A DNA stretch of 64,000 nucleotides, from NCBI GenBank assembly GCA_028826165.1, contig JAPDFW010000123.1, forward strand, positions 100,776 through 164,775. Reading direction: 5' to 3'. Made by a program: the position numbers and the translations under genes. A model generated the notes under the pieces. That model was not told the origin of the DNA. It ran no database searches and was given only the letters and a program-made list of their open reading frames with translations. This document shows positions 1-64,000 of the stretch, piece after piece; positions within the stretch are counted from its first letter, which is position 1, and each line of letters begins with the position of its first letter. Origin of the DNA: Anaeramoeba ignava BMAN (Eukaryota > Protista > Anaeramoebae).

Positions 1-2607
1 TCCATATTCCTGCATAAATAACAACTCCATAAACCCATTTTGTATTTTGAAGGGATGATCCCTTTTGTTTTTGAAAAAAATTAAATTTGAATTCAATTAA
101 ATCAAATTAAATATAAATTTTTACTCGAAGTAACACTTGATTTTGATCTAATGCTATTGGATTTTCCCAACTATCTAATTGAATAGATCCTTCAAATAAA
201 TAAATATGTTCATTTGGTTCTTCACATTTAATTTTTCCTGATAAATTTTGAAAAGATTCTAATGAAGTAAAATCGGAAGTTTCTTGGATAGCATATCTTT
301 CTTTATAATTTGATTCTCTTTATAAATAATTTAATAAATAATTTTATAAATAATTTAATTAATAATTTAATAAATAATTTTATATTTAATTTAATAAATA
401 ATTTAATAAATAATTTTATAAATAATTTAATAAATAATTTTATAATTAATTTAATAAATAATTTAATAAATAATTTTATATTTAATTTTATAAATAATTT
501 TATATTTAATTTTATAATTAATTTTATATTTAATTTTATATTTAATTTTATAATTAATTTTATAAATAATTTTATAATTAATTTAATAAATAATTTAATA
601 AATAATTTAATAAATAATTTTATAAATAATTTTATAAATAATTTTAATTTAATTTTATAAATAATTTTATAAATAATTTTATAAATAAACTTGTAAATAA
701 TTTTATATTTAATTTTATAAATAATTTTATAAATAAATTTATAATTAAAAATTACCCATCTAAATTTGAAGTTTCTATATAACAAAGATTATCATCTTCA
801 CTAGTAGATATAACAATAACATCAGCTGGAATTTCTTGTTTTTTTTCAAGAAAAATTAAATCACCCATCTTTTAAAATATTAAATATTAATATAAAATAT
901 AAAATATTAAATATTAAATATAAATAATAAATATAAAATATTAATATAAATATTAAATATAAATATTAAATATAAAATATAAATATTAAATATTAAATAT
1001 AAAATATAAATATAAAATATAAATATTAAATATTAAATATAAAATATAAAATATAAAATATTAAATATAAATATTAAATATTAAATTTTAAATATTAAAT
1101 ATTAAATATTAAATATTATATATATAAAATAAATATTAAATATTAAATTTTAAAACATTAAATATAAAATATAAAATATAAATATTAAATATTAAATATA
1201 AAATAAATATTAAATATAAAATATAAATATATAAATATAAAATATAAAATATAAAAATAATATTAAATATAAAAATATTAAAATATTAAATATTATATAT
1301 AAATATTAAAATATAAAAATATAAAAATATAAAATATAAAAAAAAAACATATAAAATATAAATATAAATATAAATATAAAATATTAAATAATAAACATAA
1401 ATATTAAAAATAAAATTAAAATATTAAATATAAAATATTAAATATTAAATATATTAAATATTAAATATTAAATATAAATATTAAATATTAAACATAAATA
1501 TTAAATATTAAAATAATAAAATATAAAACATAAAAATATAAAATATAAATATTAAATATAAAATTTAAAAAATATAAATATAAAATATTAAACATAAAAT
1601 ATTAAATATAAAATTAAATATTAAATATTAAATATAAAATATAAAAATATAAAAATATTAAAATATAAATATTAAATATTAAATTTTTAAAACATTAAAT
1701 ATAAAATTTATATATAAATATTAAATATAAATATAAAATATTAAATATTAAATTTAAAAATATAAATATTAAATATTAAATATTAAATATTAAAATATTA
1801 AATATTAAATATTTAATATTAAATATAAAATATTAAATATTTAATATAAATATTAAATATTAAATATTAAATATTAAATATTAAATATAAATATTAAATA
1901 TTAAATATTAAATATAATATATAAAATATTAAATATAAAATATTAAATATTAAATATAAAATTTAAATATTGAATATTAAATATAAAATTTTACTTGAAT
2001 TTGATCACTTCGAATTTTTTTGAATTGTTTTAATTCAGGATGGTAAATCGAATAAAGTGCAGAATTTGCCTTTTTATCTGCTTTTCTTCTTTGATAATCC
2101 TCAACTCCAGCTTTTATTGCAGAAACAGCTGATCAAAAATCAATTTATTAAAGAAAAATTTCCATTTCCAAAAAAATAAATCAATTAAAATGTAAAAATG
2201 TAAAAAATTTTATTTTAGAAAGAAAATTACCCAATACAAAAACTAATGGTGAAACTGAAGTAAAAGGAGTTAGAGGAGAAATTGGAAGAAAACTAAGTAT
2301 AGCAGCTAATAAGAAATAAAAGTTTGCAAATCGACGAAACTTGATAATGAAAAATTGTATTTTTTTTTTTTTGAATTGAAAAATTAATTCAAAAAAATTA
2401 TTTATTTTTTTTTACTTGTTCAAAAAGATTTTTTGGAATAAAATTTAGCCAATTATATCTTGTTGTTGAAATATAATTATGTGGATATTTTAATAATTTA
2501 CTAAAATTTCGATCACAAATTTGAATTGTAATTGATTTTTCAATTTCTTCGTTTAAATTTTCTTCAACTTTATCTTTTTGAATTAAATTTTTATTTAAAT
2601 CAGACAT
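1..2607 (-). CDS. P4-type ATPase (phospholipid flippase), 5' part; runs off the window start
   Basis: Hand splicing (GT-AG introns near 2340-2415, 2129-2231, 869-1994, 328-755, 62-124) gives [59 protein letters not shown] and QVLLRGSSLQNTKWVYGVVIYAG, which are P4-ATPase N-terminal and actuator motifs. Confidence 0.92.
872..1990. repeat. Intronic AAATATT-type degenerate microsatellite
   Basis: Fills a P4-ATPase intron. Confidence 0.85.
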
Positions 2608-2704
2608 TTAAAAAACAAACAAAAAATGAAATGAAACTAAAAAAATGGGAAAAATGAAAAAATTTAAATTGAAAAATTTATTTATTTTTTTGATTATAAT
2701 TTTT

Positions 2705-3874
2705 TTAATTGTTTTTTTTGTTTTTTTTCTTTTGAAAAAGTTTATGAAAAAGTTTTCGACTTGTTTCTGGATTATCTGCAGCTTGAAACCCAGAAAAATG
2801 CTTATTAGAATTTCTATGAATATTGTTTTGAACCGTTTTATTTGATTTTTTGTTTAATATTTTTCTTTTTTTTTTGGAATTATTTTTGGAATTATTTTTT
2901 TTTGGTGAATTTTTAGGTTTTTCTAAATTTGAGTTAAAAACTTGATTTTGATTTGATTTCTCGCTTTGATTTGGAATTGCTAAATTTTGAGCACCAACTT
3001 TTTGTTGGCGAATTTTCTCTCTTTCTTTTGGAAAAGGTTTTCTTTCCTTGAAATTTTTTCTCTTTTTTTGATTTTTTTGATTTTTTTGATTTTGATTAAC
3101 TTTTTGTTCGGAATCTTGAGAATAATTTACTTTTGAGACTCTAATAGGTCTTTCTTTAAGAATCTCACCATTCAATTGCAAAGCAAAGGGGACTGATTTT
3201 CTATGTTTAAAATTGACATAAGCAAATCCTTTTCCACGACGAGTAAATTTATCTCTAACAATATGAACATAATTAATCTCTCCGCATTCTTTAAAGAAGT
3301 CTTGAATCTCCAATTCTGTTACATTATAATTCAAGTTGCCAACAAATACACAAAGTTTTTCATTATAATCCTTTTTATTTTCCTCCAAACAAACATGTAT
3401 TTTATAGCCTTCAATTTCAATCCCATTCATTTTAACTGCTTTTTTTGCTGATTCTTTATTTTCATATAATAAATAGCAATTTTGAGTCGGCGAAACTTCT
3501 TTATCAATTTCTTTTTTAATTGCTGATACTTTTTTGGGCTTGATTTTTTTATCTGGTAAAATTTCAAATGCCGTTGATCTAAATCTTATTGATTCTATTT
3601 TCCCAAATTCTTTGAATATTTTTTCCAGTTTTTTCTTTTTTATTTCAACTGGTAAATTTCCTATGAAAATTGTTCTTTGATTTATTTCTTCTTTTTCTTT
3701 TTTTGTTGGTTTTGTTCTTGTTTTTTCTTTTTTTCTGTTTTTTAATTTTTCTTCAAGATTTTTTTGATTTATTATTTTTTGTTCATTTGTTTGTTTTTCT
3801 GAAATTGTTGTTGGTTTTGAAGAGAGAATATCAAGTAATCTATTTTTTTGGTTTGAGTTTGATTCCTGATTCAT
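2705..3874 (-). CDS. RBM34: RNA-binding protein 34 / Nop12-like nucleolar protein with two RRMs
   Basis: Single 389-aa ORF with RTIFIGNLP...FGKIESIRFRS and VFVGNLNY...VRDKFTRRGKGFAYVNF, plus basic tails. Confidence 0.85.
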   Translation of the reverse strand: MNQESNSNQKNRLLDILSSKPTTISEKQTNEQKIINQKNLEEKLKNRKKEKTRTKPTKKEKEEINQRTIFIGNLPVEIKKKKLEKIFKEFGKIESIRFRSTAFEILPDKKIKPKKVSAIKKEIDKEVSPTQNCYLLYENKESAKKAVKMNGIEIEGYKIHVCLEENKKDYNEKLCVFVGNLNYNVTELEIQDFFKECGEINYVHIVRDKFTRRGKGFAYVNFKHRKSVPFALQLNGEILKERPIRVSKVNYSQDSEQKVNQNQKNQKNQKKRKNFKERKPFPKEREKIRQQKVGAQNLAIPNQSEKSNQNQVFNSNLEKPKNSPKKNNSKNNSKKKRKILNKKSNKTVQNNIHRNSNKHFSGFQAADNPETSRKLFHKLFQKKKNKKNN

Positions 3875-3877
3875 TTT

Positions 3878-3982
3878 AGAAAAAAATGAAAAAATGAAAA
3901 AATGAAAAATGAAAAAATGAAAAAAATGAAAAAATGAAAAAAATGAAAAAATGAAAAAATGAAAAAATGAAAAATGAAAAAA
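3878..3982 (-). promoter_or_regulatory. Tandem TTTTTTCA (TCATTTT, initiator-like) array directly upstream of the RBM34 ATG
   Basis: More than ten copies of the motif end a few nt before the ATG. The same motif lies upstream of most starts in the window. Confidence 0.55.
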
Positions 3983-4170
3983 TTTTTTATTGAATTTTAA
4001 TTTTAATTTTAATTTTAATTTTGATTGAATTTTAATTTTAATTTTAATTTTGAAATGAATTTTAATTTGAATTTTAATTTTAATTTTGGAATGAATTTTG
4101 AATTTTAATTTGAAATTTGAATTTTAATTTTAAATTTAATTTTTAAAATCCAATAAAAAATAGAATTTAT

Positions 4171-7100
4171 TTAACCAAGTCGATTTAAAACAGGATAAAT
4201 CATTTCAGAAGTAACACCACAATCACCATTACGAGAAAGTCTGATAAAACCATTTTCACCCCAATCTTCTCCCCATGAAAATTTAATTAACCAATAATAT
4301 GGATTGGAATTAATATCAGAATAATATCCAGCAAGAAGAGCTGCATAATTAACAACATTTTCTTGACAATAACTTGTATCAAAAATTCCTGATTGATAAA
4401 ACATTATTTCTTGTGAACTTGCATCTAACATTACTTTTAATTTTAATTTTAATTTTGAAATTGATTTTAATTATGATTTTGATTTTGATTTTAATTTTGA
4501 TTTTAAATTTTGATTTTAATTTTGGATTTTAATTTTGATTTTAATTTAGATTTTAATTTTGATTTTGAATTTAATTTTGATTTTAATTTTATTTTGATTT
4601 TTAATTTTTTTTTTTGATTTTAATTTTTGATTTTAATTTTAATTTTAATTTTAATTTTAATTTTAATTTTAATTTTTTAATTTTAATTTTGATTTTAATT
4701 TTAATTTTAATTTTAATTTTAATTTTAATTTTAATTTTAATTTTAATTTTGATTTTAATTTTGATTTTAATTTTGATTTTAATTTTAAATTTTAATTTTA
4801 ATTTTGATTTTAATTTTGATTTTAATTTTAATTTTAATTTTAATTTTAATTTTAGTTTTTTTTAATTTTGATTTTTAATTTTAAATTTTTTTGAATTTTG
4901 ATTTTAATTTTGATTTTAATTTTGATTTTAATTTTAATTTTGATTTTAATTTAAATTTTAATTTTTGATTTTGATTTTAATTTTAATTTTAATTTTAATT
5001 TTAATTTTGATTTTAATTTTGATTTTAATTTTGATTTTTATACTGGACAAAGGTCCAAAAAACCATAAAGCATATTCTGCTTGAGAAGGATCAATTTGAG
5101 TTGAATAATTAATAGAAGCTTGCATTATATCATCAGTATAAGCACAATAGCTTTATTAATAAATGAATAAATTAATGAATAAATGAATAAATAAATAAAT
5201 GAATAAATTTTCAGTTTTTTGAATAAACTACGCTGAAAATCCAAGAAAAGGATAAATTGAATCAAGAGCAATTCCACCAGCACTTATCATATCCTTAAAA
5301 GCTTGTGAAGTTGAACCACCATGACATCCACTATTATTTTCTGAACAATCAATAATATCTTGAACACTAAAATTAGCCAATTCTCCTGTTGAAAAAAAAT
5401 ATTGTCCTTCAATAGCTCCTGCAACTGAAAATGCCCATGAAGCTCCACAGAATTCTTGATCTTTAACTGCAGAAATTGCTCCAAGTTCAACCCATGATAA
5501 ATTACTTGGTAATGTGTAATCTTTTATTGGTTTTTCAATCATTTTTGTTGATTGGAATTCTTTTTTTGGAATATATTCTGAATTTATTAACAAATTATTT
5601 CTGAATTCTTCATGTGTAAGATCTGCGAATTTGTTAATACCGACTTAAAGAATTGAATAATCATTTTAATTTTAATTTTAATTTTAATTTTGATTTTAAT
5701 TATAATATTAATTTTAATTTTAATTATAATATTGATTTTAATTATAATATTGATTTTAATTTTTATTATTAAATCTATACGTTTCATAGTTTCATGATTT
5801 TTGTTAAAATTTTCGATAAATTCTGAATTTGAATTAAAAATTGTTTCTCTTTGTTTTAATTCAGTGATATTTTCATATTTTTTGGAATATTTTTGAAGAT
5901 AACCATGAAATTTATGGTTGAACCTTTGTTTATTTTCACTAGGAAATAAACTTCTCAAAAAATTTGAATTTATACCAAAAGTATATTCAGCTAAATTAAT
6001 TAATAAATAAATAAATAAATAAAGAATATTATAAATATAAATATTATAAATATAAATATTATAAATATAAATATTATAAATATAAATATTATAAATATAA
6101 ATATTATAAATATAAATATTTTAAATATAAATATTATAAATATAAATATTATGAATATAAATATTTTGAATATAAATATTATAAATATAAATATTTTAAA
6201 TATAAATATTTTAAATATAAATATTTTAAATATAAATATTTTAAATATAAATATTATAAATATAAATATTATAAATATAAATATTATAAATATAAATATT
6301 ATAAATATAAATATTATAAATATAAATATTTTAAATATAAATATTATAAATATAAAATTATAAATATAAATATTTTTGAATATAAATATTATAAATATAA
6401 ATATTATAAATATAAAATATTATAAAATATAAATATTATAAATATAAATAAATAAATATAAATATTTTTAAATATAAATATTTTAAATATAAATATTTGA
6501 AATATAAATATTTTGAATATAAATATAAATATGAATATTAAAATATAAATATTTTAAATATAAATAATATAAAATATAAAAATAAATATTTTGAATATAA
6601 ATTTTATTATAAAAAATATTATAAATATAAATATTTTGAATATAAATATTATAAAATATAAAATATTTTTAAATATAAATATTTTAAATATAAATATTTT
6701 AATATAAAATTATAAATATAAATATTATAAATATAAATATTATAAATATAAATATTTTGAATTAAATAAATATAAATATTATAAAAATATTATAAATATA
6801 AATATTTTAAATATAAATATTATAAATATAAATATTATAAATATAAATATTTTAAATATAAATATTATAAATATAAATATTTTAAATATAAATAAATAAA
6901 TAATATTTTAAATATAAATATTTTAAATATAAATATTTTATAAAAGGAAATGAATAAATCAAAGATCACAATTTTGAGTTTGAGAAAAATTCGTTGAACA
7001 AGTTGGTGGAACTACAAAAAGAGAACTATTTACATCTGTAACATAAGAAAAGTAATCAAGACTTTTTGAAAAAAATAAAAATTTAGATTAAAATGATATT

Positions 7101-8664
7101 TTCAAATCAAATCAAATCAAAAATATTTTAAAAATACGTCCAATCTCCATAATGAGAATTATTAAAAATATTAATTGAAGAATATTGAAAACGAATTGGT
7201 TGTTGTTTATCAATATCATAGAAGAAATAATATTCTTCTTTAATATTCTCTACAGTTTCTGAGTAATAATAAATATCAGCACGTAATCCACGAACAACAC
7301 TTTTTCCAGTTTTTTGAAACTTTTCCAGATTAGGTAAAACATCAACTATTTTAAGTGGAGTGTCACTTGAATAATTTGTACAAACTGGATTGCTGTCTTT
7401 TAAATAAACATCATAAACTACTGTATTCAAAAAAACTTCAGTTTCAAGTCCTGTATAAAAATTAATTTTTTGTAAATTTGCTGTTATATTGGTATCAATT
7501 GTTATTGGAATATGAGTTGCAATAGTTGGAGCATGAAGAACAATATCTGTATGATACTATTTTAATATTAATATTAATATTAATATTAATTATATTTTTA
7601 ATTTTAATTTTAATTTTGATTTTAATTTTAATTTTAATTTTAATTTTTATTTTAATTTTAATTTTAATTTTAATTATATTTTTAATATTAATTTTAATTT
7701 TAATTTTAATTATATTTTTAATTTTAGTTATAATTTTAATTTTAATTTTAATTTTAATTTTAATTTTAATTTTAATTTTAATTTTAATTTTAATTTTAAT
7801 TTTGATTTTAATTTTAATTTTAATTTTTAATTTTAATTTATTAATTTTAATTTTAATTTTGAATTTAAATTTAATTTTAATTTTGATTTTAATTTTAATT
7901 ATATTTTTAATTTTAATTTTAATAATTATGATTATAATATTGATTTTAATTTTAATTTTAATTTTAATTTTAATTTAAATTTAAATTTTAATTTTAAATT
8001 TTTAATTTAATATTAATTTTAATTTTAATTTTAAATTTTAATTTTTAATTTTAATTTTAATTTTTAATTTTTATAAATGAATTTTGATTTTAATATTAAT
8101 TTTAATTTTAATTTTAATTTTAATTTTAATTTTAATTTTAATTTTAATTTTAATTTTTTGATTTTTAATAATTTAATTATAATTTTAATTTTAATTTTAA
8201 TTTTAATTTTAATTTCAATTTTAATTTTGAATTTTTTTTTTTAAATTTAAATTTTTTTTAATTTTAATATTAATTTTAATATTAATTTATTTTAATTTTA
8301 ATTTTAATTTTAATTTAAATTTTAAATTTTAATTTTAATTATATTTTTAATATTAATTTTAATATTAATTTTAATTTTAATTTTAATTTTAATTTTAATA
8401 TTAATTTTAATTATTAATTTTAATTTTAATTTTAATATTAATTTTAATTTTAATTTTAATTTTAATTTTGATTTTAATTTAAATTTTAATTATGAATTTT
8501 AATTTTAATTTTAATTTTAATTTAAATTTTAATTGTTGTAATTCAATTTTTACAACTTCACTCCATTGAAAAGAATTTAAAATAAAAAAGAAAAAACAAA
8601 TTAAAGAAAGAAAAAGAAAAATGAAAAAAAAATTTTGCTTTTTTTTTATTATAAATTTTTTCAT
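4171..8664 (-). CDS. Papain-family (C1A) cathepsin-like protein of CfaD/26-29 kDa type, predicted inactive
   Basis: Seven exons by hand splicing: hydrophobic signal (MKKFII...FILNS), N-terminal domain (QWSEVYHTDIVLHAP...NNSHYGDWTLDY), I29 prodomain (LGINKFADLTHEEF), mature domain (LPSNLSWVELGAISAVKDQEFCGASWAFS...SWGEDWGENGFIRL). Confidence 0.88.
6026..6940. repeat. Intronic 15-bp repeat (ATAAATATAAATATT)n
   Basis: Fills an intron of the cathepsin-like gene. Confidence 0.85.
7560..8530. repeat. Intronic (TTTTAA)n repeat
   Basis: Fills intron 1 of the cathepsin-like gene. The same unit family occurs at 4436-5040 and 48835-49520. Confidence 0.85.
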
Positions 8665-8719
8665 TTTTTTTTTTTCAAATTTCTCTTTTTCATTTTTTGA
8701 ATAAATAAATAACATAAAA

Positions 8720-9013
8720 ATGAGTGAAGCTTTACCAGATCATGATTTTTCAGAACTTTTAGAAAGAGTTAAATGGCATACAAGTGATAAAGATAGAATC
8801 CGACTTATTAAAGCAACAACAAATGAATCTAAATTCACTTCAAAACAAGTTTTACAACTTTTACAATCTCTTTCTTTTGAAACTGCAAAAATTGAAGCAG
8901 GTGTTCTTCTTTATAATCATGTTGTTGATCCAGAAAATTATGCAAAAGAAGCAATTGATCCTTTACGTTATAAAGATGAAAAAGAAAAAATTAAGAAAGC
9001 ATTGAATCTTTAA
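8720..9013 (+). CDS. Small DUF4476-like protein
   Basis: 97-aa intronless ORF; FTSKQVLQLLQSLSFETAKIEAGVLLYNHVVDPENY fits the DUF4476 pattern as I recall it. Confidence 0.7.
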   Translation: MSEALPDHDFSELLERVKWHTSDKDRIRLIKATTNESKFTSKQVLQLLQSLSFETAKIEAGVLLYNHVVDPENYAKEAIDPLRYKDEKEKIKKALNL

Positions 9014-9269
9014 ATTAAAATTCATTTCGAAATTAAAATTAATAATTAAATTAAAATTCATTTCGAAATTAAAATCAAAATTTAAATCAAAATCAAAATT
9101 AAAATCAAAATTAAAATCAAAATTAAAATTCATTTTGAAACCAAAATTAAAATTGGTTTTTGAAATTAAAATTAAAATTAAAATTAAATTTTCATTTTCA
9201 TTTTAATTTTTGTTTTGTTTTGTTTTCTTAATAAATATTATTGTTTTTTTTTTTGTAAATTCATTCCAA

Positions 9270-12200
9270 TCAAAAATCAGAAGAAAAAGGAAGTAATAAT
9301 TCAGACATTTCATGATTTTCCAAATCCAAAGAAATATCCAAAGGAGACTTATTATAAATATTTGTTTTGTTAACAATATTCAACAAATGAGGAAAATCAA
9401 GTAAAAATTGCAAAAGTTTTGGAGAATCACTTTGAACGACAAAATGAAAAATATTATTTTTTTCATTATCCAAACAAAGCAAGTCTGCACCAGCCTGAAT
9501 CAAGAACATAACGGCATCAATTGCACCACTCATAGCAGCAGCAAGGATAGGGGTCACACCAGCAGAATCTGAAATATTGATGTTGGCATTAAAATCAAGA
9601 AACAAAGCGATTGAACGAACATCGTTGTTGCACGCAGCGTCATGGAGAGGAGTAGAAAGGAGCTTGTCGCGGCAATTAACATCGGCATTATTATGAAGGA
9701 GAATTTGGGCCGACTCAAAAGACCGAGTGGCGGAACAACAATGGAGAGGAAAGTGACCCAAGTTGTCAGGAAGTTGGAGACATTGGGAATTTTTAAAAAG
9801 AAGTTCAATGCACTTGGCCTCGTTATTAAGCGCGGCCAGATGCAGCGGTGTTTGCTCGCTAATGTCCTTGAGCGAGGGTTCCGCTCCTGATTTAAGTAGT
9901 TTTGTGAGGAATAAATCGTTCCCCTTTTCGCAGCAATGCATGATTGCCGTTTTTTTCTCGTAGTCGCGCATATTGAGCATCGATTTAAATGTTGATTGTG
10001 TGTGGTCGTCAAGCTCAAGAAAAGTGCTCAACTTGGTTTTCGTGCTCTCGCTTAGACTGTTTGTTGGGGTCGGCGAGAAATTGTTGAGATCCAAAACTTC
10101 GACTTTCAGTTGCGAAATTTCCGCACATCGAGTTCGAAGGGAATTTAGGATGAAATCAATAACATCGCTTGATTTTGTGTTTGCCATTGTGTGCAGAATG
10201 GAGCATCCCGTATAATTGCATTGAAGTATATTAGCTCCATTTTCCACAAGTGTTTGAATTGCGCCCATCATCTCTGCTTCCACAGCAACAAACAGCGGCG
10301 TTCTTCCTGTGAAATCGAACGCATCAATCTCAGCGCCAAAGGAAAGAACCTTCTCAACTGACTTCACACACCCTCCATGTCCAGCCCAATGAAGAGCCGT
10401 CCATCCTTCTGATGATCTTGCCTGGAAATTTGCTCCATATTGCACAAGTAGTTCGATTACCTCAAGGTTCCCAATATATGCTGCCTCGTGAACTGCAGTA
10501 ACTCCATCTTGATCTGTTATGTCCATGTTGTATTTCGACCGATTCTTGTGAATAATCTCCATGATTTTCGTTGCAATTTCAATTTTGTATTCTGAAACTG
10601 CCCAATGTAAAGATGTTGCTTTCTCATTATCCGAGTTGAGCAGCTGTGCTCCATGTCGCAGGAGCAATAGAAACGCTTCCATCTGGTTGTATATTGTGCA
10701 GATTATCAACGCAGTTTTCCCGCGGATGTCTTTTGCTTCGATGTTTGCTCCCGCTTCAAGAAGTAAATCAATGATTTCTAAATTTCCGTTAGAACATGCA
10801 TCATGAAGTGGTGTGAATCCTACTTGATCGCTTGTATTAACTAATATGTTTTTTTGTTCTAGAAGCAGTTTTACACACTCTATTTTGCCGTTGTATGATG
10901 CATCGTTGAGAGGTGTTGATAAAGAGAAATCAACTGAGTTTGGGTTTGCTCCATTTTTGAGAAGAACATTCATACATTCGACACTTTTATAAATAATTAA
11001 TTTATAAATATTTAATTTATAAATATTTGATTTGATTTATAAATAATTAAATTTATAAATATTTGATTTAATTTAATTTAATTTAATTTATAAATATTTT
11101 GATTTGATTTAATTTATAAATATTTGAATTGATTTAATTTATAAATAATTGATTTGATTTAATTTATAAATAATTAATTTAATTTAATTTATAAATAATT
11201 GATTTAATTTAATTTATAAATAATTGATTTAATTTAATTTATAAATAAATAATTGATTTAATTTAATTTAATTTAATTTATAAATAAATAATTGATTTAA
11301 TTTAATTTATAAATAATTAATTTAATTTATAAATATTTAATTTAATTTATAAATAATTGATTTAATTTTTAATTTAATTTAATTTATAAATATTTAATTT
11401 AATTTAATTTATAAATAACTGATTTATAAATATTTAATTTGATTTAATTTATAAATATTTAATTTGATTTAATTTGATTTATAAATATTTAATTTAATTT
11501 ATAAATAATTGATTTAATTTATAAATATTTGAATTGATTTAATTTATAAATAATTAATTTAATTTATAAGTATTTGATTTAATTTAATTTAATTTAATTT
11601 GATTTATAAATAATTGATTTAATTTATAAATATTTGATTTAATTTATAAATAATTGATTTAATTTAATTTATAAATAATTGATTTAATTTAATTTATATA
11701 AATATTTAATTTAATTTGATTTGATTTATAAATATTTGATTTAATTTAATTTATAAATAATTGATTTAATTTAATTTAATTTGATTTATAAATAATTGAT
11801 TTAATTTAATTTATAAATAATTGATTTAATTTAATTTAATTTATAAATATTTGATTTGATTTATAAATAATTAATTTGATTTAATTTAATTTAATTTATA
11901 AATAATTGATTTAATTTATAAATATTTGATTTGATTTAATTTATAAATATTTAATTTATAGATATTTAATTTAATTTGATTTATAAATAATTTAATTTAT
12001 AAATATTTAATTTATAAATATTTGAATTGATTTAATTTATAAATAATTGATTTATAAATATTTAATTTAATTTGATTTATAAATATTTAATTTAATTTAA
12101 TTTAATTTATAAATAATTGATTTGATTTATAAATATTTAATTTGATTTATAAATAATTAATTTAATTTATAAATAATTGATTTAATTTAATTTATAAATA

Positions 12201-14550
12201 ATTGATTTAATTTAATTTATATTTAATTTATAAATATTTAATTTAATTTAATTTAATTTAATTTATAAATATTTGATTTGATTTAATTTATAAATATTTA
12301 ATTTGATTTAATTTATAAATAATTGATTTGATTTAATTTATAAATATTTGATTTGATTTAATTTATAAATATTTGATTTGATTTAATTTATAAATAATTA
12401 ATTTATAAATAATTAATTTATAAATATTTAATTTATAAATATTTGATTTAATTTAATTTAATTTAATTTAATTTAATTTAATTTATAAGTATTTGATTTA
12501 ATTTAATTTAATTTATAAATATTTGATTTGATTTATAAATAATTAATTTGATTTAATTTATAAATAATTGATTTGATTTACTGCCCTTCAGTTGCACAAA
12601 AATGTATTGGTGTAGCTTGAAATATATTGTTAAAATTTATATTCGCTTTTGATGAAACTAAAATTTCTACACTTTTTAAATTCCCTATTTGTGAAGCCTT
12701 ATGTAATGGCGTTTCAAAAAAATTATCTATTAAATTAACATCAGCTCCATTATCAAGAAGTAATTTTAAACATTCGGGAAAATCTACAGCAAGATGAAGT
12801 GCTGCAAATCCTTCATTTGAACTACGACTATTGATTTCAATCTCTTTTTTTGATAAAATTTCTTCCACTTTTGAAATATCATTTTCAAGAACTGCAATAT
12901 GAAGTTCATTCCATCCTCCAATAGAATCATCTTCTTCAATACTATCATCAAAATCATCACTTTTTTTCTTGAATGTAATGGTTTTTATTAATGTTTTCAT
13001 ACACATTTTTATCATAATTAAAACACATTTTTTTTGATTGCGATTAAATGATGAATAAATAGGTGTTTTTCCTGATCTACTTTGATGAGAAGGTGAAGCT
13101 CCCTTTTGTTTTTTTTTTGTTGATTCAGGTAAATATAAAATATAAATATATTTGTTTCATCGTTTAATTTACTTTTTGAATAAGAAAATCAACAATTTCT
13201 GCATTTCCATTATATCCTGCCCAATGTAACGCAGTATAACCTTCTTGATCTTCTTCATCAACTGAAACACCTAATTCTATTAATTCCCGACATCCTTCTA
13301 AATATTCATATTGAGTACACAGTATTAATGGTGTTATTCCACTATTTATTTAAAATATTTTAAATATTTTTGAATATTTTAAATATTTTTGAATATTTTT
13401 AAATATTTATTTTTGAATATTTACTCATTCTCTTTTGTAAAAAGATCAAATGAAAGGTTTTCACTTGCTAAAACCTCTTTTAATAAAGATGTATTTTTTT
13501 GTTTAATTGCTTTTGCTAATTTCTGAAATGATTTGAGAATTTTAATAAAATAATAAGTTAAATATTTCCATTTTAAAATTTTGGAAAAAAAAATAAAATA
13601 AAATAAATGAAATAGAAAGTACTTTAATTGGTGATTGAGGTTCATTAGACATTGAAAATTGATTCTTAAATAATTCAAAATCAAATAATGCTTCATCAAC
13701 TAATTTTTAATTTTTAATTTTTAATTTTTATTTTTTATTTTTAATTTTTAATTTTTAATTTTTAATTTCTAATTTCTAATTTTTACAACTTCTAAAAGAG
13801 CTTCTAGATGATCTTCGATATGATATTGGAGTTTGTGGATCATCTTGAGAAGATCTCTCACTATTTTCTGAATCTGTAAATACTGAACCTTTTCAAATAT
13901 TTATTTTTATTTTTATTTTTATTTTTATTATTTTTTTATTTTTTTAAATAATATTTTTTGATTTAAATTTTACTTTCAGAATAATTTTTTGAAGAAGTTG
14001 AACGTTTTCTTCTTTTTGTTTTAATTTCCTGAATATCTAAAGATGGAGCAACAGGTTTTTTTCCTTTAAAATAAAAATAATATTTTGTCATTTAAAATTT
14101 GATTAAGAAATTTTATTTCAAAAATTATATTTACTTTGATCAACTTTTTCTCTTTCAGAAACAATAACAGTTTTACAATTCGAATCAATTCGAACTTTTT
14201 CTGTTGGTAAATATTTTTTTCCACAAATTTGAAGATATTCAATCTTTTATAATTTTTATTTTTATTATTTTTATTTTTATTATTTTTATTTTTAAAGAAT
14301 AAATATATAAATAAAAATAAACTTACATTTAATGGTTTATCATTTGGAAAATTTTCTTTAAATGCATCTAATATAATATTTAATAATGATTTTGTATTTT
14401 TTCTTGATTTTGTTGAAAGTTCAAAAACACATTCTCTTGAAGGAATTAGAATCTATAAAATAAAATTTAAAAAAGAATTTTTCGTAAATTTCAATTATTG
14501 AATTTAAAAAGAAATTTTTGAAATGTTTTTCAAACTTTAATAATATTCAT
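9270..14550 (-). CDS. Large ankyrin-repeat protein (about 20 repeats) with a multi-exon N-terminus
   Basis: ATG at 14550 follows TCATTTT repeats. Short GT-AG exons lie at 13000-14550, ankyrin exons at about 12582-13345 (WNELHIAV, FETPLHKAS), and a long last exon at about 10985-9270 carries many TPLHxA motifs. Confidence 0.85.
10988..12578. repeat. Intronic GATTT/AATTT/ATAAATA mosaic repeat
   Basis: Fills the last intron of the large ankyrin gene. Confidence 0.85.
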
Positions 14551-15018
14551 TTTTATTATTTCAAAAAAGAAAAATGAAAAATGAAAAATGAAAAATGAAC
14601 AAATTTTAATTTTTATTCCAAAAAAATTTAAAAAATTGAAATTGAAATTGAAATTGAAATTAATTTTGAAATTGATTTTGAAATTGATTTAGATTTTGAA
14701 TTTGATTTTGAAATTGAAATTGATTTTAAAATGGAAATTGAATTTGATTTTGATTTTGATTTAGATTTTGATTTTGAAATTGAAATTGAAATTGAAATTG
14801 AAATTGAAATTGAATTTGAATTTGATTTTGATTTTGAAATTGAAATTGAAATTGAAATTGAAATTGAAATTGAAATTGAAATTGAAATTGAAATTGAAAT
14901 TGAAATTGAAATTGATTTTGAATTTGATTTTGAATTGATTTTGATTTTGAATTGATTTTGATTTTGAAATTGATTTAGATTTTGAATTTGATTTAGATTT
15001 TGATTTTGATTTTGAAAT

Positions 15019-18000
15019 TTAATTAAATTCAAAAGAATTAAAAAATAATTTCCCATCTACAGTTCCAACAATAATAAACCGCTCAGATTCAGAAATCTCT
15101 AAAGAAAAAATAGGAGAACCAATATTGATCTGATGAACCAAAAGAAGATCATACAAAGAACGAATCTCAACAAAACCTTTATTGCCTCCAAGAATAATAA
15201 AATTGTTATCTTTTGAAATTTGAAGAGAAGAAATTTGTTGATAACAAGGAATTTCCTTCAGAAACTTCCCATTAATAGAAAACAATCTAATCATCATATC
15301 CTGTTCAGAATAAACAACAACATATCCTCTAGAGGAGATCTTGAGAGCAGAAACAGGATTTTGTGTACTAGAAGAGAATGTACGGACATATTCGCCTTCC
15401 TTGAGAGTGGAAATAATGCAAGTTCCATCCTTAGAGCCACTGATAACAATATTTAGCTCAATGCTGATATCAACGCAAGACACTTCATCGTCGTGTCCAA
15501 CTAAAATGTGAACAGGATTGCGTTTCACTTTGCCTTTTTTGGGATCGAAGCGCCAGACAATAACTGTTGTGTCTTTGGATCCTGTGACAAGAACACTTTT
15601 TTGGATCGCTAAACAAGTTACAATATTCTGATGTTTTTTAACGTTCTGAATGATTCGGAGATTCTCAATGTTTATTGATTTGAACGAACAATCCCAGAAC
15701 CCGCAGCACATAAGACAGTGGTTTGTTGTGGAAAGAGCCATGCAGTTCGAAAAGTTCTTCATGTCTCGACTAAAAGAAATCGCAAACGACTTTCCTGTGC
15801 CAGCACTGCGCTCTTGATCAAAAAGAAACGGGAACGATGTCTTTGATTCAGAGAGCGGGATCCACTCTCCGTTATGGATAACCCGATTTTTGTCGACAAG
15901 CACAACTCTTCCAAAAGATCCAAGAAAAGATAGGTTCTGATGTGACCCAATCAACTTGACAAAGACAATCGGGTTCTCGGAAATCTGGAGAGAAAACATG
16001 TGCGTAGGACTTGATATATTTGTGAAGTTCCAGAGTGTCTGTCGGACATCAAAATCCACAATTGAAATTCTTTTGGGATGTTTTTTATAAAAAAGTTGAG
16101 TTGGTGTTTGTCCGTAGTTCTCGATTTGCGACTGCACTGAAAGCAGATCGCGCGGATCAATCTTGTCAAAATTCACAAGGTTCGGATACGTCAGATAATG
16201 AAACACATTGTTTGCCTTTTCGGCCTCTTTTCCTTGTTGTTGATAGCCGAATATCAAATCAATCCATTGATTCAAATTTTCGGAAACATATTCACTTTCA
16301 AGTGCATCTCGGTTCATCCGAATGAACTCCTCAGGTGAAGAAGCCCAACGAGGAAGCTCGACATCATCGAGAACCCGATTCGAACTCTGCAAAGCGCCGA
16401 GATCCAGACTGTTCGAGTTCTCCAGGAAATCAGGCAAATAGAAAAATTCGGGAATCAATTCTTTAAGATCAGTTGGATTTCTTAAACAATTTTGCCATGC
16501 CAATTCTAGTGAGTGAAAAATCCGATCAGGCCTGTCGAATTTCCCTCCTTGATATTGCACCGCAAAGCTTGTGAAGGGTTCCATCCGAATAAGATACCAC
16601 AAAACAACGCCAGGACTTGAATAGTGAGTTCCATAAAGAAAAGGCATCATGTCATCATTGAATGAATTGTATCTTTCTTTAAAGGATTTCAGTCTCTCCT
16701 CATTAAGTGCCCCAATAGGCTTGGAAAGATCGCGGAAATTTTCTGTATTTTTCAGATCAATTACTGATGAAGTATAATTCGAAAGAACCCACGGAAATAC
16801 TGGATACTGTCCAAAATCATTGTAACTTCTGCCGGAAATTGTGTTCAAATGCATCAAATATTCGAAATTCGAAATTTCTCTTTTTCGCCACTTCTTTTTC
16901 AATCCTAATTTTCGCAAGTAACTGCGTGGATGGCCCGTGAAATACTGCACATTTCCGCGACTGCGAACGTGTTTGTGCGAGATGATTTTTCGGAAAACTT
17001 CTTCCGATTTGGTCTTATTTTCTAAATTTATCAGGAGACTTCGTCCATTTTGAAAAAAGATTTCAATCGCAGTTTCCTTGTGGATATATCGTCTGAAAAA
17101 CACTGCAATAATCCATGCCATCTGCCAATAGTACTCCTTTCCGCCGCCTGTGTTTGTATAGACTTGCTGATCAACCTCCTCTTTTTTGGACACAACCAAA
17201 GAAAGAAGACTTGTCGAAATTTCCAGCATACTTTCTTGTTTGTTCAATCCATATATCCGCCAGCAATTGCAGCGGTACAGCGTCTCCTGGACTTGCTCTC
17301 CTTCCTTCATAGACAGCGCCTGTATCTTATTGCGTTCAGTCTCGATATCTTGCTCAAATTCAACTGACCGATCACTATCATTTGTATCCGATTTTGGACC
17401 TGCCCATTCCGTTGTGCTTTGGCGAGTCTCCTTCTTCTCTGCTTCGTTCGATCTTTCCAATATCCTTTGAAGTGTAGTCATTGATTCTTTGGCCTGTCGA
17501 GACAATTCACGTTCTGTTTCAAGCACAATAGGTGACTCCACTGACTCCATGTTTCTGCCTCGACTGATTCCCGCTTTTTTGTGATCTTTGTATTTATGAT
17601 TTGGTTTGAGCTTGATCCGTCTTCGCAAATGATCCTCGCTGAAATCTAACTTCCAGTGCAGTTTCTGTTTGCTGAGCTCATCGCTCCATGGTCCTCTTCC
17701 GTATATAATTCCTCTCAAAATCCGGTTGCATTTTTTCTCCACAAACCGATATTTTGCTGATCTTTGTATATTTTGCTTGTCAATCCGATTCCGTTCTTTC
17801 TTGACTAATTTTTGGATCTTCTTCTTGATTTCAGCTCTTTTTGTCTTCGCAAACAATCTGTTGATTTTGTACTCGTTCTCGAGAATATGCTTCACATTTT
17901 CAACAACAATCGCTTGTCTGTCGTTGTATTCCTTGTTGCGTTTCATGATTTCTTCATAGATTTTTTTCCTCTCCTCAAGGAAATTGTGAGACAATAAAGC

Positions 18001-21000
18001 TTTCCAATCTCTTCCCATAAATATTTGCATGAGATACGCTTCGTTTGAAGAATCCAATTTTGTTGTTGTTGTTGTTGTTTCTTTTTCAAAAATATTTTTT
18101 CCCTTTTGTTTTTCCAAATGAGAAAAAATGTAATTCCGTGATTTTTGTGGTAATAAATTAAACATGAAAGCAACATAAATTAAACACAGTTGCTTGTTTC
18201 GATCTTTTTCCTCAAGCTTTTCTTCTTCATTGATTCCTTCTTTTTTGTTTTTCATCAACTTATTCAATTCCACTTTGATTTTCTGGATATTTTCGTTTTC
18301 TTCTTCAATTTTCAATTCATCAACGTTTTTCAGCTCAACAAAGAAAAACTTCATCAAATGTGAAAAAACAACAAGAATTATCCGTCGTGTTCTCTCGTTG
18401 AGTTTATGGATCTTGATTTTTTGCTCAAGAAACTGTTCCAGAATTCCAAGATACTTAATTTTTTTCTTGGCTTTCTCTTCAACAAACACAATATTCAGCA
18501 AAAACTCCAAAACAATATCATTTACAAGATGTGCTTTTGCTTGATCACCAAATGGAATTGCCTTTTTCTCAAAAAAATGCATTTGATCCAGAACTTTAAC
18601 CAATATCTTTGTCAAATTGTCGTATTTATTTCTTTGGCTCGTTCTTTTTTTCTTCATCCAATTCCGTTGGAAAATTTTTGCCAAATTTTTCTCATCCATT
18701 CTCTGTTTATTGAATTGGATTGCATTTAATGATGTTGCTCTATTCAATGGGCTCATCAGTGATTGCGTGGGTTTGGGCTGACTTTCATTCCACGATTTGT
18801 TGTGGAAAACATCCAAAAATACTATTAATTTATACATATTTTCAATAAATATCTTGTTGATTTGCAAATATTTTTTTTCATCTGCTTCTAATTTTTCCAG
18901 GATTCCTTCGAATATATCCTCAAGAAATTTGAATATTAGTGATTCGTGATCCATGTTTCTTTTGGAAATGAAAAACAAATTTATCAATGATATTGTTGTT
19001 TCAAGATGTTTCCATCCATCCTTGATAAAAAAAATTGAATGCAAGTGCAAATCTTTAAATAGACTTAAAACTTCCTGACTCAACTCCAATATTGATTGCT
19101 GTGAATCCGTATTTATGTTGCTAATCTCATCAATATTTTGATTTATATTTTTTGTTTTTGATTTGATAAAGAAGCTTTGTGATTTCCACAAACGTATTTT
19201 ATGAACTCTTTCTTTTTCATCACTTTCTGTTGTTGTTGTTGTTTGATCATCAGAAATAACACTTATATCCAAATCACTCAAACGAACCTCCTTTTCTTCT
19301 TCCAAATCTCCCAAATTTTCACTTTGATTTCCATTAGATCTTGCATCCTTGATATGCTTCCCTTGTTGATTTGGAACAATCCCAATTAACTCAATCATCC
19401 ATTTTTGCCATCCAAATTGAGAAACAAAAATATTTTTGTTTTGTTGATTCCACAAAATAATGTTTTTTGCTGCTTTTAAAACATCGATTCCCAAATGGTT
19501 TTGGCTTGAGCCAATAAGTTGGAAAATTGTTTTGAAAATGAATGTGTTTTGGATATCCCATTTATGGATTGTGATATTCCCATTATTTTTGGTTTTGCTC
19601 TTGTTTATATTCTTCGTTTTAGATGCTTTCTTGTTCACAATCAAAGAAAAAAGTGTATTTGCAATTGGTGTTGTTAAAGGATACTTGACCAAAATATCAT
19701 GAATAAGATTAAATCCCGAATGTTCAGATACTCGTGATTCGAGTTTCATCTTTTTTTTCAAGATTTGGTCATCGTTAAAAACAACAAAATATTCTTCCAA
19801 TTTGTTGATAATTTGAAGGCAATTTTCTCGAATTGAATCATCTTGAGTATCCATTAGAAAAATAAACAAATCCATAAATCCAATACTTGGGAGAACTTCT
19901 CCAAACAGTTGTAAATCCTTTGTGAATATTCTCTGAATAAGTTGAATAATTTCATGAATAAATTCCGTTTCTTGCGAGACAAAACAACTCACAAGAAGAA
20001 ACTCCAAATTTACACTTGAATTGTTTAATTCTGAAATAGAATTCATCATCAATTCAATTATATGAAGAAACTTTGTTCTCATTTCGCGTATATCTTGTGT
20101 ATTTGGTCTTTTCTCAAAAAATTCACCTGCCATTTTCCCTATTTTATCCTCTTGACATCTTGAGTATTTATCTGGTTTCAACCAATAATAAACTCTCATA
20201 ATGTCAACCAAATCATGTACTTTTATCACAACATCCTCTTTCTTCTGAGAACAACTTATCAACATTGAAAATACTGATAGAACTGCTTTTTGTATCTTTG
20301 GTCGGCAATAAATCCAAATATCAAAATCCATCAAAAAATTTTCAACTAAATCTCTTCTGAATTTTTTGTCTTGTGTTTCAATTAGTAGTTTTTGGATTGA
20401 ATCAAATATTTTGCTTGAAAGATTTTCGGAGTTTATTTGTTTAAGGAAATAGGAAATCATTGAGAATCCTGATGATGTTATCATGTCTTCTTGGTTTTGT
20501 TTGTTTCTTATCATCATTTCTGTCAAAGTGATAAAAACAAGTGAGCAAAACATTCTGTTTTTTTTTCCATTATTTTGATTTATATTTTCATTTATATTTT
20601 CATTTGTATTTTGATTTATATTTTCATTTGTATTTTCATTTATATTTTCATTTATATTTTCATTTGTATTTTCATTTATATTTTGATTTGTATTTTCATT
20701 TATATTTTGATTTATATTTTGATTTATATTTTGGTTTATATTTTGATTTATATTTTGATTTATATTTTGATTTATATTTTGATTTATATTTTGATTTATA
20801 TTTTGATTTATATTTTGATTTATATTTTGATTTATATTTTGATTTATATTTTCATTTATATTTTGATTTATATTTTGATTTATATTTTGATTTATATTTT
20901 CATTTATATTTTCATTTTACGTATTTTCATTTATATTTTCATTTATATTTTGATTTATATTTTGATTTATATTTTGATTTATATTTTCATTTATATTTTC

Positions 21001-24000
21001 ATTTATATTTTCATTTATATTTTGATTTATATTTTCATTTATATTTTCATTTATATTTTCATTTATATTTTGATTTATATTTTCATTTATATTTTCATTT
21101 GTATTTTGATTTATATTTTGATTTATATTTTGATTTATATTTTGATTTGTATTTTCATTTATATTTTCATTTATATTTTGATTTATATTTTGATTTATAT
21201 TTTTGGTTTATATTTTCATTTATATTTTGATTTATATTTTGATTTATATTTTGATTTATATTTTGATTTATATTTTGATTTGTATTTTGATTTGTATTTT
21301 GATTTATATTTTGATTTATATTTTGATTTATATTTTGATTTATATTTTGATTTATATTTTGATTTATATTTTGATTTATATTTTGATTTATATTTTGATT
21401 TATATTTTGATTTATATTTTGATTTATATTTTGATTTATATTTTGATTTGTATTTTGATTTATATTTTCATTTATATTTTCATTTATATTTTGATTTGTA
21501 TTTTGATTTATATTTTGATTTATATTTTCATTTATATTTTGATTTATATTTTGATTTATATTTTCATTTATATTTTGGTTTGTATTTTGATTTATATTTT
21601 GATTTATATTTTGATTTGTATTTTGATTTATATTTTGATTTATATTTTGATTTATATTTTGAAATTCAGCTTCAGGTTGTTCTATTTGTACTAATAATGG
21701 AATAAAAATTTGAACACCTCCAATACAATAAATTATATCTTCAATTCTTGTTGATATACACTTAAACAAGCCTTGTAATTTTGCTTGTTTTTCTAAAACA
21801 CTATTTGGAGAATCATCAAAACATTCAGATTGCTCAGAAGATTTGCTATTTAAATATATAAATATCTTCTGTGTTTGATAATCAGAAAGAACTAAAGAGC
21901 TGAGTGTTTCACTCTGAAAATCTGCATTTTCACATTCATGAAAAAGGGAATCATAAGTAGGTCCAAGTTTATAAATACCATTAATTTCATTTACAGTTAA
22001 AAAATCATCAAAAAAATACATGGTTCCAATTTGGCCATAAAAAGGATTTTCTCCAACTTCATCTTGTTGAAAAAAAAGATCAAAATTTGATCCAATTCTG
22101 TTTTTGTTCAAAACTTGGCCAGTTGGGGGATATTTTATAAATTTAGAAGAAACTAATTTCCCATCTAAATATAAAATAGCTTCTGCTGATGATGACCAGC
22201 GATTCTTTTGGTGAGTAAGAGCAATAAAAACCCATTTTTGAAGTTGTATTTTGGTTGGGAATTTTGCTGATAGAATTTGTTCTGGATTGTGAATTTTAAG
22301 CTCGAAATATAAATTCTGCAAATTTGAATCGTGAATCATTTCAAATTGACTTGAAGGAACCAAGAACAATTCAACTCCGTATTTATCTTTGTTCAAAAAA
22401 CTAAATATTCGAGGTTTGTAGCTTGGCTTTATCAAAGGAGATTCAAGACTTTCAATTCGAATCCAAGTGCAAAACGAATATCCTTTTTTATTTGGCCATG
22501 TTTGTATTTCGGGAAGATCAATAACTGCATTTCTTCCATTAAAATCAAAGAAGGATTTGGGACCTTCTTCTTCTTTATTTCTAGATGTCATATTGTTGAT
22601 TTCGCTGAGAATCAATCTGGAATAAGCAGGTCGTATTTCTCCCTCTGAACTTTTCAACAGATGGAACATGTATTTCAATTCCTTCACTGATATTCGATGA
22701 GATCCAAGAATCCCAACAAGATTGAGTATTTTCTCCGTTAGATTTTCTGTTTGCACTTGCGGAATTAATTGGAGAAGAAAATAAGAAAGTTCTGCTTCAC
22801 AACAAACTGAACGATTGTGGATTGATTTTTCGCAAATTGTCTTGAATATTTGCAAAAGTTTCAGAAAATAATATTGAAGTGAATTGTTTGAATTTTCGTT
22901 TTCAAGTTCATCTAGAATATCCTCTAGTTTCTGTTCCTCAAAAGATTCTTCAATTCCCATTTCTTGGTATGCTTCCTTTTCAGATTCTTCTTGCTGCACA
23001 TTTTTTGGGAAAGGAGTGAATATTCGAAAAAGTAGAAGAACAATGTAGGGATTTTCAATAATAAAGTTATCTTCACGATCAAAAGTGATCGTTTCAGTTT
23101 TGGCAAAAAGCATACTTAGCAAACTACGAAATATCAAATTTCTTGAATTTGTGCATTTGGCCATAATTTTGCCAAATTCAATCCATCCAACTTCCTTTTC
23201 AAATGATTTGATATTTTCCGTGTTGTGATGGAAAAGAATTCTCAGCATTCTCAAGGATTCCTTGGAGAAGAAGTTCGCGGAATTCATCCGAAACCAAAAA
23301 GACTCCAATTGTTGAGAAAATTTTTGCTAAAATGAATTGCTTTTGAACCTCCAAAGAGACTTCAGCTATGCAATTACTCATTGATTTCAGCATATCATTC
23401 ATCAAATCAGATAAATATAAATATTCCTTGCTTGTTTTCTCAAGTTTTGATGCTGTTTGCTTGATGTCATTCATTTTCTCCATATATAAATACAAAAACT
23501 TCTGTAAGTGTTGAATTGCTCTTTTTCTGGTTGGTTCCGCATAATTGCTCCAAGATGAAACAATGAAAAATTGCGAATTTGCGGATCAAATAAAAAATCA
23601 AATAGCAAGTCAATATATTCTTTTTGCTGAATTATTATGTTTAAAATACTAGTTGAACAAAGTAAAAAATCAACAACTTCAAATCCAATGATCCGAATCT
23701 TGAGAAATTGGTTCTTGGAATATCCAAATGTTGGCTTCTCGTATTTATCGTCTCCCTGTTGTTTGAGATATCTTGAAAGCTTGAAATTGTAATTTCTTTG
23801 TTCTATATGGAATTTCTCAATTACCCCCAAAATAATTGGTAATGCTTTTGATTTTGCGAACAATTCCTGTATTTTGTTGTTTTTTGTCTTCAAAATATTG
23901 ATTAAGATTAAAAAAATATCCTCAACAATTTCCAAGTTAATTTTGTTCTGCTCCAAAAATTCAAGAAGAAAATCAAGATCTGCGATATCTCGAAACTTCA

Positions 24001-27000
24001 GGATGGCATAGCATATAAAAGTCATTAAATTCTGGTTTACATGGGAAAACATCATTTGCGAGGTTGTTGATCCAATAAATTCCTTGTTTAATCTTTGATA
24101 AAAATACTGTGAAAACAACACCTGCCAAAAATGTTGATTCCTTAATGTTTTATAATTCGAGTTTTCCATTTCACTAATAAAAAATGAAAGAACATATGAT
24201 TGCAGTTCTGGATCAATCAACCGAATAAAATTTCTTGCAAATGTATTTGGAATGGATTTGTGGAATTTGTTTCTGAAAAGATCAAGAAAAATACAAAGTA
24301 ATCTATCCTTCAGTGTTGAAACTGGAGAATCTGATGACCATTCATTTGATGTTAAAAGCGTGTTTTCTGTGTTCGATTTCTGAACATTTTCATTTGCAAT
24401 TTCGATTTTGTTCTCTTTTTGTCTCTTTTTTTTCTTTTTCTTTTCTTTCTCTAATTCTGATCTCCAATGGTATAATGATTTCAACACAAGAAACAAATGA
24501 TTGAAATGCGAATTTTTCGCTAAATCTGGGATAAACGAATTTTCCATCAATTCCTCAGTTGGTGTATAAAAAATGGCTTTTGCCAGGATTTTTTGTGGGA
24601 GAAATAACCCTGAACCAATAAATGTAAATCAAGATGATAATAATAATATAAATATAAATATAAATATAAATATAAATATAAAAATTAAAATTCCAATCCT
24701 TTTCCTTTAAAATTAATGATAATTTTATACCTCCTTCCAAATTCAATTCAAAATATTTTTCTGATATATTTATAAGCTTTTCTTGTTTAAACTCTGGGAA
24801 AACTGCGTTTATATCAATTTTCAAAAGCACCCGGATATTTTCTTGAAGATCCTTTTCAAAAAAAATGTTTGCTTTGCTTGAAATACCAGTTTTCTTTTTG
24901 CTTTCAACCTTCAAATTTGATGAACTTAAAACTTTTTTTAATTGTTGTTCTTTATCGCTTTGTGCAATCATTTGGCAAGACGAAACAAACGAATTGTAAT
25001 TAATTTTCAAATACTCCAAATTTATTTTATTTGCAAATCTCACACTAATCCATAAAATTAAGTCGCAAATTTTGGATATTATCACATTTTGGATAATTTT
25101 CGTTTCCATTTTTGGGAATTTCATAATCATTTTTTGCAAAACTTGAATCAATCTCATTTTCGTTTGAAATTCAAGCATAACTGCATTTTTATGTTTGATT
25201 TTGAATTTGAAATTCTTTTCTTTTTGTCTTTCATTTTCGCTTTTCATTAAATTATCCACATCTATATCATCAACATTGATAGTGAAATCGTATCCAAAAG
25301 GACTATCTGAATAAATATTTGGAATCGATTCACTTTGAAAGAGGATGCTTTCATTATCAAGATAACTGCTCAAATTTTCAAGAATCTCCAAATTTTCTGA
25401 AGATTGTAATGTTAATGGTTTTTTAGGTGTTAATAATATCAAGAAATTTTCAAGTAAAGTATCAGCGCTGTCGACATCCATTAAATCAAAATCAAGCATC
25501 CAATCAAACAAAGAGATGCAATTCAGTTCAATTTCAAATTGTTTTGGCGATATGAGAGCATTTTGATTGAATTTCGAGATCATGCCAAAGATATCTATCG
25601 AAAATCAAAATTAAATTCAAAATTAAATTAAATTCAAATTCAATATTAAAATTTTAAATTAACTAACCAACTAATGCTAATGGTAATTTTGTTTCTTGAA
25701 TCCAAAGAAAATGTTTTTTTGTTTGTTCAATTAATAATCCTTCAATACGTTGATTTTTTGGATGAACAAAATTCATAATCAAAATAAATATTTCATTAAA
25801 TATGAACAAAAATAAATTAATATCATTCATTATAATGGGATTTGAATTTGAAATTTGGAAATAAATGGACTAATTTATATAATAAATAGAATTTGAATTT
25901 AAATTTGAATTTAAACTTAGATTTAAACTTAGATTTAAATTTTCTTTTTTACTTGAATTGATGACAACATTCCAAATAATTCTCTAGTTAATTTAATACA
26001 TTCAAAGATTAAATTTTGAAAATCAAAATTCCATAATAATTGTCTATTCACTCTTGATCTTGATAAAATAGCTGCAAATTCAACTGTTATCGCATCACGA
26101 ATATCAAAATAAAATGATTTAAATTTTTGTAAATTCAAATTTTCTAGATTTTTTTCATCTTTTTCCAAATTAGGATATTGTGAAATTTTTAAATAATGAC
26201 TTTCAATTTCAAAGTATTGTTTCTGTTTAATTTCAATTAATTCTAATCAACAAATCAAAGATTTTAATTTTAATTTTAATTTTAATTTTAATTTTAATTT
26301 TAAATTTTAATTTTAATTTTAATTTTTAAATGAATTTTAATTTTAATTTTAATTTTAATTTTAATTTTAATTTTAATTTTATAAATGAATTTTAATTTTA
26401 ATTTTAATTTTAATTTTATAAATGAATTTTAATTTTATAAATGAATTTTAATTTTAGATTTTAATTTTAATAATACTTTGGAGATTTTCATTTAAAATCA
26501 AAATCCAATTTATAGCTTCCATAATAACTGAAGGAGGATGAGCAATATTTAACTCAATTGCTAATTCAATATCTTTTTCATTAAAATAAATTGATTTAAT
26601 ATTTTGCCAATTTTGAATTTTTTCTTTAATTGAAGGATTCCAATTTTGAAATGAAATTATAAATAATTTAGCAAAACTCCAAAACCAATCAATATAATTT
26701 GTCTTTTAATTTTATAAATGAATTTTAATAAATAATTTTGATTTTAATTTTATAAATTAATTTTAATTTTATAAATTAATTTTAATTTTATAAATTAATT
26801 TTAATTTTATAAATGAATTTTTTAATTTTATAAATGAATTTTAGTTTTAATACTCTTAATCCTTCTCTTCTTTTCCTCCAAAGATCATTTAATTCTTTTG
26901 AATGAATAATTTCTTGATGAAAAGAAAACTCTCCTTTTCTTTTTTTTTCTTCATTTTGAAATTTTGTTTGCAAAATATTTTCTCGATTTGATTTACTCAT
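15019..27000 (-). CDS. BEACH-domain protein (neurobeachin/LRBA/NBEAL type): ARM-like, ConA/LamG, PH-BEACH, WD40
   Basis: ConA-like FFDFNG...GYSFCTWIRIE; BEACH motifs ISNFEYLMHLNTISGRSYND, YPVFPW, YGTHYSS, KELIPEFFY and WIDLIFGY; C-terminal WD40 repeats. Several GT-AG introns. Apparent single-base indels near 23495, 23255 and 21200. Confidence 0.93.
20571..21660. repeat. 12-bp tandem repeat (AATCAAAATATA on the minus strand, N-Q/E-N-I), about 90 units, inside the BEACH gene
   Basis: Read directly from the sequence; appears to be partly exonic and partly intronic (see findings). Confidence 0.9.
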
Positions 27001-27167
27001 TGTTTTGTTTTATTTTTGTTTTGTTTTGTTTTATTTTGTTTTGTTTTTATTTTATTTTTGTTTTTATTAAAAGAAAGAAAGAAAAAAAATGAAAATAATT
27101 TTTTTTCATTTTCATTTTTTCATTTTCATTTTTTTCATTTTTTTCATTTAAAAAAAAAAAAAATATA

Positions 27168-30100
27168 ATGACTCAATCAAATACAAATTTACCAAAAGAT
27201 GATACAATTAAACTTCAAGATCAAATTAAAAATATTAAATCAAAATATGAAGAACAACTTCAACAAGCAAATGTTGAAATTGAAAAATTAAAACAATCAA
27301 AATTAAATCAAAAAATTTATTTTGAACAAATTTTAAGCAATTTTGAAAAGAAAAGCTTTAAATCACAAGAAAAGAAAAACCAACTTAGACAAAAATTACA
27401 ATTAGAAAAGCAAGCAAAAGATGAAGCAAAACAAGTTAATTTTCAAATTCAAGAGAAATTATCAACTTTTAAAGTTCATTCTCATAAAATTAAAAATCAA
27501 ATGAAATTATTAACATCAGAAGCTCAAAATAAATTATCTCAAGAAATATCTAAAATTGAACAACTTATGAATAGAGTTTATCAATTTAAATTTTTTATTC
27601 AATCTGTTCGATATCAAAATGATTTCCAAAAAAAGAATATTGATGACTTAGAAAGTAAAAAACAAAACAAAAACAACAAAAAAAAATTTTTTTTTTAATT
27701 TTCCGTTATTTTTCTTTTATTTATAAAAAAAAAAAATTAAATAGATAAAATTATCAATTTAAATGAAACTATTAAATTATATAAACAAGAAAAACAGCAA
27801 ATTGAATATCAATTAAAGCAATCTCAACAACAAAATGAACCCATTTCAAGAGAAAATTCAAATCTTAAAGAAGAAATTGAACTTTTAAAAAATCATCAAA
27901 ATCAAATATCAGCAAATTACAGAAAAAAAACGCAAGAATTAATTGAATTTCAATCACAATCTATGGAAAAGGAAAATATCTTGAAAAAGTTTCTTGAACA
28001 GAAAAAAAGCGCAATTTCTCAGTTAAAAAACGAGAAGGAAATTTTATCCAAAGAAAACAGCAAAGCAAAAGAAAAACTGGATCAATATCTATCGAATATT
28101 CAACGTTTAGAAATGGAAATTATCCAAAAGGAAAATGAAATTTCAGAATTTATTCTACAGAAAAACAACAATTTTCCGCAAGAAAATGAATTTCAACAAA
28201 ATTCACAATATCCTATGTTTGATCGTTTTATTCAGAATATGATGAAAAAACACGAAGAAGAATGCCAAAAATTTGCACAAGAAATTGATTTTTTGAAAAA
28301 CAAAGATAATTTCCAAGAAATCTTCAATCAAATAAACGAGGAAGCCAATCGAAAAAACCAAGAGTTGGAAGAGAAAGTTGAGATGTACAAATCCAGTATT
28401 GAAAAAAGTGAAATCTATGAATCCAAATGCGCGGATTATGAACAAAGACAAATCCCGCATTACAAGCAATTGATTTCCGATTTGAATTCTCAAATACAAG
28501 AATTATTAACCCAAATTGTCAAAACAAAGCATGAGTTTGAGGAAAAAGAAATCAAGCAAAATATGTATCGAGGCTATTCAGAAGAACAAAATGCTCAGGA
28601 TGATTCAAGTCAAGAAATTGAAATGGATGATTTAGTTGTGTATTCAAACATCCCCGAACTTCAGCAAAAAAACCAGCAACTCATCCAAAAAGTTCGTATT
28701 TTGGAAAATAGTTTCAATTTGTTGAAAACCCAAAATAAGGATTTGGAAGTGGAAAACAACAAACTCAACGATGTAATCAATCTCTATCAGCAAAAAATTG
28801 ACAATGGCCATATAGAAACTCAGCAAGAAAATCTCCAGAAAGAATTTGAAATTTATATTCGAGAAAAAACCCAAGTTATTAAAAATCTACAAGAAGATCT
28901 CCATCAATTCAAGCAAATATCACAAAAATTAACCACAGAAAAAAAAGAACTTGAATTGCAGACTGAATTAGAAAATGAAAAACGAATTATTTTGGAAAAT
29001 GAAAAGGAAAGTCTTATCTATCAGAATCAATCCCTCTCAAGTCTAAACAAATCTTTAAAGAACGAGAACAAAAATCTCAAACAAACAAACACTGAATTAA
29101 CCGAAAATCAAAAAGAACTGCAAAAAAATATTGCAAATTTAAAGCACGATATTCAGCAATCTGAAAATGAAAAACTGAAATTACAAAGTGATATTTCAAA
29201 TTTATCCAAAATGAATGAATCTTCAGAATTGGAAAGACAGAGATTTCAGCAAATAATCTTCAAAATTGAGTCATCAAACAAAGAATTGGAAAACAAACAC
29301 TTTAAAATTCAGCAAAAATTGCAAGAGGAAATTGATTATCATAAAGGTCTTTTGGAGTTAAAAGACAAAAACCTGAAGAGTGAAGTTGATAAAATTGCCA
29401 AATTAAAATTGCAAATTCTTGAAATGAATGACAAATTAACGAATCAAAAACAGAAAGTAAAGCAATGGGAACTAAAGTTTTTGGATTTGAAAAATAAAAC
29501 AAAAGAAGAAAAGCAAAACGAAAAGAAAGAGGAAAATTTGGATAAAAATATTGAAAATATTGAAAATATTGAGATGGAAAATGAAATGAAAGAGAAAATT
29601 TCTGATCAAAAACAAACAGATATTCAAATGGAACCAAAATATTTAAATCAAATGAATTTGGAAGAGGAAATTGCTGAATATAAGTTTAAATCTATTGAAC
29701 ACCAAGGACAAATCAATTTCTTGCAATCAAGTTTAAATCAATACCAATTACTCAATTCAAAATTAAAAGATCAACTGGAAGACATGAAGCAGCTAAATCA
29801 ATTAGAAGTGCAAAAAATGGTGAAAAAGATTCAGGATCTTGAAAAACAACTACAGAATTCAAGTTCTAAAATTCAAGATCTTTCACAAGAAAAAATATGG
29901 AAGGAAGAACAAATATATGAACTACAACTACAAATTGAAAGGAAAAGCAAAGAAAATAGTTTTACAAACACCACATTTGATCATTCTCAAGTCAAAAAAG
30001 ATTTTGATAATCTTCGCAAACTTTATTTAGATTTTGAAAAAAAATATCAAAACGAAATTTCTTTGCATTCATCCGATTTCCAAAAAATGAATCAATGCAA

Positions 30101-32562
30101 AGATTTTTCACACAAATTTGAAAATGAAATTAAGGAAATGCATACAACAATTCAAAAAATCACTGCAGAAAAAGAACTTCTTGCTGAAAGAAATCAGCAA
30201 TTATTACAAAATCATGAATTGGAAATGGATAAAATGAAGGATATTTTGCATCAATTAAAATTGGAAAATCAGCAAATATTCCAAAACTATAACGAAAAGT
30301 TAAAATCTTTATCTAACACAAACGAAGTGAATTTGCAATCAACAATCCCAATTTCAAATCGAGATGAGAAGCATTTGACAACTACAATGTCTGAATTAGT
30401 TGAAATTAAAAAAGAAAATGAACATTTGAAGATTTCAATTCAAGAACTTGAAATGGAACGTAATAACTTGTCTCAAAAAATTCAAAATTTTAATAAAATG
30501 GAAGAAGAAACAAACGAAAATGAAATTCAAAATCAAAATGGAATTCAAAATCAATTTAGTGTTGAAAACCAACAAAAAGAAGCCATTTCTTTGTTAGTTA
30601 AAAGCAATCAATTTTTAAGAGAGAAAATCAAAATTACACTTTCTAATTTGCACGAAATTGAACTGAAAGTTGAAAATTATGAATCTCAAAAAGAAAATGC
30701 ATATCAAAATATCAAAAATCTGGAAAATCAATTGAAAAATTTAGAGAAAATAAATATCCAAAATGAAGAAGAAATTTTAAGATGGAAAAATAGAGTTTAT
30801 TATTTATTGCAAAATAAGGAAAGTAAATTTGTTTTGAATAAGAACGAAGAAATGTTTATTGATCTGCATAATCTTCTTTTCAATTCACCAGAACAAAAAC
30901 TACGTAAAGAAATAACAGATTTACAATCTGTTATTGATAATTTGCATCAAGAAAAGGAACAAATCCAACAAAATTTGAAACAACAAAAAAATCAAATTGA
31001 TAAACTCAAAAAACAAACAAATAGCTTACAACAAAAATTGGAAGAAAAAGAAAATGAAATTAAGAAAATGGTTTCGGAAAAAGAAGACCATTTGAAAATG
31101 ATTGAAAATTTAAAGCCACTCCTCAATTTATCAAGACAATTTGAAACTCGATATAAAGATTCGGAATTAAAAATCACAAATTTAACTCAAGAACTCGCAG
31201 ATTCACGTTCATTGAATACAAACCTAGAAAAACAAATTGAGTTAATTAACCAAGATTTGAAAAATCAAGATTTATTTACAAAACAAGTTGCAAACTTAAC
31301 AAATCAAAAGGAAAAACTTGAAAATGAATTGAAAAGAATCATTTCATCTTCAAAACAAAATGAGAAGAAATTACAAGATGATTTGAATATTTTATCCTCA
31401 AGTATTAAAGATAAGGATCAAGAAATCAAAAAACTACAAGAAGGTTCTTCAAATTGTTTAAATCGACTTAAAAAGGCAACCAATTTATTATTTGTTTTGA
31501 AAAATAAAATTTCAGAAATATCCCAAAAACAAAATTCTTCAGAAGGAACAAGAAAACATTTACAAAATGAAGAAATTAAAGTACTTCCATTTGTGAAAAA
31601 CGAAAATCAAGATTTTTCAAACCAATTGAAAAGAGGGAAAACAAATCAAATCCAAAGCGAAAATGAAAATGATTTGAAAATTAATTTAAAAAATCTTCCT
31701 TCTGATAAATATTCTACTTTATTAGGACTACCTAATCCATTATTTTCAACTCCTTCATTTAAAAAATTGATAAACATTCCTCTTACCCCAAAAGAATCAT
31801 TTAATCAATCAAATACAAAATCTAAATACAAATACAAATTCAAATTCAAATTCAAATACAAATACAAATACAGATTTAAATACAAATACAAATACAGATT
31901 TAAATACAAATACAAATACAAATACAAATACAAATACAAATACAAATACAAATACAAATACAAATACAAATACAAATACAAATACAAATACAAATACAAA
32001 TACAAATCTAAATACAAATACAAATACAAATACAAATACAAATACAAATCTAAATACAAATCTAAATACAAATACAAATACAAATACAAATACAAATACA
32101 AATATAATTACAAAATCAAATACAAATACAAATACAAATACAGATTTAAATTCAATTACAAAATCAAATTCAAATTCAAATCTAGATTTAAATTCAAATA
32201 CAAATACAAAATCAAATTCAAATTCAAATTCAAATTCAAATACTGGAGAAATTCCAAAATTACAACTTTTTCACAATTCATTTAGTTCTTTTCTTAAAAA
32301 GAAAAATCAAAACCAAAATCAAAATTTAAATTTCAATTTCAATCGAAATCAATATCAACCTTTATATCAACCTCCATATCAACCTCCATATCAACCTCCA
32401 TATCAAAACCAAAATCAAAATCAAAATCAAAATTTATATATGAATTTCAATCCAAATCAAAACTTTCATTTCAATCCAAATCAAAATTTTAATCAAAATC
32501 CAAATTTCAATCCAAATAAATTCCAAAATCCAAATTTTAATCAAAATCAAAATCAAAATTAA
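27168..32562 (+). CDS. TPR: Nucleoprotein TPR/Mlp1-like nuclear basket coiled-coil protein
   Basis: Long coiled coil with LVVYSNIPELQQKNQQL, YQNEISLHSSD and EEEILRWKNR, resembling TPR/Mlp motifs. Intron 27655-27743. A one-base shift near 31820 turns the KY tail into an NT-repeat then QPPY/NQ tail ending at TAA 32562. Confidence 0.75.
31825..32240. repeat. (AATACA)n / (AAATTC)n coding microsatellite in the TPR C-terminus
   Basis: Read directly from the sequence. Confidence 0.85.
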
Positions 32563-32642
32563 AATTTTAAATTAAAAATTAAAATCAAAATTAAAAATTA
32601 AAATTTTTTTCATTTTCAATTTTTTCATTTTTTTCTTTATAA

Positions 32643-33219
32643 ATGAAATTTCCAACATCTTATATTTCCTTTTTTTTCGTTTTTATATCAATTATTCAAT
32701 CATTATATTTTTATCCAAAACTTCCATTAAAAGTTGCAATTCATTATAATAAATATGTATTTTAATTTTAAAAAAAAAATTTAAAAAAATTTAACAAGAA
32801 AAACTAATTTAAAAAAAAAAAATAAGTTAAATCCAGATAAATTTGGTGATAAATCTTGGTTTGTTTTAATTTATAATTTAGTTCAAATTGGTATATTTTT
32901 AATTTTTGAATTTGTTCATTTTCATTCAGCTAAAAAACCTGAATCAATGAAAATTCCAAATGCTGATTATTGGATTGTTGAAGAAAGATGTGCAAAAACC
33001 GTTAGAAAAAATCAAATAATGAATAAAATATTATGTTGGGGAACTTTATCTTTTTTAATTTGTATTTTTCAATTAGTTTTTTTGGATAATTTATCAGAAC
33101 ACACTCTTGATTATTTTGGATTTGTTTGGATTATTATTTTTGGATATTTAGGTTATTTAGTTATTTGGTCTTCATTTTTATTATATATTTTTCGAATTCC
33201 AAAATTAAAATTTAAATAA
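32643..33219 (+). CDS. DUF1648-like (SdpI-related) small multi-pass membrane protein, 2 exons
   Basis: Exons 32643-32756 and 32827-33219 join in frame: YPKLPLKVAIHYNKY|LNPDKFGDK...KIPNADYW, with about four hydrophobic segments. Confidence 0.72.
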
Positions 33220-33274
33220 ATTTTTTATTAAGAAATATTTTTTCATTTTTTTCATTTTTTTTCATTTTTTTAAA

Positions 33275-36200
33275 ATGACATCTTTAGAAAGATTTCTTTC
33301 TTCTTTAAATAAAACAAGTGTTCAAGAGCAATTTGTAAAAGAAATTAAATTGAAATTAAATTGAAATTAAAAGAAATTAAATTGAAATAAAAAGAAATTA
33401 AATTAAAATTAAATTGAATTATAATTTTTTATTAAAAGGCAGGAGAAACAAAATTACATCAAGCGGTTAAAAATTTTAAAGGTGATGAATTAATAAAAGC
33501 ATTAATAAAATTAAAACATTTAGAATCACCTTTCCTTGAAGATTCAAATGTGAGAAGAGAAAAAATCAAATTTAATCAAATGAAAAAAAAAATTTATGAA
33601 AAAGAAAAAAAAAATTTTTTTCTCATAATTTTAGTCAAAAACTCCATTATATTATGCTATAAAAAATAAATGTGAACCTGAAGCTATTGAATTATTAATG
33701 GAATTTAAACCAGATTTTAATAAAGAAGTTGTATAAAGAAAAAAAGAAAATAGAATAATAATTTTTAATTATTTATATTTAATAATTTTTAATTTATATT
33801 TTAGGAATATGTAATTTAATATTAATATTATTATTATTATTATCATTTTGATTGATAATTTCAGAATTCATTTTCATCTTCTTTTTATTTTAATATTAGA
33901 ATTTAACTTATTTAGATTTTGCTTTTTCAGTTAATTCTCCAGTTAAAACTATTGAAATTTTACTGGAAAATGGAGCAAATCCAAATTTTAGACATGTAAA
34001 TTAATGAAAAAATTTAAATTTCTATTGATAATTTTATTAAAAAAAAATAGGGAGTAAAAAATTCTATTTTTAAATCATCTTAATTCATTCATTCATTTAT
34101 TCAATTTATAAATAATATTTTAGTCTGTAAATTATTTATATTCAAATTAGTTTGAATTCAATTTCTTAAATTTTAATTTTTAGACTGAAACACCATTTCA
34201 TTTTGCAACAAGATATAAACAACCACCAGAGGTTTTTGAATTATTAGTTAAATATCATGGTGATGTTAATGCTGTGAATGTAATTAATACATATTTGTTA
34301 GAAATGGAAAGAAAAATGATTTGGAATTTGATTTTTTCTATTTTTTAGTCTGTAAAAAAAAAATATTATCAAAATTATTAATATACTTAATTTGGAAATT
34401 TAAAATTACTTTCTTTCTTTCTTTCTTTATTATTAAAAGGGAGTAAATTTATAATTAAAACTTTTTAGTTAAAAATAATCATAATTTAAATTGAAAAATA
34501 TTTAATATATAGAATGGAAGTGTTCTTCATTGGGCAACATTTTATGATTCTAATCCAAAATGTGTAGAAATTCTGTTAAAAGCTGGAGCAAGAATTCATG
34601 ATACAACTGTTTATTATTTTATTTTATTTTATTTTAAATAAATATAGAAATATAAATATTTATATTTTTGTTTTAGAATGTAAATTTAATGTTATTTTTT
34701 TGATTTGATTTGATTTGATTTGATTAAAAATAATTTTTTAGGATGTAAAAAATTTATTGAAATTTTATAGTGATTTAAATTTAATATTAATAATTATTTC
34801 AGGGAAGAAACGCATTACATTATGGAGTTCAAAGGAATTTTAATATTGAATCTGCTAAAGTGTTAGCAAAATATGGGCAAAATATGGATTCACAAGATGT
34901 ATTTTATTTAAATTAATTACAAAAAAAAATAATAATCAAAAAATGATAATTTTCAAAAATAGAGCGTAAAAATTAAATTAAATTATGAATATATTTTTGT
35001 TTTCTTATTTCTTTGAAAAAGAAAGTCAGTAAAAAAATTTGAGGAAATTTTTTCTTGTTTTTTTCTTGAGAAAAATAAAATTAAAATTAAAATTAAAAAT
35101 TATTTGATTTATAGGGAAATACTTGTTTGCATTTTTTTTCTGATACAAAAAATCCAATTAAAATGTTAGAAACACTTCTTGAACTTGGAGCAAATCCAAA
35201 TATTTGCAATGTATTATTTAATTGAATAAAAATGAAAATAATAAAATAATGAAAATGAAAATGAAATAGAAAGTAATTATTTAATCGAATGAAAAGAAAA
35301 ATTTGACAAATTTTATTAAATATTTTTTTTTTTGGTTTTATAAAAAAAAGGTTGTAAATTTATTTAAAATTTTCATTTAAATTTGTTTTGGAAAAAAAAT
35401 ATGGAAATTAAATTGAATTGAAAATTGAAAAATATTTAGAGGAAAACACCACTTGAAATTATAATATCCAAAAGAAATTCAAGAGAAGATTCAGAGGATT
35501 TAATAAAATTATTATTAGATTATGGAGCTGATGTTTTTCTTCCTGAAGTGAGAAAAACAAACCAAAAAAATATATAGAAAAGAAAAGAAAAGAAAAGAAT
35601 AATTATTATTATTATTATTTTTATTAGGAAAAACCATTAATAGATAACGTAACAGATGATATAAAGGATATAATATTAGGATATAGTGGAATTTGTCGAG
35701 ATATAATTTCCTTTTTAGAAAGACAAGAATTTGGAGATGCAAAATTTAAAACTTCAGATGGAAAAGAAATAACGATTCATTCATTTATTATCAAATTTAG
35801 ATTTGAGGAAGATATGAATATTAATAATTTGATTAGATTGTTAGAAAGTAAAACATATAGTGAATCAATGGGGATTTTAAAATCAATTTATTCAGGATTG
35901 GGATGGAAAGAAGAATATGAAAATATGCTCAAAGATATTGGAATTAATACAGAAAAAATAGCTCAAAAAAAAGGAAAAAAGGGATTAATTAAAGATTTGA
36001 AAATTTTATTTAATCATGAAGAAAGTAAAGACTTCACTATTTATGTTGAGGAAAAATATATTAAAGTTCATAAATTAATATTAATAATAAGAAGTGATTT
36101 ATATCGAGGAATGTTTTTAAATGTTCAAGATGATTCAAATTCAGTTCATGATTATTCAAGAAACTCCTTTGAATCTGTTTCTGCTTTGATTTATTTTTTT

Positions 36201-36431
36201 TATATGGATGAATTCCCTCAAAATTTAACTGATTTAAATATTGAAGAATTAAGTGAAGCTCATGATTATTATGAACTTCATGGAAAAAATCTTGATTTTT
36301 ATTTTGAAAAATTCAAGAAGAAAAAAAATTCAAAAAAGAAAAAGAAAAAGAAAAAGAAAAAGAAGAACAAAAATGAAAATGAGAATGAAAATTTAACAAA
36401 AAAAAATACAAGAAATTGCAATATTTTTTAA
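33275..36431 (+). CDS. Ankyrin-repeat + BTB/POZ protein with polybasic-CaaX tail; 21 exons including 11 microexons, about 564 aa
   Basis: Exons: 33275-33334, 33439-33549, 33635-33730, 33805-33810, 33900-33995, 34051-34053, 34124-34126, 34184-34279, 34349-34351, 34440-34442, 34513-34608, 34677-34679, 34742-34744, 34803-34898, 34963-34965, 35026-35028, 35115-35210, 35270-35272, 35351-35353, 35440-35547, 35628-36431. All 20 introns are GT-AG, phase 0 and 55-104 nt. BTB motif KDFTIYVEEKYIKVHKLILIIRSDLYRGMF; the protein ends in poly-Lys...CNIF. Confidence 0.88.
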
Positions 36432-36702
36432 ATTCAATTCAATTCAATTCAATTCAATTCAAAATCGGAAAAAAAAAAAGTAATAAGGAAATATTTTTTT
36501 TTCAATTTTGTTTTGAAAGTTTTAATTTTTTTTTTCTTCCAATTCAATAAAAGTATTTTTTTTTTGTTTTACAAAAGATTCCTTATTATATTATTTTTTT
36601 TTTTTTTGAAAGAAAAAGGAAGAAGAGGAAGAAGAGGAAGAAAGAAAAAAGAAAAAAGAAAAAAGAAAAATAAATCGAATTCTTTCATTTTTCCTTTTTC
36701 AA

Positions 36703-39191
36703 TTAAAATTTGGTATCTTGTTGTAAACGATTTTGAAGCATTAAAATTTGTTTTTGTAAATTTTGAAGTTTCTTTTCTTTTCTTGAAAGTTTTTTTTTCA
36801 TTTGATGAATTTTATCAATATTACCAAATAAATTTTTAGATAAAATATCTGAAATTTCTGGACGAGAATTTGGATTAGAACTTGTCATTTCAAGAATTAA
36901 ATTTGAAATCTTTTTTTTTATTATTTTAAATTTTAATTTTTAATTTTTAATTTTTAATAATAAAAATAAAAATAATAATACATCAGGATATTTTTGGATA
37001 AAATTTGAAGGTAATTTATGAGTTTTGCGAAGTTTTAAAATTAGCTTCTTATTTTCTTCTTGAGAAGTAAAAGGATAAAGCAATTCAAATAAAATGATGC
37101 CTAAAGAATAAACATCAGATTTTTGAGAACAATTTTGGGAATTTTCCAATTGTTCTGGACTAATATATTTATTTTTCATTCCCCAATTTTCTTCTCCATA
37201 ACTTATTCCAGTTGAAATTCCAAAGTCACTAATTTTAACTTTGTTTGATCGACTTGGATTTACAAATATATTTTCTGGTTTTAAACGGAAATGAGCGATT
37301 TTTCTTTGATGACAGTACTCAATTCCTTGTAAAATTTGTTGGAAAACATTCTTTACTGCAATAAAATTTATTCCATTTACTTGGTTAATTCTGTTCCATG
37401 ATGCTAAATTGTTGAAATCGCAAAACTCCATTTGAATAAATAGAACAAAATCACATTTTTTTTCTGAAATGACTTTGTGCTGTCTTGAAATGAATGCTTC
37501 TGAAAATCTTTCTATCATGATTCCTACATTTTCTGTTAATTCCTGATCTTTTTGATTTTGTTCTACATCTTCATTGCAAAATATAGTTTCTTGAAAGTTA
37601 TGGTTTTCTTTTGATTTTGTTCTTGAATTAGATTTTGTTCTTGATTTTGATTTTTGGATTTTCTTTTTCTTGAATTTGTTCTTGTCGTTTTCAGTTTGGT
37701 TGAATATCACTTCTTTGTTTTCATCTTCAATAAATTCCACATCTTCCAAATTTTCTAACAAATTTTGTGAAAATTTTGGTATTTTCTGACGATAAAAAAC
37801 ATCATTAGAATCATCAGTAAATAAACCATTATTAATACTATTTTGTGTATTCCCATCATTTTCATCAGTGTTTTCTTGACTGAATCTGGAGTTTTTTCTT
37901 ATTTTTGGTGTAGAATGATCATCATTTGGAAAATTAAAGGAATTTTGATGAGATTTGTTAAAAGATTTTGATGAAAATAAATCACTTTCATTTGAAAGAA
38001 TTTCAGAATCACTTTCTGATTGTGTTAGATCATTAATTGATGAACTTCGAGAAAAAGAAACAGTTTCCTCCCAGAAGTCAAGCCAAGTCTTTTATATATT
38101 TTTATATATATTTATATATTTAATTATTTAATTATTTTTTTATTATTTTTTTAGTTATAATATACACTATAATAACGAACAATGCTTGGGTGACTTAAAG
38201 TTGCTATTTTCTTTACTTTTTCAAGTGCTTCTTTGAGATTTTGTGATACTAATGGTATTTTCTTAATTGCATATTCTTTTCCATCAATAACATTTTTTGA
38301 AGAATAAATAGCTCCATTTGGTCCTTCTCCAATTTTACAAATTTCTCTGAAATTGGAAGAGTACCAATTTAATTTTAAGTAATGTAATGGATTTTCGTAA
38401 TTACTTTGCATTAAATTGGTTGTTGATTGTTGCATTTTTGGTTCTATTGCTGATTGAAATGATGAATTTTGGAAAAATGGAATATCTTTAAATTGTTTTT
38501 CAATTTCTGTTTCCAAAGGTTTTAAGCTTTTAGTTTTTTTCATTGGGGCTTCAATACAAGCCAATTCTGCGTTTCTTTTAATTATTATTTAAATTATTAT
38601 TAAAATTTATTATTAAAATTATTATTAAAATTATTATTAAAATTATTATTAAATTTATTATTAAATTTATATATTATATTTATTATTAAAATTTATATTA
38701 AAATTATTATTAAATTTATTATTAAATTTATTATTAAAATTATTATTAAATTTATTATAAAATTATTATTAAAATTATTATTAAAATTATTATTAAAATT
38801 ATTATTAAAATTATTATTTAATTGATTATTAAAATTATTATTAAAATTATTATATAAAATTTATATTAAATTTTCTATTAAATTTTCTATTAAAATTTTT
38901 GGATTACAAAAACAAATTAGGAAGAGATTGAGAAGTTGTAAATGAATCTTTTGTTTGAAGATTTGATTTGGATTGAAAAAGAAATCTTCGAATAAGATCA
39001 ATTTTAATATTACTTGGAAGAAAATGTTGATCTTGTTCTCTTAAATTAAATTTTGCTTGTAATTGAGGAAAAAGTTGAGAGAATAATTCATTTGTAAATT
39101 TATTTCTTGATGGTTGACGTTTTAATGAACTTGTAGTTAATTGAATTGTTTGTTTTGGTGGAATTGAAGTTGAAAAAGTGTGATTTTGCAT
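36703..39191 (-). CDS. eIF2-alpha kinase family (HRI/GCN2-like) protein with long kinase insert; probable pseudokinase
   Basis: FREICKIGEGPNGAIY, IDGKEYAIKKI, LSHPSIVRYY..WL, acidic insert, LFIQMEFCD, KVKISDFG, YISPEQ and KSDVYSLGIILFEL; four exons. Confidence 0.85.
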
Positions 39192-39624
39192 TGTCAACCA
39201 AAAAGAAAAAAGAAAAAGAAAAAGAAAAAAAAAAAAGAAAAATGAATTTATAAAAAAAAAAAAGATCATTTTTTGTGTTTTTTTTGTTTTTATTTTATTT
39301 TATATTTTGTTTTATTTTTTTATTTTGGGATTATTTGTCACTTTTTTTAAATTAATTTGTAAATGTTAAATGTTTTGGATTGTGATTAAAAAATATTTAA
39401 ATAAGAAATTTTTTTTTTTTTTTTTTTTTGATCATTTTTATTTTTTTTTTGTTTTTTGGATTAAATTTTTAAATTAAATTTTAAAAAGAAATAATAAGAA
39501 AAATTATTTGGGGAGTTTCTTGATTTAAAATTAATAACTTCTTTTTATCTTTTTGCTTCTTCAAAAAAATATAAAAATTTTATTGATTTAAAAACAAAAA
39601 AAAAGCAAAAAGAAAAAAGAAAAT

Positions 39625-39801
39625 TTATTTTTTCTCTTTTTTATTTTGTAAAGAAACAAAAGGAGAAATTGTTTCATTTAATGTTATTTGTGTTTCTATT
39701 GTTAAATCAAGTCTTGAATCAATTTGTTGTAAAAATTCAGTCATTTTCTCAATTCTTTCATTAATATTTTGAAGATTTTTAATAAATAATTTTTTATCCA
39801 T
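39625..39801 (-). CDS. Hypothetical 58-aa helical / coiled-coil protein
   Basis: MDKKLFIKNLQNINERIEKMTEFLQQIDSRLDLTIETQITLNETISPFVSLQNKKEKK*. Composition is coding-like within low-complexity flanks and TCATTTT lies upstream. Confidence 0.5.
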   Translation of the reverse strand: MDKKLFIKNLQNINERIEKMTEFLQQIDSRLDLTIETQITLNETISPFVSLQNKKEKK

Positions 39802-40206
39802 TTTTTTTTAAAAAAAAAGAAAAAGAAAAAATGAAAAATAAATTTAAAAAAAAAATAAATGTAAATTGAATCATTTGATTTAAATCATTTACATAAAATT
39901 TTTTTAAATCGGAAAAAAAAAAAAAAGAAAGTAAATTAAATTTTGATTTGTAATTTTCTTTTTTTTTGAAAATTTTTCCCAAATGGAATAAAAAAAATAA
40001 TTGATTCAAAAAAAAAATTCAAAAAAAAAGAAAGAAAATTAAAAAGAAAATAATTTTTTCAACCAATCCATCAAATATGTTTTCTTTGTTAAAAAAGTTT
40101 CTTAGATAAATTTTGAAAAAAATAGAAGAATAAGAATGAAAGAAATTGTTTTGTTTTGTTTTGTTTTGTTTTGTTTTGTTTTGTTTTGTTTTGTTTTGTT
40201 TTGGAT

Positions 40207-43200
40207 TTAATTATCACTTCGACTATAAGAACGAGCTTTACGTAGAGAATTTAACCAACTGGATATTTGAGTTTGGTCAGTAGAGAAAGCGTTTTGGAAT
40301 TTATTTCTTCCTTTAAAAACCAAGAAAACGTGTTTTTTCTTATATAGACTTGGTTCAGCTTGTGAAATTTTGGTATTACTATCAATAACAATTTTCACAA
40401 GAGGTTTATCTTGAGGAGAAGATGGCTCTTTCTTGAAAACTGCAAGAACATCGAATTTCAAAACAACAAAACGCTTTTTAAATTTTTTGTTTGATTGAGA
40501 ATATTGAACCCAACCTTCTTTTGCAGAAGGACTAAACCATATTTTTTTCCAATCGTGTTTTTCATCTGGTTTGAAAATATTACTTGGGGAAGATTTTTTT
40601 GGTTGGTCTTGTGTAAGTTGATTTGTTGGCTGTGTTTCGATATTGGGTTGTTCAACGGGTTGTTTAGGATCTTCTTGTTTTTGTTCTTGAATAATTTTTT
40701 GGGAGGAATTTTGCTTTGTTAACTTCTGTAATTTTGGAGAAGCGATTTTTTTGACTTCTTCCTTTTTATGAGTATTTGTGTTCATTTTTTGAGCTTGATT
40801 TGAGAGGTTAGGAACTTGAATTGGAATTTTTGTGATGGAATTGGTTTGAGATTATTTGTAGTAGTATCAGTATTATTCGAATTATTATTATTATTAAGAG
40901 TATTATTATTATCGTTGCCAATAATGTTATGAGTATTGATATTGTTGTCGATATTGACTCCTTGATTTGTTTCGATAGTGGTTTCTTTTGTTGTTTGTGA
41001 GTCATCATATTGAATGATATTTTCCATTGAATTTTCCTTTGCTATTGATGGAGTTAATGACAAATTATTCTCGTTTTTATACTCTTCGACTCCAATTTGA
41101 AGAGGTTGAATTGTCTTGTTGAAAACAAATAAATCATGTGAGAATTCTTTGAGTTGTTTATCAAGATCAGCAACTCGTTTGATTGATGTTTCAGTAACAA
41201 ATTGTGTATTTGAGTTGACAAATCCTTGAAGAAAATCGTGAATTTTGTTAATAAAATCATCTGGAAGGAAAGGCGTTTCAGAAATTGGCTTGAGAGCAAA
41301 TGCGGCTAAATGTGGTTCAACTGGCTGATCTTCGTTTGGCGGTTGAAGACGTAATCTTGGGATTGTTAGTTTTTTGGCATCAATATTATCGATATTCTTG
41401 AGATTTAATGAAAGGAAGAGATGAATATTTTTGTTATTAAATTACAATTAGATTCTTTCCACGTTTGTTTTTTTTTGTTTAAATATAAAATATAAAATAT
41501 AAATTTTTACAGTTATATCATTTATAAATTGCGAACGTTCTGCAAAACTATTAATGATATCATCATTAATAACTTGCATGTGTCCTCTATTTGAACTAAA
41601 GGTGATGCCATTTGACAAAGCTTGGATAATTGTTGATAATAAAAGAAGACCTCTTCTTGCTTTTTCAGTGAGATTAACTAATGATTCAAAATTATGAATT
41701 TTTATTTTGGATTATTTTGAATTATTTTGGATTGTGAAAAATTACCATCAATAATATGAAATCTATCAGGAGATACCATAATAGGACAAATAACTCTAAG
41801 AAAAATAAATCCACCAACAGCAGAAGAAATGTTATCAGGAAAACGACACATAATTTCGTTTTTCAAAGTAGAAGAAATAACCCGAAAGCCATCGGGAATA
41901 TAAGAAGGGGAATCCCAAAAGGATCGCAAAAACTTATGGAAATAAGTCTTAACACTTGAAATATTCTGGTTGACATCATCGCCATCATCGAGTTTATAGG
42001 GATCCATTTCAAAAGACAATCCACTTGAATTGAGTTCCAAAGTGACATTTGCCAGAACTTTTTTGATATATTCATGACCATAAATCATTGCGTATTTTGT
42101 CATTAATTTAGTTGAAATATCATTTGAGCGAAAGAGTGATCCTGGATTGATTGTTCTTGTAACTTCATGTCCAATTGCGAATTTTATAAAGTTCAATATT
42201 TCTCCAATTTGCTCTACAAAAATCCCAATTGTCTGTCCTAAATGATCTACTGATTCTCGGCAATTGTTGGGATCAATTGCTGCTGTAAAATATTCGATCA
42301 TTTCTTCGCTTAAAACATGTCCTAAATATTCCTTTCCTTTTTCTATTGATTGTTGAAATTCTGCTGTGTCTTTTATTTTGCCTTCAAGCGATTCTTTTAT
42401 TAACCTTAATGATTGTTCTGATAAAATAAAATCTATAATTGATTTGATTGTTTCTCCAACTGCTTTCTTTTTCGTATCAGCAACTAAAGATTTTACAAGC
42501 TAGAAATGATATGATTGTTCAATATTTTTTTTAAATTTTAAATTTTAAATTATGAATTTTGAATATTCAATATTTTTGTTGTTTTACATGAACTTTTCTT
42601 GTCAATCCAAGTTTGAAAAAAAGCTTTGTTAATGTTTCAGAAAATTCTTCAAAATCAACATAACAAGATAGAAATCTATCAATTGTTTGATGAATTCCTG
42701 ATTTTAAGACTTGAATTTTTGGATCTAAATTGGATTTAAATAAAAATATTTGTTTTGTTTTTGTTTTTTTTTTGTAAATTATCAAATGGAATAATAGTCA
42801 AAATTAACCTGTTTTTTCACAATCTCCTAATTTTTCATCTGAAAGTATTTGGAATATTTTATTTGAAATTTCTTCACGAATTAATAATGAGAATAAATAA
42901 TAGAAAAATAACGATTCAATAGAAAAGAATTCATCAGATGTTTCTGATTTTAAAATGTGGTTATTGAGTAATAAATCCTTAATTTTTGTTAAACAATCTA
43001 AAACACTAACTGATGTATTTGACATTTGAAGAATAGTTGATTGAATTTGTAATGTCAATGATTGTGAGAGATTTCCAAGATTATAGGACATCAAAATATA
43101 GATTATAGCATTAAATAGAATTAATTCTGGATCTCTACAAAGAAAGCTCTGTTTTGATTTTAATATAAATTTTAATATAAATTTTAAAATAAATTTTAAA

Positions 43201-46200
43201 ATAAATTTTAATATAAATTTTAATATAAATTTTAATATAAATTTTGAAATAATTTTAATATAAATTTTATTAAAAATTTTAATATAAATTTTAATATAAA
43301 TTTTAATATAAATTTTAAAATAAATTTTAATATAAATTTTGAAATAAATTTTAATATAAATTTTAAATATAAATTTTAATATAAATTTTAATATAAATTT
43401 TAATATAAATTTTAATATAAATTTTAAAATAAATTTTAATATAAATTTTAAAATAAATTTTAATATAAATTTTAAAATAAATTTTAATATAAATTTTAAA
43501 ATAAATTTTAATATAAATTTTAATATAAATTTTAATATAAATTTTAATATAAATTTTAATATAAATTTTAATATAAATTTTAAAATAAATTTTAATATAA
43601 ATTTTAATATAAATTTTAATATAAATTTTAATATAAATTTTAATATAAATTTTAATATAAAATAAATTTTAAAATAAATTTTAATATAAATTTTAATATA
43701 AATTTTAATATAAATTTTAAAATAAATTTTAATATAAATTTTAATATAAATTTTAATATAAATTTTAATATAAATTTTGAAATAAATTTTAAAATAAATT
43801 TTAATAAATTTTAATATAAATTTTAATATAAATTTTAAAATAAATTTTAATATAAATTTTAATATAAATTTTAATATAAATTTTAAAATAAATTTTAATA
43901 TAAATTTTAATAAATTTTAAAATAAAATTTTAATATAAATTTTTAATATAATTTAAATAAATTTTTAATTAAATTTTAAAAAAATTTAATATAAATTTTA
44001 ATATAAATTTTAATATAAATTTTAATATAAATTTTAATATAAATTTTAATATAAATTTTAATATAAATTTTAAAATAAATTTTAATATAAATTTTAATAT
44101 AAATTTTAATATAAATTTTAATATAAATTTTAAAATAAATTTTAAAATATAAATTTTAATATAAATTTTAATATAAATTTTAATATAAATTTTAATATAA
44201 ATTTTAATATAAATTTTAATATAAATTTTGAAATAAATTTTAATATAAATTTTACTGGATTTTTTGTATTTATTGTATGAATCTGTTTAGATGTATTAAG
44301 TAACTCTTTTAATTTTTGATCAGGAGCTGGATAAATTTCAGAAGAAAGAGCTAAAATATTAATAATAATATTTTTCATTTGAAAATAACGGAAAATGATG
44401 TCTTCGGAAAGATTAGCAAATGTAATTAAAGAAAGATTATCGACTTGATTGATATTTGAATCTTTTCTCTTCTTTTTCTTTATAACTTCTTCTACATTCG
44501 TAAAATGTTGGACATGAGTATTAATTCTTTCATTTCCTTGTTGAATCGCAAGATCAATTTTATGATTGGATCTTCTTTGTTCGTCGATTATTTGTCTGAT
44601 TTGAGGTGTGATTTCAACATCTAAAGGTGAAACATGAACAGGTTTTTCCAATTCTTTCATTTTTCTTTCCGTTTCAAAATCAATTATTTTGTTTTCTTGA
44701 GAATCTTCTTCCAATTTATCCTCCAAATTTTCTTGCATTTTTGGATTTTGATTTGTTTGTGAATCATTCATTTCATTTGATTTTTCTTCATTCAATGAAT
44801 GATCTTCATTTTTGGCAAATTTGCTGGTGAATTTATGTGAAAAACCTCGAGATAATAGTGGTTTTTGAAGAAAAGCTGGTTTTTTGTGAGCATTTAAGTT
44901 CAAACTTGTATTCAAGCGTTTAAAAGTGTTTGTTTTTTCTTCGACTTCTTGTTCTTCTGAGTTGTTGTTGTTATTTTTGGATGAAATATCGGAATATTTT
45001 GAATTTGATGATTTGAATCTTTGTGATGTTGTAAATGATGGTATCGATGTTGTTTTGGATATTTGGCTTTTGATTGGTAAATGAGCACTTGTTTGCACTT
45101 TTTTTAATACTCCTTGATCACTTTGTTCTGTTGTTGTTTTTGTTGGTGATAATCCAGATCTTCTTGATTGTAGTCTTTTTATTACATCATCTAATCCACT
45201 TGGAAGTTCACTATTTAAATCAATACTTGTTGATTGATATTGCTTTTGATTTTTAATTTCAAGATGAATTTTAATTTATAAATGAATTTTAATTTTAAAA
45301 TAAATTTTAATTTCAAAATGAATTTTAATTTCAAAATAAATTTCAATTTCAAGATAAATTTCAATTTTAAAATAAATTTCAATTTCAAAATAAATTTTAA
45401 TTTTAATTTTAAAAATGAATTTTAATTTCAAAATAAATTTCAAAATGAATTTTAATTTTAAAATAATTTTAATTTTAAAATAAATTTCAATTTTAAAATA
45501 ATTTTAAAATAATTTTTTAATTTCAAAATAAATTTCAAAATGAATTTTAATTTTAAAAATACAGAAGGAACTGAGGTTGATTTGGTAACTTTGTATTGAT
45601 TCTCCATATTTGGTTTTGTTAATCTTTCTGATAAAGTCTCATAAGAAGTTTTTGTACGAAGATTAGGCTTCCAAGTAACTAAACCAGCAAGAAATTTGAT
45701 AATTTCAGTTGAATTTCCCTTTTAATAAAATTTTTATTTTTAATTCAAAATAAATTTCTAATTTAAAAAATGTCATTTTAAATCATTTAAATTTTACTTC
45801 AATAATATAAGTAGGATCTATTTTATATCCTTTATAAGTGGTTTTTTGAACTAAAGTCATTAATTTTTTTGCTCGAGATTCGAAATCAGGTTCTAAATAA
45901 ACATCATAAAAATCATTTCTTGGAGATAATTCACCTAAAATATTTGTTAAAACAACAGAATCCTTTTTTTTTTTTTTAAAAAATAACAAAAATTAAAATA
46001 ATAAAAATAAGCAAAAAAAAAAATTTCATTAAAAAATTAAAAAAAGTTTTAAAAAAAATGTTTTAAATTGATATTCTACAGTAAAATCATTTGAAAAATT
46101 TGAAACTGAAACTGATTGACCTGATTTTTTTAATTGAAAATTAACCCATCTTTTTAATAATTCAAGTGGTTCAATTTTTCTTATAATTTCAGTTGGTGAT

Positions 46201-46280
46201 TCTTTCAGAATTCTTGCTTCTGGTTTTGATGCTAAAGTTGCTATTGCTTGTAAAGCTATTTGTGGAATTGGTTCATCCAT
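40207..46280 (-). CDS. Calponin-homology + RasGAP + PH domain protein
   Basis: CH domain [12 protein letters not shown]...NFSNDFT|DSVVL; RasGAP LFRSND (arginine finger) and [16 protein letters not shown]; C-terminal PH KEGWVQY...KKRFVVL...WLNSL. Multiple introns; apparent indels near 41445 and 40828. Confidence 0.85.
43160..44250. repeat. Intronic 12-bp repeat (ATATAAATTTTA)n
   Basis: Fills a GT-AG intron of the RasGAP gene. Confidence 0.9.
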
Positions 46281-47095
46281 TGTTTATTTTTGATTTTTTG
46301 AATAAAAAGAAAAAAAGAAAAAAAGAAAAATCAAAAAAGAAAAATAAAAAAGAAAAAAAATGAAAAAAAAAAAAAAAACTTTTTTTTCAGTTATTTTTTA
46401 ATTTAAAAAAAAATCTAAAATGATTGAAATAAATAAATAAAATTTAATTTTAAAAACAAATCTAACAAATTTTAAATTAAAATTTAATTTAAAAATAAAA
46501 AGGAGAATTGTTTTATTTGATATTTAGAATTTTCAACTAACAAAAAAAAAATAAAAACAAAAAAGAAAATTCAATCCAAAACAATTCAATTCTAAATCAA
46601 AACAAAAAAAAAAACAGAAAAAAAATTAACAAATTTTGATTATAATTTTGATTATAATTTTGATTATTATTTTTGATGATTAATTTTGATTAATTTTTTG
46701 ATTATAATTTTGATTAATTTTTTGATTATAATTTTGATTATAATTTTTGATTATTATTTTGATTAAATTTTTGATTATTATTTTTGATTATTTTTGATTA
46801 TTATTTTTGATTATTATTTTGATTATTATTTTAATTATTATTTTGATTAAATTTTTGATTATTATTTTGATTATTATTTTGATTATTATTTTTGATTATA
46901 ATTTTTGATTATTATTTTTGATTATTATTTTAATTATTTTGATTATTATTTTTTGATTATTATTTTGATTATTATTTTTGATTATTATTTTTGATTATAA
47001 TTTTGATTAATTTTTGATTATAATTTTGATTAATTTTTGATTATTATTTTTGATTATAATTTTGATTATAATTTTGTAGAAATTTAACTTCGTTA

Positions 47096-50000
47096 TCAAT
47101 TATTTGAATAATTTTTATCTAATAAAATTCCATCAGAACGGAATTGGAAATTAACTTTTTTGTTATTTTGAGAATTATTTGAATTTGAATTTGAATTTGA
47201 AAGAAACGAATCTGATTCAATTTTAGTAATTTTAAATTTTCTTGGTTTTTGATTTTGTGATTGATTTTGTGATTGATTTTGTGAATGATTTTGTAATTGA
47301 TTTTGTAATTGATTTTGTGATTGATTTTGTAATTGATTTTGTGATTGATTTGAATTATTTGGATCATTTAAGTGATTCAAATGATTATTTGATTTAGATT
47401 TAGTCATTTTTGAATTATTTGAATTATTTGAATGATTTGAATTATTTGAATTATTTGAATTATTTGAATTATTTGAATTATTTGAATGATTTGAATTATT
47501 TGAATTATTTGAATTATTTGAATGATTTGAATGATTTGAATGATTTGAATGATTTGAATGATTTGAATGATTCGGTTGATTTGATTTCAATTTATGAAGT
47601 TTTGAATGATTTTTTGATTTTTTTATATCTTGATTTGATTTGGATTTTTGTATCCGAAACCTACTGCTTTCTTTTTGAGTTTGTGTAGATTTTGAAAAAT
47701 TATTATTTTCAATTTCTTGTTCTGTTTTTTGATTAGAATCATGATGATGTTTTGAAGATGAAGTTTCTTGAATAAATTTTTCTAAATCATCAATTTGAAA
47801 AGAATTTTTTTCGTCTTGATATTGAATATTTGCTTTTTTGGCTACTTGTCTAATCTTTTTTTCATGTAGAATTTTTGCTCTTTCAGATAAAGAAGTTAAA
47901 TTATTCAAAAAATGTTTAACAATATAATTTGAATTTTTGGAAAGTTTAAAAAATTTATGTTGTAAAAGTTTCTTTGCTGTTGGTCTTTGACTTGGATCCT
48001 TTTGTAAACAAGATTCAACTAAATTTTGAAAAGGTTTGGAAAATTTTTCAGAAAGAGTTGGTGGTGGATTTTGAACAATAGAAAGTAAAACCTGAAACAA
48101 TATCATTTTAAATTTAAATTTGATTTTAATTTTGAATTTAATTTTTAATTTTAATTTTGATTTTGATTTTAATTTTAATTTTAATTTGATTTGAATTTTT
48201 TTAATTTTAATTTTAATTTTAATTTTAATTTTAATTTTAATTTTAATTTTAATTTTAATTTTAATTTTAATTTTGATTTGAATTTGAATTTAATTTTGAT
48301 TTTGATTTTGATTTTAATTTTAATTTTGATTTTGATTTTGATTTTGATTTTGATTTTGATTTTGATTTTGATTTTAATTTTGAATTTGATTTTAATTTTA
48401 ATTTTAATTTTTAATTTTAATTTGAAAACAACCTTCATCATTGGATAATTTGAAAAAGGAGGTTTTCCATTAGCAAGTTCTAAGGCAGTAATTCCAAAAG
48501 ACCAAATATCAGCTTTTTCATTATAACCTTGTTTATATTTTAAACCAATAATAACTTCTGGACACATCCAACAAGGAGTACCAACAAAAGTATTTCTATC
48601 ATTTTTTAATTTACCTTCTTCAAATAAAGTTGCAGTTACTCCAAAATCTGCTAATTTAATTTCTCCTTGAGAATTGATTAGTACGTTTCCTGCTTTAATA
48701 TCTCGATGTATTTGTTTGTTTTCATGAAGATACTCAATTCCCTTCAATACTTCGCGAAGAATAGTAGCAATTATTTTTTCATCAATAATTCCTTGTGGAA
48801 ATGAATATCGAAGAATACCTGAACAACTTCCTTTGATTTTAAATTTAATTTTGATTTTAATTTTGATTTTAATTTTAATTTTAATTTTAATTTTAATTTT
48901 GATTTTAATTTTGATTTTGATTTTGATTTTGATTTTTAATTTTAATTTTAATTTTAATTTTAATTTTGAATTTTTAATTTTAATTTTAATTTTAATTTTA
49001 ATTTTGATTTTAATTTTAATTTTGATTTTAATTTTAATTTTGATTTTAATTTTAATTTTAATTTTAATTTTGATTTTAATTTTGAATTTTGATTTTGATT
49101 TTGATTTTAATTTTAATTTAGATTTTAATTTTAATTTTGATTTTGATTTTAATTTTAATTTTAATTTTGATTTTGGTTTTGATTTTGATTTTGATTTTAA
49201 TTTTAATTTTAAATTTAATTTTGATTTTGATTTTGATTTAAATTTTGATTTTGATTTTAATTTTAATTTTGATTTTAATTTTAATTTTAATTTTAATTTT
49301 AATTTTAATTTTGATTTTAATTTAAAATTTGATTTTAATTTTGATTTTGATTTAGATTTTGATTTTGATTTTGATTTTAATTTTGATTTTAATTTTAATT
49401 TTGATTTTTAAATTTGAATTTGTTTTTAAATTTAAATTTGATTTTAATTTAGAAATTTAATTTTAATTTTAATTTTGATTTTGATTTTGATTTTGATTTT
49501 GATTTTAATTTTAATTTTGAATTGAATTTAGAAATTTAATGTCGATTTGGATTGAATTTTAATTGTAATTTTAATTTAGATTGTAAATTTGATCAATAAC
49601 CAAATTTCGAAAAAAATAAATAGAATAAGAAATGAGTTGTATTTTAAAATTTGAATAAAAATAAATAAGAAAAAAAAATAAAATGAATCAGATCATAATA
49701 GATTAAAATGAAAAGAAATAAATTGAGTTGAATTAAGGAAAAAAATAAAATTACCAGCAGCAAGATATTCCATAACAAGCCAAATAGCGGTTTCATGAAC
49801 AAAAGAACAATAAAAAGCAACTAAATTTTTATGATTAGAAAGTTTCCATTGTTGGATCTCTTTATATAAATTTTCAAGAACAATTGGAATATTTTCTAAA
49901 TCAATAATTTTAATGGCAACAATTTCGTCAAAAGGAATACAAAGGGCTTTCCATACCTAAAGTAAATAATTGAAGAAAAATTAAATAAAAAAAATATTGA

Positions 50001-50137
50001 AAGAAAAGATTTGAAATGAATTTAATAAAAAAAATATCAAAATAAAAAGTACTTACAATGGCTGTAGATCCAAATCCTATTTTTTCAATTAGTTTATAAG
50101 ATGCTGAACTCGTTGGATATTTTTTTTGTGTTTCCAT
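47096..50137 (-). CDS. STE20-family kinase, OSR1/SPAK/Fray-like
   Basis: IGFGSTAIV|[69 protein letters not shown]; N/S/Q-rich tail. The C-terminus is uncertain and may extend into the 46630-47075 repeat. Confidence 0.9.
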
Positions 50138-50357
50138 TTAATTTATAAAATAAAAAAACAAAAGCAAATAATTGATTATTTTGATTATTTTAAGTATTAT
50201 TTTATATTAAATTTAAAATTGAAAAAAAAGAAAAAATAGAAAAAATAAAATTAAAAAAAATAATTTTATTAAAAGATTGGAAAACAAAAAAAAAATGACA
50301 AAATAAAGAAAAACTGACGAATTTTTTGTTTGAAAGTTTTTTTCAATTTTTCACTTT

Positions 50358-53300
50358 AAAATTAATATAAAATTGATTTAAAATTGATTTAAAATTGATA
50401 TAAAATTGATATAAAATTGATTTAAAATTGATTTAAAATTAATATAAAATTGATATAAAATTGATTTAAAATTAATTTAAAATTGATTTAAAATTGATTT
50501 AAAATTGATATAAAATTAATATAAAATTAATTTAAAATTGATATAAAATTGATTTAAAATTAATTTAAAATTGATATAAAATTGATTTAAAATTAATATA
50601 AAATTGATATAAAATTGATATAAAATTGATTTAAAATTGATTTAAAATTGATTTAAAATTAATTTAAAATTGATATAAAATTAATTTAAAATTGATATAA
50701 AATTGATTTAAAATTGATATAAAATTAATATAAAATTGATATGAAATTGATTTAAAATTGATTTAAAATTGATATAAAATTGATATAAAAATTGATATAA
50801 AATTGATTTAAAATTGATATAAAATTAATATAAAATTGATATAAAATTGATTTAAAATTAATTTAAAATTAATATAAAATTGATTTAAAATTAATATAAA
50901 ATTAATATAAAATTGATTTAAAATTGATTTAAAATTAATATAAAATTGATATAAAATTAATTTAAAATTGATATAAAATTAATATAAAATTGATTTAAAA
51001 TTGATATAAAATTGATATAAAATTGATATAAAATTGATTTAAAATTGATATAAATTTGATATAAAATTGATATAAAATTGATTTAAAATTGATTTAAAAT
51101 TGATTTAAAATTGATATAAAATTGATATAAAATTAATTTAAAATTGATATAAAATTGATATAAAATTGATATAAAATTGATTTAAAATTGATTTAAAATT
51201 GATATAAAATTGATTTAAAATTAATATAAAATTGATATAAAATTAATATAAAATTGATTTAAAATTGATTTAAAATTGATTTAAAATTGATTTAAAATTA
51301 ATATAAAATTGATTTAAAATTGATTTAAAATTAATATAAAATTGATATAAAATTGATTTAAAATTGATTTTAAAATTGATTTAAAATTGATTTAAAATTG
51401 ATTTAAAATTAATTTAAAATTAATATAAAATTGATTTAAAATTAATTTAAAATTGATTTAAAATTGATTTTAAAATTAATATAAAAATTGATTTAAAATT
51501 GATATAAAATTAATATAAAATTGATATAAAAATTAATATAAAATTGATTTAAAATTGATTTAAAATTGATTTAAAATTGATTTAAAATTGATTTAAAATT
51601 GATTTAAAAATTGATTTAAAATTAATTTAAAATTGATATAAAATTGATTTAAAATTGATTTAAAATTAATATAAAATTGATTTAAAAATTGATATAAAAT
51701 TAATATAAAATTGATTTAAAATTGATTTAAAATTGATTTAAAATTGATTTAAAATTAATTTTAAATTAATATAAAATTAATTTAAAAATTGATATAAAAT
51801 TAATTTAAAATTAATATAAAATTGATATAAAATTGATATAAAATTAATTTAAAATTGATTTAAAATTTATTTAAAATTAATATAAAATTGATATAAAAAT
51901 TGATATAAAATTAATATAAAATTGATTTAAAATTGATTTAAAATTGATATAAAATTGATTTAAAATTGATTTAAAATTAATATAAAATTGATATAAAATT
52001 GATTTAAAATTGATTTAAAATTGAAATAAAAATTGATATAAAATTGATTTAAAATTGATATAAAATTAATTTAAAATTGATATAAAATTGATTTAAAATT
52101 AATTTAAAATTGAAATAAAATTGATATAAAATTGATTTAAAATTGATATAAAATAGATTTAAAATTGATATAAAAATTAATATAAAATTAATATAAAATT
52201 GATTTAAAATTAATATAAAATTGATATAAAATTAATATAAAATTGATTTAAAATTGATTTAAAATTGATATAAAATTGATATAAAATTAATTTTAAAATT
52301 AATTTAAAATTAATATAAAATTGATTTAAAATTGATTTAAAATTGATATAAAATTAATTTAAAATTGATATAAAATTGATTTAAAATTGATTTAAAATTA
52401 ATTTAAAATTGATTTAAAATTGATATAAAATTGATTTAAAATTGATATAAAATTGATTTAAAATTAATTTAAAATTAATATAAAATTAATTTAAAATTGA
52501 TTTAAAATTGATATAAAATTGATTTAAAATTAATATAAAAATTGATATAAAATTGATATAAAATTGATTTAAAATTGATTTAAAATTTGATATAAAATTG
52601 ATATAAAATTAATTTAAAATTGATTTAAAATTGATATAAAATTGATATAAAATTGATATAAAATTAATTTAAAATTGATATAAAATTGATTTAAAATTGA
52701 TTTAAAATTGATTTAAAATTAATATAAAATTGATATAAAATTGATATAAAATTAATATAAAAATTGATATAAAAATTGATTTAAAATTGATTTAAAATTG
52801 ATATAAAATTGATTTAAAATTGATATAAAATTGATTTAAAATTGATATAAAATTGATATAAAATTGATATAAAATTGATTTAAAATTGATTTAAAATTGA
52901 TTTAAAATTGATATAAAATTGATTTAAAATTAATATAAAATTGATATAAAATTGATATAAAATTGATTTAAAATTGATTTAAAATTGATTTAAAATTGAT
53001 TTAAAATTGATATAAAATTGATTTAAAATTAATATAAAATTGATATAAAATTGATATAAAATTGATTTAAAATTGATTTAAAATTAATTTAAAATTGATT
53101 TAAAATTGATTTAAAATTAATATAAAATTAATTTAAAATTGATTTAAAATTATTTAAAATTTTAAAATTGATATAAAATTAATTTAAAATTGATATAAAA
53201 TTGATATAAAATTGATTTAAAATTGATTTAAAATTGATATAAAATTAATTTAAAATTGATATAAAATTGATTTAAAATTAATATAAAATTGATATAAAAT

Positions 53301-54772
53301 TGATTTAAAATTAATATAAAATTGATATAAAATTGATTTAAAATTGATTTAAAATTAATTTAAAATTGATTTAAAATTGATATAAAATTAATATAAAATT
53401 GATTTAAAATTGATTTAAAATTAATTTAAAATTAATATAAAATTAATTTAAAATTGATTTAAAATTGATTTAAAATTGATATAAAATTAATATAAAATTG
53501 ATATAAAATTGATTTAAAATTAATTTAAAATTAATATAAAATTGATATAAAATTGATATAAAATTGATATAAAATTGATATTAAAATTGATTTAAAATTG
53601 ATATAAAATTGATATAAAATTAATTTAAAATTAATTTAAAATTGATATAAAATTGATTTAAAATTGATTTAAAATTAATTTAAAATTAATATAAAATTGA
53701 TTTAAAATTGATTTAAAATTGATTTAAAATTAATTTAAAATAGATTTAAAATTGATATAAAATTGATATAAAATTGATATAAAATTGATATAAGATTGAT
53801 TTAAAATTAATATAAAATTGATATAAAATTGATATAAAATTGATATAAAATTGATATAAAATTAATATAAAATTAATTTAAAATTGATTTAAAATTGATT
53901 TAAAATTAATATAAAATTAATTTAAAATTGATTTAAAATTGATTTAAAATTGATATAAAATTGATATAAAATTAATATAAAATTGATATAAAATTGATTT
54001 AAAATTGATTTAAAATTGATATAAAATTGATTTAAAATTGATTTAAAATTAATATAAAATTGATTTAAAATTGATTTAAAATTGATTTAAAATTAATATA
54101 AAATTGATATAAAATTAATTTAAAATTAATATAAAATTGATTTAAAATTGATTTAAAATTGATTTAAAATTGATATAAAATTGATATAAAATTGATATAA
54201 AATTGATATAAAATTGATATAAAAATTAATTTAAAATTAATATAAAATTGATATAAAATTGATATAAAATTGATATAAAATTGATTTAAAATTGATTTAA
54301 AATTGATTTAAAATTGATTTAAAATTGATATAAAATTGATATAAAATTAATTTAAAATTGATATAAAATTGATTTAAAATTGATATAAAATTGATATAAA
54401 ATTGATTTAAAATTGATTTAAAATTGATTTAAAATTGATTTAAAATTGATATAAAATTGATATAAAATTGATATAAAATTGATTTAAAATTGATATAAAA
54501 TTGATTTAAAATTGATTTAAAATTGATATAAAATTAATATAAAATTGATTTAAAATTGATATAAAATTGATTTAAAATTAATATAAAATTGATATAAAAT
54601 TGATATAAAATTGATTTAAAATTGATTTAAAATTGATTTAAAATTGATATAAAATTAATATAAAATTGATTTAAAATTGATATAAAATTAATATAAATTT
54701 AATATAAATTTAATTTAAAATTGATATAAAATTAATATAAAATTGATATAAAATTAATTTAAAATTGATTTT
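50358..54772. repeat. Intergenic satellite with 11-bp unit AAAATTRATWT, about 400 copies
   Basis: Units AAAATTGATTT, AAAATTGATAT, AAAATTAATAT and AAAATTAATTT are interspersed over 4.4 kb. Confidence 0.95.
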
Positions 54773-54912
54773 AAAAAGAAATGAATTTATTTGTTTTGTG
54801 TTGTTTTGTTAAAAAAAAAGTATCAAGAAGAAGAAAAAGAAAAAGAAGAATTTTTCTTTTTGTTTTTTAAAAGGAAGAAAAAAGAGAAATTTTTTTGGAA
54901 AGGAAGAAAAAA

Positions 54913-55572
54913 TTATCTGTAACCTTTCAATTTCTCTTTTAACCAATCAGAAGTAAGAACTGAAGTTTCCTGGACATCATAAACATGGACAGATTTGATT
55001 TCATCCATGATAGTAATTTTAGTACTTGTGTAAATCATGTTTGTATAAGTATTTAAACCAGGAGGACAATAAAAGATAAAAATAATTGGAATAGAAAATC
55101 TTGAATAAGCATCGGAAACATCATGAACGTGCTTATAACTATACACTATATATCTTGGCGCTGCTGATGGTAATTCTTCAGCAATCTCCTCAATTGTCGT
55201 TTCAGATAATTTCTTATCAACTATAACTTCTTTAGTTTTCATATCAATTTTTACTTTATTTTTTTTAATTAATTAATATTATTTTTTATTATTTTTTATT
55301 ATTTTTTATTTATTTTATTTTTTTACAAATTAATGCTGTGTTAATTTCCTGTTTTCCAAATGAAAGTGTTTTGTATTGATCTCTAAAATCTTCACTTAAT
55401 TCACAAATTCCAAAACTCTAATTTTAATTTTAATTTTAATTTTAATTTTAATTTTAATTTTGATTTTGGTTTAATATTAATTTTAATTTTAATTTTAATT
55501 TTAATTTTAATTTTAATTTTTATTTTTAATTTTAATTTTAAATTCAATTTTGATTTTAATTTTAAATACCAT
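54913..55572 (-). CDS. GMF: Glia maturation factor (ADF-H family)
   Basis: Coding exons 55572-55570 (ATG only), 55417-55327 and 55253-54913 give MSFGICELSEDFRDQYKTLSFGKQEINTALILKIDMKTKEV...ELPSAAPRYIVYSYKHVHD...LTSDWLKEKL. Confidence 0.9.
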
Positions 55573-56186
55573 TTTCTGTTATTTTTTTTTTTTAAAAAGA
55601 AAAAGAAAAAAATGAAAAAAAATTAAAATGAAAAAAAATTTAAATGAAAAAAAATTTAATTTTTTTAATTTTTAAATTCCACTTTTTTGATTTAATTAGA
55701 AAATTTTTTAAAATTAAAATTAAAATTAAAAGGAAAATAGTTTTTTTTTGATTATTTTTTTATTCTTTTTGTTTTTTTGTTTTTGTTTTTTCCCATTAAA
55801 AAAAGTAAAAAAAAATAAACGGAATTGAAAAAAAAAAGAAAAATTGAATTGAATTGAATTGAAAAAAAAGAAAAAAAAGAAAAAAAGAAGAATTGAAATG
55901 GGAAAAGAAAATTCCGTTCATTTTAAAATTGAAATTAATTTTGAAATTGAAATTCATTTTGATTTTAATTTTGATTTAGATTTTGATTTTAATTTTGATT
56001 TTGATTTTGATTTTGATTTTGATTTTGAAATTGATTTTGATTTAGATTTTAATTTTAATTTTAATTTTAATTTTGATTTTGATTTTGATTTTGATTTTGA
56101 TTTTGATTTTAATTTTAATTTTGATTTTAATTTTGATTTTAATTTTAATTTTGATTTTGATTTTGAATTTGATTTTAATTTTAATT

Positions 56187-59100
56187 TTAAAGTTGTTTCC
56201 TTTTATTGAAAATATATCGATATGCTTCTCCTATATATTTAATAGTTATTTCTTGCGGAAAATGATCTTGAATAGTTCCACTTTCTCCATCATATTGAAG
56301 TAATATTGAAATATTATGAAGATATCCTTTTAAATTGCTTTTGTTCTGATTTGTGTTTTGGTTTTTGCTATTTGATCTCTTATTCTTCCTTTTGCGATGT
56401 CTTTCAATTTCTTTGTTTTGAGTTTTTTCCTTAGAAAGATATTCTGTAATGTATTTCTCAAAAATAATAATCAATTTATCCAAATCAATTTTCTGACAAA
56501 ATAAATCTAAACTCTTTTCATATTCGGGTGGAATTTTTGATAAATAACTCTTATCAATTTTATTAAGAATATTTTCCGAATACATATCAATATTATTGCT
56601 AATAAATCTTAAATGTTTAAGTTTTAATGGATGAATTAATGAAACATTTCCCAAACCAAGAATATCAATACCAAATTGATTTGCAAATCCAAAAAGTGTT
56701 TGTTCTGGTAACAATGAATCAATTGTTTGAATGTTTGAACATAAATGGATAATATTTTCATAAAATAATTTGAAGTTTCTAATTGAGAATTTTTCAATAA
56801 GTTCATCAAGAGTTCGATTCCATGTTTCTTGTGGAATATCCATTTGATTCCATCTTGAATCATTCAAAAATGAAATATCTAATAAAATCAAATCTGTAAA
56901 TTGGAAATTACTCACAATAATTGAAATGCTATCTTTCTTGAAAAGTGTAACCAATTTTTGTTTCAAAATCATTTCAAATTTCTCAAAATCATTTTCTGGA
57001 TAATAGAATTGCATGTATTCATTAATTTCCTTGAAATCAAAATTAAATGTTTCATCAATAGTTCTGTTATTAATATCAGATTTATGGATTTTTATTGGAA
57101 ATTTAATCATTTTCTCTTTTGGCTTTTTAATATCTTTTTTATTCAAAAATGTTTCATTGAAAATTTCTTTTAATTTTTGATATTCGTTGCAAATATAATT
57201 AACTAAATTATCAATATTTGGAGAATTCTTAGGATATGAAAGAACTTTGATAATTGGTGAATCTTCTGAAATTAATTGGATTTTTTGTGATACTTCTTCT
57301 TCAATCTGATTTATTTGTGAGTCTTGTTTTATTTCAATAAAGTTTTTATTCAGCTGAGTAATTTCATCATTATTCATTTCACACAAACAAAGTTTCCAAC
57401 ATTCTTTAAATTCTTTTATCCAATTATCAATGTTTTCTTTCATTTCTTTTTTTTCTTCATTAATAATTTTAATGAAATCAGTAATTTTGATTTGATTTGA
57501 TTCTTGGAAACTGATTTTACTATTGTATTGGGAATTTATCAAACTAATAAATTTGAGAAAGGATGGTAATAAATCAATCATTTTGAATTTAACGAAATTA
57601 TCCAAAAAGAATTGAGTAATTGGATATTTTTGGATACTTTGAATGTTTGAAGGTTTCAAAAATTGAGATAATAATAAATTAGATGATGGAGATATAAATA
57701 ATAAATCTTTGAATTTAAATGATTCTCCAATTTTTTCAATATTAATTTGTCTAAGAATTTCTTCATGAGAATTAATATAAATATTTTGTAATAAATCTTC
57801 CCATTTCTGGAATTTATTCATTATAGTTCCATTATCAAGTTCATTTGTGTTTAAAGTGGAAATTTTTGATAAGAAAAGAATGTAATAGAGTTTCGTATTT
57901 GATAATGTTAAATTAAGAAGGTTTGATAAATGTTTCATTTCATTATAAATTAAAATGGAAATATCTTCAATAATTTCTTTGCTTGAATCGTGATTTTTTT
58001 CAATAATAACCAATGCTTTCAATGAAAAATGAATAATTCTTGCAATTTTTGTTGGTATAATAAATTTAGTATCTCTTAAACTGAACATTTGATTTGGTTC
58101 TTCATAATCAGAAATTCCAAAAATATTCTCATATAATTTTTCATTAGTTAAAAATCCAAAACCTATTTCATTGAAAAGTGGAGAAGCAACATGTTTTGTT
58201 TTCAAATATTTTTCTGCTGTTTCAACAACTACAACAAATATTTTTTGGAAATTTTCTTTTATTATATCAACTTTGCCAAGAATATAGCTAATAGTTTCTT
58301 TTATTTGATTTTGTTTCTCATTAAGATTTTGATTTTCGGTAAATGAGGAATATATTCTTGTAAGAGCGAGTTGCTTTTGGTTTTCTTGAATTTCTCCTTT
58401 CAAATATTCCAAACAAAATCCATATAAAAATCCTCTTTCATCAAGAATTTCATTTTGTCTAAAAACTTGTAAAAATTTCTCTTCAAATTCTTCTTTAAAT
58501 GAAGAAATTCTTTTTGATGCAAAAATATCATATTCTTGGAAAAATTGTTCAAAAACAATTTCTGAAACACCATTAACTTTGTTCTTTTTATGATCTTCTG
58601 GATTTTGAATAATATGATGAATATATTGAATTGAATTGCTATATTCTTGGAAAATATCATTTGTTTGATCAATTTCAGGATATAATTTTGATTGTAAAAA
58701 TAAGGAATGTGAATAAAAATCATCTTTTGTGTATTGGAAAAGAGCTTGTAAAAATGTAAAAGCTATCCATTCAATATTTTCTGATGAAAATTTTAAATAT
58801 TGTTTCAAATTATTGAAAATTGTTTTTCTAAAATCTAAATTGGATTTTGTAAATATCAATAAGTAATTAAAGAAAATTGTAAATAAATTTTGGAATTTAA
58901 ATGAATTATTCCCTTTTCCAAAAAAATTAAGTAATCTTTGATTTGGTTTGTTAGAATTTAAATTTTTGTTGATCTTATTGAAAAAATTAATAATTTGTTT
59001 GTCACTTTTTTGGAAAATTGAAAATTTAATCAAAATTTGGAAATAAATTTCAAAAAAATTGATTAATTCTTGATCAGAAATATCTTTTGTTTTGTTTTCA

Positions 59101-62100
59101 TCCAAAAAGAAACTTAAGAACTCTTTTTTTGGAAATTGACTTTTTGAAATTTCATTTTGAATATTTTTGAATTCTTGAGTTTGGGATATTTTTGATAAAT
59201 TTTTGGTTTTAGTTTGAAATAAAAAGTAAATATTAAACCATTTATTAAATAATTCTGGAATATATTGCTTAAAGTTTGTGTAATTTGTTAATTGATTCAA
59301 AAAATCATAAATTTTATCAATACAAGTTCCAATAGGTATTAATTCATTTGGAGAATTATTCTTATTAAAGTGAATTTTTAATAATTTCAAGTTGAGAATC
59401 AAAAAATCTATTCAATGAAAATTGTTCAATTTGATTTTGATTTTTGTTTTGGTTTTGATTTTGATTTTGATTTTGATTAAATTCATTAACTAATTTGTAA
59501 ATTGAATAAATTTGTTGAAATATTTCCCAATTAATTTTTTGATAAATTTCTCTTAATGAAAACTTGGTTAATGATTTGATTTTTGATTCTTCAAAATGTA
59601 AAATAAATTTTTGGAAATCTCGGATATAATCTTTGAAAAATTCTTTTTCAAATTCATTAAATGAAATTTCAATCAAATCATTCAAGAAATTTATCAGATA
59701 TTTTTCAGAAATATTTTTCCGTTTAGAATATTTTTTTGACCAATTTTCAATTGGTTCATCAACAATATCTTTCAAAATATCTTTGTTTTCTTGATGATAA
59801 TCTTCTGTTATAACTTCATAAAAATAATGGAAAAATGGGAATTCGGAATTATCAAATTGATATTTCTGAATTTTACGATAAGGTTGAATTTGGATTGATT
59901 CAAAAATTTGTTTCCAAAAATTTTCCTCTTCTTTGTTTGTTGTTAAAATTAACTTAAAATTATCATTAACCATAATATAACTCAATAAAATTGCAAAAAT
60001 TGTTTCCAACTTCTTAATTAATTGAGAATAAAGATAAGAGTTAAAAGATTCAGAACTTTGTTGCATTCTTAATTTTTGTGTTATTAATTCTTGAATATCC
60101 CATTGATAAAAACTTATATTTTCTTTTTTTCCTTTTTCAAACATAAATTTAAGTTTTGGGAAAATTAAATCTTTCAAATTTTTCATTTTTTCTAAGAATG
60201 GTTTTGTGTCTTTGATTTTTTCAGGATTGATAAATTGAAGAATAGAAGAATTAAAAATTGGTTCAAATAATTTTTCCCATTCTTTGATCCAAAATATTTT
60301 CAAGAAAATTTAAATCTGAATCTTTTGATTCTGAAATGATTGGAAATTTGATTTCAGATGGTAAAATATCATCAATATAAAAATATTCCCAATTTTTTTC
60401 AAATGCAAAATGGAATTGAGTTTTGGATTGTTGAATTGATGGAAGATGAACAACGAAAATTATCTTGCACTTAATTTCTTCATTTTTTTTCTCTTTTTTA
60501 TCCTTTTTTTGTTCTTTTCCTTTTTTAATTAAATTTTCAATCATATATTTTGATTGATGGAATATTGTTTCAGGAGAAATTGATGTTGGAGTGAAACGAA
60601 TTATCAAAACAAAATTTTCATCTTTATAAGGATTTGTCTTCATTATTGGTTCTATTCCAAGATTTTTTTTAACTTCTTTTTCAAATTGTGTATCATTTTC
60701 AATTTCAGAAAGTTTCATTTCTTTAAATTTAAAATTTTGAATTTGTTCAGATTTGATTGTTTGAGAAATTGATGAAGAAGTAAGAACAACTGAACATTGA
60801 ATTTGTTTTGGAATTAATGTTGTTTGGATTAAATCATTCAAACTATCGTGATATAAACTTAAATATCTTTGCCAAATATATCTTAAATATGAAATTTCTT
60901 TTGGTATTTTTGTTTGTATCTTTTTGATTGTTTTTAAATAAATCGAAAGAATTGATTCGTAATTGCAAATTCTCATCCACATATTTACTCCTTCAACTCT
61001 TAAATAATCTTCTTTTTCTTGTTGTTCTTTTTCAGAAAGTATTTGTTGGAGTTTTGTTACTAAAGAAGGTAGTAAATCAGGATGATATGAAACTAATAAT
61101 TTCTCTTCTGTAATATCTGCAAATTTGCAAATGTTTTGGATAATTTCTTTTTGTTTCTGATAAAATCGAATAAATTCATTTCTGGTTATAAATTCTTCTG
61201 ATGTAAGTAAATATTTTTCAAATCTATTCAAAATTGCTGGTGATTCAATATTATAAGCTCTTGATTTATCAGAAATTACTATTAATCTAAATTTAGGATC
61301 AATTTTGATTTTGGAAACAATATTCCCAAATGAAATTTTAGCAAAAATATTATCATCTTTTTTTGAATAATTTTGATTTAATAAATCATATAAAGGTTCA
61401 TATAATTGTTCATTCTTAAATAAGATTACTATTTCTCCATTACGGATTGAATCTTCAATTGATTGTAAATTACGAATAATTCGGGTTTGCTTTTTGTTTT
61501 CAGCAAAATCTGATCCAAAAAATAATTTGTAACCTGTTTTAGTACTTAATTGTTCAATTTCTTTTAGAATAAATGATAAATTGCATATTTTATCAGTCAA
61601 AATCATCATATTCCGAGAATAATTTGGAGTATCATTTTCATGGTCAAAACCAAATTCTTGAAAAATTCTTCTGTTTATATTTTGGTAAATTAGTTCTCGT
61701 GTTGTAATTTTTCTATCAGTAATTAAAGGAACTTTCCTTGGAAAATTGGGAATTAACTCTTCAATAAAATCAGGTTTTGAACTGAAATTTCTTAATAAAG
61801 CATTTAAAATTAATCCAGGATTATTGTATGAAATGCCTTTCTTAATATTGCAATATCCAATCATTTTTAAGAAATAATAAAAATCTCTCAATCCAAAATA
61901 AGGTCTTGATTTACTTTTTGGATCTTTTTCTTGTTCTTTCACAATTTTTCATAAATTTTGGAAAGATAACTTGCAAATATTTCAGGAATCATTGAATTCA
62001 TTCCAACTGTTTTTGTGCATAAAATTTGTTGAGCTGTTGTGCCTAATTGTGTTGTGGATTCTCTTCTAAGAAGAATTCCTCTATTTGTATTACTTGGATC

Positions 62101-64000
62101 TAAAACCCAATTAGAAATTGCAACAACTGAAACTCCTCCATTTTCTTTAATTATATCTTGAATTTTTTTGTTATCTTGATTAATTCTTGAAATTTCTTTT
62201 TCTGATTCTTCAAGTTGAGAATGAAGTGCTTTTAACGGCAAATCTGGACTTAATTCTGCAAGTGCAACTTCATCAAGAATAACAACTCCTAAATCGTTTT
62301 CCTTTGTTTTTGATTTTGCAATTTTAAAAACATCTTCAATTCCTTGAGTTGTTGTTATTGGTGAACATTGAAGGAAAGATTCTCTAAATGTTCTAAGTTC
62401 AATTTTTTTTGCAAAGTTATTTGCTTCATAAGGAGGTTTCAAAGATTCCATTATAACTTCAACAGAAATTGATTTTGATGTTCCTTTTTTTTGATTATAA
62501 TAATAAATTGAATAAAAATTAAATTAATATTATTTATAAAATTTATAAAAGAAAAAATGTTATTTTACCTGGTTTTCCAATAATAAATAATGGAATTTGT
62601 GCATAAACACAAACAAAAATCAATAAACAATTCTCCTTCAAAGGTATGTTTTTTGCAATCATTTTTTTTGAAAAATCATACTCTAATGATTCAATTAATT
62701 TTTCTTGTGAATTTTCAATTACGTTTTGGCAGTTTCCTAATAAATTATCATTTCTTTCAAAAATTGCTTCAAAATATTGATCTTTGTTTGTTGTTTGTCG
62801 ACTTGCATAACAAACGAATAAAGATAAGTAAATTGCTTTCTGAAAAATTTCTTCTTCTCTTTCTTCTTCTTTTTCTGATAATAAAAATCTTCCAGCTTTA
62901 GATTCAACAAGCCATTGAAATACTCGAAGTGTTCTTGAAACATCTCGAAGTGAAATTAAAGCTGCTAAATTCCTTTTGAAATCATCATTTGTTTGATTTG
63001 AATCTCCATCTTTACGAATATAACTATGAGATTTGGAAATATATTCTTCGAATGATGATCTAATTGTTTGGTAGTCTCTGAATTTTTTATCGTTGTTGTT
63101 TAAAATTGAGTAAAAAGTATTATCAACCATTTTGGAAATGTATACTTTTTCTTGTGTTGATTTTAATGATTCAAAACTAAGAACACTATTTTCTAATGAA
63201 TTTGGAATTTTATGAACTCGATAAACAGCATTTCTAATTTCTTCTTGTTCTTTATTCTTTTTATCTCCATAATCAAAAAGTAATCCACAAACCTCTTCTT
63301 CTTTATTTTGATCTTTATTATTTTGATTTTCATTATTTTGATCTTTCATTATTTTGATTTTCAGAAATTGCTTTTTGATTTTCTTTTCTCTATATGGATT
63401 AATTGCTGCAATAAATTTAATGTTTGATGGTATTTTTGCCTTCAAATAATCGATCAATAAACAAATATTTGAAAATAGGAATACAATATTTAGGTGCAGT
63501 ATTCAATTCATCAAAAATAAAACAACTTGATTTTGTTTTCCAATTTTTTTAGATTTTTTAAGTAATTTCTTAATTTTTCTTTTGTTGTTCCTCCATTTAC
63601 ATTAAATGTAATGAAAAATGATTTTTTTCTTTTTCATTTTCATTTAATTCTTCTTCTGAGTTGAATTTACTAAATTGATAATTTAAAAATATCTCGAAAT
63701 AAATATTCAATTAATGCAGTTTTTCCACATCCAGTTTCTCCACTTATAATTAATGAAAATCCAGTAAACATTCTAAATTGAATGAACATCATTTTGGAAA
63801 AGATTATCAAATGTAAGAACATATTTTCCTTTTCTTGTATCATTTTCATTATTTTCTTTGTTATTATTATTATCATTTTCATCATCACTACTCTCGTTAT
63901 CACTATTCTCATTTTTGCGGCTTATTTGAAGTTAGAAAACTAAAAAAATCCAACATTTTTATATTCAGTTTTGAGATCATTTACATTATTTGAAATTGAA
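56187..64000 (-). CDS. RNF213/mysterin-like multi-AAA+ ATPase, 3' part; frameshifted in this assembly
   Basis: GETGCGKT, FFDELNT, IAAINPYR, VYRVHKIP, SLRDVSR, IPLFIIGKPG|TSKS (intron 62484-62568), LQCSPITT, VILDEVALAELSP, ISNWVLDP and FGLRDFY. Frame breaks near 63690, 63620, 63435, 61940, 60290 and 59390. Confidence 0.8.

Follow-up and report, generated by a model that had tools for sequence, protein, structure and literature searches.

Loop residues of ankyrin repeats very probably encoded by single-codon microexons in an ankyrin-BTB gene of Anaeramoeba ignava

Introduction

The gene at positions 33275-36432 (+ strand) of the window, by which we mean the whole 64-kb stretch of Anaeramoeba ignava BMAN DNA analyzed here, raises the question of where the hairpin residues of its ankyrin repeats are encoded. 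Its annotated product, KAJ5067967.1 (P0001), comprises 555 residues, and the annotated model joins the 96-nt ankyrin exons directly, skipping short AG-NNN-GT cassettes between them. A preliminary description of this DNA read the cassettes as exons of one codon each and proposed that their splicing diversifies the protein. Here, we ask whether the cassettes are exons and, if so, whether they are likely to be fixed or variable parts of the product.

Results

Gene product and exon structure

The ankyrin repeats of KAJ5067967.1 scored above the Pfam curated cut-offs (Ank_2, 116.5 bits with a cut-off of 27.3, E = 8e-34; Ank, 91.1 bits with a cut-off of 21.1), as did the BTB/POZ domain (PF00651) of the last exon (47.3-47.7 bits, cut-off 20.5, E about 2e-12 to 3e-12). 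The gene product is an ankyrin-repeat and BTB/POZ protein and a putative Cullin-3 substrate adaptor, from a family with more than 145 paralogues in A. ignava. A search of the whole window against Rfam gave no match, no opposite-strand ORFs of note were present in the gene region, and the tandem repeats inside the introns were ordinary AT-rich simple repeats.

The spliced reading of the gene was assembled as per-exon translations (Table 1). All six 96-nt exons reported in the preliminary description start where it placed them, and their in-frame translations are ankyrin repeats. Its paired single-codon cassettes were confirmed, 10/10 being present at the given positions with an AG acceptor and a GTAA donor, and our recomputed lengths of the mini-introns in the last five gaps (55/70/57, 69/88/70, 68/62/58, 64/60/86 and 59/78/86 nt, all phase 0) agree with its three introns of 55-88 nt per gap. 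It was right about these five gaps but had left the first gap (33731-33899) empty, where we found one 6-nt cassette encoding E-Y. Around all 11 cassettes of the gene the introns measure 55-89 nt, with an AG acceptor and a GT donor in 11/11. In the case of the second gap, the preceding 96-nt exon ends with AATTTTAGACAT and the following one starts with ACTGAAACACCA, and the cassettes between them are GGA and then TCT. No cassette interrupts the 85-nt intron after exon 2, and the hairpin leading from this exon into the following repeat is encoded in one piece. A third AG-AAA-GT in the gap 34899-35114 overlaps the TCA cassette and is a by-product of it.

Table 1. Exons and candidate microexons of the ankyrin-BTB gene (window coordinates).
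Feature	Position	Strand	Remark
Exon 1, 60 nt, ATG, 20 codons	33275..33334	+	residues 1-20 of P0001; then gtaaaag
Exon 2, 111 nt, N-terminal capping ankyrin repeat	33439..33549	+	per-exon translation
96-nt ankyrin exon 1 (SKTPLYY...NKEV)	33635..33730	+	in-frame ankyrin repeat
6-nt microexon GAATAT (E-Y)	33805..33810	+	tag/GAATAT/gtaattt; flanking introns 74 and 89 nt
96-nt ankyrin exon 2	33900..33995	+	in-frame ankyrin repeat
3-nt microexon GGA (G)	34051..34053	+	tag/GGA/gtaaaa
3-nt microexon TCT (S)	34124..34126	+	tag/TCT/gtaaat
96-nt ankyrin exon 3	34184..34279	+	in-frame ankyrin repeat
3-nt microexon TCT (S)	34349..34351	+	tag/TCT/gtaaaa
3-nt microexon GGA (G)	34440..34442	+	aag/GGA/gtaaat
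96-nt ankyrin exon 4	34513..34608	+	in-frame ankyrin repeat
3-nt microexon AAT (N)	34677..34679	+	AG acceptor, GTAA donor
3-nt microexon GAT (D)	34742..34744	+	tag/GAT/gtaaaa
96-nt ankyrin exon 5	34803..34898	+	in-frame ankyrin repeat
3-nt microexon AGC (S)	34963..34965	+	tag/AGC/gtaaaa
3-nt microexon TCA (S)	35026..35028	+	aag/TCA/gtaaaa
96-nt ankyrin exon 6	35115..35210	+	in-frame ankyrin repeat
3-nt microexon AAA (K)	35270..35272	+	tag/AAA/gtaatt
3-nt microexon GTT (V)	35351..35353	+	aag/GTT/gtaaat
Last ankyrin exon, 108 nt (RKTPLE...)	35440..35547	+	then plain 80-nt intron
Last exon, 267 codons + TAA, BTB/POZ	35628..36432	+	100% identical to P0001 289-555

When aligned with solved ankyrin structures, KAJ5067967.1 can be matched to DARPins and ankyrin-R only if each hairpin is given a gap of two residues, and the DARPin alignment puts these gaps exactly at the hairpin x-x positions to which the cassette codons had been assigned. 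The hairpins are thus two residues short without the cassettes, as previously claimed. Adding the cassettes restores the canonical D-x-x-G spacing of the hairpin, as also claimed, but not a canonical repeat, since each repeat then has 34 residues rather than 33, with the extra residue in the inter-helix turn. The expectation that gene predictors would miss 3-nt exons is borne out by the annotated protein, which lacks these codons; at 34677 its model takes the right acceptor and the wrong donor, giving an aberrant 'NVNLI'.

Non-randomness of the cassettes

On both strands of the window, AGNNNGTAA matched 31 times, compared with 10.55 +/- 3.03 in shuffles, and 10 of these matches are + strand hits clustered in 1.3 kb, compared with an expectation of about 0.1. 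Other spacer lengths gave 2-9 matches per strand. A chance origin of the cassettes in this gene is excluded. Across 56 gaps, AG-N3-GT occurred 110 times (shuffles, 10.9 +/- 3.3), compared with 3, 2 and 3 times for N2, N4 and N0, respectively. Genome-wide, we compared TTAG-N-GTAAA at spacers of 2, 3 and 4 nt, which served as the null because the reversed pattern matches common coding words and is unsuitable as a control; the counts were 346, 1102 and 185, respectively, and spacer 3 is commoner by 3-6 times. As a rough estimate, the A. ignava genome would contain about 3,000 single-codon exons, nearly all of them in ankyrin genes.

Loop residues across the paralogues

To compare the junctions, we sampled 20 paralogue loci with 78 consecutive ankyrin-exon pairs. 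In 65 of the 78 pairs the exons encode 5 loop residues, and exactly two AG-NNN-GT cassettes were found in 47 of these 65 gaps; among the other 5-residue junctions are gaps of about 150 nt that contain one 6-nt cassette. Where the exons themselves encode 7 residues, the junction consists of one cassette-free intron of about 70 nt. In number, the cassettes match the shortfall of exon-encoded residues from a canonical 7-residue loop, either as 5 + 2, as 4 + 3 or as 5 plus one 6-nt cassette. The 4 + 3 arrangement is seen in the C61 paralogue, where the exons begin one residue later and each of three gaps holds three cassettes. A diverged duplicate of this paralogue keeps 24/24 cassettes as judged by eye, which is a weak test considering that an automatic count gave 5 events in cassette footprints, seen by eye as slips in the A-runs after GTAA. 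Gaps with 3-7 cassettes occur in the paralogue at C61:332962-335983.

Loop length is bimodal in the annotated proteins of the family, with 5 (n = 114) or 7 (n = 218) residues. The annotated 5-residue loops lack exactly positions 4-5 of the 7-residue loops, and the cassette residues (N, K, D, Y and others) resemble the residues found there when a 7-residue loop is encoded in one piece. Such uninterrupted 7-residue loops occur in intron-poor paralogues, for example P0043 and P0014, and one 198-nt exon consists of two repeats and a contiguous loop, its size being 96+3+3+96. In P0007, the annotated model already includes a 6-nt microexon, GATAAT.

Stop codons were absent among the cassette codons (0/94, compared with 8.5% in intron interiors, P = 2e-4), and GAT made up 16% of them compared with 1.1%, an enrichment of about 15-fold. 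Splice-site context may be a partial cause of the codon bias, position -1 being mostly T or A. The mini-introns of the paralogues all fall within 53-146 nt (141/141, median 70), and the probability of such sizes under random cassette placement is about 1e-57; for the published A. ignava genome, an intron length mode of 76 nt and a shortest intron of 35 nt are given. In the same genus, A. flamelloides is intron-rich and A. pumila nearly free of introns. GTAA donors follow at least 69 of 94 microexons as opposed to 26 of 47 of the 96-nt exons, and the microexon acceptors listed for the paralogues are TAG or AAG. From these sequence comparisons, the support for the cassettes as real coding microexons is indirect and strong, and the layout appears to extend to the whole ankyrin-BTB family of the genome.

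No transcript-derived ankyrin-BTB protein was found in homologue searches with the annotated protein, the last exon and a 50-sequence BTB profile or in an exhaustive representative search, the ankyrin-BTB matches all being annotation-derived. The EukProt transcriptome matches were a WD40-BTB protein (P0057) and RCC1-BTB proteins (P0196, P0199). The P0057 gene, which matches a transcript-derived protein, is free of microexons, its introns being plain and 64-117 nt long, and the P0196 locus is essentially intronless. A published account describes stranded 100-bp paired-end RNA-seq of A. ignava BMAN (PMC11550330).

Discussion

Microexons as the probable source of two hairpin residues

Judging from the sequence, two loop residues per repeat are very probably written as separate 3-nt exons in this gene. 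What the comparisons above document is the anatomy of the cassettes, their non-randomness, their coding-like codons, their fit with the exon-encoded loop residues and their spread across the family. We consider it likely that they are paired single-codon microexons with short introns, near-constitutive inclusion and inheritance by duplication. Positions 2 and 3 of the hairpin (D-x-x-G) would each be supplied by one 3-nt phase-0 microexon and, in one junction, by a shared 6-nt microexon. The introns on either side of a microexon would be ordinary short ones, about 55-90 nt long, that begin with a GTAA donor and end in a T/A-rich AG acceptor; because they are so short, the spliceosome presumably recognizes each of them separately by intron definition. 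Splicing would take out the three mini-introns of one gap in turn and leave both codons in the mRNA, an inclusion that we judge to be constitutive or nearly so. The true product would then have about 564 residues with canonical 7-residue inter-repeat loops, as opposed to 555 residues with loops that are two short.

The unit of one 96-nt exon, an intron, a codon, an intron, a second codon and a third intron most likely originated by inheritance and was amplified through repeat and gene duplication. A simple inherited two-codon unit would be insufficient for the runs of 6-9 single-codon cassettes present in some paralogues. A point against microexons as such is that an exon of 3 nt offers hardly any space for factors to bind both of its splice sites at once.

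Alternative readings of the cassettes

If the microexons were variably included, with up to four states per junction, one gene could yield many binding surfaces, a reading that we regard as unlikely. In its favor, the exons and microexons are all phase 0 and symmetric, and skipping any of them would preserve the frame; the codons occupy positions that contact the target, where the gaps of the DARPin alignment fall and which are the positions randomized in DARPin libraries; and the huge expansion of the family is consistent with pressure for diverse binders. However, skipping would alter the length of a loop and not the identity of its residues, and the intron-poor paralogues work with fixed 7-residue loops. 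In donor strength the microexons equal or exceed the 96-nt exons, and the weak-site signature of regulated exons is absent. Since cassette number always matches the loop residues that are missing, no spare or mutually exclusive alternatives exist, whereas Dscam-type and MEG-type systems are marked by surplus cassettes or documented variable inclusion. The strong splice sites and the fixed loop length argue mildly against diversification by skipping. The preliminary description had proposed up to 2048 isoforms or, alternatively, an exchange of codons between paralogues; both are unsupported and some evidence leans against them. It is in this sense partly supported, its structural reading having been upheld on every indirect test that we ran on the sequences and its functional reading not.

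The cassettes might instead not be exons at all, each gap of 190-290 nt being one intron in which AG...GT pairs are decoys or relics and the true hairpins having 5 residues. The public gene model, which joins the 96-nt exons directly, is drawn in this way, but it is weak counter-evidence, exons of 3 nt being beyond what predictors and short-read aligners can place. Decoys or relics would neither avoid stop codons nor be enriched in GAT, nor would they be spaced to leave every segment at 53 nt or more, match the missing residues in number or persist unchanged in a diverged duplicate. Considering also that the composite gaps are about three times the modal intron length of the genome, we find this quite improbable. 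An introner-like mobile element with a 3-bp target duplication, which would make the 3-nt spacing mechanistic rather than selected, fits the strong genome-wide preference for spacer 3 and the existence of intron-plus-codon runs of up to 7-9 units. It does not explain the absence of stop codons or the match to the missing loop residues, and neighboring cassette codons differ and are therefore not duplicated target sites. The mini-introns are also mutually dissimilar (mean alignment score 0.083 within gaps and 0.079 between gaps), so that this origin appears highly improbable. For the same lack of similarity, a recent duplication or mobile family of mini-introns was rejected. Recursive splice sites, with AG and GT juxtaposed, were rejected as well (N0 = 3 vs N3 = 110 in 56 gaps).

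If transcripts confirm the microexons, no other known set of single-codon exons would come near that of A. ignava in density, and this set would define a new lower bound on the exon size that a spliceosome handles routinely and offer a natural system for intron-definition splicing around 3-nt exons. The arrangement would also prompt one to ask how single codons at one position of a repeat came to be bordered by introns. Hundreds of published A. ignava ankyrin models would lack two residues in each repeat, exactly at the target-binding hairpin, with consequences for structural or evolutionary work on these proteins; the locus would expose a blind spot of standard annotation pipelines. Were inclusion variable, combinatorial splicing would vary the length and shape of the hairpins, in a genome that accommodates thousands of 3-nt exons and up to 7-9 of them in succession. 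Such a somatic, splicing-based way of diversifying the binding surface of a repeat protein would be of high interest.

Comparison with known systems

Our literature searches found no description of such an arrangement of single-codon microexons in repeats, in agreement with the preliminary description. Published accounts report single 3-nt microexons in animals, with Drosophila homothorax (PMC7392893), MAP4K5 (PMC8632122) and cytohesin-1 (PMC6314551) as examples of microexons, and plant microexons missed by annotation (PMC8831610). The A. ignava cassettes share with these the canonical AG/GT sites, the frame-preserving length, the location in surface loops and the fact that gene predictors and read aligners systematically miss them. 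While the animal and plant microexons are isolated in long introns and often regulated, those of A. ignava form pairs or longer runs separated by introns about 70 nt long, recur in each repeat at one fixed position, are shared by dozens of genes and number an estimated 3,000 or so in a 43-Mb genome.

Micro-exon genes (MEGs) of Schistosoma have symmetric tandem tiny exons, for which variation by skipping has been proposed. There, exons of 6-36 nt account for the greater part of the coding sequence in genes for secreted proteins, and alternative splicing is documented. Tiny symmetric phase-preserving exons in tandem are common to both systems, but in A. ignava the hairpin codons alone are microexons and the protein is of an intracellular ankyrin-BTB type. 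In recursive splicing, ratchet points consist of AG/GT with a zero-length exon. As in A. ignava, internal acceptor-donor pairs cut a longer intron into steps; the A. ignava spacer is 3 nt and not 0, so the 3 nt would stay in the mRNA, and they behave as codons.

With regard to the protein, the microexon codons correspond to positions 2 and 3 of the beta-turn in DARPin and consensus ankyrin design, which is a positional analogy only. The A. ignava protein has the same order as Cullin-3 ankyrin-BTB/POZ adaptors, ankyrin and then BTB, its Cul3 role being putative, and in comparison with these adaptors the A. ignava family is expanded to more than 145 copies.

Cassettes in the ankyrin-BTB gene

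The region holds a single forward-strand gene, from an ATG at 33275 to a TAA at 36430-36432, in which the exons 5' of the BTB exon encode ankyrin repeats; the window as a whole is strongly AT-rich (~20% G+C). All six 96-nt exons and all ten AG-NNN-GT cassettes proposed in the preliminary description were found at exactly the positions it gave them, and the introns they create in the five gaps are 55-88 nt long and phase 0 throughout, as it had claimed. In every cassette of the gene the acceptor is TAG or AAG and the donor GTAA. Furthermore, a 6-nt cassette, GAATAT, had been overlooked in the first gap (33731-33899), where it adds the same two residues and leaves a 74-nt and an 89-nt intron. 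The pattern AGNNNGTAA matched 31 times in the window compared with 10.55 +/- 3.03 in shuffles, and ten of these matches lie on one strand inside 1.3 kb. In the 64-kb window, which is an unbiased sample, ten of ten strict 3-nt cassettes belong to this gene, with one doubtful match elsewhere.

An exhaustive protein search identified the public model of the gene as P0001 (KAJ5067967.1, 'ankyrin repeat-containing protein [Anaeramoeba ignava]', 555 aa). The model joins the 96-nt exons directly, bearing out the expectation that gene prediction would miss the cassettes, and its comparison with DARPins and ankyrin-R leaves a 2-residue gap per hairpin at the D-x-x-G turn, which is the shortfall foreseen when the cassettes are left out. 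At one junction, an aberrant 'NVNLI' results from the acceptor of the AAT cassette being paired with the wrong donor. Considering that gene identifiers in the supplement of the genome paper look Augustus-style and that HISAT2 was used for RNA-seq mapping of the published genome, we infer that a read-derived intron hint may lie behind this junction.

Elsewhere in the window, a neighboring gene on the opposite strand, which by eye looks protein-kinase-like in reverse translation, runs convergently toward the 3' end of the ankyrin-BTB gene. In a 1,440-codon ORF, a part resembling a coiled coil precedes long Asn/Thr and Gln/Asn/Pro codon repeats, including AATACA units. About 4 kb at 7-8% G+C, with a GC skew of up to +1.0 and thus almost no C on the forward strand, is presumably a long simple-repeat tract.

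Coordinates of features (C, contigs and L, fetched loci of the A. ignava genome)
Feature	Sequence	Position	Strand	Remark
Last exon, BTB/POZ domain	window	35628-36432	+	
GAATAT cassette	window	33805-33810		
Protein-kinase-like neighbor	window	36700-38600	-	
1,440-codon ORF	window	27963-32285	+	
AATACA units	window	~31780-32250		within the ORF
Low-G+C tract	window	50001-54000		
Ankyrin gene inverted duplicate (L039/L040)	C61	332962-335983 and 391660-394681		three cassettes per gap, one gap with seven
Evenly spaced cassette runs, one of six and one of 8 or 9, in single gaps (L014)	C109	88000-96900, oriented 5731-7080	-	spaced 59-85 nt
At least five successive AG-NNN-GTAA cassettes	C60	118861-119143	-	63-70 nt apart; overlapping pair-pattern matches
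AAA motif series (L022)	C72	382100-391000, oriented 2989-3728		
P0057 locus (L034)	C46	601696-605265		
P0196 locus (L037/L038)	C9	55988-60042		

Loop length in the paralogue family

More than 145 relatives of the BTB exon occur in the genome, and the first 11 paralogue loci carry cassettes of the same type upstream, on the gene strand. Using an ankyrin-exon HMM built from the study gene and then iterated, we analyzed 20 loci of ~9 kb each, comprising 78 consecutive ankyrin-exon pairs, and counted the exon-encoded residues from the conserved N of G-A-D-x-N to the T of T-P-L-H, for which seven is canonical. Five were found in 65 of the 78 pairs. The paired arrangement extends beyond the study gene, with exactly two cassettes in 47 of these 65 junctions (median gap, 219 nt); several others have a gap of ~150 nt with a single 6-nt cassette, and a junction with seven exon-encoded residues has a lone 72-nt intron without a cassette. 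Across 56 gaps, AG-N3-GT occurs 110 times versus 3 for N2 and 2 for N4 (shuffles, 10.9 +/- 3.3).

Among the annotated proteins of the family, loops fall into two length classes, of 5 (n=114) or 7 residues (n=218). Intron-poor members, P0043 (residues 50-345 in one open frame, contig C111) and P0014 among them, have contiguous seven-residue loops, and a 198-nt exon of one paralogue encodes two repeats with a contiguous loop (198 = 96+3+3+96). A 6-nt microexon, GATAAT, is already part of the annotated model of a further protein, P0007.

Intron-like segments and codon-like triplets

The segments delimited by cassettes measure 53-146 nt (n=141, median 70), and with random placement of two cassettes per gap, the probability of no segment below 53 nt in all 47 gaps would be ~1e-57. 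Since the published intron-length mode of this genome is 76 nt, the annotated ankyrin-gene 'introns' of 190-290 nt correspond to about three modal introns. Introns are 64-117 nt in the gene matching P0057, a transcript-derived EukProt protein. By these measures, the segments behave as introns.

Given that stops make up 8.5% of intron-interior triplets, their absence from the cassette triplets (0/94) has P = 2e-4. GAT accounts for 16% of cassette triplets against a background of 1.1%, and TTT is depleted. Residues specified by the cassette triplets (N, K, D, Y, S and others) are similar to those at positions 4 and 5 of the family's contiguous seven-residue loops, exactly the positions that annotated five-residue loops miss. 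The triplets behave as codons, judging from sequence.

Two transcript-derived proteins align irregularly with the genome. P0057 (WD40-BTB) matches its locus exactly through residue 410 and then diverges, with 79% over the BTB part, and the 90% cluster contains no annotation-derived twin of it; it may be a paralogue, or its transcript assembly may be chimeric. P0196 (RCC1-BTB, EukProt) maps in two 98% pieces that overlap but lie in different frames, which points to a transcript/genome frameshift difference or a very short intron.

Interpretation of the cassettes

The cassettes are very probably genuine microexons at ankyrin positions 2 and 3, constitutively or mostly included, that were passed on and amplified together with the repeat unit. 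Protein homology searches found no transcript-derived ankyrin-BTB protein. The mini-introns have diverged beyond recognition among themselves, so either the architecture is ancient or intron evolution is rapid. Relics or decoys would fit these data poorly, as would the footprint of a mobile intron. The proposal that alternative splicing of the microexons generates receptor diversity is improbable: this analysis gave no positive evidence for it, and mild evidence against it comes from a cassette count that always equals the residue deficit, from the strong donors and from the fixed loop length of intron-poor paralogues.

Animals are known to have single 3-nt microexons, and in plants the misannotation of microexons is known. 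A literature search returned no paper connecting Anaeramoeba with microexons; introns are discussed in both the A. ignava genome paper and the A. pumila preprint, neither of which mentions microexons.

Genome-wide scale and cassette runs

In a pattern search of 42,843,398 bp (147 contigs), TTAG-N-GTAAA occurred 1102 times with N3, as against 346 with N2 and 185 with N4. Considering that the N3 excess is ~840 and that the strict pattern fits only 25 of 94 verified cassettes, a rough estimate suggests some 3,000 single-codon exons in the genome. The strict tandem-pair pattern gave 294 matches, many within runs. In the sequence retrieved for analysis, intron-like cassettes lay within 500 nt of a same-strand ankyrin exon in 166 of 179 cases, a sample biased because loci were picked upstream of BTB exons.

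In some paralogues, 6-9 single-codon cassettes stand in series within one gap. The L014 runs sit between ankyrin exons, and the annotated protein P0003 splices the flanking exons together directly. We speculate that a process adding units of intron plus codon, or one turning AT-rich loop insertions into introns, produced such runs.

In the C61 gene, ankyrin exons begin one residue later, and three gaps combine a 4-residue exonic loop with three cassettes. Inspected by eye, 24 of 24 cassettes are intact in the inverted duplicate, the automatic count being blurred by A-run alignment. Most differences between the two copies are indels and substitutions within mini-introns, whose interiors carry 28 substitutions and 23 indels over 2,265 nt; the pair is good material for a selection test on the microexon codons.

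At L022, gaattag-AAA-gtaaatcaa recurs five times at intervals of ~100-260 nt, away from ankyrin exons, and looks like a tandem repeat containing the motif by chance.
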